Below, piece after piece: positions 1-64,000 of a stretch of 64,000 nt of DNA (within the stretch, counting starts at the first letter, position 1; the number at the start of each line of letters is the position of its first letter). The position numbers and the translations under genes were made by a program. This DNA is from an uncultured Allomuricauda sp. (GTDB lineage: Bacteria; Bacteroidota; Bacteroidia; Flavobacteriales; Flavobacteriaceae), in assembly GCA_963677115.1 (NCBI GenBank), contig OY781874.1, positions 2,937,618 to 3,001,617 on the forward strand. The letters are read 5' to 3'. A model generated the notes under the pieces. That model saw only the letters and a program-made list of their open reading frames with translations. It searched no databases and was not told where the DNA came from.

Positions 1-2
1 CC

Positions 3-389
3 ACTGCGACAGTGGAGGAAGAAAGAACACTTAGGGAGTATTTTGCACAAGACGAGGTCGCTCCTCACTTGGAACAGTACAGGCCTATGTTCAGCTACTT
101 TTCCATGGCGAAGGAAGAAAAGTATACCAAGCAGGTACCATTAAAACCTAGAGTAAACTATTACAAGTGGCTATCCGTTGCGGCGGCAGTAGTTTTGACC
201 TTCGGTATTTATTTTGGTAATCAGTACCAAGAAACAAAACGGTTGGAGGAACAAAAAGCAGAATATGCTTACCAAGAAACCAAAAAGGCTTTTGAACTCT
301 TAGCGGAAAATTTTAACAAGGGTACCGAAAAAGTGGCCTATCTAAAAGAGTTCGAAGAGGCAAAAGACAAAATTTACAATAACAATTAA
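3..389 (+). CDS. 5'-truncated single-pass membrane protein, possibly anti-sigma-factor-like, upstream of the DUF4252 pair
   Basis: Frame is open from the window edge; one hydrophobic helix (WLSVAAAVVLTFGIYF) followed by a helical C-terminus; this arrangement ahead of DUF4252 genes is typical of Flavobacteriaceae. Confidence 0.55.
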   Translation, partial: TATVEEERTLREYFAQDEVAPHLEQYRPMFSYFSMAKEEKYTKQVPLKPRVNYYKWLSVAAAVVLTFGIYFGNQYQETKRLEEQKAEYAYQETKKAFELLAENFNKGTEKVAYLKEFEEAKDKIYNNN

Positions 390-402
390 AAAACGTAACA
401 AG

Positions 403-942
403 ATGAAAAAGTATATTTTAATCACAGTAATGGCACTATTGCCTTTGGCAGGTTTTTCACAATCCCTTTTTGATAAGTTTGAGGATTTGGATGAAGTTAC
501 ATCCGTGGTGGTAAACAAAAGTATGTTCAATCTGCTTGCAAAAATCGATGTGGAGGTAGACGATCCCGAAGCACAGGACTTTATGGATATAGCAAGTAGC
601 TTAAAAAGTCTAAAAGTGTTTACTACCGAGGACAAGAAAATCGGCAATGATATGAAGTCTTCGGTGGACAGCTACCTGAGGTCTTCAAAAATGGAGGAAT
701 TGATGAGGGTAAAGGACAAAGATGCCAATGTCAAATTCTATATCAAAGAAGGTAGGGATGCAGACCACGTTAGCGAGCTGCTTATGTTCGTGACGGGTTT
801 GGGAGATGTTGAGGCGAACGGCAGAAAGTTTGAAACGGTTATTTTGTCCCTTACTGGTGATATTGACCTGAACAAAATCGGTTCGTTGACCAAAAAGATG
901 AACTTGCCCGAAGAGCTCAACGAAGCAGGCAAGAAGAATTAA
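403..942 (+). CDS. DUF4252-like exported protein
   Basis: 179 aa, signal peptide ending AGFSQ, ELMRVKD and LSLTGDIDL motifs recalled for this family. Confidence 0.7.
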   Translation: MKKYILITVMALLPLAGFSQSLFDKFEDLDEVTSVVVNKSMFNLLAKIDVEVDDPEAQDFMDIASSLKSLKVFTTEDKKIGNDMKSSVDSYLRSSKMEELMRVKDKDANVKFYIKEGRDADHVSELLMFVTGLGDVEANGRKFETVILSLTGDIDLNKIGSLTKKMNLPEELNEAGKKN

Positions 943-1056
943 TCATACTACAGTTGACAATAGTAGGTGGGGTATTGTAACAAAATACAAGTAAAACCAA
1001 CTTATTATTGTCAACTGATTTTTTAGATTTCAGAATCAATCAAAAACATAGAGAAA

Positions 1057-1596
1057 ATGAAACAGATCATTAAAACCATGTTGGTGGCCGCTACGGTACT
1101 GTTGGCATCATGTGCTTCGCAGCCCAGTCTACAGGAATATTATGTGGACAATTCCGAGAATCCCAACTTTTTATCCATAGACGTGCCGGCAAGCATTCTA
1201 AAATTGAACGAGGAGGAATTGAACCCGACGCAAAAGGAAGCTATCGAATCGCTTCGTAAGTTCAATCTGTTGGCATTTAAGAAGAATGCCGACAACGAGG
1301 CGGACTACGAGATGGAAAAGAAAAAAGTACGTGAAATCCTTAAAGGAGATGATTTTGTGGAATTGATGAAAATCAATTCAAAATATGGCAAGGGAGTCAT
1401 TAAATACCTAGGTGACGAGGATGCCATTGATGAAGTCATCATTTATGGGGATAGTGAAGATAAAGGCTTTGCCTTGGTTCGTGTACTGGGAAAAAATATG
1501 AACCCGGCACACATTATCCAATTAATGCAGGCCATTCAAAAATCTGATTACAAAGGAGAAGGATTAGGAGAGATAGGAGATTTTCTTAAGGGTTAA
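1057..1596 (+). CDS. DUF4252-like lipoprotein
   Basis: Lipobox LASC, ELMK and FALVRVLG motifs; paralog of the preceding gene. Confidence 0.7.
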   Translation: MKQIIKTMLVAATVLLASCASQPSLQEYYVDNSENPNFLSIDVPASILKLNEEELNPTQKEAIESLRKFNLLAFKKNADNEADYEMEKKKVREILKGDDFVELMKINSKYGKGVIKYLGDEDAIDEVIIYGDSEDKGFALVRVLGKNMNPAHIIQLMQAIQKSDYKGEGLGEIGDFLKG

Positions 1597-1618
1597 TACC
1601 AACCTATTTAAAGATTTG

Positions 1619-1646
1619 AAAAGGGCGACATTTGTCGCCCTTTTTT
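1619..1646 (+). terminator. Intrinsic terminator
   Basis: gggcgac-attt-gtcgccc stem-loop followed by T6, with an A-run upstream. Confidence 0.8.
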
Positions 1647-1722
1647 GTTGTCTCACACAAAAAGTGACCTTCTTTAGTATATTAGTGTCTCAAAATAAGA
1701 ACGCTAACTAAACTAAGGTATC

Positions 1723-2538
1723 ATGGAAAAAGCACAGGAATGGTTCGATTATGCAATTGAATTGGCAAAAGAATTTGGTCCCAAACTAGTCACCGCACTC
1801 ATCATTTATTTGGTGGGTATGTGGGTTGTGAACAAAATTATTAAGGGTACCCGAAAGGTGATGTCCAAAAGTAAGTACGACCTATCTCTCCAGAAATTTT
1901 TACTGAATCTGTTTTCTTGGGCATTAAAGGTATTCTTGATAATCATTGTAATTTCGAGACTGGGGGTAGATGTCACCACCTTTGCCGCAGTGATAGCTGC
2001 TGCCGGGCTTGCTGTGGGCTTAGCGCTGCAAGGCTCGCTCTCCAATTTTGCCGGAGGTGTACTCATCATGATTTTTAAACCGTATAAAATCGATGACCTT
2101 ATTGAAGCACAAGGTGTTTTGGGCAAAGTAAAAGGCATCGAAATCTTTACCACAAAACTGGTGACCCCTCAAAACAGACTGGCCATTGTTCCCAACGGTG
2201 CCATGGCGAACGGGAACATTATCAACTACACTGCGGAAGGAAAAGTAAGGGTAGATGCCGTGGTTGGCGTGGGGTACGATGAGGATATCAAAAAAACCAA
2301 GGAAGTTTTATTAAAGGTGCTGACCTCCAACAAAAAAGTGCTCAAAGATCCGGCGCCTTCCGTAAATGTTTTGGAACTGGCGGACAGCTCCGTGAACTTT
2401 GCCGTTCGTCCCTATTGCAAACCGGAAGATTATTGGGATGTTTATTTTGCTACCTATGAAAACAGTAAACTTGCGTTGGATGAGGCGGGAATTGAAATTC
2501 CATACCCGCACCAAGTGGAAATCCATAAACAGGGATGA
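1723..2538 (+). CDS. mscS: Small-conductance mechanosensitive channel (MscS family)
   Basis: AAGLAVGLALQGSLSNFAGGVLI and PYKIDD motifs; C-terminal GIEIPYP. Confidence 0.92.
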   Translation: MEKAQEWFDYAIELAKEFGPKLVTALIIYLVGMWVVNKIIKGTRKVMSKSKYDLSLQKFLLNLFSWALKVFLIIIVISRLGVDVTTFAAVIAAAGLAVGLALQGSLSNFAGGVLIMIFKPYKIDDLIEAQGVLGKVKGIEIFTTKLVTPQNRLAIVPNGAMANGNIINYTAEGKVRVDAVVGVGYDEDIKKTKEVLLKVLTSNKKVLKDPAPSVNVLELADSSVNFAVRPYCKPEDYWDVYFATYENSKLALDEAGIEIPYPHQVEIHKQG

Positions 2539-2570
2539 ATTTTGCTCCCTTAAACTCATCAAAAGTTAAC

Positions 2571-2592
2571 TATTCCTGCCTTAGTAGGAATA
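2571..2592. terminator. Hairpin between mscS and the displaced purB 3' end (possible ancestral shared terminator)
   Basis: tattcct...aggaata inverted repeat between two convergent stops. Confidence 0.45.
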
Positions 2593-2599
2593 ACAAATA

Positions 2600-2706
2600 C
2601 TACACCCCAGTGTAATTCGCTGGGGTAATTTGTTTCAACTCAGCTTTAATATCATCTGAAACGTCCAAGGTCTCGATAAAATCGGCAATGGATTTTTGGT
2701 TGATTT
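2600..2706 (-). pseudogene. Orphan duplicate of the last 34 codons of purB (INQKSIADF...ITPANYTGV-stop)
   Basis: 2604-2706 is identical to 10358-10460; it ends GTG TAG where the intact gene ends GTT TAA; an in-frame TAA lies immediately upstream, so it is not translated. Confidence 0.9.
2604..2706. repeat. 103-bp perfect direct repeat, left copy (att-like)
   Basis: Base-by-base identity with 10358-10460. Confidence 0.95.
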
Positions 2707-3043
2707 ATCCCAATAAAGAATGGCATCCAAGCACTCTACAACCTTTACTCCCTCTTCCGCTTACAGCTAGGTTTTGTTTTTCCGAAAAGCATCTATATCA
2801 GATGTTTACTTTACTTCTAACAATAAAAATACTACATTTAAGCATCAAAAGCTTACAATAAACCTTTTTAGATTATTGATAAGCTATTTGTTTTTCAAGC
2901 CTGCCTAGGCAGATAACCCCCTTAGAAAACTTTCAACTTCTATTGTAAACCTTTTCGGTTGAGGACCCTAAGTTTTTAACCATGAAGGTTTGGTACGTAT
3001 TGTGGGTACGCTAAATCTTATTAACACTTAACCTATATTAATC

Positions 3044-3565
3044 ATGAAAAAACTACTGATTACCCTATGCCTGCTGGCGGTAAACGCCTGCAGCAACAAT
3101 GACGACAAACCCGTGAACCCAGTGGACTCCCTGCCGCCCATTACCCAAACGGGGGAGGATACGTTTGCATGCCTAATAAACGGCAAGCCCTTTTTTTCTA
3201 GTTATAAAAGGCGAGCTTCATATACATATACCGAAGATGGATATACCTTTTCAATAAGTGGCTCAAGATATGATGATGAAGGAATTAAAACAGTTAGCTT
3301 GGTGGGTTTGGATATTTCAAATTTAATTGAAGAAAAAAATTATTTATTAGAGTCTGAAATGAGTGGCAATTTTTATGGCAGGTACGCTATATACAATTCA
3401 GGTATAACAGCTTACTCTTCATCACATGATACCCCTGGTGTTTTAAACATTACTAAAATTGATTTGGATGAGGGCTTTGTTTCTGGAACATTTGAATTTA
3501 TAGCTAATGACGGAGAAGGAAATATTTTAAGTTTCACCGACGGCCGTTTCGACCTAGAATTTTGA
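3044..3565 (+). CDS. Variable lipoprotein A1 (DUF6252-like)
   Basis: Lipobox AVNAC; LPPITQTGEDTFACLING N-terminal block; SGTFEF...DGRFDLEF C-terminus; family name from recall. Confidence 0.7.
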   Translation: MKKLLITLCLLAVNACSNNDDKPVNPVDSLPPITQTGEDTFACLINGKPFFSSYKRRASYTYTEDGYTFSISGSRYDDEGIKTVSLVGLDISNLIEEKNYLLESEMSGNFYGRYAIYNSGITAYSSSHDTPGVLNITKIDLDEGFVSGTFEFIANDGEGNILSFTDGRFDLEF

Positions 3566-3597
3566 ACAGCTTAAAATCAACCACTTAAAAATTAAAG

Positions 3598-3631
3598 GCA
3601 GCATACCCCAAATCCATAAATTTTAAATCTA
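3598..3631 (+). repeat. 34-nt pre-gene element, copy 1
   Basis: GCAGCATACCCCAAATCCATAAATTTTAAATCTA, starting 40 nt before the ATG at 3638. Confidence 0.9.
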
Positions 3632-3637
3632 CAAATC

Positions 3638-4159
3638 ATGAAAAAACTACTGATTACCCTATGCCTGCTGGCGGTAAACGCCTGTAGCAACACCGATGAC
3701 AAGCCCGTGAACCCAGTGGACACCCTGCCGCCCATTACCCAGACAGGGGAGGATACGTTTGCATGCTTAATAAACGGCAAACCCTTTTTTTCTAGTAAAG
3801 ACAGAAGTGCATTTTATACCTATGCTGATGGTGCTTACACCTTGGGAATCAGTGGGACTAGAAATGATGATATTGGCTTAAGGTCAATTCTTTTAGCAGG
3901 AATCGATATTAAAGAAGGGATTAAAGAAGGAATCTGTCCACTTAATTCTGAAAATAGTGGAAGCTTTGACGCCACCTATCTTATAGATGGAGGAGTCACG
4001 CTGAATTCATCAACAACTGATGAGGCTCCAGGTATTTTAACTATCACTCGATTTGACCTAGAGGAATTTATTGTTTCGGGCACCTTTGAGTTTACGGTGG
4101 TAGATGATGAAGGTAATAAATACGAAATGACCGACGGCCGTTTCGACTTAGAATTTTGA
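3638..4159 (+). CDS. Variable lipoprotein A2 (DUF6252-like)
   Basis: Same conserved ends as A1, divergent middle. Confidence 0.7.
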   Translation: MKKLLITLCLLAVNACSNTDDKPVNPVDTLPPITQTGEDTFACLINGKPFFSSKDRSAFYTYADGAYTLGISGTRNDDIGLRSILLAGIDIKEGIKEGICPLNSENSGSFDATYLIDGGVTLNSSTTDEAPGILTITRFDLEEFIVSGTFEFTVVDDEGNKYEMTDGRFDLEF

Positions 4160-4191
4160 ACAGCTTAAAATCAACCACTTCAAAATTAAAG

Positions 4192-4225
4192 GCAGCATAC
4201 CCCAGATCCATAAACTTTAAATCTA
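4192..4225 (+). repeat. 34-nt pre-gene element, copy 2
   Basis: GCAGCATACCCCAGATCCATAAACTTTAAATCTA, 40 nt before the ATG at 4232. Confidence 0.9.
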
Positions 4226-4231
4226 TATAAT

Positions 4232-4966
4232 ATGAAAAGAACAATTTTTATTATGCTTTCCTTTTTCATCTTCCAGAGTTGTGAAAAGGACGATACCGCA
4301 TTGGATTGCCAAGCCGACTGCACTACTGTGCAGGGCCAAATAGTTACGGCCAAAGGAGAGCCCTTGCCCAATATATCTGTGGCTTTTGATCATTTTGTCA
4401 GCCAAGGAATTGGAAGTTCCCGTCGAAAAATCAAAGAAACAAGGACTGACGAGAATGGTTATTATACCATGAAATTTTTTATTAAAGATGATGAACTCGG
4501 TGTCGAAGCTGATGGACTTTTTGAATTGAATATCGATTACAGCAACCTTGATTCCAAGGTTTACATGAGTACAAATCAATATTATAAACACACGATGTAT
4601 TATTTGGATAAACGGGACACTACAATCGTTTTGGACTTCTATAACCCTAAAAAAGCCTATATCACGGTAAACCTCAATGGTTTTAATCCAAGTACTGAAG
4701 ATGATTATTTTAAGTTAGAATCATTTTTTCCTTCTGGAATAAAAAATGAGAAGAATAGTATATGGGGTTTTGATTATGTATTGGGTTATGGTACAAGTTA
4801 TAAAGCAACCTCGGCCAATTCTAAAATTGACAGTGTTTTAGTTGCGGAAAATGATAATAATTGGATCAGTATCCGGAGATGGAAGGGTGGTGTAAACTTG
4901 ATAGATGAGGACACTATTTTTTTTGTTCCGGAAAACAATTCAATTAAGCTGGATTTTATCTATTGA
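4232..4966 (+). CDS. Variable lipoprotein B1, unknown function
   Basis: Lipobox FQSC followed by EKDD; TVQGQIVT...GEPL resembles a carboxypeptidase-regulatory/prealbumin-like beta domain. Confidence 0.7.
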   Translation: MKRTIFIMLSFFIFQSCEKDDTALDCQADCTTVQGQIVTAKGEPLPNISVAFDHFVSQGIGSSRRKIKETRTDENGYYTMKFFIKDDELGVEADGLFELNIDYSNLDSKVYMSTNQYYKHTMYYLDKRDTTIVLDFYNPKKAYITVNLNGFNPSTEDDYFKLESFFPSGIKNEKNSIWGFDYVLGYGTSYKATSANSKIDSVLVAENDNNWISIRRWKGGVNLIDEDTIFFVPENNSIKLDFIY

Positions 4967-5006
4967 TGAAATACAAGACCATATACTATTTCTAACCATT
5001 TGTTAA

Positions 5007-5040
5007 GCAGCATCCCCCAGATCCATAAACTTTAAATCTA
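5007..5040 (+). repeat. 34-nt pre-gene element, copy 3
   Basis: GCAGCATCCCCCAGATCCATAAACTTTAAATCTA, 40 nt before the ATG at 5047. Confidence 0.9.
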
Positions 5041-5046
5041 CAAATT

Positions 5047-5553
5047 ATGAAAAAACTACTGATTACCCTATGCCTGCTGGCGGTAAACGCCTGTGGCAAC
5101 AATGACGACAAACCCGTGAACCCAGTGGACACCCTGCCGCCCATTACCCAAACGGGGGAGGATACGTTTGCATGCTTAATCAATAGAAAACCTTTTTTTT
5201 CCAGTTACAAGAGACGAGCTACTTACTCAGGAAATTCTATTAGTATAAGTGGTTCGAGACAGGATGATATGGGACTAAGATCTGTGTCTATTCAGGGTTT
5301 TAATCTAGAAATCATTGAGGAAGGCTTGTATGTGTTAGAATTAGAGAAAAGCGGTAGTTTCTTCGGAATTTACTTAGTTGATGGAGGACTCACACTTGAT
5401 ATTGGAACCTCTGATAATTTACCTGGTACGCTAACCATCACTCGATTTGATCTGGATGAATTTATCGTTTCGGGCACCTTTGAGTTTACGGTGGTAGATG
5501 ATGAAGGTAATAAATACGAAATCACAGACGGCCGTTTCGACTTAGAATTTTGA
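5047..5553 (+). CDS. Variable lipoprotein A3 (DUF6252-like)
   Basis: Conserved ends; shorter variable segment than A1, A2 and A4. Confidence 0.7.
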   Translation: MKKLLITLCLLAVNACGNNDDKPVNPVDTLPPITQTGEDTFACLINRKPFFSSYKRRATYSGNSISISGSRQDDMGLRSVSIQGFNLEIIEEGLYVLELEKSGSFFGIYLVDGGLTLDIGTSDNLPGTLTITRFDLDEFIVSGTFEFTVVDDEGNKYEITDGRFDLEF

Positions 5554-5585
5554 ACAGCTTAAAATCAACCACTTCAAAATTAAAG

Positions 5586-5619
5586 GCAGCATACCCCAGA
5601 TCCATAAACTTTAAATCTA
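5586..5619 (+). repeat. 34-nt pre-gene element, copy 4
   Basis: GCAGCATACCCCAGATCCATAAACTTTAAATCTA, 40 nt before the ATG at 5626. Confidence 0.9.
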
Positions 5620-5625
5620 CATAGT

Positions 5626-6144
5626 ATGAAAAAACTACTGATTACCCTATGCCTGCTGGCGGTAAACGCCTGTAGCAACAATGACGACAAACCCTTGAAC
5701 CCAGTGGACACCCTGCCGCCCATTACCCAAACCGGAGAGGATACATTTGCATGCTTAATAAACGGCAAGCCCTTTTTTTCCAGCAAAGACAGAAGAGCAT
5801 CTTATACGTTTACGGATGGCGCTTATACCTTGGGAGTAAGCGGTTCAAGAAATGACGAGATTGGATTGAGAACTATTTCAATACAGGGGATAGATGTTGC
5901 CCCATTAAACGAAGGTATTTATAATCTTGAATCTGAAAAAAGCGGAAATTTTAGTGGACTCTATGGAATAGATGGAGGTCTATTACTTGATGTAGGAACT
6001 TCTGATAATTTACCGGGTACGCTGACCATCACTCGATTTGATCTGGATGAATTTATCGTTTCGGGCACCTTTGAGTTTACGGTAGTAGATGATGAAGGTA
6101 ATAAATACGAAATCACCGAAGGCCGTTTCGACCTAGAATTTTGA
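5626..6144 (+). CDS. Variable lipoprotein A4 (DUF6252-like)
   Basis: Conserved ends; 5' variable part resembles A2, 3' part resembles A3. Confidence 0.7.
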   Translation: MKKLLITLCLLAVNACSNNDDKPLNPVDTLPPITQTGEDTFACLINGKPFFSSKDRRASYTFTDGAYTLGVSGSRNDEIGLRTISIQGIDVAPLNEGIYNLESEKSGNFSGLYGIDGGLLLDVGTSDNLPGTLTITRFDLDEFIVSGTFEFTVVDDEGNKYEITEGRFDLEF

Positions 6145-6176
6145 AAAACTCAAAGTCAACTAATTAAAAATTAAAG

Positions 6177-6210
6177 GCAGCATACCCCAGATCCATAAAC
6201 TTTAAATCTA
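6177..6210 (+). repeat. 34-nt pre-gene element, copy 5
   Basis: GCAGCATACCCCAGATCCATAAACTTTAAATCTA, 39 nt before the ATG at 6216. Confidence 0.9.
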
Positions 6211-6215
6211 CACTT

Positions 6216-6950
6216 ATGAAAAGAACAATTTTTATTATGCTTTCCTTTTTCATCTTCCAAAGTTGTGAAAAGGACGATACCGCTTTGGAATGCCAGACCG
6301 ACTGCACTACAGTGCAGGGCCAGATAGTTACGGCCAAAGGAGAACCCTTGCCCAACATACCTGTGGCTTTTGATTACCAATACATTCTTGGTATTGGTTC
6401 CAAAGTCAGAAGGATAAAAAAAATAACGACCGATAAAAATGGCAATTATAAAATGCAATTTTTTGTCAAGGACGAGGAACTTACCGGAGACGCTGGGGGA
6501 TATTTTGAATTGGTAATCGATTATAGCAACCTTGATTCCGAGGTTTACATAAGTACGGATAGTTATTACTCACTTGCAGTTGGACAGATTAGCAATCGTG
6601 ACACTACGATCACACTGGACTTTTATAACCCTAAAAAAGCCTATATCACGGTAAACCTCAATAGTTTTAATCCGAGTACTGAAGATGATTCATTTATTAT
6701 AAGATCATTTTACCCAACAGGGCGTAAGATTGGCCAAAATAGTTTATTGGATACTGAATATCAAATTGCACAAGGCACAGAGGTTAAAGCTAATTCAGTT
6801 AATACCATTTCAGACAGTGTTCTTGTAGCATTGGAAGACATCAACCGAATTGGTGTGAATAGGAGGAAAAACGGTGTGGAATTGGAGACTGAATACTATA
6901 CAATTTATGTGGACAAGAATAACGAAATAGAATTGAACTATAGTTATTAG
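6216..6950 (+). CDS. Variable lipoprotein B2, paralog of B1
   Basis: Nearly identical first 48 aa and internal RDTTI.LDFYNPKKAYITVNLN.FNPSTEDD block; same length (244 aa). Confidence 0.7.
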   Translation: MKRTIFIMLSFFIFQSCEKDDTALECQTDCTTVQGQIVTAKGEPLPNIPVAFDYQYILGIGSKVRRIKKITTDKNGNYKMQFFVKDEELTGDAGGYFELVIDYSNLDSEVYISTDSYYSLAVGQISNRDTTITLDFYNPKKAYITVNLNSFNPSTEDDSFIIRSFYPTGRKIGQNSLLDTEYQIAQGTEVKANSVNTISDSVLVALEDINRIGVNRRKNGVELETEYYTIYVDKNNEIELNYSY

Positions 6951-6981
6951 GGTGTTATATATAAAAAACATTTTTAATGGC

Positions 6982-7015
6982 GCAGCATCCCTCAAATCCA
7001 TAAACTTTAAATCTA
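6982..7015 (+). repeat. 34-nt pre-gene element, copy 6
   Basis: GCAGCATCCCTCAAATCCATAAACTTTAAATCTA, 40 nt before the ATG at 7022. Confidence 0.9.
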
Positions 7016-7021
7016 TAAATT

Positions 7022-10000
7022 ATGAAAAAACTACTGATTTGCTTGACATTATTGACCTGCTTTGGCCTCTCCGCCCAATTGCATATCGACCTTGAGGTCG
7101 CCGACCGCACCAACCAAGCGTTCAGCTTGTTGGACAAAAGCAAGGTTCCCCACAACATGCTACTGGATTATGGGTACGATTTTGTGGACGTGACCAACTA
7201 CGACGGCGTGCTCCGGGACAACAATTATCTAGTACCCTCCGTGTACCGCGACCTGTACAACAGTGTGGTCTCCATGCGTACCACCCTAACCGTGCCGGAA
7301 CTGGTGGACCCTATGCTCATGGAACAGGGGTGGAAGAGCACTTCCAAGACGGAGCTGAACAAACTGGGCAAAGGGGCCATGGCCTCGGCAGTGGTCCTCA
7401 ACGGCATGTACTACCAGTATGCCCGCTTTCGCCCCGATGCGTTGCAGAACGGCCTTATTGCGGTGGAGAACAACAAGTACCGCGATGTGTATGTGGGCAC
7501 GGAGTGGCAGGACCCCTACGAGGAAATGGAAGTGTTTGCTATGGCGCTACCCGTTACGCAGATCAGCAACTCCAAGGTGTCCGTGGTGCTGGGCAAAACG
7601 GATTGGCGCACCAACCAACCGGGCCTGGTGGACGAATTTGCCGTGGATTTTGGCGATGGCGGCGGGTTTGAGCCCATGTTGTTGGGCGTATCCGTAGATC
7701 ATTATTTTGAACAGGACGGGGAGTACGCGTGGACGTTTCGGCTAAAGCTCACGGACGGTACCTTTAAGTACTGCCGCACCCCGGTAAAGGTCACCGGTAA
7801 GGCCAAACAACAGACCCTGACGGCCCGTAACCCTGACTGCGATAAGAAACCCTGGGTAGAGACCATTACAGCCGCTAAGGGGTATATGGGGATAAAGGGA
7901 GTGGCCAATTTACAGATAGCCCCTGCCAAAGAATGTACTAAAATCCACAAACCCTTGATTGTTGTAGAAGGGTTTGATACGGGTTTGATGGGAAATGATC
8001 CAGAATGGGGTGATACACACCTTAAATCTTTTTTGGATGAGGTGAGGTTTAAGTCTCAAAGTCAAGAATTGCAAAACCTTATTACCGAAGACACCGAAGA
8101 AAGTTTTGACATCATCTACGTAAACTGGGAAGATGGCACCGATTGGCTGCAGCGCAATGCCTATGCCCTGGAGGCGGTGATAGAATGGGTGAACAACAAT
8201 AAGGAGGAAGATGCAGCGCCCAACGTTATCTTGGGCCAGAGCATGGGCGGGGTCATTGCCCGGTATGCCCTTCGCGATATGGAGAACAACAATGTGGACC
8301 ACGATACCAGCCTCTACATAAGCCACGATGCCCCGCACCAAGGTGCCCACGTGCCCCCCGGCTTTTTATTTGCCGCACGCCATGTGCTCAACGAGCTTAT
8401 TACCACGCCCATTGGCGATGTTACGGTAGCCGTTGCCAGTAATGAGTTTCCGGTGGACGATGCCCGCCAATTGATAGATAGGCCCGCTGTAAAGCAAATG
8501 CTCATCAATTATGTGGACTCCAATTACGAACTGAACAACACGGTGCACAAGGCATGGCAGACCGAGCTCAAGAACATGGGCTACCCGCAGCAAACACGCA
8601 ATATAGCCATCAGCAATGGTAGCCATTGCGCAGAAGGCTACGGGTTGGAACCCGGCAAAAGCCTTTTCTGGCTGCACGGTAGGGCCTCTACCAGCCTTAT
8701 TGGGGACTTCCTGCTCTTTCTTTATCCAGCCTTAGGAGGAATCCCCGGTGCGGCTTTTGGGGATATTCCTGCCGCTATACTGGGTTTTGTACCGGGAAAG
8801 ACCACCCTTAAAACGGATTTTCAGGCATGGGCCATACCAGGGAACGTAGAAGACTTGATTTATAAGGGATGGATCCAGTACGAAAAGAAAAGTTTATGGA
8901 TTTTGCCCATAACCCGCACCCTTACCAATAAAGCCATTAAATGGCAGGGAGAGAATGTGTATTGGGCAAATTTTCCGGGAGGGGCTATGCCGTTTATCAA
9001 TACTGTAGATGATTTTAATATAAATGACGAGGAAACTATAGTGGACTTTTTGTTGAATTATGATATCACCTTGGAAACACCCCCGGACCTTAATTTTATA
9101 CCCACGACCAGTGCCCTGGATGTAGGCGGCAATAATGTGGCACTTACCCAGGAAGACCATTACAGAGTCTATACCATGGATGCGGAACTACCGGATGGGC
9201 TAAAGATTCAATTTGATAATTTTGCCACCACTTACAATATTTCTGGGAAGAATACGGATCATATTTCCTTTAATAGGGCCAATGGCGATTGGTTGGCCGA
9301 TGAGCTTAAGAATGCAGGCACCGTTTTCGATTGTACATTTTTATGTGGTTCCAGTTTTGTGATCGAGGGAAGCAGCAAGCTTTGTGAACAAGAAATTTAT
9401 TTTGTGGATGTAAAGGGAGATATGCAGGTAGAATGGAGTTCCGATAACATGGAGGCAGCATTACCCAGCGACCCCAACAGCCCGGCAACATCGTTTACCA
9501 CCTCACCAAATTCCTATAACGAAACATTGACCATTTATGCCATTTTGACCTCCGAAAGCTGTGCAGGAGACCCCATAGTTCTGGAAAAAACTGTCCATGT
9601 GGGCAAGCCTGGGCTACCATCCAACTTATGGGGACCCGAAATTGTTTTAACAGGAGCTTTGGTCAAGTATTATGGCGGACCTGCAGAGGGGGCTGATTCT
9701 TATGAATGGTGGCTGCCCCATCCTTTTGAAGTAGTAGACCAGTTTGATTATTTTGGGGATAATTGGCAAATATTAAGTACCAATACCTATTATGATGTGG
9801 CCAATGTATTTACTGGATATGCAAAACATGAGGGGTTGGTACAGCTTATGGGCGTAAACGAGTGTGGGCGGGGACCTGCTATAACAATGCATGTAAAACA
9901 TGTCGGAGAGGGAGAAATTGGTGAAGGAGGTATTCCTTTGGAACAGAATCCAGGATACCAGTCGAACCCTAATTCAAATGAAACCGAGGATGGTGTAGTG

Positions 10001-10255
10001 ATCTATCCCAATACCGCAACGGACGAGGTAAACATCACCTTGGAATCCTCCATGGGTCCAGAAGGGATTGCTCCATCAAAAATCTTGGGTATAGCTGTAT
10101 ACCAACAGCTACAACAAGCACCTAAAAAGCAACTGATTTTTTCCTCACCTAAGACTTCAGCATTGATAGATGTCAGGGATTTAAATGATGGGTACTATTT
10201 TGTAGTGATAGAAACCGATAAAGGCCCGGTGACCAAAATTCTTTTGGTAAAATAA
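7022..10255 (+). CDS. T9SS type-A cargo protein with an alpha/beta-hydrolase (lipase/esterase-like) domain
   Basis: Signal peptide ending LSAQ; GQSMG nucleophile elbow at 8234-8248 (aa 405-409); IVVEGFD and DAPHQGA motifs; C-terminal IYPNT...DVRDLNDGYYFVVIETDKGPVTKILLVK sorting domain. Confidence 0.78.
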   Translation: MKKLLICLTLLTCFGLSAQLHIDLEVADRTNQAFSLLDKSKVPHNMLLDYGYDFVDVTNYDGVLRDNNYLVPSVYRDLYNSVVSMRTTLTVPELVDPMLMEQGWKSTSKTELNKLGKGAMASAVVLNGMYYQYARFRPDALQNGLIAVENNKYRDVYVGTEWQDPYEEMEVFAMALPVTQISNSKVSVVLGKTDWRTNQPGLVDEFAVDFGDGGGFEPMLLGVSVDHYFEQDGEYAWTFRLKLTDGTFKYCRTPVKVTGKAKQQTLTARNPDCDKKPWVETITAAKGYMGIKGVANLQIAPAKECTKIHKPLIVVEGFDTGLMGNDPEWGDTHLKSFLDEVRFKSQSQELQNLITEDTEESFDIIYVNWEDGTDWLQRNAYALEAVIEWVNNNKEEDAAPNVILGQSMGGVIARYALRDMENNNVDHDTSLYISHDAPHQGAHVPPGFLFAARHVLNELITTPIGDVTVAVASNEFPVDDARQLIDRPAVKQMLINYVDSNYELNNTVHKAWQTELKNMGYPQQTRNIAISNGSHCAEGYGLEPGKSLFWLHGRASTSLIGDFLLFLYPALGGIPGAAFGDIPAAILGFVPGKTTLKTDFQAWAIPGNVEDLIYKGWIQYEKKSLWILPITRTLTNKAIKWQGENVYWANFPGGAMPFINTVDDFNINDEETIVDFLLNYDITLETPPDLNFIPTTSALDVGGNNVALTQEDHYRVYTMDAELPDGLKIQFDNFATTYNISGKNTDHISFNRANGDWLADELKNAGTVFDCTFLCGSSFVIEGSSKLCEQEIYFVDVKGDMQVEWSSDNMEAALPSDPNSPATSFTTSPNSYNETLTIYAILTSESCAGDPIVLEKTVHVGKPGLPSNLWGPEIVLTGALVKYYGGPAEGADSYEWWLPHPFEVVDQFDYFGDNWQILSTNTYYDVANVFTGYAKHEGLVQLMGVNECGRGPAITMHVKHVGEGEIGEGGIPLEQNPGYQSNPNSNETEDGVVIYPNTATDEVNITLESSMGPEGIAPSKILGIAVYQQLQQAPKKQLIFSSPKTSALIDVRDLNDGYYFVVIETDKGPVTKILLVK

Positions 10256-10353
10256 AAGTAACTGCCTATCCACAGCAACCAAGATGGACTAGATTTTTGA
10301 TTTTGATTCATCTTGAGCAGAAATCTAAAGTCTCGAACTGGCAGAATTTTAGA

Positions 10354-11697
10354 TTAAACCCCAGTGTAATTCGCTGGGGTAATTTGTTTCAACTCAGCTT
10401 TAATATCATCTGAAACGTCCAAGGTCTCGATAAAATCGGCAATGGATTTTTGGTTGATTTTTTCGTTGGTACGCGTTAAACCTTTTAAGGCTTCGTATGG
10501 GTTGGGATAGCCCTCTCTTCGTAAAATGGTCTGAATGGCCTCGGCAACCACGGCCCAATTATCCTCTAAATCTTGCTCGAACTTGGATTGGTTCAGTACC
10601 AATTTGCCCAATCCTTTTAAAGTAGACTGGAAACCAACTATGGTATGTGCAAAAGGCACCCCCACATTTCGTAAAACAGTACTGTCCGTAAGATCACGTT
10701 GTAATCTGGAAATCGGGAGTTTGGCGGATAAATGTTCAAAAATGGCATTGGCCAAGCCCAAATTTCCTTCCGAATTTTCAAAATCGATAGGATTCACCTT
10801 GTGCGGCATGGCCGAAGAGCCAACTTCTCCTTTTTTGATTTTCTGTTTAAAGTAATCCATGGAAATGTAGGTCCAAAAGTCGCGATCCAAATCAATCAAA
10901 ATGGTGTTGATGCGTTTAAGGCAATCGAACAAAGCCGCCATATGGTCGTAGTGCTCGATTTGGGTAGTGGGGAAGGAGTGGTGCAAGCCCAGTTTCTCCT
11001 GTACAAACTGCTTTCCAAAGGCTCTCCAATCATTATTGGGATACGCCACCTTGTGTGCGTTGTAATTCCCTGTGGCGCCACCGAACTTAGCAGCACTGGG
11101 TATGTCGTTCAATAAATTGAACTGCTCTTTAAAACGTTCCACAAACACGTCGATTTCCTTGCCTAAACGGGTAGGGGAAGCGGGCTGACCGTGGGTCCTG
11201 GCCAACATAGGGATGTTTTTCCATGTCTTGGCCAGTTCCTTCAATTTTTCAAAAACCTCCAAATAGGAAGGAACGTACACATCGTTCATCGCCTCTTTGA
11301 TGGACAAAGGAATGGCCGTGTTGTTTATGTCTTGGGAAGTCAGTCCAAAGTGAATGAACTCCTTGTATTTCTGAAGGTCTAAAGCATCAAACTTTTGTTT
11401 GATGAAGTATTCCACGGCTTTTACATCGTGATTGGTAGTTTTTTCAATATCCTTGATGGCTTGGGCGTCTTCGGAAGAAAATTCTTGATAGATTTTCTGC
11501 AATTCGGGAAACAGCGCCGTATTGAAATCGGCCAATTGCGGCAAAGGGACTTCGCAAAGCGCTATAAAATATTCAATCTCTACTTGAACACGGTATTTGA
11601 TCAGGGCTTCTTCCGAAAAGTAGTCTTTTAAGGCTTTGGTTTTGTTTCTATATCTGCCGTCAATCGGCGAAATGGCGTTTAGTTGTGTCAGGGACAT
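10354..11697 (-). CDS. purB: Adenylosuccinate lyase
   Basis: LNAISPIDGRY N-terminus, TNHDVKAVEY, signature GSSAMPHKVNPIDFENSEGN; start moved to the ATG at 11697. Confidence 0.96.
   Translation of the reverse strand: MSLTQLNAISPIDGRYRNKTKALKDYFSEEALIKYRVQVEIEYFIALCEVPLPQLADFNTALFPELQKIYQEFSSEDAQAIKDIEKTTNHDVKAVEYFIKQKFDALDLQKYKEFIHFGLTSQDINNTAIPLSIKEAMNDVYVPSYLEVFEKLKELAKTWKNIPMLARTHGQPASPTRLGKEIDVFVERFKEQFNLLNDIPSAAKFGGATGNYNAHKVAYPNNDWRAFGKQFVQEKLGLHHSFPTTQIEHYDHMAALFDCLKRINTILIDLDRDFWTYISMDYFKQKIKKGEVGSSAMPHKVNPIDFENSEGNLGLANAIFEHLSAKLPISRLQRDLTDSTVLRNVGVPFAHTIVGFQSTLKGLGKLVLNQSKFEQDLEDNWAVVAEAIQTILRREGYPNPYEALKGLTRTNEKINQKSIADFIETLDVSDDIKAELKQITPANYTGV
10358..10460. repeat. 103-bp perfect direct repeat, right copy (inside the purB 3' end)
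   Basis: Identical to 2604-2706. Confidence 0.95.
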
Positions 11698-11743
11698 GGT
11701 CAAGAAAATTTTGAAAGGTTCAAAGATACTTAAACGCCATGGT

Positions 11744-12340
11744 TTAGACACCCAAATCGGCCAACTTATCCAGAGTTTTTTTTGCGCGGTTCCGGTATCC
11801 AGTGCTTCCGTTGGGGTAGCTATCTTCCAGAACTAGTTTGAGTTCGGAGTGGACCCAATCAAATTTTAATCCCAAATAGTACAGACTCGTCATTGCAAAA
11901 ACCTTGGGCGCCATATTCATAGGACCAATGAGCCAATCAAAACAAGCGGTCATTATTTTTTCCAATTGGTCATCTGTAATATTTTTAAGGAAATCGGACT
12001 TCTTTTTCTTAAAATAGGCCTCACAGAGCATTTCGCACACATGGGCAATGGGGCGAATACAGGATTCGGACTTTAATTCAGATAAACCGTTCACAAAATT
12101 ATCCATAAAAGGGAGGATGTAGTGTAGTTCCTTTCGCATCAAATGGTCAAAAGTCCAACTTGCATTAAAGGTACCTTTCTTGTCTTCCCATAAAATTTCT
12201 TGATAAAGCACTTGTGCCAATTGGGGTTCCTGCTGTAATTGAATAACCAATTCGTCAATCTGGACCTTGGAAATTCTCCCAGAATGAAGTGCGATATGAA
12301 GCTGCTCTTGCGTCACCAAAAAATCAATATATTTACTCAA
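11744..12340 (-). CDS. Conserved hypothetical helical-repeat protein
   Basis: All-helical pattern, C-terminal GYRNRAKK; no catalytic motif seen; the start may be the GTG at 12316. Confidence 0.6.
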   Translation of the reverse strand: MSKYIDFLVTQEQLHIALHSGRISKVQIDELVIQLQQEPQLAQVLYQEILWEDKKGTFNASWTFDHLMRKELHYILPFMDNFVNGLSELKSESCIRPIAHVCEMLCEAYFKKKKSDFLKNITDDQLEKIMTACFDWLIGPMNMAPKVFAMTSLYYLGLKFDWVHSELKLVLEDSYPNGSTGYRNRAKKTLDKLADLGV

Positions 12341-12349
12341 ATCCTGTAG

Positions 12350-12805
12350 GTGATGAAAATAGTGAAAAAAATAGCAATTGTCCTATTGATCGTATTGATC
12401 GGTATGCAATTTTACCGACCAGTAAAAAATAAGGCCGAAGGCGATTATGTAGCAGCCTTTGAAACGGATACCCAACCTTCGCCAGAAGTAAAAATAATTT
12501 TGGAAGCAGCCTGCTACGATTGTCATAGCGCCAACACGGAATATCCTTGGTACAATAATATTGCTCCTGTTTCTTACTGGTTGGCCGATCATGTTGAAGA
12601 TGGAAAGCGTCATTTAAATTTTTCCGATTGGGAAAATTACGATGCTAAAAAGAAGGATCACAAGCTGGAAGAGATAATCGAGGAGGTGAAGGAAGGTGAA
12701 ATGCCCTTGAACGAATATACTTGGACCCATGCTGATGCCAAATTGTCCGACGAGCAAATGCGTCTACTACTGTCCTGGGCAGAGGCCACCAGAGCTAATT
12801 ATTGA
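12350..12805 (+). CDS. Haem-binding (cytochrome c type) protein
   Basis: CxxCH motif (ACYDCHS), YPWY, G..HLNFS.W and EMP motifs; N-terminal membrane anchor. Confidence 0.8.
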   Translation: MMKIVKKIAIVLLIVLIGMQFYRPVKNKAEGDYVAAFETDTQPSPEVKIILEAACYDCHSANTEYPWYNNIAPVSYWLADHVEDGKRHLNFSDWENYDAKKKDHKLEEIIEEVKEGEMPLNEYTWTHADAKLSDEQMRLLLSWAEATRANY

Positions 12806-13490
12806 TAAGATTCTCCACCAAAACCGGTAGTCCCTTGGCAGCGGTTTTTGGGATTACGGTCAGGTTATCAAAATCTGTAGATCGAATGTTGGGCTTGGGG
12901 TCAATAAAGTATATTGGAGTCTGTTTTGGGGCATAATGAATCAAACTTGCCGCAGGATAGACTTGCATAGAGGTGCCCACTATAATCAAAATTTCGGCTT
13001 GTTGGGCAATCTGTACTGCGGTCTCCAACATGGGTACCATTTCGCCAAACCAAACAATATGTGGACGTAGCTGATGTCCGTTTTTGTCTGTATCGCCCAA
13101 AATCAAGTCCTTTTTCCAATCCAATATATGGTTTTCATCCATCGTGCTCCGCACTTTGAACAATTCTCCGTGCAAATGCACCACGTGGGAACTGCCGGCC
13201 TGCTCGTGCAGATTATCTACATTTTGAGTTATAATACTGACATCAAAAGCCTGTTCCAGTTCTGCCAATGCTAAATGACCTTTGTTTGGGACAACCTCCA
13301 ATAATTGTCTTCTCCTTTGGTTGTAAAATTCAAGTACAAGTTCTGGGTCTTTTGCAAACCCTTGTGGCGAGGCCACTTGCATCACATCATGGCCTTCCCA
13401 AAGGCCATTTTCGTCACGAAAGGTCTTAAGACCACTTTCGGCACTCATGCCAGCACCTGTTAACACAACTATTTTTTGTTTTTCCATCAT
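12795..13490 (-). CDS. cobB: NAD-dependent protein deacylase (sirtuin)
   Basis: GAGMSAESG, TQNVDNLHE, HG, LRPHIVWFGE and GTS..VYPAA motifs. Confidence 0.92.
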   Translation of the reverse strand: MMEKQKIVVLTGAGMSAESGLKTFRDENGLWEGHDVMQVASPQGFAKDPELVLEFYNQRRRQLLEVVPNKGHLALAELEQAFDVSIITQNVDNLHEQAGSSHVVHLHGELFKVRSTMDENHILDWKKDLILGDTDKNGHQLRPHIVWFGEMVPMLETAVQIAQQAEILIIVGTSMQVYPAASLIHYAPKQTPIYFIDPKPNIRSTDFDNLTVIPKTAAKGLPVLVENLINN

Positions 13491-14626
13491 TTATTTTTCC
13501 CCAACAGATTTAAAATTATGCTTTTGAACATAGAAATTCCAGTCGTAATTAGCTCATCCGGAAAATCATAGTCTGCATTGTGCAGGGCTGGAGTGGATTC
13601 ACCGGCCCCAATGCCGAACATTGAAGTTTTGTAGGATTTGGAAAACCAACCAAAATCCTCACCGAATTTAAACGGAACAGGACGTTCTACAGTTGGAAAA
13701 TTGTTGGATGAGGCAGCCTGTCTTACCAAGTGGGTACATTCGTTGTGAACGGAACTAGCCGGAAAATATTCCATCCAATCCAGTTTAGACCCCAAGTGCC
13801 ATTGTTTGCAAACCTTGTCCACAATCCCGGTTAATTTGGATTGCAGTTTCTTCATTTGGTCTGTGTTCCAAGTACGAAGCGTGTAATGCAATTCAGCATT
13901 TGCTGGTGAAATACCGTATGATGTTTGGCCCATTTTGAGGTGTATCGGTGTTACAATGGCAAATTTTGGGTCCATTGGTTCCGGCGCGTTCAATTTTGAT
14001 ATGCTTTGAACAATTTCAGCCAAGGCCAGAGCCGGATTTATGCCATTCTCAGGCTCTGATGCATGGGATTCTTTGCCTTTTAGCTGTATGGAAACACTTA
14101 TCACCTCTGCAGAAAATCCCTGTTCTGTGATGAGTATGCTGTGCAGTGGCACTTTGGGAATATTGTGCAAGGCGAAGACATAATCGGTCTGCAATCCTTT
14201 AAATTTTTTGTCCTTAACCATTCTCAGTGCTCCTTCACCGGTTTCCTCGGCCGGTTGAAAAAGTAAGATTATAGTTCCTGATTTTAAGTGGCTTACCGAC
14301 AGCCATTTTGCTATACCGGCCATAATGGTCATATGGCCATCATGCCCGCATTTGTGGGAGACTCCATTTGTATTGGACTTATGCGGAAAGGTATTGGTTT
14401 CCTGAATCGGCAATGCATCCAATTCGCATCTTAGGGTTATTCTGGGTCCGTTATCAGAGAATTTAAAAACTACCGCCATACCGGCACCTCCAATCCCTTC
14501 AATTATTTTGCTGGGGCTGTAGGGAGCAATAAATTCTTTTATGATATCCGCCGTTCCCTGTTCCCTGTTGGATAGGTCTGGGTCTGCATGCAATTTATGC
14601 CTTAATGCCACGAGTTGATTATCCAT
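13487..14626 (-). CDS. M20-family amidohydrolase
   Basis: RHKLHADPDLS, LRCELDALP, HKCGHDGH, FQPAEE, EDF and LHN motifs; start moved to the ATG at 14626. Confidence 0.88.
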   Translation of the reverse strand: MDNQLVALRHKLHADPDLSNREQGTADIIKEFIAPYSPSKIIEGIGGAGMAVVFKFSDNGPRITLRCELDALPIQETNTFPHKSNTNGVSHKCGHDGHMTIMAGIAKWLSVSHLKSGTIILLFQPAEETGEGALRMVKDKKFKGLQTDYVFALHNIPKVPLHSILITEQGFSAEVISVSIQLKGKESHASEPENGINPALALAEIVQSISKLNAPEPMDPKFAIVTPIHLKMGQTSYGISPANAELHYTLRTWNTDQMKKLQSKLTGIVDKVCKQWHLGSKLDWMEYFPASSVHNECTHLVRQAASSNNFPTVERPVPFKFGEDFGWFSKSYKTSMFGIGAGESTPALHNADYDFPDELITTGISMFKSIILNLLGKNK

Positions 14627-16376
14627 TGGCAGCTGGTTTTCTTGATTGAAGCCATCCATTATGATTGCTGGCTGCTTGTTCTGCCCATTGTGTGATGCGC
14701 GGTCCAAAACATTCCAATATGGCATCAACACCGATGACGGTTCCTTTGGCCAGACGTCCAAGTAGTGCGATGGGCAAGGTGTTTTCAGATGTATCCAATA
14801 TATATCCGTGGTCATCCGTGGCAACACCGAGTTCATCATGAACGGCTTGAATCATCCCATCCGACAGCATATTTCTTACCAACGAAGATGTTACTTCCTT
14901 TATTTTGGGCTGGTCCATTACCGAGTCCACCATGATGTTGACCGTTATTGACTTGTTAGGATTTGCCAACCTCCAACCGTCATCTACCAGTTCAATTTCA
15001 GGATTGTTCACATAGTCTAAATTAAGCACACCGGCTTTTTTTAGGGCAATCAATTGTTGAATGGCCTCTACCGGAGGTCCGTAAGAGTATCTTTTGGTAG
15101 ATTCATCCAACATTATGACCTTGGCAAAAACATTATCTGGGCATGCACTATAAGAAAGCTGTTTATATATCGAAGGTTGACAATGTCGCCAAACCTGTCC
15201 AATACAAAAATCCAAGCTAATCGCATGTTGTCCCGTGGCCATGCCTACGAAACTTTCCATCATGGCCCCCACAGGCTCATCCTGAGGCACAATTGCGGGG
15301 TCATCCAAAGTTGGATCTTTTAGCCATTTTTTGATGATATCTTCTATCCTGGGTTGTTCGAGTTGGTTGGGGTTGATGTTCTTGGGCAGTTCCAAGAAAA
15401 TATCCGCAGCGATCGGAGCGAATGCATCAAGCAAAAAACCAATATCCTCCGCAGTTTTTTGGGTATCTCCGTTTCCGATCAGGATTTCAAAATTATCCAA
15501 TTGTGTGGCTGAAGGGGCAAACCAATCGTCTATTTCTTTATTTAATGGCTTTGGAACCGGGGGCAGGCCATCCAACGAAAAAGGAACTAATAGATTTTCA
15601 ATCTTTTGGATTGGAGCGTAGGTAAATTCCCGGGTTTTCTTGTTCTCGATTTGAAAATCACCAAATTCTTTCGCTATTCGGCGCGCCACGTCGATCATGG
15701 TAAGGCCAAACCCTCGTATTCCGATGATACTTTTGGAGTCCAGATGTTGACTGGACAAAATATTGGAAAGGGGATAGGCGTTTTGGAAGAGACTAATTCC
15801 GTTGTGGTTGTCCACATGATTCTGCCATTTGGCCATTTGGCCAGAAATTTTGGTAGGTTGGTGTCCTATAGTCAGTAAAATTTCGTCAAAATCACCGTAG
15901 GTATTGTTGCTTGTGCATATATTGATTTTTTTATTTTCCATTAGTTGAAGTTCATGCACTTTGTCTATACGCATAGTAGCGTATCCTTTTTCCACCAAGG
16001 GGTCGATCAAAGAACAGAACCTTTGGTTCAGATATTTGCCGATTTTACGCCGAGGGGGATAGGCATCCACCTCTCTGGATATATTATGATCTATCCAATC
16101 ATGGTAAGATGGGAATGATGGAATGTTGAATTCTTTGAAACGGATTTCTTTTCTTTCATCGAGTTCCAAAATCCGTTCGGTGATGTTTATCCAATTGGAG
16201 CTGGACTGGGCGGTATCGTATACATGACCTCCACCAAAATTCCCGGAAGCCTCGAACAAGGTAAAATGGAGGTTTTTAAAGCTGTTTTTCTTTATCAATT
16301 GAGCGACCAAGCACTCCAAGGCATATCCACCCCGTGGACCAATACCTATAATACCAAGGTTGCGTTTATCGGCCAT
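14619..16376 (-). CDS. FAD/NAD(P)-binding oxidoreductase (NAD_binding_9-like)
   Basis: IIGIGPRGGYALE dinucleotide-binding motif, LLTIGH, second Rossmann motif RGFGLTMIDV. Confidence 0.75.
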   Translation of the reverse strand: MADKRNLGIIGIGPRGGYALECLVAQLIKKNSFKNLHFTLFEASGNFGGGHVYDTAQSSSNWINITERILELDERKEIRFKEFNIPSFPSYHDWIDHNISREVDAYPPRRKIGKYLNQRFCSLIDPLVEKGYATMRIDKVHELQLMENKKINICTSNNTYGDFDEILLTIGHQPTKISGQMAKWQNHVDNHNGISLFQNAYPLSNILSSQHLDSKSIIGIRGFGLTMIDVARRIAKEFGDFQIENKKTREFTYAPIQKIENLLVPFSLDGLPPVPKPLNKEIDDWFAPSATQLDNFEILIGNGDTQKTAEDIGFLLDAFAPIAADIFLELPKNINPNQLEQPRIEDIIKKWLKDPTLDDPAIVPQDEPVGAMMESFVGMATGQHAISLDFCIGQVWRHCQPSIYKQLSYSACPDNVFAKVIMLDESTKRYSYGPPVEAIQQLIALKKAGVLNLDYVNNPEIELVDDGWRLANPNKSITVNIMVDSVMDQPKIKEVTSSLVRNMLSDGMIQAVHDELGVATDDHGYILDTSENTLPIALLGRLAKGTVIGVDAILECFGPRITQWAEQAASNHNGWLQSRKPAANG

Positions 16377-16537
16377 TTAGTTTACACCAACTTTTGGATG
16401 TATTTTATGTTAGTTGTCATTCATTTTCCGGACGTTCGATCATGGATTTCACTTCTTTGATCTCTTTTCTTTGTGCCTTAATAATTTTTTGCGCCAACTT
16501 TCGCCTTTGCCCTGCCAATAAAACCGATTTGAATCAA

Positions 16538-17545
16538 TTAGTTTGCCCCAATTCCCTCAAAAGTTATCTTAATTGGTTTTATAGTGCCATCTGGGTTAAA
16601 TTCCATTTTATCCATGCACGTTACGCGATGGTCACGGTCTTGGTTGGGAATGGGTCTTCTGTGGTAAACGATGATCCATTCGTCCGTCCCCGGTTTGTTG
16701 ATTACGGAATGATGTCCTGCACCAGTCGCAATGTCTCCTTCGCTTGATTCTAGAATGGTCCCGATTCGTTCATACGGTCCGGTAGGCTTATCGGACATGG
16801 CGTAGGCTACTTTATAGCTGCCATCGGTCCAGTTCCCTTCGGACCACATAAAATAATAAATCCCTTTTCTTAAAAACATAAACGGACCTTCCACATAGCC
16901 TTCGGGAGTAATTTCTTTGAACAGGTTACCATTTTCCCATGGTTCAAAGCCTGTAAAATCGGCATTGAGTTTCCCCAAGTTGCAATGGCTCCATCCTCCG
17001 TAGAAGAAATAATAGGTGCCGTCCACGTCTTTAAAAACAAATTGGTCGATAGGTTGTGCGTTGTTATAAAAGTCAGAAATCAACGGTTCACCGAGGTAAT
17101 CTTCAAAAGGGCCTCCTGGATTATCCGCTACCGCTACTCCTATGCCCCCATAATGGTTGATGTCGTTATTTGGGTCGTAGGAACTTCTCCCGGGGCGTTG
17201 GATATCGTTGGCGCCAAAAAACAAATAGTATTTACTGTCTTTTTCAATAATGGAGGGAGCCCAAAGTGCCTGTCTAAGCCATTTAATTTTGGTGGTGTCC
17301 AAAATACGCTCGTGCTTTTCCCAATTTACCAGGTCCTTGGATGAAAAAGCATCAAAATGCAGTTGCTTGTCATAGTCATCCGAAAAGGTGGGGTAGACCC
17401 AATAGGTATCGCCAAAAACGGCACCCTCAGGGTCCGCATACCATCCCTCAAAAATGGGGTTGTTGTGTTTTTCTTTGGATTGTTGTGCAGGCAGCCCGAT
17501 CACAAATAGAAGAAAAGCTGTGAAGGATATGATTTTTGTATTCAT
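16538..17545 (-). CDS. Exported glycoside hydrolase family 43
   Basis: Signal peptide; NPIFEGWYADP, LWAP, ID, EGP and GHHS motifs of the five-bladed propeller. Confidence 0.88.
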   Translation of the reverse strand: MNTKIISFTAFLLFVIGLPAQQSKEKHNNPIFEGWYADPEGAVFGDTYWVYPTFSDDYDKQLHFDAFSSKDLVNWEKHERILDTTKIKWLRQALWAPSIIEKDSKYYLFFGANDIQRPGRSSYDPNNDINHYGGIGVAVADNPGGPFEDYLGEPLISDFYNNAQPIDQFVFKDVDGTYYFFYGGWSHCNLGKLNADFTGFEPWENGNLFKEITPEGYVEGPFMFLRKGIYYFMWSEGNWTDGSYKVAYAMSDKPTGPYERIGTILESSEGDIATGAGHHSVINKPGTDEWIIVYHRRPIPNQDRDHRVTCMDKMEFNPDGTIKPIKITFEGIGAN

Positions 17546-17625
17546 ATTAGCTGAGATATTTCTTTTGGGTTTAAGTTTTAATTTTGACCTAAGATAGCAT
17601 TTCCAATTTTCCCTATCTTGGTTTT

Positions 17626-18279
17626 ATGTTTGATTTTGATTTATTGGCGTATCTGGAAACCTATCTCACAGAAGAACGAAAACAACGTTTTTGGGATGTT
17701 CTCCGGCAACGGACCAGGCATATGACCATCGCTGTTGAAGATATATATCAGTTGCACAATACCAGTGCAATTCTACGTAGTTGTGACGCTTTCGGGGTAC
17801 AGGACCTGCACGTGGTGGAGAACCGGTTTGGCAAACGTCTGGACAAGAATATTGCCATGGGCGCCGAACAATGGGTGGACGTTCACCGGTATAAAACTGT
17901 GACGGCCTGTATGTCCACATTGAGGAACGATGGTTACCGAATTATTGCAACAACGCCCCACAACGATTCCACTTTACTGCACGACTTTTTCCCAAAGCAG
18001 AAATGCGCCATCTTTTTTGGAACCGAGAGAAAGGGATTGTCCAAGGAAGTATTGCAGCAGGCGGATGGTCTCCTCAAAATTCCCATGGTCGGTTTTTCGG
18101 AGAGTTTGAATGTTTCCGTTTCCGCCGCGATAATCATTCAACAATTGTCGCAAAAAGTACGTGAGTCCCATATGGAATGGCAATTATCTGAAATAGAGGT
18201 TCTTGAAAAACGGTTGGACTGGACCAAGAAATCCATAAAGGACGTCGATGGTATTATTAAAAGATATGTTAAACAGTAA
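17626..18279 (+). CDS. trmH: SpoU/TrmH-family RNA methyltransferase (probably tRNA Gm18)
   Basis: HNTSAILRSCDAFG, FFGTERKGLS and IPMVGFSESLNVSVSAA motifs. Confidence 0.82.
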   Translation: MFDFDLLAYLETYLTEERKQRFWDVLRQRTRHMTIAVEDIYQLHNTSAILRSCDAFGVQDLHVVENRFGKRLDKNIAMGAEQWVDVHRYKTVTACMSTLRNDGYRIIATTPHNDSTLLHDFFPKQKCAIFFGTERKGLSKEVLQQADGLLKIPMVGFSESLNVSVSAAIIIQQLSQKVRESHMEWQLSEIEVLEKRLDWTKKSIKDVDGIIKRYVKQ

Positions 18280-18323
18280 AATATTTTTGTACTTTTAATT
18301 GTTAATCAATCAATTACGTTGTT

Positions 18324-18851
18324 GTGATAGTCCTCTACGTTGTATTGTCATTGGTAGTGCTGACGCTTATTTTAGCTTCCATTGCCCCCAAGAATTATAA
18401 TGTTTCTCGATCGATAGAGCTCAAGCGGCCCAAAAAAGTGGTTTTTACCTATCTCAAATTCTTGAAAAACCAAGATGAATGGTCCCCCTGGGCAAAGCGT
18501 GACCCCAATATGCAAACGGAGTTCACGGGAATGGATGGAGAGGTCGGAGCTATCAGTAAATGGAAAGGCAACAAAGATGTGGGAGAGGGAGAGCAAGAAA
18601 TCACCAAGATTGTGGAAGGCGAGCGAATTGAAAGTGAGCTTAGGTTCTTAAAGCCTTTTAAATCGACTTCCGATGCGTATATCGAAACCATTGAGGTGGG
18701 AACCGATAGAACCAAGGTCATCTGGGGCTTTTCGGGAAAAAATGTGTTTCCCATGAGCATTGTAATGCTTTTTATGAGCATGGACAAAGCGGTAGGAAAG
18801 GATTTTGAAGAAGGTTTGGCAAGTTTAAAGCAAAATTTAGAAAACAGTTAG
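18324..18851 (+). CDS. SRPBCC-family protein
   Basis: N-terminal TM helix, WSPW, GVGEQEI-like motif, C-terminal GKDFEEGLASLK helix. Confidence 0.8.
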   Translation: MIVLYVVLSLVVLTLILASIAPKNYNVSRSIELKRPKKVVFTYLKFLKNQDEWSPWAKRDPNMQTEFTGMDGEVGAISKWKGNKDVGEGEQEITKIVEGERIESELRFLKPFKSTSDAYIETIEVGTDRTKVIWGFSGKNVFPMSIVMLFMSMDKAVGKDFEEGLASLKQNLENS

Positions 18852-18854
18852 ATC

Positions 18855-19235
18855 ATGGATTATAATATGGTGGGTTGGTTCGAGATTCCGGTCGAAAACA
18901 TGGAACGAGCAAAGAAGTTTTACGAAGCTGTTTTTCGAGTAGAAATAAGTTTGCAGGATTTTGAAGGCACTAAAATGGGATGGTTTCCTGCCGATCATGG
19001 AAAACCTGGCGCTTCGGGTTCATTGATTCAAAATAAAGATTGGTACAAACCAAGTAAAAGTGATGGAGCATTGATTTATTTCAATAGTTTGGATGTTCAG
19101 AAGGAACTCGACCGTATCGAGCCGAATGGAGGCGAAATTCTTCAGCGGAAGACCCAAATTAGTCCCGATATAGGTTTTATGGCGGTATTTTTGGATTCGG
19201 AAGGAAACCGAATAGCATTACATTCCAGACAATAA
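18855..19235 (+). CDS. VOC/glyoxalase-family protein
   Basis: WFEIPV...RAKKFY, GFMAVFLDSEGNRIALH. Confidence 0.85.
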   Translation: MDYNMVGWFEIPVENMERAKKFYEAVFRVEISLQDFEGTKMGWFPADHGKPGASGSLIQNKDWYKPSKSDGALIYFNSLDVQKELDRIEPNGGEILQRKTQISPDIGFMAVFLDSEGNRIALHSRQ

Positions 19236-19238
19236 GGT

Positions 19239-20921
19239 CTATTCAAAGAGTTCCAGCAGCGCGATGTCAAAATCATTTTCCAAAATAACCTTACCATTGG
19301 CCACCGTAACTTTAGTATCGGAGTAGGTATCGTACAATACGGTGCCGTCACCAAAAAAGCCTTTTACCCAAAGTGACTTCTTGCCTTTGGGCAAATCCAG
19401 TCCCACAACTACTTTGTCGCGATATTCCCCTTTCTCATAGGTTCTGGAAAACACGTAGGGAGATTTACCCAGACGCTTGTGTTTACCTGCTCCGATTGCA
19501 GGGTGATTGGCCCTGAACCTTCCCAATTTTTGCCAATGCTCGTGAATTTTTTGTGTTTCGGGCAAACTGTCCAAATCTTCCCAATTCATAAAGGAGCGTA
19601 GGGTGGCGTCACCTTCTGTTCCTTCAATGGTCAGGCTGCGTGCCGTTTCATCACCATAATATACTTGTGATGCCCCGGGGGTGAGCAACAGCACATTTGC
19701 GGTCCTATATGGTTTTGTTCTGTCTTTGTCATACGGAGCGCCATCATCATGGGAGGTCAAATAGTTCAATACACTTTTAGACTGAAGTTTGGTGTGCAGC
19801 AATTTGCTGTATTTTTTGAAGATGGATTCATAATCATTGTCCGCATCATTCTTTAATTCAAAATTGATGAGACTTTTAAAGCCATAATCAAAGAAGTCCA
19901 CTTTTTTGTCTCCAAAGTCAAATTCACGACCGCTTGAAATACCATAGTTGTATACTTCCCCTACCATGTAGAAAGGATTATCGTCCATGACTTTGTTCTC
20001 GTGCTTCTTTTTCCACATTTCAAACGTATAATTGGCTTCTTTGTGAAGATCTGCCCAAGCATTTTCGTTAACATGCTTTACCGTGTCAACTCGAAAACCG
20101 TCAACGCCAAAATCATTGATATAGTCGGTCAACCACTTGATAATATAGTAACGGGGAGCCCTTGGATAGCCTGTACGTTCAAAAAACAATTGGAGCTCAT
20201 CGAGCTCTTTGCTCAAACGACCTTCTTCTTTCCATTTTGCCAAAAGTGCATCGGGAAGCTCCACATCTTCATCGGACTCTGTAAGGATATCGGGCAGGTT
20301 TGCCACCAAGGTACATTCCGTGGTATTCTCGTAGGTGGTAAATTCACAGGTTGGGCCGGTTCTGACCCAATCATCCGGCCATACGGGGTCTTTATCCGTA
20401 ACGGGACCGGTATGGTTGAGTACCACGTCCAAAATTATCCTGATGCTTTTACCATGTGCTGTTGCCACAAGTTTTGAAAGGTCTTCCTTAGTGCCGAAAT
20501 TAGGGTCTATCGCAGTCCAGTCCTTGGCCCAATACCCGTGGTAACCATAGGTTTTTCCCGTACCCTCATCGGTTCCGCCGTGGATTTGTTCTACCACAGG
20601 TGTCAACCAAATGGCATTGATGCCCAAGTCGGTAAAATATCCTTCTTCGATTTTTTTTGTGATTCCCTGAATGTCGCCGCCTTCAAAACCTCTCAGTACT
20701 CCGGTTTCTTCGGTTCGGTCAAAGTTGACATCGTTGTTGGGGTTTCCGTTATTGAAACGGTCGGTCAGCAAAAAGTAGATATTGGCACCTTCCCAAACAA
20801 AGGGAACGTCCTTTTTGGGGGTTTCTTGTGGAACTACCTGCGTGGTTTGCTGCTTTTTTTCAACTTTCTTGCAGCCAATAAAAACGGAAAAAATGGACAA
20901 AACAACAAGCAGTTTTTTCAT
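19239..20921 (-). CDS. Alpha-amylase family (GH13) lipoprotein
   Basis: Lipobox FIGC; GYHGYW, DVVLNH, GFRVDTVKH, GEV and SHD catalytic regions. Confidence 0.9.
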   Translation of the reverse strand: MKKLLVVLSIFSVFIGCKKVEKKQQTTQVVPQETPKKDVPFVWEGANIYFLLTDRFNNGNPNNDVNFDRTEETGVLRGFEGGDIQGITKKIEEGYFTDLGINAIWLTPVVEQIHGGTDEGTGKTYGYHGYWAKDWTAIDPNFGTKEDLSKLVATAHGKSIRIILDVVLNHTGPVTDKDPVWPDDWVRTGPTCEFTTYENTTECTLVANLPDILTESDEDVELPDALLAKWKEEGRLSKELDELQLFFERTGYPRAPRYYIIKWLTDYINDFGVDGFRVDTVKHVNENAWADLHKEANYTFEMWKKKHENKVMDDNPFYMVGEVYNYGISSGREFDFGDKKVDFFDYGFKSLINFELKNDADNDYESIFKKYSKLLHTKLQSKSVLNYLTSHDDGAPYDKDRTKPYRTANVLLLTPGASQVYYGDETARSLTIEGTEGDATLRSFMNWEDLDSLPETQKIHEHWQKLGRFRANHPAIGAGKHKRLGKSPYVFSRTYEKGEYRDKVVVGLDLPKGKKSLWVKGFFGDGTVLYDTYSDTKVTVANGKVILENDFDIALLELFE

Positions 20922-21019
20922 GTATCGGGATTTTGTCTAAAGCTATAAAATGCATATGTAACTATGAAATTTCTTTATATCCATTTTAAACAATCCCCAA
21001 TGTATTATTACGGTCGAAA

Positions 21020-21802
21020 TTATTGATTGCGGTTGAGCACTTTATACTCTTCATAACAGCTAGAAATCGCATCCAGTATCTGGAGATCGTTCGCTGTTTT
21101 GATAAAGGATTTTGAATAGTTGCAATTGTTGAGAATGTCCTCAATGTCCACCTTTTCCAATTGAAGAAGCTCGGTGAGGGTCTCCCTGTCAAATTTTGAG
21201 GCCAAAAGGTCCCGAATATTGTCATCTTCCTTAATTTGACGAAGCTTGCGCATCTGTCTTGGTTTTTTGCCAAAAAGATTACGCAATAGATCTGCAGGAT
21301 TAAGAATAGCGCCAAGCACTTTGGTAACGGCACTGGGGCTTTTGTTACCGGCCTCGTAACTGGTGTTTAGACCGGATATGCTGTATTGGTATGCATTGTT
21401 TACCGGAAGGTTCTTCACATCTATTTCCAGATATCCGGTAAGTTGATACGGTGTAACCACAACTTCTTCAAGGGCATAGGCCAACTCGGTCAGGGCAATT
21501 TCTGTGTCCCCAAATCGGAACATATCGTTGGTTACCCTCACTTTTTGCGTTTTAAAACCGAGATAGGAGAAGTACAGCGTATCGTTTACCGCGGCGGGTA
21601 TGGTAAATTTTCCATCCTGGTTGGTAATGGTTCCCTTTACCTGATTGAGGTTGACCACGTGCACACTCTCCAAGGGGTATTCGGTTTGGGCGTTGATTAC
21701 CGTAGCGGTAAAATCCTTTAGTTCTTGCGCTTTATCACCTTCAACTTGTGAAAAACCGAGCAATGGTATTAGGGACAATAGTATAAGTAGTACTCTTCTC
21801 AT
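21020..21802 (-). CDS. Exported protein with a carboxypeptidase-regulatory-like domain
   Basis: Signal peptide; GTITNQDGKF, DTLYFSYLGF, LEEVVV. Confidence 0.72.
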   Translation of the reverse strand: MRRVLLILLSLIPLLGFSQVEGDKAQELKDFTATVINAQTEYPLESVHVVNLNQVKGTITNQDGKFTIPAAVNDTLYFSYLGFKTQKVRVTNDMFRFGDTEIALTELAYALEEVVVTPYQLTGYLEIDVKNLPVNNAYQYSISGLNTSYEAGNKSPSAVTKVLGAILNPADLLRNLFGKKPRQMRKLRQIKEDDNIRDLLASKFDRETLTELLQLEKVDIEDILNNCNYSKSFIKTANDLQILDAISSCYEEYKVLNRNQ

Positions 21803-21877
21803 GCAATCTTTGTGGTGATAAAAATACTAAACAAAGAAAAATAAACAGGAGAGACTTCCCATTTAATATAGAATTAA

Positions 21878-23635
21878 CTAATAAAATCCCTGTTTCTTTT
21901 TGCCTCCTTTTTTTCCGTAGCCTCCTTTTTTTCCACCTTTATAGGAGTTGCCGCCCTTGCGATGGCCTCCTCCGCCGCCTTTTCGGCCACGACGTTTTTT
22001 TCCTCCTTTTCCACCGCCACCGGCACCTGGATTCTTGGAAACTTCTACATTGATAAAACGTCCTTCCAATTTAAAATCGGTAAAGGTTTGAAGGATAAGC
22101 TCAGTAAGTTGGGCATCGGTATTGAAGAAAGAGAAAGTGTCCTTGGTGTCTACATTGTAAACATCTTCTTTTTCCAAGTTCAAGGTGTCCCGAAGGAAAT
22201 CTTTCAGGCTCATCCAATCATAGCCGTCACGTTCCCCAACATTGATAAAGTATCGAACGGAACCTTCGGATGGGATATCTCCTTTAGAAGTTCCCCTTTC
22301 CCTCCCGGAATCCTGACTGTTGAGGTCTTTGGATTTGCTGTAGTAATTGTAAAACTGTGTAAATTCGACAGAAACAATTTTTTTGATGAGCTCGTCCCGG
22401 TCAATGCCTTCCAAAACATCGTTAATGGCAGGCAGGTAACTCTCAATTTCTTTATTGATTTTTGTTTCCTTGATCTTATTGGCCAAGTGATACAATTGAA
22501 TCTCGCAGATTTCAATGCCGTCCGGAATATTTTTGGACAAGAACTCTTGTTGAATTTTTTTCTCGATGGCCTTGATCTTTCTCAATTCCGAACGAGTAAT
22601 GATAACCATGGAGATTCCAGATTTACCGGCACGCCCTGTACGTCCACTTCGGTGGGTATAGGTCTCGATTTCATCAGGCAATTGATAGTTGATCACGTGG
22701 GTTATATCGTCCACATCGATACCTCGAGCAGCCACATCAGTGGCAACCAACATCTGCACTTGTTTTTTACGGAATGAGTTCATTACCAAATCTCTTTGGT
22801 TTTGACTCAGGTCACCGTGCAAAGCTCCAGCGTTGTACCCATCTTCGATAAGTTTTTCTGCCACACGTTGGGTATCCCGTTTGGTTCTACAGAACACAAC
22901 GGAGAAGATACCTGGATTGGCATCGGCCAAACGTTTTAGGGCTGCATAGCGGTCACGACCGCCCACTACATAATATTCGTGTTGTACGGTAGATGCTCCG
23001 GCATTTTTGGAACCCACAGTGATCTCTATTGGGTTGTTCATGAACTTTTTGGCAATCGTAGCCACTTCCTTGGGCATTGTTGCAGAAAAAAGCCATGTGA
23101 ATTTTTCTTGTGGGGTGTTGGATAAAATGTCCTTGATGTCTTCATAGAAGCCCATGTTCAACATTTCATCGGCTTCGTCCAATACGCAATAATCGATTTT
23201 GGAGATGTCGACCATGTTTCGGCCGATCATATCCTTCATACGGCCAGGCGTTGCCACAATAATTTGTGCACCCCTTTTTATTTGTCTGGCCTGTTCCGTA
23301 ATGCTGGCACCACCATAAATGGCAACAACATTAAGTCCTTTAACGTATTTGGAATAAAGTTTTAGTTCGTTGGTAATCTGTAAACAGAGTTCCCGAGTAG
23401 GAGAGAGAATCAATCCTTGGGTGGTTCTACTGTCATGTTGGATTTTTTGAATCATCGGAAATCCAAAGGCAGCGGTTTTACCCGTTCCTGTTTGCGCCAA
23501 GGCGACCAAATCGGTTTCTTGATCTAATAAAATCGGGATTGATTTTTCTTGTACTTCAGAGGGGGATTCAAATCCAAGGTCGGAAATAGCATCCAATAGG
23601 GGTTGATCTAACCCCAAGGCTTCAAATTTTGTCAT
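21878..23635 (-). CDS. deaD: DEAD-box RNA helicase (DeaD/CsdA type, DbpA-like C-terminal domain, G/K-rich tail)
   Basis: AQTGTGKT, PTREL, DEAD, SAT, ARGID, HRSGRTGR motifs. Confidence 0.88.
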   Translation of the reverse strand: MTKFEALGLDQPLLDAISDLGFESPSEVQEKSIPILLDQETDLVALAQTGTGKTAAFGFPMIQKIQHDSRTTQGLILSPTRELCLQITNELKLYSKYVKGLNVVAIYGGASITEQARQIKRGAQIIVATPGRMKDMIGRNMVDISKIDYCVLDEADEMLNMGFYEDIKDILSNTPQEKFTWLFSATMPKEVATIAKKFMNNPIEITVGSKNAGASTVQHEYYVVGGRDRYAALKRLADANPGIFSVVFCRTKRDTQRVAEKLIEDGYNAGALHGDLSQNQRDLVMNSFRKKQVQMLVATDVAARGIDVDDITHVINYQLPDEIETYTHRSGRTGRAGKSGISMVIITRSELRKIKAIEKKIQQEFLSKNIPDGIEICEIQLYHLANKIKETKINKEIESYLPAINDVLEGIDRDELIKKIVSVEFTQFYNYYSKSKDLNSQDSGRERGTSKGDIPSEGSVRYFINVGERDGYDWMSLKDFLRDTLNLEKEDVYNVDTKDTFSFFNTDAQLTELILQTFTDFKLEGRFINVEVSKNPGAGGGGKGGKKRRGRKGGGGGHRKGGNSYKGGKKGGYGKKGGKKKQGFY

Positions 23636-23750
23636 AGCGGTGTAAATACCTTAAATCGCAAATATGTTTGTGTTGTATAGAGCGATTTTAGTAATTCCCG
23701 TTCAAGCCCATCACAACACCTTGCCCATACCGGCGGCGTTAATAAAGCGG

Positions 23751-23758
23751 CAAAGGTA
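23751..23758 (-). promoter_or_regulatory. Bacteroidota -7 promoter box for the helicase gene
   Basis: TACCTTTG matches TAnnTTTG, about 115 nt upstream of the ATG. Confidence 0.5.
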
Positions 23759-23780
23759 CACTTATTTTGATCGGTGCAAG

Positions 23781-24362
23781 CTAAGTGGCGTTCTTTTTTA
23801 AGAATTGCACCAATTTTTGGATGGCCCTGCCTCGATGACTTATAGCGTTTTTGGTCTCGGGAGGCAGTTCACCAAAGGTTTTGTCGTATCCATTGGGCAT
23901 AAAAATAGGGTCGTAGCCAAAACCACCTTTTCCATGGAGTTCCGTGGTGATTTTACCTTCCACAACACCATCAAAGGTGAAACTTTCGCCTCGGAGGTTT
24001 AAATGGACGGCTGTTTTAAAGTGTGCCGAACGGTCGGTAGCCTCCTTAAGTTGGGATAATAATTTGGCCATATTGTCCCCAGGGTGCTTTTGTTCACCGG
24101 CGTATCTTGCCGAATAGACTCCCGGAGCTCCGTTCAAGGCACCCACCAACAAACCGGTGTCGTCGGAAAAACAATTCAAACCATAGGTTTGGGTCACATA
24201 ATCCGCTTTGATCTTTGCGTTTTCTTCCAGGGTATCGCCGGTTTCGGGAATGTCATCAAAACATTCGATATCCTTTAAGGATAATAGCTCAATGTTTTTA
24301 GGGAGCAATTGCTGAACTTCTTTCAGCTTATGGTCGTTATGTGTAGCAAAAACTAGTTTCAA
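23781..24362 (-). CDS. rdgB: Non-canonical purine NTP pyrophosphatase
   Basis: FATHN..K, DDTGL, PGVYSARYAG, GFGYDPIF, SHRGRA. Confidence 0.92.
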   Translation of the reverse strand: MKLVFATHNDHKLKEVQQLLPKNIELLSLKDIECFDDIPETGDTLEENAKIKADYVTQTYGLNCFSDDTGLLVGALNGAPGVYSARYAGEQKHPGDNMAKLLSQLKEATDRSAHFKTAVHLNLRGESFTFDGVVEGKITTELHGKGGFGYDPIFMPNGYDKTFGELPPETKNAISHRGRAIQKLVQFLKKNAT

Positions 24363-24421
24363 ATCAAAAAGGGTGCTATTTGAGGTTCAAAAGTAGTAAT
24401 TTCGAGGTTTAATCCATTGAT

Positions 24422-24874
24422 ATGAAAATGAAAGTGCCACCAGCTTTGGTGATGTTGATCTTTGTGGGCGTCATGTTCGCTTTGGACAGGTTTTTACCTG
24501 TGGGCGAATTCGATTTTTTCGGAAAGGACCTACTCACATGGTTCTTATTTGGCCTCGGTATTGTGATCATTTTGGTCTCAATCATCCAGTTTTCCATCAA
24601 AAAAACTACGGTAGACCCTTTGAATCCGGAAAAAGCAAAGAAATTGGTAACCAATGGCATTTATAATTTCACACGTAACCCCATGTATCTGGGTATGCTC
24701 CTCTTTTTGTTGGCCTATGGTCTTCATCTGGGAAACGCATTCAATACTTTGGTTGCAGCGGGTTTTGTTTCGTATATGAACCATTTTCAGATCAAGCCGG
24801 AAGAAAAGGCTCTCAAAAAAATGTTCGGTCAGGAATATAATATCTATTGTAAGCTTACAAGACGCTGGTTTTAA
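24422..24874 (+). CDS. Isoprenylcysteine/phospholipid methyltransferase-family membrane protein
   Basis: LVTNGIYNFTRNPMYLG and EEKAL...FG.EY motifs. Confidence 0.85.
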   Translation: MKMKVPPALVMLIFVGVMFALDRFLPVGEFDFFGKDLLTWFLFGLGIVIILVSIIQFSIKKTTVDPLNPEKAKKLVTNGIYNFTRNPMYLGMLLFLLAYGLHLGNAFNTLVAAGFVSYMNHFQIKPEEKALKKMFGQEYNIYCKLTRRWF

Positions 24875-25032
24875 GAACGGACAATTAAAAAAATCTCTTT
24901 TTTGGGTATCATTTAAAACAAATCGTAACGGATTTTTGATTTATCCGTAAATGTGTAAGGTTTTTGATAAGTTCCGATTCTAAGGATGGAATTAATGTTT
25001 AGTTTTACGCTTTAATTTTTTTGAAACGACCG

Positions 25033-26925
25033 ATGGTAGAGACAGGACGCAAATATGTGTTCGATTTTGATAGTACGCTCACACGTGTTGAGGCGTTGGA
25101 TGTTTTAGCGGAAATGACCCTGCAAGGCAATCCTAAAAGGGACGAAATTGTGAAGGAAATCCAGAAAATCACCAATTTGGGGATTGATGGGGATATTTCT
25201 TTCACGGAATCTTTGGAACGAAGAATCCGCTTGTTGAACGCCAATAAAAGTGATTTGGAGGCTTTGGTGAAGGAACTACGTCAAAAAATCTCAAAATCGA
25301 TAGAGGCGAACAAGCAATTTTTTCATGAGTTCTCAGAAGATATTTATGTGATTTCCTGTGGTTTTAAAGAATTTATAGACCCCATTGTTGAAGAATACAA
25401 CATTCCATCCGATAGGGTATATGCCAACACCTTTACGTTTGATGCCGATGGAAATATCATCGGTTTTGACGAAACGAATGTTTTGGCCTCCCACAACGGA
25501 AAAATAGAATGTTTAAAAAACTTGGATTTGGAAGGTGAGGTCCAGGTAATAGGCGACGGTTATAGCGATTATGTAATGCGCGAGGCCGGAATAGCCCATA
25601 AATTTTTCGCTTACACCGAAAACGTGCATCGAGAAAAGGCGGCAAGCAATGCCGACCACGTTACACCGAATTTAGATGAATTTTTATATATAAACGATTT
25701 GCCAAGAAACTTATCATACCCCAAGAACAGAATCAAGATCCTTTTACTGGAAAATGTTCACACTGCAGCTTTTGACAATCTTTCGGAAGAAGGATTTTCA
25801 GTAGAGTTAATTAAGACCAGTCTCTCCGAAGATGAATTGATCGAGCGTATAAAAGGCGTTCATGTGTTGGGAATACGCTCCAAAACACAGGTCACCCAAA
25901 AAGTGCTGGATGCCGCTGATAAATTAATGGTTGTGGGCGCATTTTGTATTGGTACCACCCAAATAGACTTGGATTATAGTAAAAAGAAGGGTGTGGTGGT
26001 CTTCAATGCGCCTTATAGTAACACCCGTTCCGTGGTGGAACTTGCCATAGGACAAATCATTATGTTGATGCGCAGCATTTTTCCTCGTAGTACCGAGATC
26101 CATAATGGAGAGTGGAACAAGACCGCTGCGGGTTCTCAAGAGGTCCGTGGTAAAAATCTTGGTATCGTAGGTTACGGTAACATAGGTAAGCAAATGTCTG
26201 TTTTGGCAGAAGCCATGGGGATGAAAGTGTACTATTATGATGTGGATGATCAGTTGGCTATCGGAAACGCCATAAAATGTAATACCTTGGAAGATCTATT
26301 GAATGTTTCCGACGTGGTTACATTGCATGTTGATGACAATAAGGCCAATAAAAACTTCATTGGGGAGCGTGAGATCAACCAAATGAAGGATGGAGCCAAA
26401 CTTATTAACCTATCGAGGGGATTCGTGGTGGATATCGATGCGTTGGCATCTGCCTTAAAAAGTGGTAAATTGGGCGGTGCGGCCGTAGATGTTTATCCTT
26501 CAGAGCCACGTAGCAATGGTGAGTTCCAAACTCCTTTGCAAGGCCTTTCCAATGTGATACTTACCCCGCATATTGGAGGTAGTACCGAGGAGGCACAACG
26601 GGATATTGCGGATTTTGTGCCCAATAAAATTATGGATTACATCAATACCGGAAACACGGTTGATGCCGTGAACTTTCCAAATATAAGGTTGCCCAAACAG
26701 AACAAGGCGCATCGATTCCTGCACATTCACCGCAATGTTCCGGGCATTATGGCCAAGATCAATGAGATATTGGCTCAATACGGTCTCAATATTTCAGGTC
26801 AGTACCTTTCAACCGATAGTGAAGTAGGTTATGTAATCACTGATTTGGACAAAGAATACGACAAGGATGTGATCAAAGCCCTCAAAAAAATAGAGAATAC
26901 CATCAAGTTTAGGGTGCTTTACTAG
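25033..26925 (+). CDS. serA: Phosphoglycerate dehydrogenase with an N-terminal HAD phosphoserine-phosphatase-like domain and C-terminal ACT domain
   Basis: FDFDSTL and GDGYSD HAD motifs; GIRSKT, FCIGT, GIVGYGNIG, TPHIGGST..AQ; H.H.NVPG ACT domain. Confidence 0.9.
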   Translation: MVETGRKYVFDFDSTLTRVEALDVLAEMTLQGNPKRDEIVKEIQKITNLGIDGDISFTESLERRIRLLNANKSDLEALVKELRQKISKSIEANKQFFHEFSEDIYVISCGFKEFIDPIVEEYNIPSDRVYANTFTFDADGNIIGFDETNVLASHNGKIECLKNLDLEGEVQVIGDGYSDYVMREAGIAHKFFAYTENVHREKAASNADHVTPNLDEFLYINDLPRNLSYPKNRIKILLLENVHTAAFDNLSEEGFSVELIKTSLSEDELIERIKGVHVLGIRSKTQVTQKVLDAADKLMVVGAFCIGTTQIDLDYSKKKGVVVFNAPYSNTRSVVELAIGQIIMLMRSIFPRSTEIHNGEWNKTAAGSQEVRGKNLGIVGYGNIGKQMSVLAEAMGMKVYYYDVDDQLAIGNAIKCNTLEDLLNVSDVVTLHVDDNKANKNFIGEREINQMKDGAKLINLSRGFVVDIDALASALKSGKLGGAAVDVYPSEPRSNGEFQTPLQGLSNVILTPHIGGSTEEAQRDIADFVPNKIMDYINTGNTVDAVNFPNIRLPKQNKAHRFLHIHRNVPGIMAKINEILAQYGLNISGQYLSTDSEVGYVITDLDKEYDKDVIKALKKIENTIKFRVLY

Positions 26926-26949
26926 CCTCTAGTAGAGATAATGGGACAT

Positions 26950-27026
26950 AAGAATCAAGAGCCAAGACCGTAACTGGATAATCAAAGGTCTTTTATCTTG
27001 TCTCTTAGGGCGAAGCGGTCTTTTAT
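26950..27026. repeat. Inverted AAGA-heptamer arrays plus an 18-nt dispersed motif
   Basis: aagaatc-aagagcc-aagaccg, then the complementary gtcttttatcttgtctctt; ggcgaagcggtcttttat is 16/18 identical to 59125-59142. Confidence 0.5.
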
Positions 27027-27030
27027 TGGA

Positions 27031-27504
27031 CTACTGATGATGATAGGGTTCGTTCCGGAGAATGGTGAACCCTCTATAAATCTGTTCCACAATAAATAAT
27101 CGCACCATTTGGTGGGAAAAGGTCATTTTGGACAAACTTATTTTACCTGAGCTCTTGGCATAGACGGCATCACTAAATCCATAAGGACCTCCAATGACAA
27201 GGACAAGGTTTTTAATGCCGCTGTTCATCTTTTTTTGAAGAAACTGTGCAAAGTCCATCGAACTGTATTGCTTGCCCTTTTCATCCAGCAGTATCAAAGT
27301 GTCCGTGGGTTGCAATTGAGCTAGAATAAGCTCCCCCTCCTTATCCTTTTGTTGGGTTTCAGAAAGATTTTTTCGGTTTTTAATGTCAGGAATGATGTCA
27401 ATTTGAAACTTGATGTAATGCTTTAGCCGTTTCTCGTAAACGGTTATAAGTTCTTCAAGTTCAGACTTGTCGGTTTTTCCAATGGCGATTAAAGTAATCT
27501 GCAT
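27031..27504 (-). CDS. rlmH: 23S rRNA (pseudouridine1915-N3)-methyltransferase
   Basis: LDEKGK, IGGPYGF, LSKMTFSHQMVRL..EQIYR...I....PYH. Confidence 0.94.
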   Translation of the reverse strand: MQITLIAIGKTDKSELEELITVYEKRLKHYIKFQIDIIPDIKNRKNLSETQQKDKEGELILAQLQPTDTLILLDEKGKQYSSMDFAQFLQKKMNSGIKNLVLVIGGPYGFSDAVYAKSSGKISLSKMTFSHQMVRLFIVEQIYRGFTILRNEPYHHQ

Positions 27505-27596
27505 GCCCAAAAATAAACGTTTCAGCTTAAATTAAGGGTATGCAAGTCGTGGACAACGAACAATGTTTTTACTATTTTCGTTAAAAGCTCAATTGG

Positions 27597-28454
27597 ATGA
27601 TTTCCGAAGAACAATTTCAAAACGAACTGGATTTGATCATTGCCAATGCCGTAAGAGAAGACGTTGGTGATGGAGACCATAGCTCCTTGGCTTGCATTCC
27701 TGCGTCCGCACAAGGAAAGGCAAAACTTCTCGTAAAAGATGAAGGTGTGATCGCCGGAGTGGCATTTGCCAAAAAAGTATTCCATTATGTAGACCCTGGC
27801 CTGACCATGGAAATTTTGGTGGATGATGGCGCACAAGTGAAGTACGGGGATATTGTTTTTTATGTGGAGGGAAGCTCCCAGAGCATATTAAAAGCAGAGC
27901 GCTTGGTGCTAAATGCCATGCAGCGTATGAGTGCCATTGCCAGCAAGACTCAGGATTTTGTATCCCTACTGGATGGCACGGACACCAAGATTCTGGACAC
28001 GCGTAAAACCACCCCTGGAATTAGGGCCTTGGAAAAGTGGGCCGTCAAAATAGGGGGGGGCGAGAACCATAGGTTTGCCCTGTACGATATGATCATGCTC
28101 AAGGATAACCACATCGATTTTGCGGGCGGAATCACCAAGGCCATCCAAAAAACACAAGATTATTTAAAGAATAATGGGAAAGACCTAAAAATCATAGTGG
28201 AAGCCAGAAATTTGGACGAGGTCGAAGAAATACTGAAATCTGATGGCGTATATCGTATTCTATTGGATAATTTTGATTATGATGAAACCCGAGAAGCTGT
28301 CAAACGAATAGGGGATAAATGTCTAACAGAATCTTCGGGAGGAATAACCGAGGATACGATTCGAAAATATGCGGAATGTGGTGTCAACTATATTTCTTCG
28401 GGTGCACTTACCCATTCCGTTTACAATATGGATTTAAGTTTAAAAGCCGTTTAA
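27597..28454 (+). CDS. nadC: Quinolinate phosphoribosyltransferase
   Basis: EDVGDGD, DTRKTTPG.R, HRF.L.D..MLKDNH, LLDN, SGGI. Confidence 0.95.
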   Translation: MISEEQFQNELDLIIANAVREDVGDGDHSSLACIPASAQGKAKLLVKDEGVIAGVAFAKKVFHYVDPGLTMEILVDDGAQVKYGDIVFYVEGSSQSILKAERLVLNAMQRMSAIASKTQDFVSLLDGTDTKILDTRKTTPGIRALEKWAVKIGGGENHRFALYDMIMLKDNHIDFAGGITKAIQKTQDYLKNNGKDLKIIVEARNLDEVEEILKSDGVYRILLDNFDYDETREAVKRIGDKCLTESSGGITEDTIRKYAECGVNYISSGALTHSVYNMDLSLKAV

Positions 28455-29438
28455 ATGTCAGCAGGCATCGAAGAGCAGTTGGAAAAAATACCTGTCATCA
28501 GTTGGGTGGTCCGGTTGATGAAAAAGATAAAGCTGAAAGCTTTTGAAGGACTCTCTTTGTACGACCTCATTGAAATGTATTTGGTTGGAATCGTAAAGGG
28601 AACCCTTTCGGCAAGGGCCAGTTCCATTGCCTTTAGCCTGTTTTTGGCACTGTTTCCGTTGCTTATCTTTATGGTGACGCTGATTCCGTTTATTATTCCC
28701 TATGTTAGTGTGGGAAACGAGAATTTTGACGCCCAGTTTTTAGATTTTTTAGAATCTTTTTTACCTTCGGCAACGAGTGAGTACTTTGGGGAGATTTATC
28801 AGCAAATCAAGGATCAGAAGCAGGGGGGGTTATTGTCGTCTGCTTTTATTTTATCCATTTTTTTGGTGGCCAATGGGGTAAATGCCATTTTCGGGGGATT
28901 CGAAAATTCGTACCATGTGGAACTTACCCGTAATTTTTTCCGTCAGTATGCCTATGCACTTATGGTTGGGTTGATTCTTTCCATTTTATTGATCGTAGGG
29001 GCCGTTGCCTTTGTGTATTTCGAATTTTACATTGTGGAATATACCAGCGAGTATCTTGGAAGAAGACTGGTGGGCTACGATGTGGAAAAAGGGGATACGG
29101 TGGGCATACAAATCGCCAAAGTGTTGTTTTTCTTGTTTCTATCCTATTTAACAACCGCGATCCTGTACTATTTTGGAACGGCGGAAGGGAGAAATGCCCG
29201 CTTTTTTTCAGCGGGAGCCCTTATGACAACTCTATTGTTCTTGCTTACCTCTTATCTTTTTGGTATTTACGTGGATAAATTTGCCCGATATAATGAACTT
29301 TACGGGGCGTTGGGCGGATTATTGATCTTAATGGTGTTTATTTGGTTAAATTCGAATATCTTATTATTAGGTTTTGAACTGAACGCAACTTTAAATTCAT
29401 TAAAAAAACGACATGAAAGGCAGAAAAATGAGGAATAA
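28455..29438 (+). CDS. YihY/BrkB-family membrane protein
   Basis: AFSLFLALFP, YNELYGALGGLLILMVFIW. Confidence 0.88.
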   Translation: MSAGIEEQLEKIPVISWVVRLMKKIKLKAFEGLSLYDLIEMYLVGIVKGTLSARASSIAFSLFLALFPLLIFMVTLIPFIIPYVSVGNENFDAQFLDFLESFLPSATSEYFGEIYQQIKDQKQGGLLSSAFILSIFLVANGVNAIFGGFENSYHVELTRNFFRQYAYALMVGLILSILLIVGAVAFVYFEFYIVEYTSEYLGRRLVGYDVEKGDTVGIQIAKVLFFLFLSYLTTAILYYFGTAEGRNARFFSAGALMTTLLFLLTSYLFGIYVDKFARYNELYGALGGLLILMVFIWLNSNILLLGFELNATLNSLKKRHERQKNEE

Positions 29439-29862
29439 ATGGATCTATCCGCTGTGTTTTCTGCTATGCCAGATAACATGGTCCCAGACGGTTTTTGGAA
29501 AGTGGAAAACCATTGATGATAGAAATGGGGTGGAAAAGGCCATTATAGAGATCTACAAGGAAGATGGAATGCTGCACGCAAAAGTGGTCAAGATTTTGGA
29601 AGAGGGAAAAAAAGGTGCGCTTTGCACCAAATGCGATGGAGAGAAAAAGAACAAACCTATTCTCGGCATGACAATTATGGACGATTTCGAGGAACATAAA
29701 GATGGTGTTTACAAGGGCGACACCCTATTTGATCCCGAACAGGCAATGACCTTTCGGGGAAAGGTATGGCTGGATGAGGACAATGTGAATCGCCTGAAAG
29801 TAAGAGGGTATTTGGCATTTTTGCATCGAACCCAGACATGGCATAGGGTAGAAGAGAATTAG
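29428..29862 (+). CDS. DUF2147-family exported protein
   Basis: GKWKTID, PILGM, G...DP, LKVRGY.....RTQTW.R. Confidence 0.82.
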   Translation: MRNKWIYPLCFLLCQITWSQTVFGKWKTIDDRNGVEKAIIEIYKEDGMLHAKVVKILEEGKKGALCTKCDGEKKNKPILGMTIMDDFEEHKDGVYKGDTLFDPEQAMTFRGKVWLDEDNVNRLKVRGYLAFLHRTQTWHRVEEN

Positions 29863-29865
29863 GTT

Positions 29866-32325
29866 ATGGATTATTTTTTGGATGTTGTTCTTCCCATTCC
29901 TTTGGAAAGACTCTTCACGTATAAAATTACGCAGGGCGAAGCGGATTTTATCAAGGAAGGAATGCGCGTGGCCGTTCCTTTTGGAAAATCAAAAATTTAT
30001 ACTGCTTTGGCCTATAGAGTGCATCAAAACGCTCCTGATGCCTACGAACCCAAGGAAATATATCAAATTCTTGATGAGAAACCTGTTGTGACTCCAGTGC
30101 AGTTGAAGCATTGGGAATGGGTGGCCAAATATTACATGTGTACTTTGGGAGAAGTCATTAGGAGTGCCCTGCCTAGCGCTTTTATGTTGGAGAGCGAAAC
30201 ACTGATTTTGCCCAATAAAAATGCGGATGTGGATGAAGCGGAGCTTACCGATGACGAATTTTTAGTGTTCGAGGCCCTGCAGCATCAAACCGCCTTAAAA
30301 ATCTCCGAGGTCAGTGATATCGTTGACAAAAAAGGGGTGTTGAAGCTTATAAATATGTTGGTACAAAAGGGTGTGGTGCTCCAAAAAGAAGAACTGTACG
30401 AGCAATACAAGCCAAAACTGGTACGCTATGTGAAACTTTCGGAAAAATATACGGAGGAAGAACAATTGGCGGAACTGTTGAACGAACTTACCCGAGCGCC
30501 CAAGCAAAGCCAAGTAGTACTTTCTCTTTTTCAGCTAAAATCCAAAAAAGGAAACAAGCCTATTGCCATTGCCGAACTGGAAAATGAGAGCAGGGCTTCC
30601 CGAGCGGTCATAAAGTCGCTTATCGATAAAAATATTTTGGAAGAATACCACATCAGAAAGGATAGGGTGGATTTTGACGAGCGTTCGGAGGCATCACGCC
30701 ATATTGATTTAAATGAATATCAGCAGCAAGCTTTAGAGAGCATCAACAAAGGCTTCGCAGAAAAAAAACCAGTGCTTTTGCACGGCGTCACATCATCAGG
30801 AAAAACGGAGGTCTATGTGAAACTCATTCAAAAATGTTTGGATGAGGGGAAACAGGCGCTTTACTTGCTGCCAGAAATTGCATTGACTTCACAATTGATC
30901 AATCGACTGAGGCAATATTTCGGACATCAAGTATCTGTTTATCATTCAAAATACAGTATCCACGAAAGGGTGGAGGTGTGGAACAATGTGTTGGCGAATG
31001 CTGAAAAAGCCCAGATTGTAATCGGTGCACGGTCGTCCCTATTTCTTCCCTTTACCAATTTAGGTTTGGTGGTGGTTGATGAAGAACACGAAAGTTCTTT
31101 TAAACAGTTTGACCCTGCGCCACGATACCACGCCAGGGATGCTGCTGTGGTCTTGGCGGCACTTCATGGAGCAAATATTGTATTGGGGTCTGCTACCCCA
31201 AGTATAGAGAGTATGTACAATGCCAGAACAAAAAAGTATGGATATGCCTCCATTACCAATAGGTTCGGGGATGTATTGATGCCGGACATCAATTTGGTGG
31301 ATATCAAAGAGGCGACCCGTAAACGTAGGATTAAAGGGCATTTTTCGGAAATTTTGATCAAGGCCATAACAGAGGCGTTGGAGGAGGGGGAACAAATCAT
31401 TCTTTTTCAAAATAGAAGAGGTTTTGCCCCGGTGGTGGAATGCACAACCTGCGGACATGTGGCCCAATGTCCCAATTGCGATGTGAGTTTGACCTATCAT
31501 CAGCATAGAAATCAATTGCGTTGTCACTATTGCGGTTATCACATGGCTTTGCAGCAAGCTTGTTTGGCCTGTGGAAGTTCTACTTTGGATAACAAGGGGT
31601 TCGGTACGGAACAGGTTCAGCAGGAATTGGGGCAGTTGTTCCCTGATGTTTCGGTAGGGCGGATGGATTTGGACACCACAAGAGGTAAATATGCGTATGA
31701 AAAAATAATATCATCTTTTGAAAACCAAGAGATGGATATTTTGGTGGGCACCCAGATGGTGACCAAGGGGCTGGACTTTAGAAATGTGAGCTTGGTAGGC
31801 ATCATGAATGCGGATTCTATGCTCAACTTCCCCGATTTTAGGGCGCATGAGCGAAGTTTTCAAATGCTCACACAGGTTGCGGGTAGGGCAGGGCGTACGC
31901 AAAAACGAGGTAAGGTACTCATTCAGACCTATAACCCGTACCATCAGATTCTACAGCAGGTGACCACGAACAATTACGATAAAATGTTCGAAGAGCAGTT
32001 TTATGAAAGGGAGCAGTTCAAATACCCGCCTCTGGTAAGGCTTGTCAAGGTTACCCTAAAGGATAAGGATTTCAATAAATTGAACGAGGCCGCAGATTGG
32101 ATGGCGGGCTCGTTGCGGAATGTATTGGGCCCAAACATTCTTGGTCCCGAATATCCCCCTGTGGCTCGAATCAGAAGGGACTATTTAAAAAATATAATGG
32201 TCAAAATACCTCGGAAACAGCCTTTGGCACAAACAAAAAATAGCATTAAAAGAATTGAGAAATCTTTTAATGCTATTTCCAAGTATAAAAGTGTAAGACT
32301 GGTCTACAATGTGGACCACATATAA
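29866..32325 (+). CDS. priA: Primosomal protein N'
   Basis: GVTSSGKTEVY, DEEH, NRRGF, two CxxC pairs, GTQMV.KGLDF, QV.GRAGR. Confidence 0.95.
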   Translation: MDYFLDVVLPIPLERLFTYKITQGEADFIKEGMRVAVPFGKSKIYTALAYRVHQNAPDAYEPKEIYQILDEKPVVTPVQLKHWEWVAKYYMCTLGEVIRSALPSAFMLESETLILPNKNADVDEAELTDDEFLVFEALQHQTALKISEVSDIVDKKGVLKLINMLVQKGVVLQKEELYEQYKPKLVRYVKLSEKYTEEEQLAELLNELTRAPKQSQVVLSLFQLKSKKGNKPIAIAELENESRASRAVIKSLIDKNILEEYHIRKDRVDFDERSEASRHIDLNEYQQQALESINKGFAEKKPVLLHGVTSSGKTEVYVKLIQKCLDEGKQALYLLPEIALTSQLINRLRQYFGHQVSVYHSKYSIHERVEVWNNVLANAEKAQIVIGARSSLFLPFTNLGLVVVDEEHESSFKQFDPAPRYHARDAAVVLAALHGANIVLGSATPSIESMYNARTKKYGYASITNRFGDVLMPDINLVDIKEATRKRRIKGHFSEILIKAITEALEEGEQIILFQNRRGFAPVVECTTCGHVAQCPNCDVSLTYHQHRNQLRCHYCGYHMALQQACLACGSSTLDNKGFGTEQVQQELGQLFPDVSVGRMDLDTTRGKYAYEKIISSFENQEMDILVGTQMVTKGLDFRNVSLVGIMNADSMLNFPDFRAHERSFQMLTQVAGRAGRTQKRGKVLIQTYNPYHQILQQVTTNNYDKMFEEQFYEREQFKYPPLVRLVKVTLKDKDFNKLNEAADWMAGSLRNVLGPNILGPEYPPVARIRRDYLKNIMVKIPRKQPLAQTKNSIKRIEKSFNAISKYKSVRLVYNVDHI

Positions 32326-32331
32326 AAAGCA

Positions 32332-33024
32332 CTATACGTTTGCCAGCGCCTCGGCCAACTCAGTCTTTTTGTTTCTACTTAAAGGAATCTGTCTGCCCCC
32401 TACTTCAACATTCTTGCTGTTGAATTTCTCAATCTTCTCCAGATTCACAATGTATGATTTATGGATACGCAGAAATTTTTCGGCAGGCAACTGCTTTTCG
32501 AAAGATTTCATGGTGGAAAGTATTACAATATTGGCTTCATCTGTAACCAATTTAATGTAATCGCCCAAAGCTTCTATCCATTTAATATCGTTTAAGATAA
32601 CCTTACGCTTTTTAAGGTTGCTCTTCACAAAGATGTGCTCTTCGTCTTCATCAACACGGTTCATTTGCTCGTATTTGGCAACAGCTCTTTTCACGGAAGC
32701 TTCAAAACGGGCCAAGGTAATTGGTTTATGAAGATAATCGGTAACGTCGTAATCGAACGCTTTAAGTGCATAATCAGGCTTTCCTGTGATAAGGATGACC
32801 TGTGGTGGGTTCTCTAGGGCCTCTAAAAGATCGAAACCGCTGATAATCGGCATTTCAACATCTAAGAAGATAAGGTCTATCTCGTGGTTTTTCAGGCCAT
32901 TTTTGGCTTCGATAGCATTGCTGTATTCAGCAACCAAGGCTAGGTGTGGATGATTGTTGACCAACTTTGCAACGGCCATGCGCTGCATCGAAGAATCGTC
33001 TACAATTATACTTTTTAATTTCAT
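32332..33024 (-). CDS. LytTR-family response regulator
   Basis: Receiver domain (VDD, FLDVEMP, KP) plus FLRIHKSYIVN LytTR domain. Confidence 0.92.
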   Translation of the reverse strand: MKLKSIIVDDSSMQRMAVAKLVNNHPHLALVAEYSNAIEAKNGLKNHEIDLIFLDVEMPIISGFDLLEALENPPQVILITGKPDYALKAFDYDVTDYLHKPITLARFEASVKRAVAKYEQMNRVDEDEEHIFVKSNLKKRKVILNDIKWIEALGDYIKLVTDEANIVILSTMKSFEKQLPAEKFLRIHKSYIVNLEKIEKFNSKNVEVGGRQIPLSRNKKTELAEALANV

Positions 33025-33205
33025 AGAATGGGGTGATTTGTAGGGTTTTAAATCATCGGCAAATTACATAAAAAACCCGTTTAGGAGCAACAAAAGATGT
33101 AAACATGGTGTATTTTGTTGTGTAAATTGCCATATGTGTTATTTGAGTTTATTAGATTTTTTACTGTTGATAACTCATGTAGTTAAACGAAGTTTTTTTA
33201 CTTTT

Positions 33206-33237
33206 CTTGCAGGGTGAAAGAAATATTATTAATTTTG
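33206..33237 (+). promoter_or_regulatory. Bacteroidota housekeeping promoter of rpsF-rpsR-rplI
   Basis: cTTG, 20-nt spacer, TAATTTTG. Confidence 0.6.
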
Positions 33238-33260
33238 CGCTCCTTTAAAAATATATTATA

Positions 33261-33599
33261 ATGAACCATTACGAAACTGTTTTCATTTTGAATCCCGTTC
33301 TGTCTGAGACACAGATAGAGGAAACAGTCAAGAAATTCGAGGATTTCTTGATTAAGAATGGTGCCAAAATGGTCTCCAAAGAAGATTGGGGACTTAAAAA
33401 ATTGGCCTATCCCATTCAGCACAAGAAAAGTGGATTTTACCACTTGTTCGAATTCCAGGCACCAGGTGAGGCCATCAGCCCTTACGAGTTGGAATTTAGA
33501 AGAGATGAGCGCATTATGCGTTTCCTGACCGTTAAATTGGACAAGCATGCAATTGCTTGGGCGGAAAAAAGAAGAAACAAACTAAAAGCAAAGGCATAA
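33261..33599 (+). CDS. rpsF: 30S ribosomal protein S6
   Basis: [19 protein letters not shown]. Confidence 0.97.
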
Positions 33600-33603
33600 G
33601 GGT

Positions 33604-33900
33604 ATGGCATCTATTGAGCAACAAGCAAAATCGAAAAAAGACGGGGAAATCAGATATTTGACCCCGCTTAACATTGAGACCAGCAAACAAAAGAAGTATT
33701 GTAGGTTCAAGAAGTCAGGTATCAAGTATATTGATTACAAAGACCCGGATTTCTTGATGAAATTGGTGAACGAGCAAGGTAAATTGCTTCCAAGAAGACT
33801 TACAGGTACTTCCTTGAAATACCAAAGAAAAGTGGCGCAGGCCGTAAAACGTGCCCGTCACCTAGCGTTAATGCCGTATGTTGGCGATATGTTGAAATAA
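33604..33900 (+). CDS. rpsR: 30S ribosomal protein S18
   Basis: [28 protein letters not shown]. Confidence 0.97.
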
Positions 33901-33913
33901 AAAACACCAGAGA

Positions 33914-34366
33914 ATGGAACTTATTCTAAAAGAAGATGTACAGGATTTGGGATTTAAGGATGATATCGTTACCGTAAAGAACGGTTACGGCAGAAACTTC
34001 CTAATCCCACAAGGTTTGGCCGATTTGGCTACACCATCCGCCAAAAAAGTTTTGGCCGAGAACCTTAAGCAAAGAGCTCACAAGGAGAAAAAAGTTATTG
34101 ACGAGGCTACTAAGATTGCCGATGCGTTGAAACAATTGGAAATCAAAATCGCCGCTAAGGCCGGTGCCGGAGATAAATTGTTCGGTTCTGTGACCAATAT
34201 CGACCTTGCTGCTGCTTTGGACAAAGAAGGACACCAAATCGACAGAAAATTCATCAATATCAAAGGTGGAGCTGTTAAAAGAGTTGGTCCTTACGAAGCG
34301 ATTATCAGATTGCATAGGGAAGTCGTAGTTGAATTCCCATTTGAAGTGGTTGCGGAAGCAAACTAA
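33914..34366 (+). CDS. rplI: 50S ribosomal protein L9
   Basis: VKNGYGRNFLIP, KLFGSV, LHREV. Confidence 0.97.
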   Translation: MELILKEDVQDLGFKDDIVTVKNGYGRNFLIPQGLADLATPSAKKVLAENLKQRAHKEKKVIDEATKIADALKQLEIKIAAKAGAGDKLFGSVTNIDLAAALDKEGHQIDRKFINIKGGAVKRVGPYEAIIRLHREVVVEFPFEVVAEAN

Positions 34367-34384
34367 ACTTCTAAACATATGGAA

Positions 34385-34417
34385 TAAAAAACCCGAGCAA
34401 TTTGCTCGGGTTTTTTT
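34385..34417. terminator. Bidirectional intrinsic terminator
   Basis: aaaaaacccgagca-att-tgctcgggttttttt between convergent genes. Confidence 0.85.
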
Positions 34418-34441
34418 ATGGTGATATTGATTAGACTGGCC

Positions 34442-34906
34442 TTACTGCTGTTTTTCCAAAGCTGCTCTTAACCGTCCCTGTAGTTCTGTATCACTTTGCA
34501 ATGCCATGGCAATGGTTTGGTACCTTTCCATGCTCAGGCCCTCATTGCCGATAATCTCTTCGATTTGCTGGGTGAAGCCTACCTGCATCTGCTGTATGTC
34601 GTTCATTAATTTTCCAAAGCGTTCCTTTTCCTCATCACTGGCATCTACCGTTTTTTCGGGAGAAGCGGCAGCTTGGTACATTTCGTTGAATCGGTTGGCC
34701 TCAAAACCACTTTCTTCAACGGTTTTCATTACTTTTTGCTGCGCTTCCATATTCACTTTTTGGATGTCTTGGAAAGCAGAAGCTATCTTGTTCAGTTCTG
34801 TATCGCTGACCTCTACCTGCTCTTGGGCGTTTATTTGGGAAAAAGCGGCCGCACCAATGGTTGCAATACAAACCATGAACGTTTTCATTGATTTCAAAAA
34901 TGTCAT
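34442..34906 (-). CDS. DUF4168-like exported protein
   Basis: Signal peptide; VSDTEL.K.A.A; GLSMERY..I...LQ.D..L. Confidence 0.72.
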   Translation of the reverse strand: MTFLKSMKTFMVCIATIGAAAFSQINAQEQVEVSDTELNKIASAFQDIQKVNMEAQQKVMKTVEESGFEANRFNEMYQAAASPEKTVDASDEEKERFGKLMNDIQQMQVGFTQQIEEIIGNEGLSMERYQTIAMALQSDTELQGRLRAALEKQQ

Positions 34907-35077
34907 TTTATCTTCTTTTTAATACATGTTAATTTCCGAAACTACAATATTTAAAAAGGCTTGCCAAACATTCAAGGTTAAGGTAAACTTAAAGCGAAGA
35001 CATCCAAACAATAGATTTGGTGGTTTTCTTGGCCTAAAAACGAAGGGGTTCTGACTTACCTTTTATATTTTTGCAGC

Positions 35078-35551
35078 ATGAAGTACAGACGACTGACAAA
35101 GGAGCAATTAGAGGAGCTCCATCCAGAATTCATCAACTTTTTGGCTACCCAGTCCATTACTGCGGAGGAGTGGGATGCCCTTAAAAAGGAAAAACCAGAG
35201 GTGGTCGAGGAAGAAATCGACGTTTTTAGTGATTTGATATGGGAAGGTGTCCTGAACAAGGTGGAATATCTTGAAAATGTTTCCGAAAGGCATATGCACC
35301 TGTTCCATTTAACGGATAAGGAAATGAAGTTGCTTTCCGTTAAAATCCTAAACCCGGAAATTGACCTAAGGACCGAGGTGGGCTTTGGCTGGTTCAAGCG
35401 TAATTACCAGTCCGATTTTGTAGAATATCTTACAGCCTCCAAGGCCTATGGAGAGGATAAGAACGTGGACAAGTTTGAAATCATCAAGCAAGGTGCCGTT
35501 ATCACCAAAGGGGCACTATACCGATGGTTTGAGCAGATCGTGGAACACTGA
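35078..35551 (+). CDS. Conserved hypothetical protein (DUF6495-like)
   Basis: MKYRRLTKEQLEELHPEFINFLA N-terminus recalled from Flavobacteriia. Confidence 0.68.
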   Translation: MKYRRLTKEQLEELHPEFINFLATQSITAEEWDALKKEKPEVVEEEIDVFSDLIWEGVLNKVEYLENVSERHMHLFHLTDKEMKLLSVKILNPEIDLRTEVGFGWFKRNYQSDFVEYLTASKAYGEDKNVDKFEIIKQGAVITKGALYRWFEQIVEH

Positions 35552-35565
35552 TTAGTGGTCAATAA

Positions 35566-35593
35566 AGATTTCTCACATTCGTTCGAAATGACA
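35566..35593 (-). repeat. REP-like half element
   Basis: Reverse strand reads gtcatttcgaacgaatgtgagaaatct and shares GTCATTTCGA with the palindrome inside prmC. Confidence 0.5.
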
Positions 35594-35628
35594 CTTGTCG
35601 AATAGCTGCAAACATTCCGTAAACCCCT

Positions 35629-35636
35629 TATATTTG
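35629..35636 (+). promoter_or_regulatory. -7 promoter box for hisS
   Basis: TATATTTG 20 nt before the ATG. Confidence 0.5.
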
Positions 35637-35655
35637 CACTAGAATTTAACACTAT

Positions 35656-37044
35656 ATGGCAAAGAAACCATCCATACCCAAAGGAACCCGCGATTTTTCA
35701 CCAGCAGAGGTGGCCAAACGTAACTATATCACCCAAACCATAAAAAAGCATTTCGAAACCTATGGTTTCCAGCCGATAGAAACCCCATCTTTCGAGAATT
35801 CGGAGACCCTGATGGGAAAATATGGGGATGAAGGCGACCGTTTGATTTTTAAAATCTTGAATTCAGGGGATTTTATTTCCAAAGTGGATGATGTGACCTA
35901 CAGTTCCAAGAATTCTGCTTCACTGACCCCTAAAATCTCTGAAAAGGCGTTGCGTTACGACCTTACGGTACCTTTCGCCCGTTACGTGGTGATGCATCAG
36001 AATGAAGTCGATTTCCCTTTCAAAAGGTATCAGATCCAGCCCGTGTGGCGTGCCGACCGTCCTCAAAAAGGGCGTTTTCGCGAGTTTTATCAATGTGATG
36101 CCGATGTGGTGGGAGCGGACTCTTTGCTTCAAGAAGTGGAGTTTGTACAATTGTATGATGCTGTTTTTACCGATTTGGGCCTGAAAGGAGCCACCATCAA
36201 AATCAATAACCGAAAAATACTTTCTGGAATTGCGGAAGTAATCGGTGCACAGCATTTATTGGTCGATTTTACCGTCGCTCTGGACAAATTGGACAAGATT
36301 GGAGAGGAGAAGGTTAAGGCTGAAATGATGGAAAAAGGTATTTCCGAAGGAGCGATTACCAAAGCCCAGCCATTATTTGATATGACGGGTACTGCTTCCG
36401 AGCAGTTGGAAAAACTAAAAACCATCCTTGCCGATTCCGAAGTGGGAATGTTGGGCATTTCCGAACTGGAAGAGATTATCTCCACCGTGGACATGGTCGG
36501 TTTGCAATCCGCCAGTTTGCAGTTGGATGTTACCCTTGCCCGTGGCCTCAACTATTATACAGGTGCTATTTTTGAAGTGGCAGCACCCGAGGGCGTAAAA
36601 ATGGGCTCCATTGGCGGCGGCGGTCGGTATGATGATCTTACGGGCATTTTTGGACTCAAGGATGTGAGCGGGGTGGGTATTTCCTTCGGATTGGATCGTA
36701 TTTACTTGGTTTTGGAAGAATTGAACCTGTTTCCGGATAGTCTGGATTCCTCCTTGGACCTACTCTGCCTGAATTTTGGGAAGAGAGAAGCAATGGCAGC
36801 CTTAAAACTGGTCTCTGGACTGCGAAAACAAGGATTGCGTGCCGATTTATACCCTACGGATACTAAAGTGCAGAAACAGTTTAAGTATGCCGATAAAAGG
36901 GGAGTGCCGTACGTGATTCTTTTGGGAGAGCAAGAGTTGACGGATGGCAAATTTGTGGTCAAGAACATGAAAACCGGCGACCAAAAGCAGTATGCTCTCG
37001 ATGCACTCCAGGAATTTGCAGAAAAAGTCAAGTCCGACTTTTAA
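35656..37044 (+). CDS. hisS: Histidine--tRNA ligase
   Basis: PKGTRDF, LRYDLTVP, GRFREFYQCD, RGLNYYTG, GGGRYD. Confidence 0.97.
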   Translation: MAKKPSIPKGTRDFSPAEVAKRNYITQTIKKHFETYGFQPIETPSFENSETLMGKYGDEGDRLIFKILNSGDFISKVDDVTYSSKNSASLTPKISEKALRYDLTVPFARYVVMHQNEVDFPFKRYQIQPVWRADRPQKGRFREFYQCDADVVGADSLLQEVEFVQLYDAVFTDLGLKGATIKINNRKILSGIAEVIGAQHLLVDFTVALDKLDKIGEEKVKAEMMEKGISEGAITKAQPLFDMTGTASEQLEKLKTILADSEVGMLGISELEEIISTVDMVGLQSASLQLDVTLARGLNYYTGAIFEVAAPEGVKMGSIGGGGRYDDLTGIFGLKDVSGVGISFGLDRIYLVLEELNLFPDSLDSSLDLLCLNFGKREAMAALKLVSGLRKQGLRADLYPTDTKVQKQFKYADKRGVPYVILLGEQELTDGKFVVKNMKTGDQKQYALDALQEFAEKVKSDF

Positions 37045-37576
37045 TTGCTTTAATAATGGTTTTGTAATAGGTAGGACCGTGAGGTACATATTTGCCCACG
37101 CTTGCCAGGCCCCAGGTTTCTTCGGCAAACTTAAAAAGTGGAACCAGGGCCAAATCATCTACCTCACTTTCCTGTTTGTTGAGTTGATTCAAGGGAACGC
37201 GTAATTTGCACAAAAAAATGTGGTGTAGTTCGGCATCGGTAAAATCTTTGGATATTTTATGAATGGCCTTGAAGGTGTCCAGCGGCTCCAACTCGGATTC
37301 CGATACCATAAGTCCAACCTCTTCCGCCACCTCTCTTATGGCAGCGTCAACAATATTTTCTCCCGCCGAAACATGCCCTGCCACCGAAACATCCCAAAGA
37401 GAAGGATGCGTGGCCTTGTTTTTACTCCTTTGTTGTATTAAAACCCGGCCATCTGAAGTGTACAACCATATATGGACCGTTGGGTGCAACAGGCCTTTTT
37501 GGTGTGCTTCGGATTTTAAACAAGATTGCCCAGTAGGTTTTCCTTGGTCGTCCAAAATGTCAACTAGCTCATCCAT
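37028..37576 (-). CDS. NUDIX hydrolase (IPP-isomerase-like)
   Basis: AGHVSAGE...AAIREVAEEVG Nudix box; H..GLLH, QQRS. Confidence 0.85.
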   Translation of the reverse strand: MDELVDILDDQGKPTGQSCLKSEAHQKGLLHPTVHIWLYTSDGRVLIQQRSKNKATHPSLWDVSVAGHVSAGENIVDAAIREVAEEVGLMVSESELEPLDTFKAIHKISKDFTDAELHHIFLCKLRVPLNQLNKQESEVDDLALVPLFKFAEETWGLASVGKYVPHGPTYYKTIIKAIKSRT

Positions 37577-37655
37577 ATTACCTAAAGATAAGAAATTGTC
37601 ATATCGAGGGCTGCCATGTTAACATATTATTTTTTAAGATGACCCTACCTATACT

Positions 37656-37736
37656 TGTCATTTGGAAGGAGTATGGTGACTGAGGAATCTCTCCTATATT
37701 GAGTAGTGGGGATTCTTCCCTGCGTTCAGAACGGCA
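37656..37736. repeat. Degenerate REP-like palindromic doublet
   Basis: tgtcatttgga...gaggaatctc / gggattcttc...ttcagaacggca imperfect nested inverted repeats. Confidence 0.45.
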
Positions 37737-37742
37737 ATCAAC

Positions 37743-37780
37743 AAAAAAGCATCGTTGCCCATTCTGGGCAACGATGCTTT
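37743..37780 (-). terminator. Intrinsic terminator of the M42 gene
   Basis: aaagcatcgttgccc-attct-gggcaacgatgcttt, with T6 on the minus strand. Confidence 0.85.
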
Positions 37781-37804
37781 ATAACTTATTTTCAGTTCAA
37801 TCAG

Positions 37805-38893
37805 TTAATCAAAATAACTGAAGGTTTCTCCATCCTTAATGTTCAACAAGGTTTCATAAATCAAACGGATAACATTCTCTACATCATCTTTATGAACGGT
37901 TTCCACTGTGGTGTGCATATAGCGAAGCGGCAATGAAATCAATGCAGATGCAACACCGCCATTACTGTAGGCGAAAGCATCGGTATCGGTACCGGTGTAT
38001 CGAGAGGATGCATTACGTTGAAACGGAATCTTGTTGGCCTCTGCGGTTTCTAAAATACGTTCGCGCAACTTGTTCTGCACGGCAGGCGCATAAGAAATAA
38101 CAGGTCCATCGCCTATTTTGGTCTCTCCCTCTGTCTTTTTATTGATCATCGGGGTAGTAGTGTCGTGGCATACATCCGTTACTATCGCTACGTTCGGTTT
38201 AATGGTCTGCGTGATCATTTCGGCACCACGTAGGCCAATTTCCTCTTGTACGGAATTGGTGATGTACAATCCAAAAGGTAGTTCCTTTTTGTTCTCTTTG
38301 AGCAAACGGGCCACTTCGGCAATCATAAAACCACCCATGCGGTTGTCCAACGCTCTACAAACGAATTTATCCTTGTTCAAAATATGGAATTGATCGGGAT
38401 AAGTGATCACGCACCCTACGTGAACGCCCATTTTCTCAACTTCCTCTTTGTCCTTGGCACCTATGTCTATAAAAATGTTGTCCAATTTGGGAGACTGCTC
38501 CTTTTCTTTGTTTCTGGTATGGATGGCCGGCCAGCCAAATACACCTTTTACAATACCGTTTTTAGTGTGGATATCCACCCATTTGGATGGTGCTATCTGA
38601 TGATCGCTACCGCCGTTTCGGATAACGTAAAGCAAACCTTCATCGGTAATATAGTTGACGTACCAAGAAATTTCATCGGAATGCCCTTCGATCACGACCC
38701 TGTATTTCGCATCTGGATTGATAACCCCTACGGCAGTTCCATAAGTGTCCGTGATAAACTCGTCCACATAGGGTTTTACGTAGTCCATCCAAATTTTCTG
38801 ACCTTCCCATTCATAGCCCGTCGGGGATGGATTGTTCAGGTATTTTTCTAAAAACTCAAGGGATTTTTCGTTAATGATTTTCTCTTTTGACAT
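37805..38893 (-). CDS. M42-family metallo-aminopeptidase
   Basis: GH.DE, RALDNR, QEEIG, TDV, TGTD, PLRYMHT. Confidence 0.9.
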   Translation of the reverse strand: MSKEKIINEKSLEFLEKYLNNPSPTGYEWEGQKIWMDYVKPYVDEFITDTYGTAVGVINPDAKYRVVIEGHSDEISWYVNYITDEGLLYVIRNGGSDHQIAPSKWVDIHTKNGIVKGVFGWPAIHTRNKEKEQSPKLDNIFIDIGAKDKEEVEKMGVHVGCVITYPDQFHILNKDKFVCRALDNRMGGFMIAEVARLLKENKKELPFGLYITNSVQEEIGLRGAEMITQTIKPNVAIVTDVCHDTTTPMINKKTEGETKIGDGPVISYAPAVQNKLRERILETAEANKIPFQRNASSRYTGTDTDAFAYSNGGVASALISLPLRYMHTTVETVHKDDVENVIRLIYETLLNIKDGETFSYFD

Positions 38894-38992
38894 GTATCTG
38901 ATTTAGAACACAAACTTAAGAATATTCACTTTTATTTAATAACCAAATCACACCTTTATACTTACTTTTGGCAAGACTTTTGAGAAAGGAAT

Positions 38993-39715
38993 ATGATGCT
39001 ACGTATCTGTTTTTTAGTTGTTTTCTTAATGATTAATGGCTTTGGATGGGCCCAGGGATCGAAAGAAGACTCTCATAAAACTTCAATGGACTCCATAGCC
39101 AATGATTCCATAGAGGATTACTATGTTCGATTCGAAGGGGATTCCATTTTGATGAGTTCCATTGAGCTGGAAGAGGTCTATATTTTCGGAAAATTGGACT
39201 TTGCCAGCCGTGAGGATAAATTACGATACTACATTCTTAGAAGAAAAACCCTCAAGGTATATCCTTACGCTAAATTGGCCGCTGAACGACTGGTGGAGCT
39301 GAACGATAGTCTACAACATATCAAAAAGCGCAGGCATCAAAGACGATATACGCGAAAGGTTCAAAAATATATAGAAGGTGAGTTCTCCGAAGAACTTAAA
39401 AAGCTTACCCGTACCGAAGGGCAGATTTTGGTAAAATTGATTCACCGTCAAACAGGAACCACCGCTTTTGATTTGGTCAAAGACTTACGTAACGGTTGGC
39501 GTGCTTTTTGGTACAATACCACGGCCAGTTTGTTCAAGATCAGTTTAAAAGAAGAGTTTCGGCCAGAAGAAGTACACGAAGATTACTTGATAGAGGATAT
39601 TTTACAACGGGCCTTTGCAGCCCGTCGGTTGGAGCGTCAAAAATCGGTTTTGGATTATGATTATGCCCAACTTTCCAATAAATGGAAAAATCAACCTCCC
39701 AATACGGGCAATTAG
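38993..39715 (+). CDS. DUF4294-like exported protein
   Basis: KVYPYAKLA, ELKKLTRTEGQILVKLIHRQTG. Confidence 0.78.
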   Translation: MMLRICFLVVFLMINGFGWAQGSKEDSHKTSMDSIANDSIEDYYVRFEGDSILMSSIELEEVYIFGKLDFASREDKLRYYILRRKTLKVYPYAKLAAERLVELNDSLQHIKKRRHQRRYTRKVQKYIEGEFSEELKKLTRTEGQILVKLIHRQTGTTAFDLVKDLRNGWRAFWYNTTASLFKISLKEEFRPEEVHEDYLIEDILQRAFAARRLERQKSVLDYDYAQLSNKWKNQPPNTGN

Positions 39716-39948
39716 TCTTTTTGTTTCTTGCCGAAAACAGCCTCCATTACAATACTTACCGACCTAAACCCTAGGTAAATGGCCAAAACTGCGCAAATAA
39801 TGCCTAAAATCAAAACAGGCCAATAAAAGGAGTGACCCTCATTTTTGAATGCTTCGTAAATCAAAAATGGTCCCATAAACATGGCAAGTACCGTGTAGCC
39901 AAACGATTTTATTCCCTTTACCAGAAGTTCCTTATTGGTTCGCCTCAT
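39712..39948 (-). CDS. Small two-TM membrane protein (DUF6095-like)
   Basis: 78 aa; TNKELLVKG, MF.GP, two hydrophobic helices. Confidence 0.65.
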   Translation of the reverse strand: MRRTNKELLVKGIKSFGYTVLAMFMGPFLIYEAFKNEGHSFYWPVLILGIICAVLAIYLGFRSVSIVMEAVFGKKQKD

Positions 39949-40005
39949 AGGGCCAAAATAGGAATATTAGCTTATATTTAGAGGGAATAGCATAAAAAAT
40001 TGGCC

Positions 40006-41325
40006 ATGGAAATTCTAGTTCTTGGGATTGTTGTCCTCTTCATCATAATTGCGACTGTAAGATTTAAAATGCATCCCATATTTTCTTTGACCATTGCCGC
40101 TGTGGCTTCAGGTTTTTTGTTGGGACTAGCCCCAAAGAATATGATGTCCATAATGGCGGAAGGGTTCGGCAATACGCTTTCGGGCATCGGATTGGTCATT
40201 GCGTTCGGTACCGTAATCGGTATTTATTTGGAAAAGACTGGCGGCACACAAGTGTTGGCCAATAGTATTTTAAAACTTATCGGGTTAAAACACGCTCCCT
40301 TGGCCATAAATTTAGCTGGATTTGTTATTTCTATTCCAGTGTATTGTGATTCTGGGTACATTATTCTTTCTTCTTTAAATAAAGCCATCAGCAAAAAAAC
40401 AGGTATTCCTGCGCTGGTTTTTGCCATTGCCTTGGCAACAGGACTATATGCTGCCCACGTATTTGTTCCTCCAACACCGGGACCCTTGGCAGCAGCTGCC
40501 ATTTTAGGAGCTGATTTGGGAATGGTGCTGATTTTTGGACTCTTGGTTGCCATACCTGTTTCCATTTCAGGGTATTTTTGGGCACGGTTCATTGGACAAT
40601 CATTGCAGGAGGATGAATCCGATGATATGATTGAAACACCGGAAGAGGTAGCCTCAAACGTAAAGCCTTTTCAAGCTTTTCTGCCCTTGCTCATTCCCAT
40701 AATTCTGATTGCGATGAAATCTGTAGTGGATTACCCGACCCACCCTTTGGGTGAAGGAATGGTATTCCAAGTTTTCAGTTTTCTGGGCAGCCCGGTAATT
40801 GCATTGTTAATTGGTGTTTTCTTTGCCTTTGCCTTGGCCGGAAATGTTCCTTCGGATGAGAAAAAAGGGTGGGTGCCCGAAGCGTTCAAACAGGCTGGGG
40901 CCATTGTGCTCATTACGGGAGCAGGGGGTGCTTTTGGTGCCATTCTAAGAACCATGGATATTGCGGCCATTGTTAATTTGGAATCCAGCACCGGAATAGG
41001 TGGGCTTTTGATCGCTTTTGCCATTGCAGCCGTGCTCAAAACGGCCCAGGGTTCCTCCACGGTTGCCATCATCACCACATCGGCAATTATAGCCCCATTG
41101 TTGGAAACCTTTGGTTTGGTTTCCATTACCGATAAGGCCTTGGCTGTTCTAGCCATTGGGGCAGGGGCGATGACGGTCTCCCATATCAACGATAGTTATT
41201 TTTGGGTGGTTTCCCAATTTTCGAGCATGAAGGTGAAAACGGCACTTCGGGGACATACCCTCGGTACGTTGGTTCAGGGAATTGTGGGTATTTTGATGAT
41301 ACTATTGCTATATGCGCTTGTATAG
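40006..41325 (+). CDS. GntP-family permease
   Basis: IPVYCDSG, VPPTPGP, GAGGAFG, AQGSSTVA, SH.NDS.FW. Confidence 0.9.
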   Translation: MEILVLGIVVLFIIIATVRFKMHPIFSLTIAAVASGFLLGLAPKNMMSIMAEGFGNTLSGIGLVIAFGTVIGIYLEKTGGTQVLANSILKLIGLKHAPLAINLAGFVISIPVYCDSGYIILSSLNKAISKKTGIPALVFAIALATGLYAAHVFVPPTPGPLAAAAILGADLGMVLIFGLLVAIPVSISGYFWARFIGQSLQEDESDDMIETPEEVASNVKPFQAFLPLLIPIILIAMKSVVDYPTHPLGEGMVFQVFSFLGSPVIALLIGVFFAFALAGNVPSDEKKGWVPEAFKQAGAIVLITGAGGAFGAILRTMDIAAIVNLESSTGIGGLLIAFAIAAVLKTAQGSSTVAIITTSAIIAPLLETFGLVSITDKALAVLAIGAGAMTVSHINDSYFWVVSQFSSMKVKTALRGHTLGTLVQGIVGILMILLLYALV

Positions 41326-41333
41326 TTCAGGAG

Positions 41334-42227
41334 TTATTCAATTATAAGGCTGCGCCTATATTCCTGAACCACGGCAAAGTAGCCCAACGCAAAATCATTA
41401 GGGCTTTCCACATCGTCAATTCCCGTAACATTTTCCGAACCAGTAATATCAAAAACGTTTCCGCGAACTGTGGCCACGGGTGTCTGAAAAGGCCCTCCAC
41501 CATTGCCCGTCTGTTCCAATACCAGGTCCATGTAGTTATAAAAGCCTTGAGTCGCCCCTAAAATGCTTACGGTTATTTCATCTCCAGGTTGGGTTTTTTT
41601 ATCATAAAAAAAGGAAAACTCAAACTGTCGGCCCTGGAAAAATTCGTCTTCCACCGTTTGAAATTCACCGAACATAAAATCGAACACATAAAAGTTATCT
41701 GTGCTCCCATCATCAGTAAATGTTACCTTGACCTCTGTTTGCTCTTCATCAAAAAACACTTCGTCACCTTGTTCCAGGTTGTCCAGAGGTACTGTGGGCG
41801 CATACTCGGTCTGGGCAAAATAATATTTGTCTTGATAATTAATTTCCAAAATGAATACCGTTCCCAGTTCGGCGGCCGATGTAGGTATACGTTGGTCCGT
41901 TGGCAAATTTTGGTCTGGAATATAAATTCCCGAGCCCGGTGCTTCCTCAACTAAGGATGATGTGGCTAGGTCCTCAAACGTTCCCTGGTTGTTCAATTGA
42001 CCATAGGATATGGTCACGTTTTCTGCTTGCACAGGCTGGTTTTCTTCGAAAAAGATACTGCTGGTCCTAAGCCCTATACGGACATTTATGAATTGTTGTT
42101 CCTTGTCCACCCGCAAAACTGCATCAACTACCAATTTGGATTCGGTTTCCGGTAAATCAACATCAACAACATCCTCACAGGCACCGAGTATCAGGGCAAT
42201 AAAAATGTAGTTCAGTAGCTTTTTCAT
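41334..42227 (-). CDS. DUF4249-like lipoprotein, partner of the TonB-dependent receptor
   Basis: Lipobox LGAC-EDV; P..VRGN...ALGYF C-terminus; lies downstream of the receptor gene. Confidence 0.78.
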   Translation of the reverse strand: MKKLLNYIFIALILGACEDVVDVDLPETESKLVVDAVLRVDKEQQFINVRIGLRTSSIFFEENQPVQAENVTISYGQLNNQGTFEDLATSSLVEEAPGSGIYIPDQNLPTDQRIPTSAAELGTVFILEINYQDKYYFAQTEYAPTVPLDNLEQGDEVFFDEEQTEVKVTFTDDGSTDNFYVFDFMFGEFQTVEDEFFQGRQFEFSFFYDKKTQPGDEITVSILGATQGFYNYMDLVLEQTGNGGGPFQTPVATVRGNVFDITGSENVTGIDDVESPNDFALGYFAVVQEYRRSLIIE

Positions 42228-42231
42228 GCCG

Positions 42232-44607
42232 TTAAAATTTAAAATTATAGGTCACCGAAGGGATAATCCCAAAAATGGAGGTGCGAACGGCTTCGTTTCT
42301 GCCCGTATCCTCGTTCTCCCTAAAATTAATGGATGCTGCATTTTTACGATTGTATGCATTGTATATGCTGAACACCCATTCGGATTGAACCTTCCTTTGT
42401 TTGTTGCGTTTTGGTGTCAAAACAGCGGAAATATCCAGTCTGTGGTAATCGGGCAAACGCTCTTCGTTCCTTAGGCCATAATAGGGCACGGTAACATCTT
42501 CAAACTCAAATTGACCAATCGGGTAATTGGTAGGTTGCCCTGTTTGATAGATGAAATTCGCATTGAAACTCCATTTTTCATTCAGCTCAAAACTACCATA
42601 GAAAGAAAGGTCGTGGGTTTTATCATACGGGGTATTGTACCATTCCCCCATATTTATTCCGGTTTCCAAATCGGACCTGCCTGGGGTTCTTTGCTCGGAT
42701 TTGGATAGTGTATAGGCCAACCAGCCCGTAACTCGGCCTTCATTTTTTCGGAGCAAAAGCTCCAGTCCGTAAGCTCTGGCCTCACCATTCAATATAACCT
42801 GTTCTATGGCATCATTGGCAATAAGGTTGGCACCGTCGATATAATCTATCCTATTTTGTATGGTCTTGTAAAATGTTTCCGCCTCCAAACTGTAGGCACC
42901 CGCTTTGATATTCCTAAAATAACCAATGGCATATTGGTCCAACAGCTGTGGTTCCACGAATGGACCGCTGGGGGTCCATACATCCAAGGGAGTAGGGGAG
43001 TTTGTATTTGAAATAAGATGGAGGTACTGTGCCAATCGGGTATAACTGGCCTTTATGGAATTATTTTCCTTAAAGGTGTAGGACATTGAAATCCTTGGTT
43101 CCAGATTAAAAAAGGTTTCGAGCGTTTTGCTTCTGCCCGGATTTATTGTATCTAATGGGTTTGCTTCTCCATACGTCTGGGTAAAAGCATCAAATTCCAC
43201 AGCATTATCATCCGCATAAACAAAAAACGCATCCTGTCCCAACCTGCTAAATTGACTTGCCCTTAATCCATATTCCACACTTAGATTATCCGTGATTTCT
43301 TGTTCCACATCAATATAAGCTGCATTTTCGTTGGCATATTTTTTTGTGAGCTGATCTTCCACGATTCCGGAATCGGGGCTATTGGGCACTATTTTCCCCG
43401 GATTAAAAACATAGTAGATACTGTTTATCCCGTAGTTCAACTGGAGTTTATTGCCCAAGTAGTGTTTTAGGTCATATTTCAGGTTAAAGTTTTGGATGCC
43501 GGAGTTCCACTCAAACCCCACAAAATCAAGCTCTAGGCCATAATAATAATCGGAATAAATGAGCGATAGATTGGAAAAGAGTTTATCGGAGAACAAGTGG
43601 TTCCATCGCAAATTACCAACGGCATTTCCATATTCGTTCACAAAACGGTCGCTTACATTGAAAAGATCTCGACCGAAGTATCCAGAGAGGAAGATACTGT
43701 TGTTCTTGTTGATTCTATGTGTGATTTTGGTATTGAGGTCATAGAAATAGGCCTTGTTTTCTATATCAAATAATGGGAGAAACAAATGAGCATACGATGC
43801 CCTTCCGCCAGCTAGAAACGAAGTCTTGTCTTTTTGTATGGGACCTTCAATCAATAATCTGCTTGCAACCGCCCCTATACCACCGTTTACCTTGAATTGC
43901 TTGCTATTTCCTTCTTTTTGGAAGATATCGAGTACCGAGGATACCCTTCCGCCATATCGTGCAGGGATTCCTCCTTTAAAGAGTTTTACATCCTTTATAG
44001 CGTCCGGATTGAATACCGAAAAGAAGCCGAACAGATGGGAGGAATTGAACACCGTTGCTTCATCCAAAAGGATAAGGTTTTGGTCGGCGGCCCCACCGCG
44101 TACATTAAAACCGGAAGAAGCTTCACCGGCACTGGTGACACCAGGTAAGAGCAAAAGCGATTTTATTACATCGGACTCACCTAAAACTACAGGGATTTCC
44201 TTGATTGTGTTTGAGGACAATGAGGTAACGCTCATCTGGGGTTTGCGAATGTCCAGTTTTTCCACATTGTCCGTGACCACGACTTCCTGTAGCTCCTCGG
44301 TCTTCTCGGTCAGATTAAAGTCTTGTTTTACATTTTGGTTAAGGGTGATGGTTTGTATGACTTCCCGAAAACCCAGATAGCTCACTGCGATTTGATATTC
44401 GCCTTGGGGAAGAGTGATGGAATAAAAACCGTATTCGTTGGTAGTGGTTCCCGTTTTTAACTCTGATACGGCAACCGTTACACCAATAAGGGATTCGTTG
44501 CTGGATGCTTCAAAAACAGTACCGCTCAGGGTATACTTTTCTTGTGCATGCATCACAAAAAAATGCCCAAACAGGGCTAGCAAAAATGCAAGATAATGTC
44601 TGGGCAT
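42232..44607 (-). CDS. TonB-dependent outer-membrane receptor
   Basis: Signal peptide, N-terminal TTTNEYGFYS, plug motif LLLPGV...VRGG, C-terminal TYNFKF. Confidence 0.92.
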   Translation of the reverse strand: MPRHYLAFLLALFGHFFVMHAQEKYTLSGTVFEASSNESLIGVTVAVSELKTGTTTNEYGFYSITLPQGEYQIAVSYLGFREVIQTITLNQNVKQDFNLTEKTEELQEVVVTDNVEKLDIRKPQMSVTSLSSNTIKEIPVVLGESDVIKSLLLLPGVTSAGEASSGFNVRGGAADQNLILLDEATVFNSSHLFGFFSVFNPDAIKDVKLFKGGIPARYGGRVSSVLDIFQKEGNSKQFKVNGGIGAVASRLLIEGPIQKDKTSFLAGGRASYAHLFLPLFDIENKAYFYDLNTKITHRINKNNSIFLSGYFGRDLFNVSDRFVNEYGNAVGNLRWNHLFSDKLFSNLSLIYSDYYYGLELDFVGFEWNSGIQNFNLKYDLKHYLGNKLQLNYGINSIYYVFNPGKIVPNSPDSGIVEDQLTKKYANENAAYIDVEQEITDNLSVEYGLRASQFSRLGQDAFFVYADDNAVEFDAFTQTYGEANPLDTINPGRSKTLETFFNLEPRISMSYTFKENNSIKASYTRLAQYLHLISNTNSPTPLDVWTPSGPFVEPQLLDQYAIGYFRNIKAGAYSLEAETFYKTIQNRIDYIDGANLIANDAIEQVILNGEARAYGLELLLRKNEGRVTGWLAYTLSKSEQRTPGRSDLETGINMGEWYNTPYDKTHDLSFYGSFELNEKWSFNANFIYQTGQPTNYPIGQFEFEDVTVPYYGLRNEERLPDYHRLDISAVLTPKRNKQRKVQSEWVFSIYNAYNRKNAASINFRENEDTGRNEAVRTSIFGIIPSVTYNFKF

Positions 44608-44699
44608 TCGATTGTTTTTTTAAAAGTAAACAATTATAGGGCAGCGAAAAAACGAATTTGGCTACCTGAGATTATTTTAACATTATTGGTGGATAAAAT

Positions 44700-44729
44700 A
44701 AAAGGCAGCCATTAAAGGGCTGCCTTTTT
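44700..44729 (-). terminator. Intrinsic terminator of icd
   Basis: aaaaggcagcc...ggctgcctttt. Confidence 0.8.
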
Positions 44730-44752
44730 ACTGTTACTTATGTTTATCTTGA

Positions 44753-46972
<2,220 letters not shown>

Positions 46973-46997
46973 TTATATGTATTTGTTTGAGCGGTTG

Positions 46998-47005
46998 CAA
47001 ATATA
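46998..47005 (-). promoter_or_regulatory. -7 promoter box for icd
   Basis: TATATTTG on the minus strand, 25 nt before the ATG. Confidence 0.5.
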
Positions 47006-47545
47006 CGATATATGGATGGTGAAGTACGAATGGAAGTGACTAAAAGTGTGGACTTTTAGTAAGATTTTGTTAAAAAACAAAAGCCATTTCCTTGTTTTTA
47101 CCAAGGAGATGGCTTTCAGAATGGACCCAAGATTTGTTTGGTGGTACCAAAACTTGTAACCTATTTGATTACATCTTTTGTCCTTTCGACGTTTGCTTTG
47201 CTATGTGCTTAATTATGGAATCAAGCTTCATTTGCAAAGTATACTGTTGTATTTCTACAATTTTATCAAAATGAAAAATTGCTCTTCCATCCGCACATAA
47301 AATCTATTATTTCTCATTAGGTCTTGCCTAAGCGCCTCCCAAATCAAAATTCCTTTTGTGATCAGTAGTGTTACCAATTAAAAGGGAATACGCAGCTTTA
47401 AAGAACGTCAACTTTAAATCAATATCATCGTGATGGTATCACAATCATATCTTTGTCTAAAGTAGGTTGTAAAATCAAATTTTGCAATTTTACAAGGCAT
47501 TAAAAATCAACACGATATGAACCAAGGTTATTAACAATTGTTCAT

Positions 47546-47575
47546 AAAAAAAGCACCCTGAAAAGGGTGCTTTTT
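47546..47575 (-). terminator. Intrinsic terminator of rplS
   Basis: aaaaagcaccct-gaaa-agggtgcttttt. Confidence 0.85.
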
Positions 47576-47594
47576 AGTCTCGTAGGAATATGGA

Positions 47595-47945
47595 TTATCC
47601 CTTAATTTCTTTGATACGGGCCTTTTTACCGGTAAGACCTCTAAAGTAGAAGATTCTTGATCTACGTACTTTACCTTTTTTGTTTACTTCCACTCTTTGC
47701 AAAGCTGGCATGTTTACCGGGAAAATTCTTTCCACACCTACAGTACCGGACATTTTGCGAATAGTAAACGTTTCTGTTGCACCACTTCCTCTACGTTGTA
47801 TCACAACACCTTTAAAGAACTGGGTACGTGTTTTTTCACCTTCCTTGATTTCGTAATAAACAGTGATGGTATCACCAGCTGAAAATTTTGGAAATTCTTT
47901 TTTTGGAACAAATTCGTCTTCAACAAATTTAATTAAGGATTCCAT
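47595..47945 (-). CDS. rplS: 50S ribosomal protein L19
   Basis: F..GDT, R.Q.F.GVVI, VGVERIFP, GKVRRS. Confidence 0.97.
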   Translation of the reverse strand: MESLIKFVEDEFVPKKEFPKFSAGDTITVYYEIKEGEKTRTQFFKGVVIQRRGSGATETFTIRKMSGTVGVERIFPVNMPALQRVEVNKKGKVRRSRIFYFRGLTGKKARIKEIKG

Positions 47946-47969
47946 TTTATGTTTTTTAAATGTTTTTGC

Positions 47970-48007
47970 AAAACCAACTTACACGGACCTCGTCAGAGGT
48001 TGATTTT
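47970..48007 (-). promoter_or_regulatory. Candidate L19 ribosomal-protein leader hairpin
   Basis: aaaatcaac...gttggtttt stem in the 5' UTR between the promoter box and the rplS ATG. Confidence 0.45.
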
Positions 48008-48014
48008 GAGATTG

Positions 48015-48045
48015 CAAAAGTAATCTAATATTTAGAAATAGCAAG
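48015..48045 (-). promoter_or_regulatory. Housekeeping promoter of rplS
   Basis: cTTG, 19-nt spacer, TACTTTTG on the minus strand. Confidence 0.6.
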
Positions 48046-48065
48046 TTGTTTTTTGCCTTTTCGAT

Positions 48066-48749
48066 TTATTTTTCCAAAAGATCGGGCCTTCTTTGTTGTG
48101 TACGTTCCAGAGCTTGTTGTTCCCGCCATTTTTCAATTTTGGGAAAGTTACCGCTCAGTAGAATTTTGGGAACTTCCATTCCTTTGTATTCCGCAGGTCT
48201 GGTGTACACAGGTGGCGCCAACAAATTATCTTGGAACGTATCCGTTAGGGCAGAGGTTTCATCGTTCAATACGCCGGGCAACAACCGTATTAGGGCATCA
48301 CATAAAATGGCAGCAGCCAATTCACCACCGGACAATACATAATCACCTATGGAAATTTCACGGGTCACGAACATGTCCCTGACCCTTTGGTCTACACCTT
48401 TATAATGGCCGCACAGCACAATGATGTTCTTTTTCATTGAAATTTCATTGGCCATCCCCTGATTTAAGGTTTTTCCGTCCGGGGTCATATAAATGACTTC
48501 ATCGTACTCCCTTTCCGATTTGAGTTGGGAAATGCATTTGTCGATGGGTTCTATCATCATCACCATACCGGCTCCGCCTCCAAACTGGTAATCGTCCACT
48601 TGTTTGTAGTTCCCTATGGAATAATCCCTCAAATTATGAAGATGTACCTCGACCAATCCTTTCTCTATGGCTCTTTTTAAAATAGAGGCTTCAAAGGGAC
48701 TTTTTAAAAGCTCGGGGAGTACGGTAATAATGTCAATCCGCATGGACAT
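48066..48749 (-). CDS. trmD: tRNA (guanine37-N1)-methyltransferase
   Basis: [41 protein letters not shown]. Confidence 0.96.
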
Positions 48750-48806
48750 TGTAGCTATGTATTGATTTGGCGCAAAAGTAAGGAATGCTTGTAATAACTC
48801 CCTATA

Positions 48807-48845
48807 AAAATAAAGGCTTCCGAGAAAGAAGCCTTTATTTTTATT
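48807..48845 (-). terminator. Intrinsic terminator
   Basis: aaaataaaggcttc...gaagcctttatttt. Confidence 0.75.
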
Positions 48846-49452
48846 TTTTCTGCTTGTTCAGTTCGTCCTGAAGCTGTCTGCTTATTTTCTGCTCGCGCTC
48901 CAGAGCCCTTCTCCTGTGATTTTGATATTCTTCTTCCAGTTCGGCAAGGGCCGATTTGGCCTCCTGTGTCAAAAAGTTACTGTTTCTAAATCTGTAAATA
49001 AAGAATAATAGGAGCAACAAGAGCCCAAAAATAATGGACCAAAGGATAAAGTTATAGGTTCCCTTGCTTATTAGTAAACCAAAGAAAGAAATGCTGTCTT
49101 TTTCTTCGGTAACACTGTTCAATTTATTGGTGGTTTCCTGCAGTTTGCCGTTCAGGTCTTCTATTTCTGCATCGTTCGCCGTAATGGTTTCGGATAAATC
49201 CTTAATGGTCTTATTGGCGGTCTCGATGGAATCAAATATATTTTCCTTTGTTTTATATAGGTCGGTAATCTTCACCACCTCATACTGGATGCCATTGGCC
49301 CTATAATTGCCCGACTTACGTTCCAATTCTTTAAACTGTCCTCTAAGGCTGTTGTCGGTTTGTTCTGTTGATTCTTCTTCCTGCGCATGTAAGGACAAGG
49401 CAGGGATCAGTAAGGCTAAGGCAAATAAAATGCGTAAATGCTTCATGTTCAA
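48841..49452 (-). CDS. Exported coiled-coil protein with a C-terminal TM helix
   Basis: Signal peptide ending LHAQ, heptad-rich middle, hydrophobic helix, cytoplasmic coiled-coil tail. Confidence 0.65.
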
Positions 49453-49553
49453 TAATGTTCTCGTATTAAATATAGATTATGGGTGGGGCGAAATTACATC
49501 AATATACCTAATTTAAAAAAAGAAAATCAGTTCAAAGAACAATTCGTGCCCTA

Positions 49554-51002
49554 TTAATAATACGTATAACGCCTAACTTTTGCGATATATTTTGCCAATC
49601 GTACAACTTGATGTGAGTAACCGTACTCGTTATCGTACCAAATATACAATACTACATTTTTTCCGCCGGGAGCCACAATAGTGGCCTTACTGTCATAAAT
49701 TGATGGTGCTGTGGCACCTACAATGTCCGAGGAAACCAGTTCGTTGCTCAGCGCATACTTGATTTGCTCCACCAAATCACCTTCCAATGCATATTTTTTT
49801 ATGATGGTATCAATGCCTTCTTTTGATGTCTTGTTCTTTACTTCTAAGTTTAAGATGGCAAGTGAGCCATTGGGTACGGGAACCCTTATGGCGTTCGAGG
49901 TCAGTTTTCCCTTTAATGATGGCAGTGCCTTGGCGACTGCAGAACCAGCACCTGTTTCGGTGATCACCATATTTAGTGCTGCTGCACGGCCACGACGGTA
50001 CTTATCGTGCATATTGTCCACCAAATTTTGGTCATTGGTATAGGCGTGGATGGTCTCCAAATGCCCTTTTTTAATGCCCAAAGAATCCTCTATTACTTTT
50101 AAGATAGGGGTTATGGCATTGGTGGTGCATGAAGCTGCCGAATATATTTTGGTCTTGTCCGGATCAAAATCCTTGTGATTTACACCGTGGACTATATTGG
50201 GAACCTCTTTTCCGGGGGCGGTCAACAATACCTTGCCGGCCCCTTTTGATTTCAGATGTCGAGATAGTTCCTTGTTGTCCCTAAAGGCACCGGTGTTATC
50301 AATAACCAAAGCGTTTGCAATGCCATATTTGGTATAATCGATATCTTCGGGTTGCTTGGCATTGATGATCTTTACGGTGGTGCCATTAATAATGAGCGCT
50401 TGTTTTTCTAAATCAATATCCACAGTTCCGGTAAAAGGTCCGTGCACCGAATCGGTTTTAAGGAGTGCGGCTCTTTTTTCCAAAACTTCCCTGTTCATTT
50501 CTCCGCGGACTACAATGGCACGCAATCGCAACTGACTACCTCGGCCTGTTTTGGCCATGAGTTCGCGCGCTACCAAACGGCCAATACGTCCAAAACCATA
50601 AAGGACCACATCTTTTGGGTCGATGGCTTTTGAGGTTTGGGCTTCCTTAAGTTTGTCAATAACAAAAGCCTTTACATTTAAATGGGCGTTCTGGCTGGAA
50701 TTGTACTCGTAAGTCAACTTGCCGATATCGAGTTTGGCAGGGGGAAGGTTAAGGTCGTTGATGGCCCTTAGAATTTCCACAGAGTCGAAAATGGACATGG
50801 GTTTTTGCACAAACTCCCCGGCGTATTCGTGCAGGTTGATAATGTCGCTTACATTTTTGTCGATGATTTGATTTTTGAAGAGAACCACCTCGATGGCCTT
50901 GTCGTACCAAAGGTCGCTTATGATTTTTATGAATTCGGTAGTGGCTTTGCGTCTATCTGCCTGAAAGGCAAGTTCTTTTTCGTAAGATAAATTGTCGTTC
51001 AT
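49554..51002 (-). CDS. gap: Glyceraldehyde-3-phosphate dehydrogenase, long form with an N-terminal extension
   Basis: YGFGRIGR, SAASCTTNA, WYDNEYGYS. Confidence 0.9.
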   Translation of the reverse strand: MNDNLSYEKELAFQADRRKATTEFIKIISDLWYDKAIEVVLFKNQIIDKNVSDIINLHEYAGEFVQKPMSIFDSVEILRAINDLNLPPAKLDIGKLTYEYNSSQNAHLNVKAFVIDKLKEAQTSKAIDPKDVVLYGFGRIGRLVARELMAKTGRGSQLRLRAIVVRGEMNREVLEKRAALLKTDSVHGPFTGTVDIDLEKQALIINGTTVKIINAKQPEDIDYTKYGIANALVIDNTGAFRDNKELSRHLKSKGAGKVLLTAPGKEVPNIVHGVNHKDFDPDKTKIYSAASCTTNAITPILKVIEDSLGIKKGHLETIHAYTNDQNLVDNMHDKYRRGRAAALNMVITETGAGSAVAKALPSLKGKLTSNAIRVPVPNGSLAILNLEVKNKTSKEGIDTIIKKYALEGDLVEQIKYALSNELVSSDIVGATAPSIYDSKATIVAPGGKNVVLYIWYDNEYGYSHQVVRLAKYIAKVRRYTYY

Positions 51003-51082
51003 GGATAAAGGTTGCGGTTGTAATGATTAATTTCGGGGCTAAATTATATATTTCAAACGTTTTCGTAAAACATATTAGATAT

Positions 51083-51111
51083 AAAAAAGGCGCCTTGTTA
51101 CAGACGCCTTT
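51083..51111 (-). terminator. Intrinsic terminator of the HtrA gene
   Basis: aaaggcg...cgccttt with an A6 run (T6 on the minus strand). Confidence 0.6.
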
Positions 51112-51131
51112 AAGTGTTTTTTTAGCACTTT

Positions 51132-52532
51132 TTATTGAAGTATCATGTGTTCTTTTTCACCATCTTCATTGATCATGGTAAAACTGGTCCGTCCGTATCG
51201 GGATATTTCTCCAAAGCGTTCCTTGGCATCATCAATATTGTTGATGGGTTCGCCATCCAATTCAATAATAACCTTATTGGTCAAACCATATCGGGAGTAA
51301 CCCTGTGGTACATCAATGATTTTTACGCCTTTGGATACACCAAACTTCTTTTTATCTTCTTTGGTCAAGTTTTTAACGGTAAAAGAAGTAGCTGGCAGGA
51401 TTACACTGTTCTGCTTCTTTAAGGTTATATTTTTCACGATACTTTTACCATCTCGATCCAATGTTAATTGAATCACATCGCCGGGCCTTTTAGCAGAAAG
51501 GTATCCTGTAAGCTCGGAAAATTTAGCAACATCGACGTTATCTATCTTTTTGATGATATCACCTTTTACTAAACCAGCATCGGAAGCTCCCGACTCTTCT
51601 TCCACACTAGAAACATAAACGCCTTCCAAGTCTTCAATGCCCATTTCCATGGCAACTTCAGGGTTTAGGTTTCCACCTCTAATGCCCAACAATCCTTTTT
51701 GGACATTTCCGAACTCCATAATATCCTCTACAACCTTTTTGGCAATATTGCTGGGAACCGCAAAGGCGTATCCGATGTAAGAACCCGTCTGTGATGTAAT
51801 TGCAGTATTTATACCTATAAGGTCCCCGTTTGTATTCACCAACGCTCCACCACTGTTTCCAGGATTAACGGCAGCATCGGTCTGTATAAAGGATTGTGCG
51901 CCAGTTGGAGAAAGAGATCGTGCTTTTGCACTCACTATTCCAGCAGTTACGGTAGAGGTAAGGTTGAATGGATTGCCAACGGCAAGTACCCACTCGCCAA
52001 TTTTTGCATTATCGGAATCCCCGAAAGCCAAATAGGGCAATGCGTCCTCGGCATCGATTTTTAAAAGGGCGATGTCCGAGTCGGCATCGGTTCCGATTAC
52101 TTCGGCCTCGTATGATTTATTGTTGTTCAATACCACTTCCAGTTGGCTCGAGTTGGCAATAACGTGATTGTTGGTCACGATATAACCGTCTGGGGAAATA
52201 ATCACTCCGGAACCAGTTCCTACCTGTGGGGTCTGTTTACGTTCATAACCATAAAAGAACTCGGCAATACTGGATGGTCCCCTACTGCTCATGGTCATAT
52301 TTTTTACGTGTACCACGGAGTTCACCGTTTTTTCGGCCGCGGAAGTAAAATCAACCTCATTGATTCCGGCCCCTCTTGGCGAAGTATCCAAATTACTCGT
52401 CGTTACAAAAGGCACTTCTTCTTGCGAAGCGACCCATTTATAGCTTTCTTTCTCAAAAAATAATTTGTAGGCTCCCAGTGTAATGGCCCCTGCAAATACG
52501 GACACAAGGAATAAATTAGCTATTTTCTTCAT
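51132..52532 (-). CDS. htrA: HtrA/DegP-family serine protease with PDZ domain(s)
   Basis: GSGVII, TNNHVI, DIALL, IQTDAAVNPGNSGGAL. Confidence 0.92.
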   Translation of the reverse strand: MKKIANLFLVSVFAGAITLGAYKLFFEKESYKWVASQEEVPFVTTSNLDTSPRGAGINEVDFTSAAEKTVNSVVHVKNMTMSSRGPSSIAEFFYGYERKQTPQVGTGSGVIISPDGYIVTNNHVIANSSQLEVVLNNNKSYEAEVIGTDADSDIALLKIDAEDALPYLAFGDSDNAKIGEWVLAVGNPFNLTSTVTAGIVSAKARSLSPTGAQSFIQTDAAVNPGNSGGALVNTNGDLIGINTAITSQTGSYIGYAFAVPSNIAKKVVEDIMEFGNVQKGLLGIRGGNLNPEVAMEMGIEDLEGVYVSSVEEESGASDAGLVKGDIIKKIDNVDVAKFSELTGYLSAKRPGDVIQLTLDRDGKSIVKNITLKKQNSVILPATSFTVKNLTKEDKKKFGVSKGVKIIDVPQGYSRYGLTNKVIIELDGEPINNIDDAKERFGEISRYGRTSFTMINEDGEKEHMILQ

Positions 52533-52641
52533 AATTCATTAACAATTTAACATTAAGCTTTATCAAAATTAAAAACTTTCAATTTTTGGCTAAGTCGGTT
52601 TAACGCTGTTTTAACTCCAAAAAAAACCTTAAAAAACCCCA

Positions 52642-52649
52642 TATATTTG
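52642..52649 (+). promoter_or_regulatory. -7 promoter box for dapF
   Basis: TATATTTG 18 nt before the ATG. Confidence 0.45.
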
Positions 52650-52666
52650 TTCCTTTGTAGATAACT

Positions 52667-53449
52667 ATGGAACTACAGTTTTTTAAATACCAAGGAACGG
52701 GAAACGATTTTGTAATTATTGACAATCGCCAGGATATATTTCCCAAAAACAATACCAAACTTGTGGCAGAACTCTGCGACAGAAGGTTTGGCATTGGAGC
52801 AGATGGTTTGATACTGCTCGAGAATGACAAAGTGTCTGATTTTAAGATGGTTTATTACAATGCAGATGGAGCAGAAAGCAGCATGTGCGGTAACGGAGGT
52901 CGCTGTTTGGTGGCCTTTGCCCATTATTTGGGGGTGATAGAAAGGGAGGCAACCTTTAATGCGGTCGATGGTTTGCACCATGCAACGGTAGATGGACATA
53001 TGGTTAATTTGAAGATGATAGACGTGGACAAGATCCACGAGAAACAAAACCATAGCTTCTTGGATACTGGTTCTCCTCACCATGTGCAAATGGTGAAGGA
53101 ACTGAATAAATTTGATGTGCAAAAGGAAGGAAAAAGACTCCGCTACGGAATTTATGGCGAGTCAGGGAGCAATATCAACTTTGTGGAGCAGACCAAGGAC
53201 AATGCTTTTGATGTACGCACCTATGAAAGAGGCGTGGAGGGAGAGACCTTTTCCTGTGGCACAGGGGTGACGGCCGTGGCCTTGGCCATGTATGAGTCGG
53301 GAAAAACCGCTGCAAATGAGGTCCATATACATACCATCGGAGGCGATTTGACCATTTCTTTTGAGAAAAAGGAGGGGAACTACAGCAATATCTTTTTAAA
53401 AGGACCTGCCGTTCAGGTATTTAAAGGAACCATCGAATGCTCAATCTAA
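52667..53449 (+). CDS. dapF: Diaminopimelate epimerase
   Basis: KYQGTGNDF, GIGADG, MCGNGGRC, TGSPH, ERGV..ET..CGTG. Confidence 0.96.
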   Translation: MELQFFKYQGTGNDFVIIDNRQDIFPKNNTKLVAELCDRRFGIGADGLILLENDKVSDFKMVYYNADGAESSMCGNGGRCLVAFAHYLGVIEREATFNAVDGLHHATVDGHMVNLKMIDVDKIHEKQNHSFLDTGSPHHVQMVKELNKFDVQKEGKRLRYGIYGESGSNINFVEQTKDNAFDVRTYERGVEGETFSCGTGVTAVALAMYESGKTAANEVHIHTIGGDLTISFEKKEGNYSNIFLKGPAVQVFKGTIECSI

Positions 53450-53970
53450 AAGGAGAACACGTTTATTTGCGGGCCTTGGAGCCTACCGACCTCGATTTTC
53501 TGTACAAATTGGAAAACGATACATCGGTATGGGAGGTGAGCGGTACGCTGAAACCTTACTCGAAAAAAGTACTGCAATTGTATCTGGACAATGCCCACAG
53601 GGATATTTATGATGTAAAGCAATTGCGTTTGTGCATCAGTAATCATCAAGATCAGTGTATTGGCTTGATCGATTTGTTCGATTTTGACCCGAAACACCAA
53701 AGGGCCGGTATTGGAATCATCATTGTGGAACCTGCGGACCGAAACAAAGGTGCAGGAGCAGAAGCATTGTCATTATTGTGTGATTATGCCTTCTCCACTT
53801 TGGATCTACATCAATTATACGCCAATATCTTGGAGGACAACGAGGCCAGCATCCATCTCTTTCAAAAAATGGGTTTTGAAAAAATAGGTATTAAAAAAGA
53901 ATGGATAAGGACCAACCAAGGGTTCAAGAACGAAATAATATATCAAAAGATAAAATCGGATGAATCTTAA
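53437..53970 (+). CDS. GNAT acetyltransferase (RimJ/RimL/SpeG-like)
   Basis: LRALEP.D, RNKGAG.EAL, LHQLYA.I...N.ASI.LF. Confidence 0.85.
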   Translation: MLNLKGEHVYLRALEPTDLDFLYKLENDTSVWEVSGTLKPYSKKVLQLYLDNAHRDIYDVKQLRLCISNHQDQCIGLIDLFDFDPKHQRAGIGIIIVEPADRNKGAGAEALSLLCDYAFSTLDLHQLYANILEDNEASIHLFQKMGFEKIGIKKEWIRTNQGFKNEIIYQKIKSDES

Positions 53971-55003
53971 AAAAGTGCTTTGGGCAACGGCCATTCTTGG
54001 GTTGTTGATTTGTGGTTTTATAGTGTATCAAATCTATAGTGCCATTTTTAGCCCCAATACCCAGTTCAATAATGACGAAGCGTTTGTTTATATAGAAACT
54101 GATGCTTCCTTTTCTGATGTAAAATCGTCATTGGAGCCTTTGCTGAAGGATATGTCCACTTTTGAAACTGTGGCCAAGCGTAAAGGATACATTGCCAATA
54201 TCAAAGCTGGAAAATACGCACTCAAAAAAGGGATGGACAATAATGAAATTATAAACACTCTGCGCAGTGCCAATATACCGGTTCAAGTATCCTTCAATAA
54301 TCAAGAATCGTTGGCCTTGTTGGCAGGAAGGATTGCCGAGCAAATTGAAGCGGATAGTTTATCGCTCCTCCAAACCTTCAATGACTCTGCTTTTTTGAAG
54401 GAAACCAAATTTGATGACGATACAAAATTGTCGATGTACATTCCAAACACCTACGAGTTTTTCTGGAATACCGATGCGAAGAGTTTTAGGGACAGAATGC
54501 GAACCGAATATGATCGTTTCTGGAATTCTGACCGGTTGCATAAAGCTAAAAACCTTGGTTTGTCCCCCAATGAGGTTACGGCCTTGGCGGCCATAGTTCA
54601 AAAAGAAACCGCTAAAGTAGATGAGCGCCCCCGGGTTGCTGGCGTATATTTAAATAGAATACGTAGGGGAATGCTGCTTCAGGCGGACCCCACGGTAATC
54701 TATGCCATCAAAAAAGAGACAGGCAATTACGATACCATAATAAAGCGGGTACTTTTCCGTGACCTGGAAATGGATTCTCCATATAATACGTATAAATATG
54801 CAGGGGTTCCCCCGGGGCCGATAACCATGCCGGACATCACTTCCATAGATGCCGTTTTGAACCCGGAAAAACACGATTATCTCTATTTTGTGGCCGATGT
54901 TTCCAACTTCGGGTACCACATGTTTGCCAAAACTTTGGCGCAACACAACCGTAATAAGATGCAGTATACCCGATGGTTGAATCAACAAAGAGTGCTGAGA
55001 TAA
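53960..55003 (+). CDS. mltG: Endolytic transglycosylase
   Basis: LAAIVQKET, LQADPTV.Y, SPYNTY..G.PPGPI, YLYFVA. Confidence 0.94.
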   Translation: MNLKKVLWATAILGLLICGFIVYQIYSAIFSPNTQFNNDEAFVYIETDASFSDVKSSLEPLLKDMSTFETVAKRKGYIANIKAGKYALKKGMDNNEIINTLRSANIPVQVSFNNQESLALLAGRIAEQIEADSLSLLQTFNDSAFLKETKFDDDTKLSMYIPNTYEFFWNTDAKSFRDRMRTEYDRFWNSDRLHKAKNLGLSPNEVTALAAIVQKETAKVDERPRVAGVYLNRIRRGMLLQADPTVIYAIKKETGNYDTIIKRVLFRDLEMDSPYNTYKYAGVPPGPITMPDITSIDAVLNPEKHDYLYFVADVSNFGYHMFAKTLAQHNRNKMQYTRWLNQQRVLR

Positions 55004-55154
55004 GGTTCTTTGTCGTTGATTTTCATCTATTTAACGTATTTTAAGGCTGATTTAAGAAATCTTTATGAGCTTTAGGGTGCCCTTTAACTTATCTCCGTCT
55101 ATATTTGCCGGCCAAATTGATTTTTGATACGTATATAGTATCGAAATCACAAAT

Positions 55155-55808
55155 ATGAACATTATGAAAAGATGGATAGGTTTTGTACTACATCTTGCCA
55201 TGATCGTAGTTTTGACAAGTTTTGGTTCCTATACCGTAATGAAAAAGGAGACTGTTGAAATTCCCGATTCATTGAAGGTAACGGCCAATTTGGAAATCTT
55301 TGCACCGCAGGTTTCCGTTGAGCTTCTTGACGAGGACGAGGTAACCCCTCCTTTTCTGGGAAAAGCCTACAATGGCTTTAAGGAAGCACTTGCTTTCAAG
55401 GAATCCCAGGGCAAATATCAAAGAGTAAATACATTGGGTTATTTGGGCAAATACCAGTTTGGTAGCAGCACATTAAATTTGATGGGAGTTTACGATATGG
55501 ATGAATTTTTGGACAACCCAAAACTTCAGGAAAAGGCCTTTGTGGCCAATATTGCCCGTAACAAATGGATTTTGAGGAGGGATATCAAGCGTTTCAACGG
55601 AAAAACTATTGGAGGTATCAAAGTAACCGAATCCGGCATTTTGGCCGCGGCACATTTGGCCGGAGCAGGCAATGTCAAGAAGTACCTACGATCATATGGA
55701 CAAAACGATGTAACTGATGCCTACGGAAGTAGTATATCTTATTACATGAAAAAATTTGCGGGATATGATATTTCTAATATCAAACAGCGGAAAAACGCAA
55801 AAGTCTAA
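55155..55808 (+). CDS. Exported protein with a lysozyme/lytic-transglycosylase-like domain
   Basis: N-terminal hydrophobic segment; ALAFKESQG and GYLGKYQFG; LAAAHLAG. Confidence 0.6.
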   Translation: MNIMKRWIGFVLHLAMIVVLTSFGSYTVMKKETVEIPDSLKVTANLEIFAPQVSVELLDEDEVTPPFLGKAYNGFKEALAFKESQGKYQRVNTLGYLGKYQFGSSTLNLMGVYDMDEFLDNPKLQEKAFVANIARNKWILRRDIKRFNGKTIGGIKVTESGILAAAHLAGAGNVKKYLRSYGQNDVTDAYGSSISYYMKKFAGYDISNIKQRKNAKV

Positions 55809-55829
55809 TTGGTACAGATGAATTAAACT

Positions 55830-55859
55830 AAAAAAAGCCCCGAATTTCGGGGCTTTTTT
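55830..55859. terminator. Bidirectional intrinsic terminator
   Basis: aaaaaagccccga-att-tcggggctttttt. Confidence 0.88.
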
Positions 55860-56586
55860 ATGCTTGTATAATATAAATCGTCGGTCTTTTGTCCAGGTCT
55901 ACCTCTATTTCGCTCCATTCATGCGCGCTTTTTGTTGAGATAAACTCTGTGGGCAAGGTAATATCACAAGCAATGCAAAGTCGGGTGGACTTCTGTAATG
56001 TTTTTACGAGTTCCTTTACCAATTTATTGTTGCGGTAAGGTGTCTCCATAAAAATTTGGGATTGCCCTTTTTCTCTGGATAGTCTTTCCAAACTTTTTAC
56101 CATTTTCTTGCGTTCGGTATTATCGATGGGCAAATAACCATTGAATGCAAAGTTCTGCCCGTTCATGCCACTGCTCATCATGGCCATCAAAATAGAGGAG
56201 GGGCCCACCAACGGTACCACTTGTATTCTTTTTTGATGAGCTACACGAACTACATCGGCTCCTGGGTCTGCAATGCCCGGGCATCCTGCTTCGGACAAAA
56301 TTCCAATATCATGTCCATGGATACACGGATCCAAAAAACCAGGGATGTCCTCTGGATTGGTGTATTTGTTCAGAGATTGTAAATGGAGGTCAGGTTGCGA
56401 TTTGCTCGGGCTTACACGTTTTATAAAACGTCTGGCCGTTTTTTCGTTTTCCACAATATAGTGGTCAATACGTTCTATGGTTCCCTTTACCGAAATGGGC
56501 AGGACTTCCAAAGGAGCATTGTCTCCCAAAGTTGTGGGAATCAGATAGATTTTGCCCACTACCAAACCAGGTTTTACCTCTTCCAT
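55858..56586 (-). CDS. RsmI-like tetrapyrrole-fold SAM methyltransferase
   Basis: LSEAGCPGIADPG, PLVGPSSI, F.F.GYLP, F.ETPYRN. Confidence 0.85.
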   Translation of the reverse strand: MEEVKPGLVVGKIYLIPTTLGDNAPLEVLPISVKGTIERIDHYIVENEKTARRFIKRVSPSKSQPDLHLQSLNKYTNPEDIPGFLDPCIHGHDIGILSEAGCPGIADPGADVVRVAHQKRIQVVPLVGPSSILMAMMSSGMNGQNFAFNGYLPIDNTERKKMVKSLERLSREKGQSQIFMETPYRNNKLVKELVKTLQKSTRLCIACDITLPTEFISTKSAHEWSEIEVDLDKRPTIYIIQA

Positions 56587-56590
56587 GGGC

Positions 56591-57043
56591 TTAATTTAGC
56601 TTTTTCGCAATTGCCTCACAAGCCTTGTCGATCATTTGGTATACATTTTCAAAGCCATCATCACCTCCATAGTAGGGGTCAGGAACCTCTTTAATCCCTA
56701 ATTCAACTTCGCTCAGTAACAATTTTACCTTGTTGGTTTCTTCTTGGTTTGAAGCAAGACTGGCCACATCGGAAAAATTACTTCGGTCCATCACATAGAT
56801 ATAATCGAACTCGAAAAAATCTTGCATGGAAAATTTTCTACACTTTTGATTCCTGATATCTAGACCATGTTTTTGGGCCACGGCAATAGAGCGTTTATCG
56901 GGCGGATTGCCCACATGATAACCAGCAGTACCTGCGGAATCCACAAAAACAGTATCAGAATCGACTTTGGATTGCAAAATGCCTTCGGCCAAAGGTGACC
57001 TGCAAATGTTTCCTAAGCAGATCATCAAAACTTTGGTTTTCAT
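56591..57043 (-). CDS. Low-molecular-weight protein-tyrosine phosphatase
   Basis: CLGNICRSP P-loop, DSAGT, VPDPYY. Confidence 0.94.
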   Translation of the reverse strand: MKTKVLMICLGNICRSPLAEGILQSKVDSDTVFVDSAGTAGYHVGNPPDKRSIAVAQKHGLDIRNQKCRKFSMQDFFEFDYIYVMDRSNFSDVASLASNQEETNKVKLLLSEVELGIKEVPDPYYGGDDGFENVYQMIDKACEAIAKKLN

Positions 57044-57059
57044 AAATGAGTTGTGAAAA

Positions 57060-58484
57060 TTAAGAGAACTTCTTGCTCAGGTCCTCGATGTACTTTCTGA
57101 ATTGCTTATCGGTCTCTGCAAGATTGTCCACTGTTTTACAGGCATGGAGCACAGTTGCATGATCACGTTTTCCAATTTGTGAGCCAATGCTCGCCAATGA
57201 AGCCTTGGTGAATTTTTTTGCAAAGAACATGGCCAATTGTCTTGCTTGAACAATGTGGCGTTTTCTTGTTTTGGATTGTAGTGTGGCCACATCCATTTCA
57301 AAGTAATCCGATACTACTTTTTGAATGTAATCAATGGATACTTCACGCTTGGTATTTTTTACGAACTTTTCCACTACTTGTTGGGCCAATTCCAAAGTAA
57401 CCTCGCGTTTATTGAAAGATGATTGTGCAATCAAGGAAATGATAGCACCTTCCAACTCACGGATATTGGTCTTGATGTTCTTGGCCACATGGTCAATGAT
57501 CTCTTCGGGCATTTCAACACCGTCTCGGTACAACTTGTTCTTTAAGATGGACACGCGGGTTTCGTAATCAGGACTTTGCAGTTCTGCGGATAGCCCCCAT
57601 TTAAAACGGGAAAGCAAACGCTGTTCAATGTCCTGCATATCCACAGGAGCCTTGTCCGATGTCAAAATCACTTGCTTGCCATTTTGGTGCAAGTGGTTGA
57701 ATATGTGGAAGAATACATCTTGCGTTCCAGATTTACCGGACAGGAATTGTACATCATCAATAATAAGTACATCTATCAATTGGTAAAAGTGGATGAAATC
57801 GTTTCGGGTATTCTTTTTTACGGACTCTATATATTGCTGGGTAAATTTCTCGGCAGAAATATAAAGTACCGTCTTTTCAGGGTACTTGTCTTTAATTTCA
57901 ACACCAATGGCATGGGCCAAGTGGGTTTTTCCCAACCCTACACCACCAAAAACCAATAGTGGGTTAAAGGATGTCCCTCCCGGTTTGTTGGCCACGGCCA
58001 TGCCGGCCGACCTTGCCAAACGGTTGGAGTCACCTTCCAAGAAATTGTCGAAATTATAGTTCGGGTTTAACTGGGATTCAATTTTAATGTTTCGAATACC
58101 GGGGATGACAAATGGATTTTTAAGCTCTGGACTTTTGGAAGTGATCGGCACATCCAATTCTTGTGGTCCTACGGGCGAACGGTTAGAACTTGGAATCTGT
58201 TCCGTGAAAGGTTCCTTGTTACCGTATTTGTTTTCCATTTTTATAACGTAGATCAGCTTGGCGTTGGCACCCAACTCGCGGGTCATGGCAACTTTTAAAA
58301 GCTTCACGTAATGTTCTTCGAGCCATTCGTAGAAAAACTTACTGGGTACTTGGATGCTGAGCGCCTTATCCGTCAACTTGATAGGCTTGATAGGCTCAAA
58401 CCAAGTTTTGAATGCCTGCGGTTGGATGTTATCTTGGATAAAAGCCAAACAGTTGTTCCATACGGAATTAGCAGTAGCACTCAT
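57060..58484 (-). CDS. dnaA: Chromosomal replication initiator
   Basis: NPL..FGG.GLGKTHL, IIDDVQF, RL.SRF.WG, RELEGA, R.H.TV.HA. Confidence 0.97.
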   Translation of the reverse strand: MSATANSVWNNCLAFIQDNIQPQAFKTWFEPIKPIKLTDKALSIQVPSKFFYEWLEEHYVKLLKVAMTRELGANAKLIYVIKMENKYGNKEPFTEQIPSSNRSPVGPQELDVPITSKSPELKNPFVIPGIRNIKIESQLNPNYNFDNFLEGDSNRLARSAGMAVANKPGGTSFNPLLVFGGVGLGKTHLAHAIGVEIKDKYPEKTVLYISAEKFTQQYIESVKKNTRNDFIHFYQLIDVLIIDDVQFLSGKSGTQDVFFHIFNHLHQNGKQVILTSDKAPVDMQDIEQRLLSRFKWGLSAELQSPDYETRVSILKNKLYRDGVEMPEEIIDHVAKNIKTNIRELEGAIISLIAQSSFNKREVTLELAQQVVEKFVKNTKREVSIDYIQKVVSDYFEMDVATLQSKTRKRHIVQARQLAMFFAKKFTKASLASIGSQIGKRDHATVLHACKTVDNLAETDKQFRKYIEDLSKKFS

Positions 58485-58685
58485 AGAAGTTTTTCCTTGT
58501 TTTAATGGTTAGCTTTAAACTTAAGAGTAAGCATCTAAAGGATTATAGGATGCTTATTGGATGCGACAAATATGTGAACAAATCTTTTAAAAAAAAAATG
58601 ATTTTGTCATTGAAAGTTTTGTTTTTTTTTCGCATGTTGCTCTCAAAATAAGCAAGCCTCTAAATATATAATTTTTCAGTTAAAA

Positions 58686-59084
58686 ATGGGTCTAAATTCA
58701 TATTCTTTTCGGGTTCGGTATGCAGAAACCGACCAAATGGGGGTTGTTTACCATGGAAACTATGCTCAGTATCTTGAAATGGGTCGAGTGGAATGGTTGA
58801 GAGCTTTGGGAATCACCTACAAAAGCATGGAAGATAATGGTATTATGTTACCCGTAATTTCCTTACATATTGATTATAAAAAATCTGCGTTGTATGATGA
58901 TTTACTAACGGTACGTACCCGATTAAAATCCAAGCCCATGGTGAAGATAGAATTCGATTATGAACTTTTGAACGAAGATGGTGAATTACTGGCCACCGCA
59001 AACACGGTTTTGGCATTCATGGATAAATCTACAGGGCGACCTATTAAATGCCCCGATTATATATTGGAAAAATTGGAGAATTGA
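58686..59084 (+). CDS. YbgC/FadM-family acyl-CoA thioesterase
   Basis: VRYAETDQMGVVYHGNY. Confidence 0.9.
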   Translation: MGLNSYSFRVRYAETDQMGVVYHGNYAQYLEMGRVEWLRALGITYKSMEDNGIMLPVISLHIDYKKSALYDDLLTVRTRLKSKPMVKIEFDYELLNEDGELLATANTVLAFMDKSTGRPIKCPDYILEKLEN

Positions 59085-59090
59085 TTTTTT

Positions 59091-59142
59091 TCAGGAGTCA
59101 GGAGTCTTTGTTCATGTGTCTAGCGGCGCAGGGGTCTTTTAT
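59091..59142. repeat. Heptamer doublet plus the 18-nt dispersed motif
   Basis: tcaggag x2; ggcgcaggggtcttttat is 16/18 identical to 27009-27026. Confidence 0.45.
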
Positions 59143-59164
59143 CCAACAGAAAAGTGGTTCTGCG

Positions 59165-59779
59165 TCAATCTATCATGGTAATGTTCACATTGTGCATTTC
59201 ATCGAAAAGTTGAAAAACTTCTTCCGATTCACTTAATCGAACCGAAATTATAAGCTCACAATCCAATTCCATCTTTTGGGAAACAATGTCCAAGTCTTTT
59301 TGTTTGATGGTTCGCATCACAATATCCATGGCCGGATATTCAAATTGTAAACGCATTTGTGCTTTAATGACTTTCTTTACAATCTTGGCGTTTTCCAAAG
59401 CCATTTGCGCAGCGGTTTTGTAAGCCTGTATCAGTCCGCCCACCCCAAGTTTAGTGCCCCCGAAGATTCTAGTGACCGTAATCAGCACATTGGTCACATC
59501 AAAAGATTGGATTTGGCCATAAATCGGCATTCCTGCTGAATTGTTCGGCTCACCATCATCATTGGCCCTGTATGTTGGGCTTTTGGTTCCCAATTGCCAA
59601 GCATAGCAAACGTGATTGGCCGTATGGTATTTTTTTCGGAGTTCCTCTACAATCGGTTTTACGTCATTTTCCGAAGCAATGGGATGGACCGCTGAGTAGA
59701 ATTTGCTTTTTCGGTCCTTATATAAAATCTCCGGGGAAGTTTTGGTAACGGTCCTATAAACATCATCTTTTTTCTCCAT
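59165..59779 (-). CDS. YigZ/IMPACT-family protein
   Basis: KSKF, DDGEP...AG.PI, TR.FGG.KLG.GGLI.AY. Confidence 0.92.
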   Translation of the reverse strand: MEKKDDVYRTVTKTSPEILYKDRKSKFYSAVHPIASENDVKPIVEELRKKYHTANHVCYAWQLGTKSPTYRANDDGEPNNSAGMPIYGQIQSFDVTNVLITVTRIFGGTKLGVGGLIQAYKTAAQMALENAKIVKKVIKAQMRLQFEYPAMDIVMRTIKQKDLDIVSQKMELDCELIISVRLSESEEVFQLFDEMHNVNITMID

Positions 59780-60642
59780 CAGAACAAAGCTACCAATATT
59801 ATACTCAAAACGGCGAGGACAACACCTCCCCAGTTTTTTGGACTGAGTTTCTCCTTAAAGAACAAAATTCCCAAAAGGGTGGAGAACATCACAATGGCAA
59901 CGTTGTTTAAGGTAAAGATGGCAGCGCTGCTCAAAATTTCCGACCTCAGCGCACGCAGCAAAAAGTAAATGGAGAAGTAATTGGGCACCCCAAGGGCAAT
60001 TCCACCCACAATATTTTTCAGGTTGATTTTTAAGGGAGATTTTATTGCCTTTATTCCGATAAAGATAAACCCGGTCAAAGCTGCACAACCAAAGATCATG
60101 GAAGAGAAGACAGGAATCTCTTGGTCGGTCAAATGGATTTCCTCAAAATATTGAATACTGGTATCGATGACACCCGACCCCAGAAACACCAATAGGGGTA
60201 GTATAAGCGCTTTTCGGTTTATCTTGATGCTTTTTTCTTTAATGGAGGCCAGATACACGGCCACCAGAGCCAATAGAATTCCAATAATTTGAAGTGCACT
60301 TAACTGTTCCCCATAAAGCACTACGCCCATCACTACGGGAATGGCCAACGACATTTTAGTGGCCACCGATGCCACCGAAACTCCTGAAACCTGTGCCGTT
60401 CGGGCCATCAAATTGAAAATCACAATAAAAAGGACACCTAATAATACAGGACCGATGAGCCAAGGCTTATTGGTAAGGTCGCTCACACCAACAGGGCCAT
60501 CGTACAAAAAGAACCCCACGGCACAGGCAACCACATAGTTGGTGATAATGGCGTAAAGCGTCTGGATTTTAAAGACATCGAATAGTTTAAAGGCCACAAA
60601 AATCAAGGTAGAGCTCAGAACGCTCAAGGTCAGGTATACCAT
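59779..60642 (-). CDS. DMT/EamA-family transporter
   Basis: About ten hydrophobic helices in two repeats. Confidence 0.82.
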   Translation of the reverse strand: MVYLTLSVLSSTLIFVAFKLFDVFKIQTLYAIITNYVVACAVGFFLYDGPVGVSDLTNKPWLIGPVLLGVLFIVIFNLMARTAQVSGVSVASVATKMSLAIPVVMGVVLYGEQLSALQIIGILLALVAVYLASIKEKSIKINRKALILPLLVFLGSGVIDTSIQYFEEIHLTDQEIPVFSSMIFGCAALTGFIFIGIKAIKSPLKINLKNIVGGIALGVPNYFSIYFLLRALRSEILSSAAIFTLNNVAIVMFSTLLGILFFKEKLSPKNWGGVVLAVLSIILVALF

Positions 60643-61245
60643 TTACAATTTTGATTTTAGTTGGGTGATATCCTCTTTGCCCACTTGCAAGTTCCAGACA
60701 TTGATTCCCAATTCCGCTGCAGCATCGGTATTTTCCCTAACGTCATCCACAAAAAAAGTTTCCTCGGCAACAAGATTGTTTTCTTGCAATACGAAATCAA
60801 AAATTTCCGAATCCGGTTTGCGCATCCCAATTTCATAGCTCAAATAAAACTTATCAAAAGCGTTTTTGAATCGATTGAACCGAGATGTTCCCATTTGCTC
60901 CTTCACACATTCCATATGCAAGTCGTTGGTGTTGCTCAGCAATATCATTTTATATGGATTTTCCATCGCCAACTGCTCTATGAATTCTAACCGATGTTCT
61001 GGAAAATCCAAAAGAATGGAGTTCCATGCTTGCGTTAAATACTCCCTGCTGGCTTTGGGAAAATGAGCTGAAACTTTATCCAAGAAATCAGAAGAAGCCA
61101 TAATCCCTTTCTCGTAATCCTGAAACAAGCTTTCCAGGTTAGGAGTGACTTCGGTAAATCCGTGCTGCACCATTGCCTTTGCCGTGGCAGGTTTATCCAG
61201 ATTGATGAGGACGTCGCCAAAGTCGAGTATAACATTTTTAATCAT
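60643..61245 (-). CDS. HAD-family phosphatase (YihX-like)
   Basis: ILDFGDVL, LSNTN, RKP...IF, FVDD...N. Confidence 0.88.
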   Translation of the reverse strand: MIKNVILDFGDVLINLDKPATAKAMVQHGFTEVTPNLESLFQDYEKGIMASSDFLDKVSAHFPKASREYLTQAWNSILLDFPEHRLEFIEQLAMENPYKMILLSNTNDLHMECVKEQMGTSRFNRFKNAFDKFYLSYEIGMRKPDSEIFDFVLQENNLVAEETFFVDDVRENTDAAAELGINVWNLQVGKEDITQLKSKL

Positions 61246-62290
61246 TGGTGTAAAAGGATAAAGTGTCGGTCACTATTTTTTCTTGATGCTGTAAAGTTCC
61301 CTGTAATTTGGGAGCGGGCAACCCTTTTTCAAAACAAACGGCACCTTTAAAAACACGAGCTTCGTCCCACAAATTCGCATCCAAAAAAGTTTGAAGCGTT
61401 TTTGCCCCTCCTTCAACAATTAAGCTGGTAATGTTGTGTTGATGGAGAACATTGCAGATTTGCTGGGCCAATGGTTTTGAAAAATCAACACCAACATATT
61501 CAATACCTTTTATATATGCTGATTTATCGCTTACCTGCGTCAAAACAATGGTTTGAGTAGATGCATCCAAAACGTGAAAGCTCGAATCAATTTTCAAATC
61601 CCGATCCAGAACAATGCGGATGGGGTCCTTGCCCGCCCAGTTTCGGGTCGTCAATTTAGGGTTGTCCTCCAAAACGGTGTTGGTTCCCGCCAAAATGGCC
61701 TGTTCTTGGCTTCGCCATTGGTGGACCAACTGTTTGGAAAGGGAATTCGTAATCCAAAAAGGTTCTGGATTATTACTTCGTTCAGCGGCGTCCGGTGCCA
61801 AAAAACCGTCATCGGACTCCGCCCACTTTAAAATAATATAGGGTCGTTTCTTCTCCTGAAACGTCAAAAAACGTTTGTGATGTTCCCTACATTCACCTTC
61901 CAGAATACCCACAGTGACCTTGCAGCCAGCATCCTCCAATTTTTTGATGCCTTTACCGGCTACTTTATCGTGTGGGTCCTGTAAGCCGATATAAACTTCT
62001 TTGAGTTGGTGCTTGGCAATCAAATCAGCGCAAGGGGGTGTTTTTCCGTAGTGGGAGCAAGGCTCCAACGTAACATATAGCGAAGCTTCTTTCAACAGCC
62101 CCTTGTCTTTTACCGAGTTGATGGCATTCACTTCGGCGTGCGGACCTCCGTAGGGACTCGTAAAGCCTTCACCAATAATTTTTTGATTGTGAACAATCAC
62201 GCACCCCACCATAGGGTTTGGAGCGGTGGTTCCCAGCCCTTTTTTGGCCAGTTCTATACAACGAAGGATGTATTTTTGATGTATATTCAC
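61238..62290 (-). CDS. ribD: Bifunctional riboflavin deaminase/reductase
   Basis: PNPMVG, HAE, VTLEPCSH.GKTPPC, VEGG; start moved to the GTG at 62290. Confidence 0.95.
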   Translation of the reverse strand: MNIHQKYILRCIELAKKGLGTTAPNPMVGCVIVHNQKIIGEGFTSPYGGPHAEVNAINSVKDKGLLKEASLYVTLEPCSHYGKTPPCADLIAKHQLKEVYIGLQDPHDKVAGKGIKKLEDAGCKVTVGILEGECREHHKRFLTFQEKKRPYIILKWAESDDGFLAPDAAERSNNPEPFWITNSLSKQLVHQWRSQEQAILAGTNTVLEDNPKLTTRNWAGKDPIRIVLDRDLKIDSSFHVLDASTQTIVLTQVSDKSAYIKGIEYVGVDFSKPLAQQICNVLHQHNITSLIVEGGAKTLQTFLDANLWDEARVFKGAVCFEKGLPAPKLQGTLQHQEKIVTDTLSFYTND

Positions 62291-62321
62291 CCCGCAAAAA
62301 TAGAACATTAAAAACAGAAAA

Positions 62322-62807
62322 ATGGGAGATACGGTGATTCGTGAAATAACCTCCGAAGACAACCCACAGGTGGCCCAAGTAATACGAAAGGTTTTTGAGG
62401 ATATGGGCATTCCCAAAGTGGGCACCGCTTATGCCGACAAAGCCTTGGACGATATGTATTCCAATTATAACGTGCCAAATGCGGCTTATTTTGTGGTGGA
62501 GCACGAAGGGCGGATAATTGGCTGTGCAGGTGTGGCGCAATTGGACAACTATGATGGAAACGTCTGTGAACTTCAAAAAATGTACTTTTTGGAGGAGGCT
62601 AGGGGCAAAGGCCTTGGCGCTAAAATGATCGAAGCTTGCTTGAACAAGGCCAAGGAGTTTGGTTTTGAGTCTTGTTATTTGGAAACCATGCCCTATATGG
62701 AAGCGGCCCAAAAACTGTACAAAAAGAATGGTTTTGATTATATCGATGCCCCAATGGGCAACACGGGACATTATTCCTGCCCTGTTTGGATGCTTAAAAA
62801 ACTATAA
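62322..62807 (+). CDS. GNAT acetyltransferase
   Basis: ELQKMYF...ARGKGLG, YLET, A..LY.K.GF. Confidence 0.88.
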   Translation: MGDTVIREITSEDNPQVAQVIRKVFEDMGIPKVGTAYADKALDDMYSNYNVPNAAYFVVEHEGRIIGCAGVAQLDNYDGNVCELQKMYFLEEARGKGLGAKMIEACLNKAKEFGFESCYLETMPYMEAAQKLYKKNGFDYIDAPMGNTGHYSCPVWMLKKL

Positions 62808-63745
62808 TGCTCTTAAAAGAAGTCAAAGACATTTTTCATAAAGAACTGGGAAAAATTTATCCCAAAGAGGAAATAGATTCCTTTTTCTACTCCTGCATTG
62901 AACACTACCTACAATTGGAGCGATTCATTTTGGCAATTCGGCCAGAGTTAACATTGACCAAAGAAGAAGAACAGCCCCTTTTTGAAGCAATGTCCCAATT
63001 GAAGTTGGAAAAACCCCTTCAATATATTTTGGGAACGGCCCATTTTATGGATTTGGAGCTTCAGGTTGATGAAAATGTGCTGATTCCGCGTCCAGAGACC
63101 GAAGAATTGGTGCAATGGATTTTGGATGATTTCAGATTTCAGAACTCAGAAGTCAGAAATCAGAAGGGGGAAGAGTTTAAATTGGACGCTGAGCGGAGTC
63201 GAAGCGTCATTTCGACTTCGCTCAATGACCATCCTTTGACCATTCTTGACATAGGAACAGGAAGCGGTTGTATTGCCATTGCCTTGGCAAAAAACCTTCC
63301 CAATGCCAAAGTATATGCCTTGGATATTTCCGAAGGTGCATTGACGGTTGCTCAGAAAAATGCGGAAGCCAACGAAGCGGCTATCACGTTTTGGAATCAA
63401 AACATTCTTAATCCCGAATTTGATTCGGAACTTGTTTTTGATGTAATCGTATCCAACCCGCCCTATGTCAGGGAGTTGGAAAAGAAAGAGATTCAAAGAA
63501 ATGTAAAAGATTTTGAGCCGGACACCGCTCTTTTTGTTGCAGACGAAGACCCGTTGATTTTCTATAAAGCCATAATCAATTTTTCGGAACGGCATCTACA
63601 AGGGAATGGAAGCCTATACTTCGAAATCAATCAATATTTGGGAGAGGAGACCAAAGCACTTTTCAATGCCCGTAATTTTTCGGAAATTGAACTGCGAAAA
63701 GATATGTTTGGCAACAATAGAATGCTAAAAGCCATTAAAAAATGA
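62807..63745 (+). CDS. prmC: Release-factor glutamine methyltransferase carrying an in-frame repeat-derived insert
   Basis: PLQYILG, VLIPRPETEELV, LDIGTGSGCI, SNPPY. Confidence 0.94.
   Translation: MLLKEVKDIFHKELGKIYPKEEIDSFFYSCIEHYLQLERFILAIRPELTLTKEEEQPLFEAMSQLKLEKPLQYILGTAHFMDLELQVDENVLIPRPETEELVQWILDDFRFQNSEVRNQKGEEFKLDAERSRSVISTSLNDHPLTILDIGTGSGCIAIALAKNLPNAKVYALDISEGALTVAQKNAEANEAAITFWNQNILNPEFDSELVFDVIVSNPPYVRELEKKEIQRNVKDFEPDTALFVADEDPLIFYKAIINFSERHLQGNGSLYFEINQYLGEETKALFNARNFSEIELRKDMFGNNRMLKAIKK
63131..63229. repeat. 5 x NTCAGA(A/T) heptamer plus a REP-like doublet inside prmC
   Basis: Heptamers at 63131-63165; tgagcggagtcgaa (63190-63203) pairs with ttcgacttcgctca (63211-63224). 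Confidence 0.75.
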
Positions 63746-64000
63746 ACATCCACGATAAAATAACCTCTCTACGTGCGGAGCTAAGGGAGCACAACTATAA
63801 ATATTACGTGCTCGATGAGCCGTCCATTTCCGATTTTGAGTTTGATATGAAGTTGAAGGGACTTCAAAAACTGGAAGCGGAACATCCCGAATTTTACGAT
63901 CCAACTTCGCCTACCTTGCGAGTGGGCGGGATGGTGACCAAAAACTTTGAGACCGTTCCTCATGAGCATCGCATGTATTCGCTGGACAATTCATATTCCA
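63742..64000 (+). CDS. ligA: NAD-dependent DNA ligase, N-terminus (runs off the window; missing from the ORF track)
   Basis: Manual translation MNIHDKITSLRAELREHNYKYYVLDEPSISDFEFD...SPTLRVGG...H.HRMYSLDN; ATGA overlap with the prmC stop. Confidence 0.93.
   Translation, partial: MNIHDKITSLRAELREHNYKYYVLDEPSISDFEFDMKLKGLQKLEAEHPEFYDPTSPTLRVGGMVTKNFETVPHEHRMYSLDNSYS

Follow-up and report, generated by a model that had tools for sequence, protein, structure and literature searches.

Russell et al. reportedly described, in 2013, the T6SS lipase effectors Tle1-4 together with Tli immunity lipoproteins. Ross et al. are said to have described, in 2019, the acquired interbacterial defense clusters of Bacteroidales, which are recombinase-linked orphan arrays of immunity genes that act against T6SS effectors and are carried on mobile elements. 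In LipA-Lif and PhlA-PhlB, a lipolytic enzyme shares its transcript with a small partner on which its folding or activity depends; Lif, a helical foldase of about 340 aa, is anchored in the membrane. Most known T9SS cargo of Flavobacteria consists of degradative enzymes or adhesins. The TANFOR polymorphic toxins of Bacteroidetes combine a conserved N-terminal domain with exchangeable C-terminal toxin domains, nucleases among them, and have adjacent, downstream immunity genes, and their export by the T9SS has been hypothesized (PMC7073777). A role of the T9SS in killing or inhibiting neighboring bacteria is still called a hypothesis (PMC7073777).

Here we analyzed a secreted hydrolase gene in a 64-kb stretch of DNA (the window; features in Table 1). 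The hydrolase belongs to a conserved module of two genes, whose other half is at least one upstream DUF6252 lipoprotein gene, A. The original prediction had seen variable lipoproteins beside the gene and would have been refuted by homologs that mostly lack such neighbors, the opposite of what the loci show. The link is far stronger than that single sequence could reveal: at 64 of 72 loci, the gene immediately upstream of the hydrolase, in the same orientation, is an A-type DUF6252 gene (gap, 15 to 190 nt). When the flanking ORFs of 80 loci were clustered, A was the sole recurrent neighbor, present at 71 of them, with the next family present at 10. No T6SS genes (vgrG, hcp, or PAAR) recur among the flanking ORFs of these 80 loci, nor does any SusC/SusD, TonB-dependent receptor, regulator, or other catabolic gene recur beside the module. 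The arrangement is like that of Tle/Tli, a GxSxG serine hydrolase beside small lipoprotein genes that are often tandem and diverged, though only as an analogy of arrangement, and the proposed logic of a lipolytic toxin and a neutralizing lipoprotein may be shared by the same analogy. However, the hydrolase has no linked T6SS genes and carries a predicted Sec signal peptide and a predicted T9SS C-terminal sorting domain (CTD) instead. The A genes lie upstream and their products have a surface-export-like motif, unlike the periplasmic Tli proteins; this placement of the candidate immunity genes, with products that are probably surface exposed, counts against an effector-immunity reading.

Table 1. 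Features of the hydrolase locus, numbered from the first letter of the window.
Feature	Position (nt)	Strand	Residues	Details
106-nt direct repeat, upstream copy	2601..2706			Duplicate of purB 3' end and terminator hairpin; left island edge
A1, DUF6252 lipoprotein	3044..3565	+	173 aa	PF19765, 30.2 bits; lipobox Cys16, then SNNDDK
A2, DUF6252-like lipoprotein	3638..4159	+	173 aa	PF19765, 22.3 bits, just below cut-off
B1 lipoprotein	4232..4966	+	244 aa	Lipobox, then C-E-K-D-D-T; N terminus weakly CarboxypepD_reg-like
A3, DUF6252 lipoprotein	5047..5553	+	168 aa	PF19765, 27.2 bits
A4, DUF6252-like lipoprotein	5626..6144	+	172 aa	PF19765, 25.2 bits, just below cut-off
B2 lipoprotein	6216..6950	+	244 aa	Directly upstream of hydrolase gene
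58-nt leader copy	6982..7039	+		Covers start codon and first codons (MKKLLI)
Secreted alpha/beta-hydrolase gene	7022..10255	+	1077 aa	ORF bounds identical to those of the original prediction
Signal peptide	7022..7078	+	aa 1-19	MKKLLICLTLLTCFGLSAQ, then LHID; read from sequence
N-terminal accessory domain	7079..7807	+	aa 20-262	AlphaFold2 and Pfam
Catalytic alpha/beta-hydrolase region	7844..9316	+	aa 275-765	Cap and beta insertion included
Nucleophile elbow GQSMG	8234..8248	+	aa 405-409	S407 at nt 8240-8242; 101/101 homologs
Motif SHDAPHQGA	8321..8347	+	aa 434-442	After strand beta6; S434, D436, P438, and G441 invariant
Hydrophobic Gly/Pro/Ala-rich segment	8696..8797	+	aa 559-592	FLLFLYPALGGIPGAAFGDIPAAILGFVPG, aa 563-592, nt 8708-8797
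D700 in motif SALD	9119..9121	+	aa 700	Candidate catalytic acid; kept in 100/101 homologs
Motif NTDHISF	9251..9271	+	aa 744-750	H747 at nt 9260-9262, candidate catalytic His
Two Ig/PKD-like beta-sandwich spacer domains	9359..9901	+	aa 780-960	AlphaFold2
T9SS type-A C-terminal sorting domain	9992..10252	+	aa 991-1077	Preceded by Gly-rich linker
106-nt direct repeat, downstream copy	10355..10460			True 3' end of purB
purB	10354..11751	-

The enzyme is a multi-domain serine alpha/beta-hydrolase, predicted to be secreted, with an intact and family-invariant active site. Its architecture had been read correctly from the sequence as a signal peptide, an N-terminal region with a DFGDG module, an alpha/beta-hydrolase, Ig-like repeats, and a type-A sorting domain. 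In the AlphaFold2 model of the whole protein (mean pLDDT 80.5), the N-terminal domain consists of helices (aa 25-115) followed by a beta-sandwich, and the PKD-like DFGDG module (aa 201-257) closes it. This module matched Pfam PKD_4 below threshold (E=4.8e-4), and the hydrolase family profile matched the ColH PKD domain at E=0.037. The N-terminal domain is separable: at three loci (L047, L050, and L071) it is encoded apart, by a gene that specifies a signal peptide but no CTD, and an A gene sits between that gene and the catalytic gene. The Ig-like repeats are borne out by the model, by PKD_6 and K319L-PKD matches in homologs, and by Foldseek matches to FN3/Ig domains. Among distant homologs, mean identity is highest in the catalytic core (56%), compared with 14-24% in the Ig domains and 16% in the CTD. 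The layout differs from that of TANFOR in that conservation peaks in the catalytic core, a predicted CTD occupies the C terminus, and the partners are encoded upstream. These same features rule out the layout of a polymorphic toxin, with its variable C-terminal toxin domain and downstream immunity gene.

Structure prediction, which had been proposed as a check, gave a confident alpha/beta-hydrolase core (AlphaFold2 model of aa 262-778, pLDDT 84.3, pTM 0.88). The nucleophile elbow, GQSMGG (aa 405-410), comes after strand 401-406, and H747 occupies the loop that follows the last core strand, with strand 733-737 before it and helix 752-762 after it. The two residues singled out by the original prediction, the elbow serine and the NTDHISF histidine, hold up well: S407 and H747 are invariant in all 101 homologs, as are G405, Q406, M408, G409, G410, and D436. 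Because these residues are kept across the 101 homologs, we consider this a conserved active site and no chance GxSxG. The candidate catalytic triad is S407 and H747 with either D700 or D436 as the acid. D436 follows strand 429-435, while D700 is favored because its loop directly follows a strand of the core (691-694).

It is tempting to call this enzyme a lipase, as its "lipase-type" active site had suggested. The generic alpha/beta-hydrolase assignment stands; the lipase identity is not supported by similarity. The Pfam lipase-like matches are all sub-threshold and span about 60 residues around S407, including PGAP1-like PF07819 (aa 392-444; 17.4 bits against a gathering cut-off of 24.3) and LCAT (15.2 bits against 21). 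Among the matches listed, about 10 of 120 homologs have a precomputed PF07819 match. The hydrolase is like the PGAP1-like, DUF676, and LCAT families (PF07819, PF05057, and PF02450) in the nucleophile-elbow region xSMGG, the next strand, and the motif after it, but the cap, beta insertion, and N-terminal domain are specific to the hydrolase family. Foldseek matched the catalytic model to alpha/beta-hydrolases at E about 1e-6, with 372 PDB matches at E<=1e-3, and almost all of the best 50 of these 372 are alpha/beta-hydrolases. The similarity is distant, with 10-14% identity and TM scores on the query of 0.21-0.27 (about 0.25). Ordinary esterases head the matches, together with feruloyl esterases and monoacylglycerol lipases, and the best 50 of 372 include no Tle, LCAT, or family I lipase; the hydrolase has no detectable sequence similarity or close fold similarity to the Tle effectors. 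The catalytic domain has no PDB match by sequence or profile and no close characterized relative. Without a solved structure close to the catalytic domain, "lipase-type" is only a lead. Membership in a true lipase or phospholipase class is not supported by the Pfam and PDB searches, and Foldseek gave a mix of esterases and lipases at low TM scores.

Within the catalytic region, AlphaFold2 predicts, with moderate confidence (pLDDT 58-75), three to four short helices in the Gly-rich segment, which is located at the tip of a beta insertion (aa 547-640). The hydrophobic, Gly/Pro-rich character is retained in 101 of 101 homologs, with a motif LGxLPG at the segment end. The segment had been described as uncharged; its hydrophobic Gly-rich character is confirmed, but it is not strictly uncharged, as D582 is present and the longest uncharged run is 18 aa. 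Its hydrophobicity (19-aa Kyte-Doolittle maximum, 1.45) falls short of the usual threshold of 1.6 for a transmembrane helix, and the membrane-inserting role given to it by the original prediction is not supported in that form.

The hydrolase is probably exported by marine Flavobacteria, judging from its predicted sorting signals. The signal peptide is the most hydrophobic 19-aa window of the protein (1.89). The claim of a type-A sorting domain is supported at the family level, but the protein's own scores fall below both cut-offs (PF18962, 24.3 bits against 27; TIGR04183, 14.3 against 23). The CTDs of homologs exceed the cut-off (e.g., 36.0 and 37.7 bits), and many have precomputed matches. 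The hydrolase family profile also matched solved T9SS CTDs (8glk_D, E=1.4e-3; 8qb1_A, E=0.02), and AlphaFold2 predicts a beta-sandwich at aa 992-1076. No T9SS machinery genes were found among the ORFs scanned within the 64-kb window. The hydrolase resembles T9SS type-A cargo such as the gingipains, mirolase, and secreted enzymes of F. johnsoniae in its predicted signal peptide, its Ig-like spacers, and a putative sorting domain modeled as a C-terminal beta-sandwich. Its pairing with a conserved array of lipoprotein genes is not known from any described T9SS cargo family.

In the window, that array comprises four A genes (168-173 aa) and two B genes (244 aa) upstream of the hydrolase, in the order A-A-B-A-A-B. 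The gathering cut-off for DUF6252 (PF19765) is 27.2 bits; A2 shares 65-77% identity with the other A copies, A4 has 239 homologs, and all 34 of 34 aligned A-family members match PF19765 (best E=5.6e-9). We found no PDB or Pfam relation for A besides DUF6252, which is absent from the literature searched; UniRef calls one A homolog lipocalin-like. B1 and B2 are 63% identical. The B family is tiny (16 clusters in the database) and lineage-specific, which rules out B as a general partner of the hydrolase. The experimentally defined lipoprotein export signal (LES) of Bacteroidetes is C-X-K-(D/E)2-X (PMC5080379). The B motif C-E-K-D-D-T matches it exactly; A has C-S-N-N-D-D-K, with an A-family consensus of C-x-(N/K)-D-D-D. 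Both A and B have a Cys, then a polar residue or Lys, and at least two acidic residues at +3 to +6, and these motifs place both probably on the cell surface. The center of A is highly variable, without a sign of positive selection there (dN/dS 0.2-0.3, with dS saturated), which speaks against an effector-immunity reading, and A shows a mosaic pattern that we attribute to gene conversion at the gene ends.

The A genes come in tandem, with one to five copies at genome loci and seven to eight at L085 and L086. They also occur without an enzyme gene nearby: Formosa sp. A9 (L081) has five A genes with no hydrolase within 6 kb, beside the conjugative-transposon genes TraM/TraN, and further arrays without a hydrolase within 6 kb are found in Bizionia gelidisalsuginis, Dokdonia sinensis, and L087. 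These hydrolase-free tandem arrays of candidate immunity genes, one of them next to conjugative-transposon genes, are like acquired interbacterial defense clusters. However, no recombinase was seen here, and an immunity role is only a candidate one. The combination of an enzyme gene with a small partner gene also recalls LipA-Lif and PhlA-PhlB, by analogy and if the hydrolase is lipolytic. A, by contrast, is a lipoprotein whose mature form has about 150 residues and resembles neither Lif nor PhlB, and it occurs in arrays and also without a nearby enzyme. A Lif-type foldase was rejected for A, a 168-173 aa lipoprotein with a lipobox Cys. Distances among A proteins and among hydrolases are correlated (rho 0.5-0.75), weakly suggesting that the two are co-inherited, and the covariation of A is strongest with the N-terminal domain of the hydrolase.

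The hydrolase family comprises at least 493 homologs, mainly from Flavobacteriaceae, and counts 455 clusters at E<=1e-30; it is uncharacterized, and we found nothing on it in the literature searched. Its distribution is patchy, with 163 relatives across 185,579 species genomes. A second copy is present in some genomes, and in several the hydrolase gene is interrupted. The module occupies different chromosomal neighborhoods across Flavobacteriaceae. At the present locus, the two copies of the 106-nt repeat (family D7) are 99% identical, and decayed remnants of the upstream copy lie at the equivalent place in L008 and L007. The 58-nt leader (family D3) is present in six copies of 78-95% identity, the others being at 3598, 4192, 5007, 5586, and 6177. 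In a comparison with L008, identity is about 69% for the hydrolase and 59-70% for A, against 79-95% for the flanking neighbors; by this comparison, the module diverges faster than its flanks.

What is the module for? The best reading, tentatively and at somewhat less than an even chance, is an effector with surface immunity. The enzyme would pass the inner membrane by Sec, fold in the periplasm, and leave via the T9SS, and it may then cleave esters or lipids at a membrane or other hydrophobic surface, with the hydrophobic hairpin serving as a lid or interfacial anchor. The surface lipoproteins A, and in Flagellimonas also B, would bind and neutralize the enzyme on the producer's own surface, making the module an effector-immunity pair aimed at neighboring cells. 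Diverged tandem A copies and hydrolase-free A arrays could then protect against the variants of other strains. This reading is favored by the conserved active site and hydrolase fold, the predicted export signals, the close pairing with A, the arrays with and without a nearby hydrolase, the patchy, accessory-like distribution, the faster divergence than in the flanks, the surface-export-like motifs and, weakly, the signs of co-inheritance. Speaking against it, besides the points named above, are the distance of the catalytic domain from characterized relatives, the moderate model confidence of the hydrophobic segment, and the sub-threshold CTD scores. The toxicity of the hydrolase and the immunity conferred by A and B are both what we infer here. 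A possible but doubtful alternative is nutrient acquisition, in which a T9SS-secreted or surface-attached esterase or lipase acts on environmental lipids or esterified polymers, e.g., algal ones, and A is a surface partner that docks the enzyme or binds its substrate or products. This would fit the mostly degradative or adhesive nature of known flavobacterial T9SS cargo, the ordinary esterases, feruloyl esterases, and monoacylglycerol lipases that lead the Foldseek matches, and the strong purifying selection on the active site. A and B also resemble surface glycan-binding lipoproteins in looking surface exposed, and the lipocalin-like name of one A homolog points the same way. However, nothing else typical of such loci (SusC/SusD, a TonB-dependent receptor, a regulator, or a catabolic gene) recurs besides A, and docking poorly explains up to eight diverged copies per enzyme and enzyme-free arrays, one of them beside conjugative-transposon genes. 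The patchy distribution and the often interrupted enzyme gene also speak against a feeding role.

It is improbable that A serves self-protection or maturation only, as a chaperone, foldase, pro-enzyme inhibitor, or surface anchor with no role between strains. The counterparts of such a module would be lipase-Lif, PhlA-PhlB, and the pro-domains of T9SS proteases, and the strict same-strand gene pairing would fit. The separable N-terminal domain, a separate secreted protein without a CTD at three loci, could be a pro-domain, and its covariation with A weakly favors this. But a chaperone is expected to be single-copy, whereas A is found in 2-8 diverged copies; arrays without a nearby enzyme would be unexpected, the LES-like motif indicates the cell surface and not the periplasm, and A has nothing in common with Lif-type foldases. 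The lipoproteins might instead be the substrate, if a PGAP1-like deacylase cleaves the lipid anchors off A and B, or off further lipoproteins of the surface, and sheds a variable surface coat. We regard this as very improbable: the resemblance to PGAP1, a lipid-anchor deacylase, is weak and sub-threshold (see above), there is no precedent in the literature searched, and the hydrolase-free arrays would be left without a releasing enzyme, even though enzyme and lipoproteins are predicted to share a compartment and the center of A is strongly variable, in the manner of surface antigens.

Returning to the effector-immunity reading, it is an unlikely though conceivable outcome that these are the first T9SS-exported lipolytic toxins acting between bacteria, neutralized by surface DUF6252 lipoproteins, with diversified arrays next to the toxin gene and, in other genomes, toxin-free arrays that sometimes lie beside mobile elements. 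If true, the T9SS would be directly involved in how marine Flavobacteriaceae compete with one another. The module offers a compact test of T9SS antagonism, with one enzyme gene and its lipoprotein partners in many culturable Flavobacteriaceae, and with natural controls in the form of genes that are split, enzyme genes with frameshifts, and arrays that have no enzyme gene nearby. Even if the hydrolase proves to be a feeding enzyme, a function would be gained for DUF6252 and for a large hypothetical family (455 clusters), and a strict enzyme-lipoprotein pairing that is undescribed for T9SS cargo would be explained.

The hydrolase, predicted to be secreted, belongs to a large, uncharacterised family with an intact active site and predicted catalysis. 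Homolog searches recovered at least 493 proteins, the majority 1030-1090 aa long with the same layout, at 58-69% identity in Flagellimonas/Muricauda and 32-45% in many other Flavobacteriaceae genera; the source databases name them no more specifically than "hypothetical," "T9SS type A sorting domain-containing," or "PGAP1-like." The catalytic region alone, searched exhaustively, matched 455 clusters at E≤1e-30 and 3748 at E≤1e-3. The original prediction had the gene exactly (7022..10255, + strand, 1077 aa), and the active-site motif GQSMG lies at aa 405-409, as it stated; NTDHISF lies at aa 744-750. G405, Q406, S407, M408, G409, G410, S434, D436, P438, G441, and H747 are present in all 101 aligned sequences, and D700 in 100 of them. 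These invariant residues indicate that the hydrolase is under selection for catalytic competence.

Curated libraries gave no above-threshold match for the hydrolase, only sub-threshold ones: Por_Secre_tail (24.3 bits, cut-off 27), TIGR04183 (14.3 bits, cut-off 23), PKD_4 (E=4.8e-4), and PGAP1, LCAT, DUF676, and Palm_thioest (13-17 bits over ~60 residues around S407). Searching the PDB by sequence and by profile (whole protein, family profile) gave no match for the catalytic domain; the only hits were the sorting domains (CTDs) of T9SS proteins (8glk_D, E=1.4e-3; mirolase, 0.02) and the ColH PKD domain. At the family level, the hydrolase matches T9SS type-A cargo. Modeling from the family alignment with AlphaFold2 gave a pLDDT averaging 80.5 over the full-length protein, and 84.3 with a pTM of 0.88 for aa 262-778 alone; the predicted topology makes S407-D700-H747 the likeliest triad, with D436 as an alternative acid. 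FN3/Ig repeats dominated Foldseek results for the full-length model, so the catalytic-domain model was used instead. Against the PDB it matched only distant alpha/beta-hydrolases (E about 1e-6, query TM 0.21-0.27, 10-14% identity), including yeast Lpx1, HSL-family esterases, feruloyl esterases, and monoacylglycerol lipases; the top 50 included neither a Tle effector nor an LCAT or family I lipase. Thus, of the "lipase-type" assignment, the alpha/beta-hydrolase resemblance stands, while the Pfam hits are all sub-threshold and the fold relatives distant, which makes it a reasonable lead, not a demonstrated activity.

The hydrophobic stretch FLLFLYPALGGIPGAAFGDIPAAILGFVPG (aa 563-592, nt 8708-8797), initially described as uncharged, contains one Asp (D582). 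Its sequence is weakly conserved and its hydrophobic character is kept in 101/101 homologs, with a median Kyte-Doolittle value of 0.94 and ~4 charged residues over ~42 residues. The segment takes the form of a D/E-P turn between two hydrophobic stretches, with a near-invariant LGxLPG at the end. Its 19-residue hydrophobicity maximum is 1.45, versus the usual transmembrane threshold of 1.6; a lid, or an interfacial anchor lying in the membrane plane, is a better match than a hairpin that spans the membrane. No part of the catalytic region evolves faster among close relatives than this segment with its surrounding insertion (46-48% identical, versus 77% for the core).

As the original prediction had noted, lipoprotein genes adjoin the hydrolase: six lie directly upstream in the order A-A-B-A-A-B, where A genes (DUF6252-type) encode 168-173 aa and B genes 244 aa. 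One thing that would have spoken against the prediction was homologs mostly lacking such neighbors. They do not lack them: a scan of one genome per species gave 163 relatives, of which the best 80 loci were kept. Upstream sequence of 700 nt or more is available for 72 of these, and in 64 of the 72, A comes directly before the hydrolase in the same orientation, 15-190 nt away. Most of the exceptions are informative, with B in place of A (L006, L007), a frameshifted adjacent A (L008), A downstream (L039), or a split hydrolase gene (L047, L050). Genome loci carry one to five A copies, and in metagenome contigs L085/L086 one hydrolase is preceded by up to 7-8. When all flanking ORFs were clustered, A was the only recurrent neighbor (71/80 loci; the next family, 10 loci), so the hydrolase and A form a self-contained two-gene module in varied neighborhoods. 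DUF6252 lipoproteins, varying in copy number, are genetically paired with the hydrolase near-obligately. Searches starting from A found 239 homologous proteins, and some of their loci hold A arrays with no hydrolase within 6 kb.

The B family is tiny, with 16 clusters in 5.8 billion proteins, every one Flagellimonas-like. In hhalign, the alignment of A with B is confined to the signal peptide and lipobox, and A shows no relation to the hydrolase N-domain (aa 20-262; probability 2.6%). Neither A nor B has a PDB relative by sequence or profile; zinc-finger-like TGE..F.C matches were dismissed as chance. The Bacteroidetes lipoprotein export signal was experimentally defined in Capnocytophaga canimorsus as C-X-K-(D/E)2-X, with the consensus SDDDD in Bacteroides fragilis and SDDFE in Flavobacterium johnsoniae (PMC5080379). 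After the lipobox, B reads C-E-K-D-D-T and A reads C-S-N-N-D-D-K (family consensus C-x-(N/K)-D-D-D). Judging from these similar motifs, A and B probably sit at the cell surface, where T9SS cargo also arrives.

Features of the hydrolase, its variants, and the A-A-B-A-A-B-hydrolase island (L-numbers are loci in other genomes or metagenome contigs)
Feature	Position	Source	Remarks
Helices	aa 25-115	AlphaFold2	
Beta-sandwich	aa 121-257	AlphaFold2	PKD-like module at its end
Hinge	aa 264-268	AlphaFold2	low confidence
Alpha/beta core	aa 306-445	AlphaFold2	
Strand leading into S407	aa 401-406	AlphaFold2	
Strand leading into SHDAPHQGA	aa 429-435	AlphaFold2	
Cap	aa 446-525	AlphaFold2	
Strand	aa 526-534	AlphaFold2	
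Large insertion, long beta strands	aa 547-640	AlphaFold2	hydrophobic segment at tip
3-4 short helices	aa 559-587	AlphaFold2	hydrophobic tip; pLDDT 58-75
Region with D700 and H747	aa 691-694, then D700; strand 733-737; H747; helix 752-762	AlphaFold2	
Two Ig-like domains, Gly-rich linker, C-terminal beta-sandwich	after catalytic region	AlphaFold2	
58-nt leader copies	3598-3655, 4192-4249, 5007-5064, 5586-5643, 6177-6234, 6982-7039	window	
106-nt direct repeat	2601-2706, 10355-10460	window	
Split hydrolase	L047 10007-13827; L050 9606-14657	Psychroflexus tropicus	
Split hydrolase	L071 2449-5929	Flavobacterium sp. PLA-1-15	
Fused hydrolase	L039 3732-12257	uncultured Flavobacterium genome assembled from metagenome	
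Second purB 3' copy	L004 13237-14671; L002 13356-14675		
A array, 5 tandem copies	L081 6001-9062	Formosa sp. A9	beside conjugative-transposon genes TraM, DUF4138/TraN; no hydrolase within 6 kb
A array, 3-4 copies		Bizionia gelidisalsuginis	no hydrolase within 6 kb
A array, 2 copies		Dokdonia sinensis	no hydrolase within 6 kb
A, 1 copy	L087		no hydrolase within 6 kb

Natural variants show how the hydrolase can be divided. At the split loci, the N-domain (aa 1-265) is an independent ORF carrying a signal peptide and no CTD, one or two A genes follow, and the catalytic-Ig-CTD ORF likewise has its own signal peptide; L050 has an additional catalytic 5' fragment. Forms of ~800 aa without the N-domain make up about a tenth of the best 150 representatives of the catalytic region, from which architectures were taken (~2,000 further relatives are more distant). 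Both kinds of variant indicate that the N-domain is a separable unit working with the rest, and it could be a pro-domain. The fused gene of L039 is an uninterrupted 2841-aa ORF with ~1780 extra N-terminal residues, without a Pfam match, ahead of a complete hydrolase-CTD; its two A genes lie downstream instead of upstream. The hydrolase is interrupted or frameshifted at five loci (L008, L069, L080, L053, L021), for which assembly error may be responsible. In L008, from the closest sequenced relative, [Muricauda] lutisoli, the frameshift (12175-12177) falls just before the catalytic His, the adjoining A gene (9357-9927) is frameshifted as well, and a further A copy is undamaged; pseudogenisation and sequencing error could each explain this.

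Within the island, A copies are 65-77% and B copies 63% identical, with synonymous divergence of 0.13-0.43 at gene ends and >1.2 in the center, indicating old copies whose ends were homogenised by gene conversion. These paralogs gave no evidence of positive selection (central dN/dS 0.2-0.3, dS saturated). The 58-nt leader, including the start codon, precedes six of the seven island genes, the hydrolase among them, and as a result the first residues MKKLLI are common to the hydrolase and the A lipoproteins. At L082, a 74-aa hydrolase 5' fragment directly follows a B gene. Identity to L008 is 79-95% for flanking proteins, about 69% for the hydrolase, and 59-70% for A. Distances of A and hydrolase correlate over 56 pairs (rho 0.5-0.75, highest for the N-domain), with co-evolution not separable from shared descent, and partial Mantel tests were significant for all hydrolase regions, giving no discrimination among them. 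A sigma-70 scan, of a type that is not the Bacteroidetes one, gave 23 promoters versus 19.7 expected, not above chance; sequencing runs containing the locus have uniform, DNA-like depth and no expression or operon signal.

The whole island is bracketed by the 106-nt direct repeat (99% identical), which comprises the last ~35 codons of purB and its terminator hairpin; traces of its upstream copy, now decayed, survive in L008 and L007. A different insert, of 1.1-1.2 kb, is bracketed by a second purB 3' copy in L004 and L002; in L004 it encodes two small paralogous lipoproteins. Insertions seem to recur at the purB 3' end, and no integrase was seen. The window has a second variable spot at about 13490-17600 (M20 peptidase, FAD/NAD-binding protein, GH43 glycosidase), which the other Flagellimonas genomes used for comparison lack at this position. 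Two DUF4252 genes (403-942 and 1057-1596) precede the MscS channel gene (1723-2538) and the island; at L082 (484-2600) they come after an ECF sigma factor gene, a synteny that is conserved in Flagellimonas and probably unrelated to the hydrolase.

How might the hydrolase and lipoproteins work together? We propose that the T9SS would export the hydrolase, that it would cleave esters or lipids at an interface, and that A (and B) would neutralise it at the producer's surface. An effector-immunity system of this kind is our tentative reading, held with a little less than even confidence. It is a better fit than a feeding enzyme or a chaperone pair, given the arrays of diverged copies, some without a nearby enzyme gene, the patchy distribution and varied neighborhoods, and the interrupted enzyme genes and divergence faster than that of the flanks; we consider a feeding enzyme rather unlikely. 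The probable surface display of A and B counts against a periplasmic foldase role. A part for A in hydrolase maturation alone we regard as improbable. That the lipoproteins are the hydrolase's substrate seems very improbable indeed.

By analogy, the effector-immunity module would work most like T6SS Tle/Tli lipase-immunity pairs. Unlike these, it has no T6SS linkage in the clustered flanking ORFs of the 80 loci, and homology of the hydrolase to them is not detectable in the Foldseek top 50; relative to the PGAP1-like Pfam family, it falls below the curated score cut-off. A TANFOR-type polymorphic toxin and, for the hydrolase with A, a lipase-Lif pair were considered and rejected. A literature search on DUF6252, PGAP1 with T9SS, and T9SS lipases in competition returned nothing on the hydrolase family or DUF6252, and a T9SS role in interbacterial competition is still presented as a hypothesis in PMC7073777. 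The observation behind the original prediction is real and its interpretation is borne out in part, and the hydrolase/lipoprotein module is a good experimental target.
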